This document shows positions 1-13,543 of a DNA stretch of 13,543 nt, piece after piece. Every line of letters begins with the position of its first letter. Position 1 is the first letter of the stretch. The translations under genes and the position numbers were made by a program. The notes under the pieces were generated by a model. It saw only the letters and a list, made by a program, of their open reading frames with translations, did not search any database and was not told the origin of the DNA. This DNA is from a virus (Duplodnaviria; Heunggongvirae; Uroviricota; Caudoviricetes): the IMG/VR virus record IMGVR_UViG_2698536485_000014; one strand, given 5' to 3'.

Positions 1-252
1 CACGAAAGGCACTCCCCCGAATCAGTTCAGGCTGCGGTCACATCAGCGGGGAAATACCTTTCGGGATAGCTACCCACACAGAAAACCCGCAAAAGAAAAC
101 TGTGTGGATAACTAGCCCAATAGGAGAATTAATCGACCACTCAACGATGATCAGGGTAGTGTTATTTATAAGGCGGCACCGCTACCTGGTCGCCTTTACT
201 TTGGAGGAAAATACGGCAAATCACTTTCACCATTGATTTACGGTATATGTAT

Positions 253-281
253 ATTATATCAGTATTCTCTCAAATTGTCAA
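253..281 (-). promoter_or_regulatory. Consensus sigma70-type promoter firing leftward
   Basis: Reverse complement of 253-281 reads TTGACA, a 17-nt spacer, then TATAAT: both hexamers perfect with optimal spacing. Downstream on the minus strand (1-245) there is no ORF in the window, so the target is an sRNA or a gene beyond the left edge. Confidence 0.4.
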
Positions 282-590
282 CACCCTTATTATATAAATT
301 CTAATAATTAGCGTGGTAACGGTATTTTCAGACCTCTATCAATCCCATCAATACGTCACCCCCACCCTTTAGATGCATACATCCGACCTACTTTGTAGGC
401 TTGGCGTACTGCCAAGGTCGCAGCTATGCGACTCATATCTATCACCACTTTATAAAGCTTGATAGATATCTTTTGATCAATATCAATGTTTTCCGGGGAT
501 TTACCCGGCTATAGTTCGAATCAAGGAAGGGGAGCATTGATAGCACCCCAACCGAACAAACAAATCAACTTCTCGCAAAAGGTGATAGTT

Positions 591-713
591 ATGGGTATCA
601 AGAACAGTGCCAGCGCATGGCAAAAGGCCAGGTTTCATCACCCACACATTATTAAGGCAATTGAGGTGGTTGGAGTGTTAGCCCTGATGTTAGCTCTGTG
701 TGTGGAGGTGTGA
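591..713 (+). CDS. Small hydrophobic peptide (40 aa), possible membrane peptide
   Basis: ATG at 591 lies in frame inside the 486..713 track ORF and is preceded by an AAGGTGA Shine-Dalgarno. The C-terminal half is hydrophobic (AIEVVGVLALMLALCVEV). A 15-nt box TCAACTTCTCGCAAA sits 11 nt upstream of the ATG, as at the 1133 gene. Short ORF, may be non-coding. Confidence 0.3.
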   Translation: MGIKNSASAWQKARFHHPHIIKAIEVVGVLALMLALCVEV

Positions 714-814
714 GATGGGCAAAGGAGGCAAAGCATTTTTAATAAGTCTGGCTATCCTGGATGTTCTACTAATCATGATTGAGCGGAGTTTATGAACAGC
801 ATTGAGAGGAGTTT

Positions 815-1075
815 ATGACGGGGGCTAAAGATATCAGGAGACTGAGGGAAGAGCTGATAGCTGAAATTAAAGCTAAGGCAAAGCAAATGGAGATAGCCGC
901 ACAAATGGATGTAGCGGAGCAGATGTACAAGATGGTTGAGGAGGGAACACCACGACAGGTTATCGCTAAAACCTTCGGTGTGGGGATCGCCACCGTGCAT
1001 AGAAGGCTGAAAGCCTATGCCGACTACCACAATATCGAGAGAAAGGAGGATGGGAGATTCAGGAAAGCTAAATGA
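815..1075 (+). CDS. Small DNA-binding protein with C-terminal helix-turn-helix (86 aa)
   Basis: AGGAG Shine-Dalgarno before ATG 815. Charged coiled-coil-like N-terminus followed by a motif (TPRQVIAKTFGVGIATVHRRLKAY) typical of resolvase/TerS/sigma-type HTH. An 8-codon uORF (792..818) overlaps the start codon via ATGA. Confidence 0.6.
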   Translation: MTGAKDIRRLREELIAEIKAKAKQMEIAAQMDVAEQMYKMVEEGTPRQVIAKTFGVGIATVHRRLKAYADYHNIERKEDGRFRKAK

Positions 1076-1132
1076 TGTAAACGGTCCAACAGGTTATTAA
1101 CTAAACTCAACTTCTCGCAAAGGGGTACCACT

Positions 1133-1720
1133 ATGAACATTAAAACTATCATTGCAGTCATCACTATTGCCTTTAGTGCCAACACCGCAGCTATTGATGT
1201 AGGGGCCGTAAAAGATGCATCTTGTGCTGATAAACTGGCGGCACTTAATGCGGGATTCGATGCACCCCAGGGCTATCAAATGGGGCTATCTCTTAAAAAT
1301 ATTATTCTCCCTATGGAATCTGGCGCTTATGTATACGGAGCGATAGGAAAACTGGAGAAGCCGGAAATTGACCTGCAGGGTGTGAGAGCGAAGATCACAA
1401 AAAGAAATGAAAGCCTTTGTGATGTAGCTGAAATAGCTTTCATATCAGACGATGAAAAATCTATTTTAGCCTTTTGCAAAGATAGCGATGATAATGATCG
1501 CTTCTTTAAGATCACCCACAACAGGCCAATCTCTTTCTACTCTAATGCCACTATGGGCGCGGGTATGCAGTGGCTGAAGAGAGCTAAAGTAACTGAGATC
1601 GACATTGAAAAAGAGGCCAATGCAGGCAGTTATGGATTCTGGAAAGGCTGGACTAAATACACGTTCCAACAATGCGGCATCGATAGTCAGGCCTACGACA
1701 ACGGATTTTGGTTTTTCTAA
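1133..1720 (+). CDS. Secreted/periplasmic protein of unknown function (195 aa), moron-like
   Basis: N-terminus MNIKTIIAVITIAFSANTAA has a classic Sec signal peptide shape (basic residue, hydrophobic core, small-residue cleavage region). Four cysteines in the mature part; aromatic C-terminus (FWFF). GGGG Shine-Dalgarno at 1122-1125; terminator 22 nt downstream. Confidence 0.7.
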   Translation: MNIKTIIAVITIAFSANTAAIDVGAVKDASCADKLAALNAGFDAPQGYQMGLSLKNIILPMESGAYVYGAIGKLEKPEIDLQGVRAKITKRNESLCDVAEIAFISDDEKSILAFCKDSDDNDRFFKITHNRPISFYSNATMGAGMQWLKRAKVTEIDIEKEANAGSYGFWKGWTKYTFQQCGIDSQAYDNGFWFF

Positions 1721-1741
1721 CCTGCTAAGTTAATCCCACCA

Positions 1742-1768
1742 GGGGGCCATCACGGCCCCTTTTTATTT
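1742..1768 (+). terminator. Rho-independent terminator after the 1133..1720 gene
   Basis: Stem GGGGCC (1743-1748), loop ATCAC, stem GGCCCC (1754-1759), followed by TTTTTATTT. Confidence 0.6.
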
Positions 1769-1842
1769 GCCTCTTTGAATTACCCCCTATTTACACTCCT
1801 TTCAGTCCTGATCATCACTCCCTACGGTCATGAGCAATTAAC

Positions 1843-1889
1843 CCCTATTTAAGGGGTATTTAATGGGTATTTAATGCCTATTTATTGAT
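1843..1889. repeat. Four tandem 11-bp AT-rich repeats
   Basis: TATTTAA/TATTTAAT/TATTTAAT/TATTTATT begin at 1846, 1857, 1868 and 1879, an exact 11-bp period. The first unit is embedded in the hairpin CCCCTATTTAAGGGG. Confidence 0.5.
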
Positions 1890-1965
1890 TTAATCCGTTT
1901 TATGCCACAACCGCCCGGTTGACAGAGTAAGAGAGAGGGTGTAACCCTTTTTCGTAACACCAATA

Positions 1966-1981
1966 AAATCAATAAGTTAGC
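1966..1981. repeat. 16-bp exact direct repeat, left copy (AAATCAATAAGTTAGC)
   Basis: Identical 16-mer at 1966-1981 and 9620-9635, with 17 of 18 identity when extended. Rough chance expectation for a 16-mer pair in 13.5 kb is about 0.02. Confidence 0.45.
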
Positions 1982-2356
1982 TTAATAAGCCTTTTCTCTA
2001 TTTTTGTCAAATTTAACATACCCTCAAAAACTGCAAAATCTGGCTGCAAGATTATCTGCAGCTGGATTTCTTACACCTCATTTTGTGGTATCACCCTGAC
2101 TAGTTTGTGCATAAAATGAACAGTTTTTAACATTTCCTCTTCACCTGGTAACCACACAAAAAGCTAAAAACGAGGCACAGATAATCTTAGAGGCCTGTTT
2201 TCTTGTTATCACTCTGGAAACGTCGTAGAAGTGATTTTGATGAAAGATGACCTACCCTATTACACCCCCATTTTTTGTTATCACAATTGCATCCTGTGCG
2301 GTATATGGCTGTGTGCTGAAAGCGGTCTTGGGTGTGGGTGTCAGAAATATCCATTA

Positions 2357-2372
2357 GCGGTATTAATACCCG
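2357..2372. promoter_or_regulatory. Isolated palindrome GGTATTAATACC, related to the CGGTA...TACCG family
   Basis: Perfect 12-bp palindrome at 2359-2370 inside GCGGTATTAATACCCG, with the same half-sites as the array at 3300-3490 but a 1-nt shorter centre. Confidence 0.3.
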
Positions 2373-3157
2373 TCAGATGTTCGTCTGAGGTGCCAGGCAG
2401 GCGCTCCCCCACCTCCCTTTTTTCTTCTAACAATTCTCAAATATCACACCACTGCCCACCACGTTGCTATTATGTTAATTCTTAAGCTTTGCTGTATGTT
2501 GTGCACATTATTTATTCAGGTGCATGTACGTAAATTCTGGGCCTCCTTATCATGATTTTTAAATCAGATTTTGTAGTTCGGTTTCTTAGTGTAGATAAGA
2601 TCTATTATGTTAAATGCAATTTTCCCAACCCTTCAAATCAATGACTTACATGTAAGCATGCACTAACACCCCACACAGCACATTAGACGTGTAGATGTCT
2701 ATATCCCACATTTTTGATTGTTTTGTAGTCATTCCCCTGATCATTTAACCAGTATAGTTTGCTCTCTGCAGACCACAAAATCGGAATTTACATCTGATTA
2801 ACATAATCTGTTAGCATGATCACCATTACCCACACAACAATAACCCCATGCAAGCCTCTTTAGGCAATTTATCGGCGTGTTGGTGTGAACAGTCTTTCAT
2901 GTTCTTTATGTATTCATGACTGCAAGGAATGTATTCATTGTCCTGTGTGAGGGAAGGCTGGACTGCTCCAGGGGCCATAGTTATGATGCCCGGTCAACAT
3001 AGCTGTTGATAAAATCAACGGGTGTTGGCCTGCATATTTCCCACACATGAGAGGAAATCAAAGCAAAGAGAGAGGAGAGAGGTTTGCTAGACGATCAGGA
3101 CTATACAGAGTCAAAATCAAGTCACATTAGAGTCAAATCAGATGCAATCAATCCCCC

Positions 3158-3218
3158 ACCTGTTGGGATTTCCCACATGTTCAACCATACACAGGAGCTA
3201 ACCTGTTGGGATTTCCTA
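3158..3218. repeat. Two 18-bp direct repeats (ACCTGTTGGGATTTCCCA / ...CCTA)
   Basis: 3158-3175 and 3201-3218 match at 17 of 18 positions, 43 bp apart. Confidence 0.5.
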
Positions 3219-3235
3219 CACCTCTTGCACATACC

Positions 3236-3490
3236 CCGGAAGATTTTTCCGGTGTCTCCAACCTGTGAAGAATTTTCACACCTGTAAATCCATACAGCAC
3301 GGTAAAAACTACCGCACAACCTGTCAAAATATTTTACTACTCCCTTTAGTCATACCCCTTTCAGTCATACTCAGGCACCACACCCCGGTAAATATTACCG
3401 TACTCAGGCAGATATAAAGGGGCTAACCACGGCAAATATTTCCCTACTACCTCGGTAAATATTTCCGGTGTACCCCGGTAAAAATTACCG
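3236..3490. promoter_or_regulatory. Phased array of 15-bp palindromic sites (iteron/operator-like)
   Basis: CGGTAAAAACTACCG (3300-3314), CGGTAAATATTACCG (3386-3400), degenerate CGGCAAATATTTCCC (3430-3444), CGGTAAATATTTCCGG (3453-3468), CGGTAAAAATTACCG (3476-3490). Related palindromes CCGGAAGATTTTTCCGG (3236-3252) and GTGAAGAATTTTCAC (3265-3279). Centre-to-centre spacings are 86, 44, 23.5 and 22.5 bp, roughly multiples of two helical turns. Confidence 0.55.
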
Positions 3491-3519
3491 CCTAATAGAT
3501 AAAGTAATAGACCACACAA

Positions 3520-4060
3520 TAGATCCCCCCCTAACCCCCAAGGGGAATGGGGAGGGATCAGAGAGTGGGGAAGGTTTTCTAAGGGAAAAGCTTAACCCAC
3601 AAATGAAAGCCTAAAGAGCATGAGCGACTCTTTAGGCAATCTGTGTGTGGGGGGGGTGACAATGTATTCCATACATGACACGTCACCCAATTGTGTGTGG
3701 GAGTGCCTACGGCACCTTAGCCCATGGCTAAGCCCTTCGGGTCTGTGTGGGTCCGGCGAATGCGTCAGCATGAGGCCCACAATGTGGACCGCTGCCGAAA
3801 GCTTGCCAGCGCCGGAAGGAGGCAGCAAAGAGTCTCCCGCGCTCATGTGTGGGCGTATACGTAAGATATACACTCATAAATCGAAAATAAGCCCCCTAAA
3901 TGGCCTTCTGGCTGCATTAACCTGTGTGAGTAGTGAATTGCATTACCTGATGCTTAAATCGCGTTAGAATCGATTTTAGAGCGCTTAAGGCAAAAAGTGC
4001 CCTCCCTTGTGGGCTTGCTTGTGTCTGCTGTGCAGGCTATGGCACCTATAGCACACCTAA
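3520..4060. other. GC-rich, hairpin-dense non-coding segment; candidate structured RNA or protein-binding array
   Basis: No credible ORF. Perfect 10-bp stem GCCTAAAGAG/CTCTTTAGGC (3609-3637); nested hairpin 3654-3688; GTGCC-TAC-GGCAC (3703-3715); CTTAGCC-CAT-GGCTAAG; a C(TTCG)G tetraloop; GAAA loops. Boxes TGTGTGGG at 3643, 3692, 3744 and 3846, with degenerate copies at 3923 and 4007. Confidence 0.3.
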
Positions 4061-4076
4061 ATGATAATAATTCTCA

Positions 4077-4105
4077 TTGACAATTGGTTGACAATATGAT
4101 AAGAT
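4077..4105 (+). promoter_or_regulatory. Possible sigma70 promoter for the small membrane ORF
   Basis: TTGACA (4077-4082), 17-nt spacer, TAAGAT (4100-4105). A second TTGACA at 4088-4093 lacks a good -10. Confidence 0.3.
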
Positions 4106-4140
4106 TATAAATAGGGGGAGAAACAGATCCGGAGGTCAAT

Positions 4141-4290
4141 GTGGAAATTACAGATGCAATAGCGATCATCAACCTGGCTGTACTGTGGTGCGGTGTTGCC
4201 TACATAGCCGGAGTAACTGCAATCGACAATCTTGAAGAAAAAATGATAGATAAATACAAAAAGATTGTTGACAATTTGACGAATGTCTGA
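4141..4290 (+). CDS. Small membrane protein (49 aa, GTG start), hypothetical
   Basis: GGAGG Shine-Dalgarno at 4131-4135, 5 nt before GTG 4141. The product VEITDAIAIINLAVLWCGVAYIAGVTAIDNLEEKMIDKYKKIVDNLTNV contains one predicted transmembrane helix. Not in the ORF track because it is under 60 aa. Confidence 0.3.
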   Translation: MEITDAIAIINLAVLWCGVAYIAGVTAIDNLEEKMIDKYKKIVDNLTNV

Positions 4291-4296
4291 TAAAAT
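4268..4296 (+). promoter_or_regulatory. sigma70-type promoter upstream of the plus-strand gene module
   Basis: TTGACA (4268-4273), 17-nt spacer, TAAAAT (4291-4296). Predicted start near 4303, about 120 nt before ATG 4423. Confidence 0.5.
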
Positions 4297-4422
4297 ATAA
4301 AGCATAGGGTAATTCTCATCATAGTGAATTTCCTTTAGTAGACTGGCGGGGGCTTGTCTTAAGTTCCCGTTTCTTTTTAACCATATATCGCACAGGTTAG
4401 TGAGCTGACAGGAGATTGAATC

Positions 4423-4638
4423 ATGGCTAAAACCGGACCGATAAGCCAGCTAGTAAACTGGACTACTGACGAAATCGTCGAGAACGTGCTTAAAGGTAAC
4501 TTTCGAAAAACTTCCGTTTATGCATTTATTCGTAAACACAAAGGAGAATATCCACACATTGAAGCGGCAATTTTAGAACTGAACCGTCTCCGCATCGAGC
4601 GTGAGCTGGCTAAATACACCAACAACATTAATAAATAA
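4423..4638 (+). CDS. Small basic protein (71 aa), possible regulator
   Basis: AGGAG Shine-Dalgarno 8 nt before ATG 4423. First gene of a compact co-directional cluster. No recognisable family by eye. Confidence 0.55.
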   Translation: MAKTGPISQLVNWTTDEIVENVLKGNFRKTSVYAFIRKHKGEYPHIEAAILELNRLRIERELAKYTNNINK

Positions 4639-4651
4639 TTATGGGGGAACT

Positions 4652-5518
4652 ATGGCAAACAACTATGGGGAAAATTTTACTCCCCTTTTTAAACGTTTCA
4701 TCAAATACATTTTTAAAAATCCGATTGCAAAAACTACAACCAATAAAGAAAGATTTCACTTAAATTTGTTGGAAATGGCAATTTACGGTGAAATGGCAAG
4801 TTTCCATTTAAACGGTAAAGAAATATTTATCTCTGAGCAAACCTTAGCAGATGATTATGATGCCACAGAAAAAACAGTAAGGTCGGCTATCAAAACATTA
4901 GAGGCTGCAGGACTAATATTTGTAAAACGGAGCAGAGGTAAGTCTAATCATTACAAACTACTTATTACTCCTGATCAGCTTGGCAAGATGTGTGATGAGC
5001 AGGGTATTAAAACCTCCGCAAGTGTGGGATACAGCAAAGAGGCCTCCGATAATCAACAGGAAGCCCCAAAACAAGCCACACAGCAGCCTGAAAAGCCCGA
5101 GGCAATGCAATCCCCTTCCCAACCTAAAAAAGAACGCAGAGAACGCCGTAGAGACGCTGGCAAACGTGAAATAGATGAGCACGGTTATCCGATTCTGACA
5201 AGCGATGAAATGAATGCTAGATATAAAGTAATTCAGGCCGCATTTAAAGATCAGAAGAGAATTAAATTATCTGAATTGCGTGATACATTTTACGGGCCGG
5301 AGGTGATGGATAAAATTAAAGGCACTATTCCCGATAAAATCTGGAAAGAGAAAGATTATTGGCACCTGACAGAGCAGGCCCTTAAGGTGGCTCAACATGT
5401 GGTTAAAAGAGGCAAAACAATTACCCTTGATTCTATTAGTCATGGCTATGATGCACCGAAAGAAAGATTGTGGAACAACTGCAAGCTTGTAAATGGTGAA
5501 TTGACAATTACAAAATAA
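4652..5518 (+). CDS. Winged-helix DNA-binding protein (289 aa), possible replication initiator or organiser
   Basis: GGGGGA Shine-Dalgarno before ATG 4652; the track ORF 4601..5518 begins at an upstream GTG with no Shine-Dalgarno. N-terminal wHTH-like segment (ISEQTLADDYDATEKTVRSAIKTLEAAGLIFVKRSRGK), a low-complexity Q/P/E/K-rich linker, then a C-terminal domain. Architecture resembles iteron-binding initiators such as lambda O; this is an inference. Confidence 0.6.
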   Translation: MANNYGENFTPLFKRFIKYIFKNPIAKTTTNKERFHLNLLEMAIYGEMASFHLNGKEIFISEQTLADDYDATEKTVRSAIKTLEAAGLIFVKRSRGKSNHYKLLITPDQLGKMCDEQGIKTSASVGYSKEASDNQQEAPKQATQQPEKPEAMQSPSQPKKERRERRRDAGKREIDEHGYPILTSDEMNARYKVIQAAFKDQKRIKLSELRDTFYGPEVMDKIKGTIPDKIWKEKDYWHLTEQALKVAQHVVKRGKTITLDSISHGYDAPKERLWNNCKLVNGELTITK

Positions 5519-5557
5519 ATATTCTTATTTTTTACAGTATTCTAAAGGAAATTTAAA

Positions 5558-5704
5558 ATGTATGGCGATTTTGATTATTACCTGGAAAAGGAAAAATATT
5601 TTGAAGATGAACTATCACAACATTTTTCATATTGGGAAGAATATTGTGGTTGGTTAGCTGAAGATCCAGCAGATGAAGAAAATGATTCTGACATCCCTTA
5701 TTAA
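5558..5704 (+). CDS. Small acidic protein (48 aa), hypothetical
   Basis: AAGGAA Shine-Dalgarno before ATG 5558. Product MYGDFDYYLEKEKYFEDELSQHFSYWEEYCGWLAEDPADEENDSDIPY is strongly acidic and aromatic. Below the ORF-track size cut-off. Confidence 0.35.
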   Translation: MYGDFDYYLEKEKYFEDELSQHFSYWEEYCGWLAEDPADEENDSDIPY

Positions 5705-5808
5705 TTAATATCCCCTGTTATCCCCAAATAAACTAAATAAACTAATTACATATAGAACTAGAACTAGATTGATTTCTCTTTAATGTTAAATTGACTGGAG
5801 AATTAATC

Positions 5809-6294
5809 ATGTTCAAATCTGATCTTTCTGATTCCCAATTTGAAAAACTGGTAGCACTGCAGAAATATCTCCCCAGTGATGATCAACCAACACGACAGGC
5901 TAAGCACTTATTAGTCGAGGGCTTTACCCCTGAATTCGTGGCGGAATACACAGGCGTTAAACTTGAGAAAGTCCAAAAACTATATAATGAGTCCTGGAAT
6001 CCACGGTGTAGAGTTCCCCTCAGTGTCTACAACGAAATAGATAGAGATAGAAATGTCTTCGAAGATCGCCGCCGCAAATCTCTTTTAATGTGGAATTGCG
6101 GGATGAATATTGAAGAGATAGCAAAAGAATTAAAAGTAACCTGCTTTCATATCTGGGGCTTGTTGAGTGAAATCCTGCCACGTAAGGAGCTTAATCAACG
6201 TTTGCCTAAGCCCGGTAGTCGTGCTTATCGCGAATTTATATTCATCTACCGCCGCCATAGCAATAAAGTCCGGAAAGCAATGCAGCGCAAATAG
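5809..6294 (+). CDS. Hypothetical protein (161 aa) with two HTH-like segments
   Basis: GGAG Shine-Dalgarno before ATG 5809; the track start 5791 is a TTG. Segments FTPEFVAEYTGVKLEKVQKLY and GMNIEEIAKELKVTCFHIWGLL look like helix-turn-helix motifs. Basic C-terminus. Confidence 0.55.
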   Translation: MFKSDLSDSQFEKLVALQKYLPSDDQPTRQAKHLLVEGFTPEFVAEYTGVKLEKVQKLYNESWNPRCRVPLSVYNEIDRDRNVFEDRRRKSLLMWNCGMNIEEIAKELKVTCFHIWGLLSEILPRKELNQRLPKPGSRAYREFIFIYRRHSNKVRKAMQRK

Positions 6295-6336
6295 CTTATA
6301 GCCTTCACATATGCCGCAAGTTATTGATTCTGCCGT

Positions 6337-6352
6337 CCGGTAAATATGCCGG
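6337..6352. promoter_or_regulatory. Extra copy of the palindromic operator (CCGGTAAATATGCCGG)
   Basis: Same CGGTAAATAT core as the array at 3300-3490, placed 31 nt upstream of ATG 6383 in the gap between two genes. Confidence 0.4.
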
Positions 6353-6382
6353 ATGGCTCATATAAATTTTAAGGAATTCCAA

Positions 6383-6826
6383 ATGTCTCAAATCGCTAAA
6401 TTACTATCCCAGGTTATCAAAGCTTTCGACGCTGAAGATTCAAAAGTTCGCCAGGATCTTTTAGATGGCAAGTTTACCAACACCCTGGCATTTACCCGTG
6501 ACAAAGAGCACTTCTTAAAACACAGACACCACGCTTTTGCTGAATGCAAGTCCGCTAATGGTGATGTTTTCTATGTCGATTTGGTGGTTATGGCATGTAG
6601 GCTGTGGATGATTCAGGACCTTATGCGCCAACACGGTGATGATCCTCTTATCAGCATGTGGAACAGCGCCCAGGATGGCTTTGTGATTGCTGCCTTATCC
6701 AAATCAATGATTGAGGCAGAAGGGGCAAGCCTTCAGAACATGGCAGATCTCTTTGAAATAAGCGTAGGAATGATGCAGACCATGCTCCAAGCTGTCAAAC
6801 CTCTCAAACTGGTTAATCTTGATTAA
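6383..6826 (+). CDS. Hypothetical protein (147 aa), predicted mainly helical
   Basis: AAGGA Shine-Dalgarno 7 nt before ATG 6383; the track start 6353 lacks a Shine-Dalgarno and overlaps the operator. Composition is rich in A, L, M, Q, K and E, unlike a beta-rich tail tube protein. Confidence 0.55.
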   Translation: MSQIAKLLSQVIKAFDAEDSKVRQDLLDGKFTNTLAFTRDKEHFLKHRHHAFAECKSANGDVFYVDLVVMACRLWMIQDLMRQHGDDPLISMWNSAQDGFVIAALSKSMIEAEGASLQNMADLFEISVGMMQTMLQAVKPLKLVNLD

Positions 6827-6885
6827 GCTATTGATAAATAAGCACTCCCCATTTTTGGGGGGTGCATCAATGAGAGGATATGCCT

Positions 6886-7269
6886 ATGAATATTGAAGAA
6901 ATGATAGTTGAATTCGAAGAGGGTGATTTCCTGGAAGATGGGGAGTTTAGTTACTCCCATTTTAAACAGGCGTTATTTAGCAGCGATGATAAACCACACG
7001 TTAGTGATCTTAACGACGATGATTTATGTCGTTGGGTGTGCACCCGCTTATATGAGGATGGAAAATATACAGGCCAAAACTTTCCAAATCTCTATTTCAA
7101 AGCACAAACATTTGAGGAAGGGCAAAGAGTGAAAAACCTGGTCGATCAAATGCTGTCAGCCGGATATTTGCATAAAGAATTATTAAATCCTAAAGCTGAA
7201 AGCAAGCGCCATTATATTTTTGTGTGGACTATTGGCGATAAGTGTCCACTAAGACGCAAAGGCAAATGA
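6886..7269 (+). CDS. Hypothetical acidic protein (127 aa)
   Basis: GAGAGGA Shine-Dalgarno 7 nt before ATG 6886. Acidic N-terminus. Second gene upstream of the tape-measure gene. Confidence 0.5.
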   Translation: MNIEEMIVEFEEGDFLEDGEFSYSHFKQALFSSDDKPHVSDLNDDDLCRWVCTRLYEDGKYTGQNFPNLYFKAQTFEEGQRVKNLVDQMLSAGYLHKELLNPKAESKRHYIFVWTIGDKCPLRRKGK

Positions 7270-7270
7270 T

Positions 7271-7507
7271 ATGAACACCTACGAAAAGATTTATCAAAAA
7301 CTGGTTAAGGACTCCGAAGAGACGCCCGAAGGGGTGACAATAGGTCACCTACCAGAGGCAGCGAAAGAGGGGTCCACCATTATTAAAAGTGGCACCCACA
7401 CAGAAGGCCTCTCAATCGAAGAGCTGGCGGAGAAATATAATATTGATAAAGAGGCCCTGAAAAGGGCTATTTCATTATCAAAATCTTTAAGACAGGGTGA
7501 GGTATAA
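7271..7507 (+). CDS. Hypothetical protein (78 aa)
   Basis: ATG 7271 lies 1 nt after the upstream TGA. The gene ends 1 nt before the tape-measure start, so the three genes are tightly packed. Confidence 0.5.
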   Translation: MNTYEKIYQKLVKDSEETPEGVTIGHLPEAAKEGSTIIKSGTHTEGLSIEELAEKYNIDKEALKRAISLSKSLRQGEV

Positions 7508-7508
7508 A

Positions 7509-9608
7509 ATGGCAATGAAGGAAGTAGCCAAACTAACAAACGTTATTTACTGGGATTCTGATAAATCCTCCTGGCGAAAAGAAGTTAAACGGCTTGAGGA
7601 TTATAAAAAATCCTGGAAGAAAGCTACCGACGATATAGCTAAAGCGGATTTTAAATCGAATCAGGCTGTGCTCAGAACACAAAGAACACGCGCTAAGGTG
7701 GAAGAGCAGATCGCCAGAGCACAGAAGAAACAACGTGCTCAGGCTGTCAGCCGTCTGACCGGGGGCAATAATCCGGAGCTCTCCTCTATGCGCAAGTTCT
7801 ATCAGCAGCAAGCCAGAGAGGCCGCCAGACAACAAAAACTGTTAGATCGTAGTGTTGGAGATGTTCAGCACAGAAAAGCACGTGTAGGGGCCAACAGTGC
7901 ACGAATCAGCAGCATGTTTGATGGCTCCCTGGTTGCTCAGTTCCAAAGCAGGATCCAGAGAGTTAATGCTGATTATGCTAAAGGGGCTATCAACCTGCAG
8001 GCCTATAATCAGAAAATGGCTCGGCTCAGGGCTGAAATGAAGATGGCAACAGCAGAGGCCGGAAAATTTCAGAGCAGACTGGATAAACTGGCATCAGGTG
8101 CCAGCAAGGTGCATGACAACCTGGGCAAAATCAACTCCACACTAGGCAAGATAGCCATTGGCCTTACTGCCGCTGGCTGGGGTGTTCAGCGTGCTGTTAG
8201 TGGTGCTATGGGTAGCCTTGCAGATCGCAACAGTGCCTACTTCGGTTTGATGGCACAGAACAAGGATGATAAAGCCAAGACTGATCAGCAGATGGCTTTT
8301 ATCAAGAACACAGCCTACACCTATGGGATGGATGAGCGGGAGATGCAAGGGGGCTACATGCGCTTTGCTGCAGCTACTCCCACCATGAAGGAATCTGATA
8401 AGCAGGCTCTTTTTGAGGCTATGGCTATTAAAGGTCGCTCAGTGGGTGCTACTGGCGAGCAACAGAACAGGGCGCTTGTTGCGGTCCAACAAATGGCTTC
8501 AAAGGGAAAAGTTATGGCGGAAGAGCTGCGGGGCCAACTGTCAGAAGCCTTTGCAGGCTCACAACAGGATTTTCAACAGGCCGCTATTGATGCCGGAATC
8601 ATCAAGAATACCCAGGAATTCGATAAAGCCCTTAAAGATGGCAAAATCACCCTGGATAAGCTACTCCCTTCTTTGGTGAAAATCTGGTCTGCAGCCAAGA
8701 ATACGAAAGCCTTTGCTGAATCCATGAAACAGCCAGAAGTAGCAATGCAGCGCATGAAAAACAGCTTTAACGAGCTGGCGATTCAGTTTATGGGTGTTGT
8801 GGATCCTGCGGATGGCGTTATTAGCTTATCTGAATCTCTGATCTCCATCTTTGAAGACCTCACCACTGATATGGACGGCAGCGGGAGCGCGGCAAAACAG
8901 TTCGGTGAGGCAGTCGGGGCTGCCATGCGTGAGATCATGTATTGGGTAGGCTTCGCTAAGGGATATATTGAGGTCAAGGCTAAAGAGTTCGGCATGACCG
9001 GATCAGAGGTTGGCGAGCTTATCGGAAAATTGGTAGTCGGCTTAGCTGGTCTGAAAGTTATTACTACACTGCTTTCCCCTCTAACCGGATTTGTTTCACT
9101 TGTCACCCAACTGATAGCTTTGTTAGGTAAAATCCCTGGTATGAGCAAGCTTCTGGCTTCTGCCTCAGGTGGAACGGCAACAGGAGCAGCGGTCATCAGT
9201 GCAGGCTCTAACGCTGAAAGAAGTTTCATTGATGGCAAGACGCAGGAAATGAGTAAGGAGAACTCAAAACAGGGTGCTTTGTTTGAGCTGGGAAGATTTG
9301 TTAGCAATGCTGGCGCACTGTTCACACCTGGCGGTGATACTGGTCCTTTGTTCGATCAGGTCAGAGGCTGGTTTAATAAAGGGCCAACATTGACAGTAGA
9401 CACTGGCATCAGACCTACACCAACAGGCGGCATAGCTATCCAGAATGGTGGATATCAACCAGTCCAAGTAAATGTAGCCCCACAAGGTGAGATTTCCGGC
9501 AAATGGGAGATAACCATTGATGAGGGTGGAATTGCCAGGGTGATCCAGAAGGAAGTCAGCGATCAGTTGGATTGGAAAGCCACACAGGAATCTAACCAGC
9601 TTTTCTAA
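7509..9608 (+). CDS. Tail tape-measure-domain protein (699 aa)
   Basis: GGTGAGG Shine-Dalgarno 6 nt before ATG 7509; the track start 7497 is a GTG. Coiled-coil, Q/R/K-rich N-terminus. Central segment ...QQMASKGKVMAEELRGQLSEAFAGS...KALKDGKITLDKLLPSL... matches my recollection of the conserved tape-measure domain motif. Hydrophobic segments (LIGKLVVGLAGLKVITTLLSPLTGFVSLVTQLIALLG) and a Gly-rich C-terminus are also typical. Confidence 0.6.
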   Translation: MAMKEVAKLTNVIYWDSDKSSWRKEVKRLEDYKKSWKKATDDIAKADFKSNQAVLRTQRTRAKVEEQIARAQKKQRAQAVSRLTGGNNPELSSMRKFYQQQAREAARQQKLLDRSVGDVQHRKARVGANSARISSMFDGSLVAQFQSRIQRVNADYAKGAINLQAYNQKMARLRAEMKMATAEAGKFQSRLDKLASGASKVHDNLGKINSTLGKIAIGLTAAGWGVQRAVSGAMGSLADRNSAYFGLMAQNKDDKAKTDQQMAFIKNTAYTYGMDEREMQGGYMRFAAATPTMKESDKQALFEAMAIKGRSVGATGEQQNRALVAVQQMASKGKVMAEELRGQLSEAFAGSQQDFQQAAIDAGIIKNTQEFDKALKDGKITLDKLLPSLVKIWSAAKNTKAFAESMKQPEVAMQRMKNSFNELAIQFMGVVDPADGVISLSESLISIFEDLTTDMDGSGSAAKQFGEAVGAAMREIMYWVGFAKGYIEVKAKEFGMTGSEVGELIGKLVVGLAGLKVITTLLSPLTGFVSLVTQLIALLGKIPGMSKLLASASGGTATGAAVISAGSNAERSFIDGKTQEMSKENSKQGALFELGRFVSNAGALFTPGGDTGPLFDQVRGWFNKGPTLTVDTGIRPTPTGGIAIQNGGYQPVQVNVAPQGEISGKWEITIDEGGIARVIQKEVSDQLDWKATQESNQLF

Positions 9609-9619
9609 TATTGTGATCT

Positions 9620-9635
9620 AAATCAATAAGTTAGC
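9620..9635. repeat. 16-bp exact direct repeat, right copy (AAATCAATAAGTTAGC)
   Basis: Identical to 1966-1981; lies 12 nt after the tape-measure stop codon. Confidence 0.45.
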
Positions 9636-9655
9636 CTGACCGGATAAACTCCAGG

Positions 9656-9690
9656 CAAGAAAAAAGCCCCTAAGTGTTAACAAAGGGGCT
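9656..9690 (-). terminator. Rho-independent terminator on the minus strand
   Basis: Stem AGCCCCT (9665-9671) pairs with AGGGGCT (9684-9690) around a 12-nt loop. On the minus strand the stem is followed by TTTTTCTTG. On the plus strand no T-run follows. Confidence 0.45.
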
Positions 9691-9719
9691 CTTCTCCGGT
9701 ATCCTTTTGATGCGGGGCG

Positions 9720-9767
9720 AACCTGCTAACAAAAATCAACCTCTCGCGAGACTAATGTTAGCAGGTT
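9720..9767. repeat. 12-bp perfect inverted repeat with 24-nt loop
   Basis: AACCTGCTAACA (9720-9731) pairs with TGTTAGCAGGTT (9756-9767). The loop contains the palindrome TCTCGCGAGA and a degenerate copy of the leader box (TCAACCTCTCGCGAG). Confidence 0.5.
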
Positions 9768-10108
9768 GCCGGAAGGTAAGTCAACTCCGGCCTATAAACC
9801 TTAAAGCGACTATAAAATCGCCCCGCCAATTGTGATGATCCGACCTTTGAGGCGGGTCCGGTGCCCAGGGGGTGCAGTGATGCACAAACCAGGCAACGAT
9901 AAACAGGCTAACAGTGATAGCGGCGCTCAATCAGCGCACTAAATCCTAACCAGTCCGGGAAAGAGGCTGGCTCTATCGACCGCTCATGCACGGGACAATG
10001 CATACCTGATAAAGGATTCTCACAAGGGACCAATCGCGAGAAAAGAAGTGGAAAGGGGCTGATTTGTGGTGTATCACTACGGCCTCAAAAGAACACTATT
10101 ACCTTTTT

Positions 10109-10567
10109 TCAGCCTCTCCCAACATTTGACCAGTATTTGATTGCACCGATCAAATCATCATAGTGGCGCATTGCATCATTGAAGCCTTTATAGCTTGCCC
10201 ATTGTGGGGAGACTTTGTTATTGCTGAATTGCCCACTAATCAGGATAGTCTCCAAAATGTCGGCGTATCGCTTGCCAATTCGCTTTCTGACGGCCTCAGA
10301 GCTTCCACCCTTTACGATTGCATTAATCAGGGCTTTTGTGTGTCTCAGGCTCTCATAGAGCATTGCAGCGTGGGCAGATTCCATAAAGGAGCGCTTAGGC
10401 AGATCACCCCACCCCTCAGAGTGGATAGCTGCCAGTGTGGCGTAATTCAGGCCGCTATAGTGCTTTCCGTCATCCCAGCCAACCGCTACACCTTCCATCT
10501 GTGAGAGCTCTTTATGCAGCTTATCCATCATGCGCTTGTCTATGGTGCAACGGACTTTCGGACTCAT
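10109..10567 (-). CDS. Hypothetical protein (152 aa), possibly virion morphogenesis-associated
   Basis: GGAG Shine-Dalgarno 8 nt before the minus-strand ATG at 10567. The start overlaps the upstream gene stop as ATGA (10564-10567). Function assigned by position only. Confidence 0.55.
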   Translation of the reverse strand: MSPKVRCTIDKRMMDKLHKELSQMEGVAVGWDDGKHYSGLNYATLAAIHSEGWGDLPKRSFMESAHAAMLYESLRHTKALINAIVKGGSSEAVRKRIGKRYADILETILISGQFSNNKVSPQWASYKGFNDAMRHYDDLIGAIKYWSNVGRG

Positions 10568-11367
10568 TTGTTGATCTCCGTGATGTCATCGAGCAACATG
10601 TTGGCCTTATCAATCATCGTTTCGTGGAACTCATTCGACACAACAGACTTATCACCTGCGGCAATCTTTCCCGCTGCCTCTCCCTGTGCATATTCCCCGC
10701 GATGCTTAGCCCTGGTTGATTTCGTAGCAGCATTGCCAGCGTTACTACCCTCTTTAGCACTGTTAACAGCACCCTTTTGCTGTGTTTTATTCACCTTCTT
10801 ACTGTTAGTGAAAACTCCGGCATTTTCGACCATCTTCACCTTGAAGGTGCGGAATTCTTCAAAAGTGCAATCAATAGTGATGCAGTCACCGGAGGAAGAG
10901 CTACGCTTAACTTCACATTTCGTCATGATGAAGTTCTCAAGAAGTCCGGCATCTTCACTCACCAGGCTAACCAGCTGGCGCTTGTCTCTCATTTCCATAA
11001 GAGCACGCACAGCGGCGGCGGGGCGCATGGATTCAAGGGGATTATCTGGATCAGTGTTCCGGTCGATGTAGTTCTCTTTCCGGATAATGTGAGGGGAAGA
11101 GGTAATAATGCCCGTAAAGCTGACAGATTTATCTTTAATGACGGCATGGTCTGACATGGTGGTGCCATCCTCGACCGCATAGCTCGATTTCTCAACAGGG
11201 AACGAATAGCTGACATCAGAGATAGAGTCAAAGAAGATAGCCACATTATCGGTATAGTTGAAGCCATCCATCATATTTTTGTTTTGTGAATATCCCCCAC
11301 ACATAACAGTGAATGCAGGAGATCTCGACTCAGCTTGTTTTGCAGCTGTCAGAGCATCACTAGCCAT
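10564..11367 (-). CDS. Hypothetical protein (about 268 aa), Ser/Thr/Val-rich with low-complexity C-terminus
   Basis: Preferred start is ATG at 11367, with GGAGG 10 nt upstream. The alternatives are ATG 11376 (too close to the Shine-Dalgarno) and the track TTG at 11421. The composition suggests a beta-rich structural protein; this is an inference. Confidence 0.55.
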   Translation of the reverse strand: MASDALTAAKQAESRSPAFTVMCGGYSQNKNMMDGFNYTDNVAIFFDSISDVSYSFPVEKSSYAVEDGTTMSDHAVIKDKSVSFTGIITSSPHIIRKENYIDRNTDPDNPLESMRPAAAVRALMEMRDKRQLVSLVSEDAGLLENFIMTKCEVKRSSSSGDCITIDCTFEEFRTFKVKMVENAGVFTNSKKVNKTQQKGAVNSAKEGSNAGNAATKSTRAKHRGEYAQGEAAGKIAAGDKSVVSNEFHETMIDKANMLLDDITEINK

Positions 11368-11561
11368 AGTAAACATGCCTCCAAATTGGTCCACTTCATG
11401 GATTTGGCTAAACTCGTGCAAATAGCCCTCGTCTTGAGGGTGTTAAAGCCAAACCTGCAAAAGATGCAGGCAAAATAGAACTTATCGTTGCCCTGCTTAA
11501 AATCTGCAGAAAATACAGGGCAGTTATTCGTTAGAATCGCTTATAGCTCTTCCCGAGAGCG

Positions 11562-11813
11562 TTATTTTGCAAAACGATTATGGGCATTCAGGGCTTTTTT
11601 GCGGTCCTGGGCTTGTTTGCGTGCAATAAAATGTTCGAAAGTCTCGGCCCAGGTGCATTTATTATATTCACGGTATTTATGCATAGCCTGGCGGCTAACG
11701 TCATAGCAGGCGGCAAATGTGGAGATACGCAGGAATTCCGGCAGATCCTCGTCATCGATATGGATAATATCAAAAGGCACGTCGTCACGGTCGCCGTATA
11801 AAACAATTTTCAT
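11562..11813 (-). CDS. Small acidic protein (83 aa) with possible HTH
   Basis: GAGGTG Shine-Dalgarno 8 nt before ATG 11813; the track start 11822 is a GTG. Contains the segment CYDVSRQAMHKYREY. Sits just downstream of the capsid terminator. Confidence 0.45.
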   Translation of the reverse strand: MKIVLYGDRDDVPFDIIHIDDEDLPEFLRISTFAACYDVSRQAMHKYREYNKCTWAETFEHFIARKQAQDRKKALNAHNRFAK

Positions 11814-11845
11814 AAAAGACACCTCAAAAAACTTAAGACGGGGAT

Positions 11846-11910
11846 AATAAAAAAGGGAAGAGGGAAAGACCTATCCCCGATCTCTCACCTCTTCCCTTTG
11901 CTTTTATTTG
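11846..11910 (-). terminator. Terminator/attenuator after the major capsid gene, possibly bidirectional
   Basis: Stem AAAGGGAAGAGG (11852-11863) pairs with CCTCTTCCCTTT (11888-11899) around a 24-nt loop. The minus-strand transcript is followed by TTTATTAT; the plus strand is followed by GCTTTTATTT. Confidence 0.5.
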
Positions 11911-11927
11911 GCCTTCGAAGAAGGACC

Positions 11928-12971
11928 TTATTTAGCCTTGGCTTTTGCCAGAGCGGCGGCGGAGTTACTAACACTCACTTTAATCACAACTTCAGGCATC
12001 ATGTTCATGAAAGCATAAGAGGATTCAATGAAGATTTCTCGTTTACCTCTGGACTCTTCCATATACATGAAAGCTTCACGTGCAGCGCCGTTTGCAAGCT
12101 TCAGGTTGCGAGCGCAAGGGCCGAAAAATTGAGTATAAACGCCCACCATATCGCCTAACGCATGCGGCTGGAACTGTGGGACCAGATAAGCAGTATTCTC
12201 TGGCAGACTATCCATTTGCACCACACGCAGAGCTAAGCCCGGAATGCGGAAGGTCGGGAAGCCCGGCAGAATATCCTCAGGGAACATCAGACCTTTGTCG
12301 GTAATATTCTGATTGCCGAACAACAGCACTTTTCTCAACAGTTCATCAGTCTGAATTGCAGCAAAGAGTTCAGCACGGCAGAACAGGGTGAAACCACGCA
12401 GAGCGCGAACAACACCACGCTGTTTAACCTTGCTCAGTGCAACCAGGTCCTGCAGCTGTTTAAGGATATCTTTAGCTAAATCCACTTCGGAAGTAGTTTG
12501 TTGTGCGCCCAGCAGTTCGCACACATTCAGTTCTTTACCCTTGGTGAGGATAATTTTGTTCTCAAAGAGAGCAAGCTGGCGTGCTTCTTCGTGGGTCTGG
12601 CGTAAGCCTTCGCCAAGCTGAATGACACGACGAGCGGTTACAGACTCTAAATTCTCTTCGGAATCTTTGCCCGGAACACGGATACCCTGCCAGTCAGAAG
12701 GATAAATAGCACTTGATGCGGCAGTGAATGCCATATCACCCGTGCCCGTTTCACGCTCATCTGCGGTAATGGTCGCCATCTGTTCACCGTAGCGCGGATA
12801 CTGACCGAAAGCGGTTTGTTTCACCTGGCGAACTTTGTCATATTCAAATTTAAAGGTATTGCACAGAGCAGTAGTGTTGAAGATATCCATTGCTGAAATA
12901 ATCTGGTTATCCAGCGGGATGTCTTTAATCAGACCACACAGATCGCGAACTTCGAATTCTTTCTTAGCCAT
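11928..12971 (-). CDS. Major capsid protein, lambda gpE-like family (about 347 aa)
   Basis: AAGGAGG Shine-Dalgarno 6 nt before ATG 12971; the track start 12977 is a TTG. Size matches gpE-type capsid proteins. N-terminal FKFEYD and C-terminal PEVVIKVSV segments resemble lambda E as I recall it. It follows a decoration-size gene by 11 nt and is followed by a strong terminator. Confidence 0.6.
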   Translation of the reverse strand: MAKKEFEVRDLCGLIKDIPLDNQIISAMDIFNTTALCNTFKFEYDKVRQVKQTAFGQYPRYGEQMATITADERETGTGDMAFTAASSAIYPSDWQGIRVPGKDSEENLESVTARRVIQLGEGLRQTHEEARQLALFENKIILTKGKELNVCELLGAQQTTSEVDLAKDILKQLQDLVALSKVKQRGVVRALRGFTLFCRAELFAAIQTDELLRKVLLFGNQNITDKGLMFPEDILPGFPTFRIPGLALRVVQMDSLPENTAYLVPQFQPHALGDMVGVYTQFFGPCARNLKLANGAAREAFMYMEESRGKREIFIESSYAFMNMMPEVVIKVSVSNSAAALAKAKAK

Positions 12972-12982
12972 CTTCAACCTCC

Positions 12983-13318
12983 TTATTGTGCAACACGCAA
13001 ATCGCCATTGCTGGCAGCGATAACAGCGGCTAAGCCGTCTTTATCCACGTAGGCCGGATTGATATAACAGCCTTTGTTGGCAACAACGATAAAAGCGTCA
13101 CCAACCTCAGCACGTTCTACAACCAGCAGCGGAGTTTTACCGGTGTGTGTTTCTTTAACGAAGGTCTCAACCTCGCCAGCCTCAGTCACCACAACAACAG
13201 TGCCAGCCGGAATCTCAGCTTTAACTTTGTTTTTAATTTCAACGTCGCGAATACTAAATTGCTCATCTGCGGCGTATGAAATGATGTGTCCGCGTGTGCG
13301 GATAGTCATATCTTTCAT
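12983..13318 (-). CDS. Head decoration-like protein (111 aa)
   Basis: AGGTGA Shine-Dalgarno before ATG 13318. Small Val/Ala/Glu-rich product directly upstream of the capsid gene, in the gpD-gpE arrangement. Its stop codon overlaps the capsid Shine-Dalgarno. Call is by position and size only. Confidence 0.45.
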   Translation of the reverse strand: MKDMTIRTRGHIISYAADEQFSIRDVEIKNKVKAEIPAGTVVVVTEAGEVETFVKETHTGKTPLLVVERAEVGDAFIVVANKGCYINPAYVDKDGLAAVIAASNGDLRVAQ

Positions 13319-13356
13319 TTGATCACCTGCGATTTAAATTAACTCCCCTCAAAGAG

Positions 13357-13473
13357 TTCCGGCATAACCTCTAAAACCACGACAGGATCGGGCCGAAAAG
13401 TTATGCCGGAAATCTAAAGGGAAATTGATACAAGGAGAGGGAGATAGCCCCGCACCGTCCAAGCGGGGGCTAT
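13357..13473. repeat. Two strong hairpins in the leader upstream of the decoration gene
   Basis: 12-bp perfect inverted repeat TTCCGGCATAAC (13357-13368) / GTTATGCCGGAA (13400-13411) with a 31-nt loop. Second hairpin ATAGCCCCGC (13444-13453) / GCGGGGGCTAT (13463-13473) with one bulged base. Confidence 0.4.
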
Positions 13474-13543
13474 TCCACATGGGGAAACCGACAACAGTCG
13501 GATGATAGTTCACAGTATTACGGTTACTAGAGAGCACTATCAC

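What the first reader, a model, noticed from the sequence alone, without database searches (positions are those of the whole stretch)
10109..13318. Head operon continues into non-canonical downstream genes
Decoration-like and gpE-like capsid genes are followed by a strong terminator and then by 83-aa, 268-aa and 152-aa genes that I cannot match to the usual head-completion or tail proteins. The last two are translationally coupled by an ATGA overlap. The 194-nt gap 11368-11561 holds three hairpins (11426-11440, 11454-11470, 11490-11521) that could form an attenuator. These genes could be novel virion components, or a two-gene accessory or defence-type cassette after the capsid gene.
Basis: partly seen in the sequence, partly recalled or inferred. 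Interest (0 to 1): 0.45.

Follow-up and report, generated by a model that had tools for sequence, protein, structure and literature searches.

The report
Virion genes on small E. coli plasmid
The genes after the capsid gene are ordinary phage tail and neck genes, but they sit on a 13.5-kb E. coli plasmid with only a partial virion gene set related to rV5-like phages, so the plasmid is probably an undescribed parasite (satellite) of those phages.

Summary
Five minus-strand genes (111, about 347, 83, 267 and 152 aa), a strong terminator after the capsid gene, an ATGA overlap and three hairpins are all present.

The interpretation needs revision:
- The 267-aa protein is a tail tube initiator (Pfam Dit_like; PDB 9cuy_K of phage phiTE, E=4e-35; about 50% identical to rV5-like phages).
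- The 152-aa protein belongs to PHROG 222 ("tail completion or Neck1"). It is 42-50% identical to a neck-cluster protein whose Certrevirus homologue is recorded as MS/MS-confirmed in virions.
- No defence-family match was found. The hairpins are not conserved, so an attenuator is unsupported.

The context matters more. The window is essentially a whole non-mobilizable E. coli plasmid, found in 7 of 5426 complete genomes and in many other assemblies. It has a replication initiator and iterons. Its only recognisable virion genes are a capsid protein, a tape measure protein, the tube initiator and the neck protein. It has no terminase, portal, sheath or tube.

This structural core is conserved under purifying selection while the replication module is swapped. 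A 62-nt noncoding element and the 83-aa gene are shared with Escherichia Vequintavirus phages.

Best reading (about 0.55): this is the structural operon of a plasmid-borne satellite that builds hybrid virions with an rV5-like helper. It resembles the chimeric tails of Vibrio PLEs. Packaging is untested.

The parts
12983..13318 (-). 111-aa protein. First gene of the operon, in the position of a head decoration gene. Function is inferred from position only.
   Evidence: ORF. No Pfam, PHROG or NCBIfam match. No profile similarity to rV5, phiTE or CB7 decoration proteins. Conserved in L007 (66% identity) and L011 (41%) directly upstream of the capsid gene. dN/dS is about 0.12-0.24.
11928..12977 (-). 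Major capsid protein (lambda gpE / rV5 type, HK97 fold). The start is probably the ATG at 12971.
   Evidence: phrog_29 'major head protein', E=2.9e-20. Full-length 24% identity alignment to the Vequintavirus JohannBauhin capsid protein, pairwise E=3e-12. Weak PDB match to the phiTE capsid protein 9cul_G. The L011 relative carries PF03864 Phage_cap_E. Among 5.8 billion proteins only relatives of 82% identity or more were found, all on E. coli contigs of about 13.5 kb.
11846..11908 (-). Strong intrinsic terminator directly after the capsid gene, followed by a U-run.
   Evidence: Energy -40.5 kcal/mol, z = -4.7. Inverted repeat I8. L007 has a terminator with a different stem sequence at the same place. 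rV5-like phages also place a terminator after the capsid gene.
11562..11813 (-). 83-aa small protein predicted to have a beta-hairpin, a helix-turn-helix and a long C-terminal helix. Probably binds DNA; its role is unknown.
   Evidence: AlphaFold2 mean pLDDT 82.7. No significant Foldseek match in the PDB. No family match. Conserved at the same position in L007 (51%) and L011 (37%). A 64%-identical 73-aa homologue sits in a roughly 280-bp insertion in some Vequintavirus metagenome contigs. It is absent from all 50,697 deposited phage records.
11368..11561 (-). Variable intergenic spacer with three hairpins (11490-11521, 11454-11470, 11426-11440). Not a conserved attenuator.
   Evidence: Folds. 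In the alignment, a 31-nt stretch is unique to the window and hairpins 2 and 3 are deleted in L002. The spacer is 21 nt in L007. No promoter-like site was found on this strand.
10564..11367 (-). Tail tube initiator (Dit-like N-terminal domain), 267 aa. In phiTE the homologue forms the first hexameric ring on the baseplate hub, on which the tube grows.
   Evidence: Pfam PF21821, 88.5 bits against a cut-off of 24.2. phrog_5197 at 1.3e-107, the same PHROG as the rV5-type initiator. PDB 9cuy_K (phiTE tube initiator), E=4.3e-35. About 50% identical to the initiator of 376 phage records, mostly Vequintavirinae. RefSeq names it 'phage baseplate protein'.
10109..10567 (-). 152-aa homologue of a Vequintavirinae neck-cluster virion protein (PHROG 'tail completion or Neck1'). 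Its start overlaps the initiator's stop codon (ATGA).
   Evidence: phrog_222, E=7.9e-29, the same PHROG as JohannBauhin bas53_0011. 42-50% identical to bas53_0011, phiTE gp219 and relatives. The homologue CB7_14 is annotated 'structural protein, MS/MS confirmed'. No PDB or Pfam match even with a profile. The AlphaFold2 model is unusable (pLDDT 46).
7497..9608 (+). Tape measure protein, about 700 aa, convergent with the operon. Outside the finding, but part of the same conserved structural core.
   Evidence: PF20155 TMP_3 and phrog_5255, E=2e-168. 27% identical to Vequintavirus tape measure proteins over residues 8-498. The convergent arrangement is also seen in L011.
250..295 (-). Candidate promoter of the operon: TTGACA-N17-TATAAT with an extended -10. 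It is one arm of an inverted repeat whose other arm (4254-4299) is the candidate promoter of the replication / tape-measure operon.
   Evidence: Inverted repeat I1. Sequences read. Function is inferred and not tested.
3781..3842 (+). 62-nt noncoding element shared with Escherichia Vequintavirus phages. It lies outside the finding and links the plasmid to these phages.
   Evidence: 85-87% identical to an unannotated intergenic site in about 119 Vequintavirus records. A 6-bp stem keeps pairing through changes on both sides in 3 pairs.

Best explanation
The region is the structural-gene operon of a small, autonomously replicating E. coli plasmid that behaves like a phage satellite tied to rV5-like (Vequintavirus) virulent myophages.

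Shown:
- The operon encodes, in order, a decoration-position protein, a highly diverged rV5-type major capsid protein, a terminator, a small helix-turn-helix-like protein, a tail tube initiator and a neck-cluster 'tail completion/Neck1' protein.
- A convergent operon encodes a tape measure protein.
- The plasmid has no recognisable terminase, portal, protease, scaffold, sheath, tube, remaining baseplate or fibres.
- This structural core is conserved under purifying selection while the replication module is exchanged.

Inferred mechanism:
- When an rV5-like phage infects the host, the plasmid's capsid protein builds a smaller shell on helper portal and scaffold. That shell would fit about 13.5 kb, or a few concatenated copies.
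- Its tape measure, tube initiator and neck protein replace the helper's counterparts in otherwise helper-made tails, giving chimeric tails about 10 nm shorter.
- The particles carry the plasmid to new cells and probably reduce helper yield.
- The terminator after the capsid gene sets a high ratio of capsid to minor proteins, as in the phages themselves. The ATGA overlap couples the initiator and the neck protein.
For: Gene identities.

The element is a plasmid:
- It matches 13.2-13.7-kb non-mobilizable E. coli plasmids at 91-96% identity over the full length.
- It is found in 7 of 5426 complete genomes and never on a chromosome.
- It has a replication-initiator homologue (phrog_270) and six 19-nt iterons.

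No other virion or packaging gene was found among the 15 ORFs scanned.

The structural core is what the family conserves:
- The decoration-position, capsid, 83-aa, initiator and 152-aa genes are at least 89% identical in all close relatives. The four genes upstream of the tape measure gene are mostly 88% or more (the 78-aa one falls to 59%), and the tape measure protein is 71-96%.
- The replication protein ranges from 38 to 99%.
- The same order, with the convergent tape measure gene, is kept in relatives whose capsid proteins are only 82% and 51% identical.
- Non-synonymous change is far below synonymous change.

Specific links to Escherichia Vequintavirus:
- The best phage matches for the initiator and the neck protein are in this group.
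- A 62-nt noncoding element is 85-87% identical.
- The 83-aa gene is found as an insertion in some Vequintavirus contigs.

Precedent:
- Vibrio PLEs encode their own tail chaperone, tape measure and baseplate hub protein, 19-41% identical to ICP1's. They assemble chimeric tails that are shorter (bioRxiv 10.1101/2025.01.29.635557).
- EPIP satellites encode a capsid protein and a tape measure protein (PMC12822802).
Against: - No evidence of packaging or transfer. The element was not found in the IMG/VR viral contig collection.
- No terminase small subunit or recognisable packaging site was identified.
- The capsid protein is only about 24% identical to rV5-type capsid proteins. The tape measure C-terminus, which in phiTE docks in the hub, shows no similarity to the rV5 protein. 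Compatibility with rV5 parts is therefore uncertain, and the true helper could be an unsampled phage.
- No tail assembly chaperone homologue was detected upstream of the tape measure gene.
- A 30-kb variant carrying a resistance transposon exists, which sits badly with a strict small-capsid size limit.
- The promoters look like ordinary strong sigma-70 promoters, so helper-dependent induction is not evident.
Confidence: 0.55

Rival explanations
1. The plasmid is an anti-phage defence element that works by assembly interference. Its diverged copies of the capsid, tape measure, tube initiator and neck proteins co-assemble with those of an infecting rV5-like phage and poison head or tail assembly, without the plasmid itself being packaged.
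For: The plasmid proteins are homologous to, but diverged from, Vequintavirus virion proteins. Interference with virion assembly is a known defence strategy; papers on it were listed but not read. No packaging gene or site was found. The element is absent from IMG/VR.
Against: Keeping at least five structural genes as a conserved, purifying-selected set with a tape measure of about 700 aa is more than poisoning would need. Element size is tightly conserved at 13.2-14.3 kb. There are no PADLOC matches. This reading does not exclude the satellite reading, since known satellites do both.
Confidence: 0.2
2. The plasmid is a decaying remnant of a phage or phage-plasmid. The virion genes are leftovers with no present function, and the plasmid persists only through its replicon.
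For: The virion gene set is incomplete. A 2.7-kb stretch (about 1720-4420) has few ORFs. The plasmid is typed non-mobilizable.
Against: All five genes are intact. Non-synonymous change is far below synonymous change across relatives whose synonymous sites are saturated. The structural core is the most conserved part, while the replicon is exchanged. The same architecture recurs in relatives with 51% capsid identity. The capsid protein cluster has hundreds of member sequences.
Confidence: 0.12
3. One reading: the 268-aa and 152-aa genes are a novel accessory or defence cassette placed after the capsid gene, controlled by a three-hairpin attenuator in the 194-nt gap.
For: The pair is translationally coupled by ATGA. 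It is preceded by a spacer with three stable hairpins. Its position after the capsid gene differs from that in phages.
Against: Both proteins have clear homologues among standard virion proteins. There is no defence-family match. Hairpins 2 and 3 are deleted in L002 and the spacer is 21 nt in L007. The gap as a whole folds no better than shuffles (z = -1.2) and no alternative-pairing scheme is apparent.
Confidence: 0.04

Closest known systems
[quoted passage not shown]
   Same: The helper is a virulent myophage. The satellite encodes its own tape measure protein and a baseplate hub-proximal protein, with low identity to the helper's (19-41% in PLE; 27% and about 50% here). In PLE these are incorporated into otherwise helper-made tails that are shorter (bioRxiv 10.1101/2025.01.29.635557).
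   Different: PLEs are integrated islands with an integrase. They use ICP1's capsid protein, remodelled by the scaffold TcaP, and have a recognisable tail chaperone. The element here is a plasmid with its own replicon and its own capsid protein plus a neck-cluster protein, and no chaperone homologue was detected. There is no sequence relationship, and nothing is experimentally shown here.
Capsid-forming PICIs (cf-PICIs)
   Same: A satellite that encodes its own major capsid protein instead of remodelling the helper's. This comparison rests on my background knowledge of the family and on the summary in PMC12822802.
   Different: cf-PICIs, as I know the family, carry a full head and packaging module (portal, protease, terminase subunits, connectors) and an integrase, and take only tails from the helper. 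This plasmid has only the capsid protein and a decoration-position protein for the head, plus tail-interior genes, and no integrase.
EPIPs (Extracellular Prophage-Inducing Particles) of Mycolicibacterium
   Same: Small (about 11 kb) elements that encode both a major capsid protein and a tape measure protein, and that give particles with altered capsid size and tail length (PMC12822802).
   Different: EPIPs also encode a terminase small subunit, a head-tail adaptor, a stopper, a scaffold and a serine integrase, and they depend on a temperate siphophage. None of these genes is present here. The host and phage group are unrelated.
P4 satellite, and pDolos (a plasmid satellite of an inovirus)
   Same: A satellite that can be maintained as an autonomous plasmid (PMC7552001 abstract; PMC12282955).
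   Different: P4 encodes no capsid or tail proteins and resizes the P2 capsid with an external scaffold. pDolos is packaged by a filamentous phage. Neither carries structural homologues of its helper.
Vequintavirinae (rV5, phiTE, CB7) structural module
   Same: The capsid protein, tube initiator, neck-cluster protein and tape measure protein are homologous. A terminator follows the capsid gene in both.
   Different: The phages have about 30 contiguous structural genes on one strand in the order head, neck, sheath/tube, chaperones, tape measure, initiator, baseplate, fibres. The plasmid keeps four recognisable ones (five counting the decoration-position gene), rearranged into two convergent operons, on a 13.5-kb replicon.

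Membership tests
Tail tube initiator / Dit-like N-terminal domain (Pfam PF21821; PHROG 5197) | Sequence match to the family model above the curated threshold | tested here: met
   PF21821 scores 88.5 bits against a cut-off of 24.2, covering model positions 1-125 of 127. phrog_5197, E=1.3e-107. The rV5-type initiator falls in the same PHROG.
Tail tube initiator / Dit-like N-terminal domain (Pfam PF21821; PHROG 5197) | Homology to a protein seen by cryo-EM as the hexameric ring between the baseplate hub and the tail tube | tested here: met
   PDB 9cuy_K (phiTE tube initiator), E=4.3e-35 over query residues 11-229. The role of that protein is described in PMC11972413.
Tail tube initiator / Dit-like N-terminal domain (Pfam PF21821; PHROG 5197) | Gene lies directly downstream of the tape measure gene, as in Vequintavirinae | tested here: not met
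   In the phages the initiator gene follows the tape measure gene. Here it follows the capsid and 83-aa genes on the opposite strand, convergent with the tape measure gene. Gene position is context and does not define the protein family.
PHROG 222 'tail completion or Neck1 protein' | Sequence match to the family profile | tested here: met
   E=7.9e-29 over profile positions 109-262 of 276. JohannBauhin bas53_0011 matches the same part of the profile at 5e-41.
PHROG 222 'tail completion or Neck1 protein' | Protein is a virion component located at the head-tail junction or tail end | tested here: inconclusive
   The homologue CB7_14 is annotated 'structural protein, MS/MS confirmed' in GenBank KY514263. 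No homologue is among the modelled chains of the phiTE virion or any other PDB entry. There is no Pfam match and the AlphaFold2 model is unusable.
Lambda gpE-type major capsid protein (Pfam PF03864; PHROG 29) | Sequence match to the family models | tested here: inconclusive
   phrog_29, E=2.9e-20 over the full length. No Pfam match at E<=0.1 for the window protein. The 51%-identical relative in L011 has a precomputed PF03864 hit. Full-length 24% identity alignment to the rV5-type capsid protein.
Head decoration protein (rV5 / phiTE type) | Sequence or profile similarity to known decoration proteins | tested here: not met
   BLASTP E=2.1. hhalign probability 0.4%. No family match. Only the position upstream of the capsid gene agrees.
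Phage satellite (general) | Lacks a complete set of virion and packaging genes but keeps its own maintenance functions | tested here: met
   No terminase, portal, protease, sheath or tube among the 15 ORFs scanned. A replication-initiator homologue and iterons are present.
Phage satellite (general) | Is packaged and transferred in particles that depend on a helper phage | not testable with these tools
   Needs infection and transduction experiments. Indirect links only: a shared 62-nt element, the shared 83-aa gene and the structural homologues.
PLE-type chimeric-tail module (tail chaperone + tape measure + hub protein) | All three genes are present | tested here: inconclusive
   Tape measure protein present. 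A hub-proximal initiator is present. The three small genes upstream of the tape measure gene show no similarity to the rV5-type chaperone and no family match.
Capsid-forming PICI | Own portal, protease, terminase and connector genes, plus an integrase | tested here: not met
   None was detected in any ORF.
Transcription attenuator | Conserved, mutually exclusive RNA structures upstream of the regulated gene | tested here: not met
   Hairpins 2 and 3 are deleted in L002, and the spacer is 21 nt in L007. The whole-gap fold has z = -1.2 and the hairpins are independent of each other. No Rfam match.
Known anti-phage defence systems (PADLOC) | Match to a defence protein model | tested here: not met
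   Only two noise-level matches (E=0.001-0.009, 14-17 bits) among the 10 proteins scanned.

The most novel reading that the evidence does not exclude
This is the first plasmid-borne satellite of a virulent E. coli myophage (the rV5 / Vequintavirus group). It would supply both its own capsid shell and its own tail-interior set (tape measure, tube initiator, neck protein) and take everything else from the helper. The result would be hybrid particles with a small head and a shorter tail that carry a 13.5-kb plasmid, sometimes with resistance genes, between E. coli strains.
Probability: 0.45. Interest if true: 0.8.

Novelty: new variant of a known kind. Interest (0 to 1): 0.6.

Why it matters
- This family would be a concrete E. 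coli case, and its putative helpers are a virulent phage group widely used in phage-therapy collections.
- It would combine two strategies so far seen separately: an own capsid (cf-PICI) and a chimeric tail (PLE).
- It would explain how a plasmid typed non-mobilizable spreads among human, pig, bovine and chicken isolates. One variant already carries aminoglycoside-phosphotransferase and tetracycline-repressor genes on a transposon.
- For annotation, the immediate value is modest: the two 'unmatched' genes get names.

Tried and rejected
- Megablast of the region against 50,697 phage records found no match, so it is not a known phage.
- Rfam and tRNA scans of the whole window found nothing.
- Defence reading: PADLOC gave only noise.
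- Attenuator reading: rejected on conservation and on the fold statistics.
- AlphaFold2 of the 152-aa protein from a 4-sequence alignment gave pLDDT 45.8. The model was unusable and no fold search was run on it.
- Profile search of the 152-aa family against the PDB and Pfam gave nothing credible.
- AlphaFold2 of the 83-aa protein was confident (pLDDT 82.7), but Foldseek against the PDB gave no match below E=1.
- Decoration protein test by BLASTP and hhalign was negative.
- Tail chaperone test for the 157-aa and 129-aa proteins upstream of the tape measure gene was negative.
- Searches for relatives of the capsid protein in GTDB species genomes (two scans) and IMG/VR (two scans) found none. The JGI/ENA metagenome scan found only close relatives of about 13.9-15.5 kb.
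- tblastn of the 83-aa protein against deposited phages found no match, although a homologue exists in metagenomic Vequintavirus contigs.
- Literature searches for a description of this plasmid family, or of any rV5 satellite, found none.
- The promoters of rV5 structural genes and the plasmid's two promoters are both ordinary extended -10 sigma-70 types. They give no specific evidence for helper-controlled expression.

Full report
**1. What the sequence shows.**
- a 111-aa ORF (13318..12983);
- a capsid ORF (12977/12971..11928);
- an 83-aa ORF (11813..11562);
- a 152-aa ORF (10567..10109).

The ATGA overlap at 10567-10564 is real. The structure after the capsid gene is a strong intrinsic terminator: -40.5 kcal/mol, z = -4.7, followed by a U-run. 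The three hairpins in the 194-nt gap exist and are individually stable. The gap as a whole folds no better than shuffled sequence (z = -1.2).

**2. What the window is.**
The window is not a piece of a phage genome.
- It aligns end to end, at 91-96% identity, with complete circular E. coli plasmids of 13.2-13.7 kb that are typed non-mobilizable. One 39.6-kb record carries three copies.
- In 5426 complete E. coli genomes the region occurs in 7, always on a plasmid.
- The capsid protein cluster has hundreds of member sequences, on contigs of about 13.3-14.3 kb. Metagenome contigs of 13.9-15.5 kb carry it too.
- The plasmid has a replication-initiator homologue (phrog_270, 4601-5518), six 19-nt iterons (3233-3490) and a resolvase-type helix-turn-helix protein.
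- On the plus strand, convergent with the finding, lies a tape measure protein of about 700 aa.
- None of the 15 ORFs scanned encodes a terminase, portal, protease, scaffold, sheath, tube or further baseplate protein.

**3. Identity of the genes in the finding.**

*The 267-aa protein* is a tail tube initiator.
- Pfam Dit_like scores 88.5 bits against a threshold of 24.2.
- It falls in phrog_5197, the same PHROG as the rV5-type initiator.
- It matches the cryo-EM chain 9cuy_K of phage phiTE at E=4e-35.
- It is about 50% identical to the initiator of Escherichia Vequintavirus phages.
- In phiTE this protein forms the hexameric ring on the hub from which the tube grows (PMC11972413).

*The 152-aa protein* belongs to phrog_222, "tail completion or Neck1".
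- It is 42-50% identical to JohannBauhin bas53_0011, phiTE gp219 and their relatives. These genes sit in the neck cluster between the head genes and the sheath gene.
- The homologue in phage CB7 is recorded in GenBank as "structural protein, MS/MS confirmed".
- Its exact place in the virion is unknown. No homologue is among the modelled phiTE chains or elsewhere in the PDB, even with a profile search. It has no Pfam match, and my structure model was too poor to use.

*The capsid protein* is a very diverged member of the rV5 / lambda-E type.
- It matches phrog_29 at 2.9e-20.
- It aligns over its full length to the JohannBauhin capsid protein at 24% identity.
- Among 5.8 billion proteins it has no relative between about 25% and 82% identity.

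*The 111-aa protein* is "decoration-like" only by position. Sequence and profile comparisons with rV5-type decoration proteins are negative.

*The 83-aa protein* is confidently predicted as a beta-hairpin plus helix-turn-helix plus a long helix. It has no significant structural or family match.

**4. Conservation.**
- The order decoration-position gene, capsid, small gene, initiator, 150-aa gene is kept in a relative with 82% capsid identity (L007). It is also kept in a metagenomic relative with 51% capsid identity (L011), which has the convergent tape measure gene as well.
- All five genes show far fewer non-synonymous than synonymous differences.
- Across close relatives the head operon genes are at least 89% identical. 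The tape measure protein and the genes just upstream of it vary more, down to 59%. The replication protein ranges from 38 to 99%, and a 195-aa secreted protein is optional. The structural set, not the replicon, is what defines the family.
- The spacer with the hairpins is variable. The window has a private 31-nt stretch, pMB4926_4 lacks hairpins 2 and 3, and L007 has only 21 nt there. The terminator is retained, with a different stem sequence in L007.
- rV5-like phages also have a terminator right after the capsid gene.

**5. Links to rV5-like phages beyond protein homology.**
- A 62-nt noncoding stretch (3781-3842) is 85-87% identical to an unannotated intergenic site in about 119 Escherichia Vequintavirus records. 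A 6-bp stem in it keeps pairing through changes on both sides in three pairs.
- The 83-aa gene has a 64%-identical homologue (68% at the DNA level). It lies in a roughly 280-bp insertion in some metagenomic Vequintavirus contigs. It is absent from phage BP9 and from all deposited phages.
- Both observations indicate DNA exchange between these plasmids and these phages, which suggests they meet in the same cells.

**6. Mechanism.**
Shown: the gene identities, the plasmid context, the incompleteness of the virion set, its conservation, and the links to Vequintavirus.

Inferred: the plasmid is a satellite that uses an rV5-like helper for portal, packaging motor, tube, sheath, baseplate and fibres. 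It supplies its own shell and its own tail-interior set.

The precedent is direct. Vibrio PLEs encode a tail chaperone, a tape measure protein and a baseplate hub protein that are 19-41% identical to ICP1's. These replace the ICP1 proteins in the particles and give tails about 10 nm shorter. EPIP elements encode a capsid protein and a tape measure protein.

With about 700 aa here against 778 aa in JohannBauhin, the 1.6 A per residue quoted in that preprint predicts a tail about 12 nm shorter. This is inference.

The terminator would keep capsid expression high relative to the minor proteins. The ATGA overlap would couple the initiator and the neck protein in the close group.

Weak points:
- There is no packaging evidence and no terminase small subunit or packaging site.
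- The element is absent from IMG/VR.
- The tape measure C-terminus is unlike rV5's.
- No chaperone homologue was found.
- A 30-kb transposon-bearing variant exists.

**7. Rivals.**
- A pure assembly-interference defence plasmid is possible and is not exclusive of the satellite reading.
- A decaying remnant is unlikely, given the purifying selection and the conserved core.

**8. Novelty.**
The two "unmatched" genes are ordinary members of known virion families. The element that carries them has no description in the literature I could search. RefSeq only labels the genes. If it is a satellite, it is a new variant: borne on a plasmid, tied to a virulent E. coli myophage, and combining an own capsid with a chimeric-tail module.

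Noticed in passing
window 3781-3842 (context 3640-3930): A 62-nt noncoding element is 85-87% identical to an unannotated intergenic site in about 119 Escherichia Vequintavirus phages. A 6-bp stem keeps pairing through changes on both sides in 3 pairs (plasmid GCTGCC/GGCAGC, phage ACCGAC/GTCGGT). In both the plasmid and the phage it lies a few hundred nt downstream of iteron-like repeats and is flanked by TGTGTGG motifs. It could be a replication signal, a packaging signal or a small RNA. There is no Rfam match.
   Followed up: partly
window 250-295 and 4254-4299: The arms of a 46-nt inverted repeat (76% complementary) each hold a near-consensus sigma-70 promoter, TTGACAATTTGA...TGATA(T/A)AAT. 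One points towards the decoration/capsid operon (across the window origin). The other points towards the replication / tape-measure operon. This suggests common control of both operons by one operator.
   Followed up: partly
L008 10001-10222 (also L009, L010); compare L012 10453-10476: A 73-aa homologue (64% identity) of the plasmid's 83-aa helix-turn-helix-like protein sits in a roughly 280-bp insertion in the early-gene region of some metagenomic Vequintavirus contigs. It is absent from phage BP9 and from all 50,697 deposited phage records. The gene appears to have moved between plasmid and phage.
   Followed up: yes
window 3233-3490: Six copies of a 19-nt iteron (ACCCCGGTAAAWATTACCG). They are probably the replication origin served by the initiator homologue at 4601-5518.
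   Followed up: no
window about 1720-4420: A 2.7-kb stretch has no convincing ORF and no Rfam or tRNA match. It holds the iterons, the shared 62-nt element and a cluster of TGTGTGGG motifs. The window has 34 matches with at most 1 mismatch, against 9 expected.
   Followed up: partly
L005 13452-21041 (NTNY01000053.1, 30,105 bp): A variant of the plasmid carries an insertion between the 152-aa gene and the tape measure gene. The insertion has two aminoglycoside phosphotransferase genes, a DDE transposase and a TetR-family gene. The convergent intergenic region therefore tolerates cargo, and the element can carry resistance genes.
   Followed up: partly
NZ_CP043822.1 (39,610 bp; L001 is one unit): One complete-genome record holds three copies of the plasmid unit (3 x about 13.2 kb). 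This could be a real multimer or concatemer, or a long-read assembly artefact. The total is about the size of a lambda-class genome.
   Followed up: no
window 4423-5518, compared with L002, L015, L016, L018: The replication module (71-aa and 305-aa proteins) is mosaic within the family (38-99% identity). The head operon genes stay at 89% or more; the tape measure gene and the four genes upstream of it are more variable (59-100%).
   Followed up: yes
window 1133-1720: A 195-aa protein with an N-terminal signal-peptide-like sequence and no family match. It is present in only some family members (window, L001, L002), so it is an accessory gene. It could be a surface or exclusion factor.
   Followed up: no
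window 9660-9690: The hairpin AGCCCCT-N12-AGGGGCT is preceded by an A-run. On the minus strand this reads as a terminator with a T-run about 420 nt downstream of the 152-aa gene. The minus-strand operon may therefore run on through 10108-9690.
   Followed up: no
window 5791-6294, 6353-6826, 6880-7269, 7271-7507: Four conserved genes (167, 157, 129 and 78 aa) upstream of the tape measure gene have no family match. They show no similarity to the rV5-type tail chaperone. The 167-aa protein has weak helix-turn-helix / sigma region 4 hints (E about 0.01). They belong to the conserved core, but their roles are unknown.
   Followed up: partly
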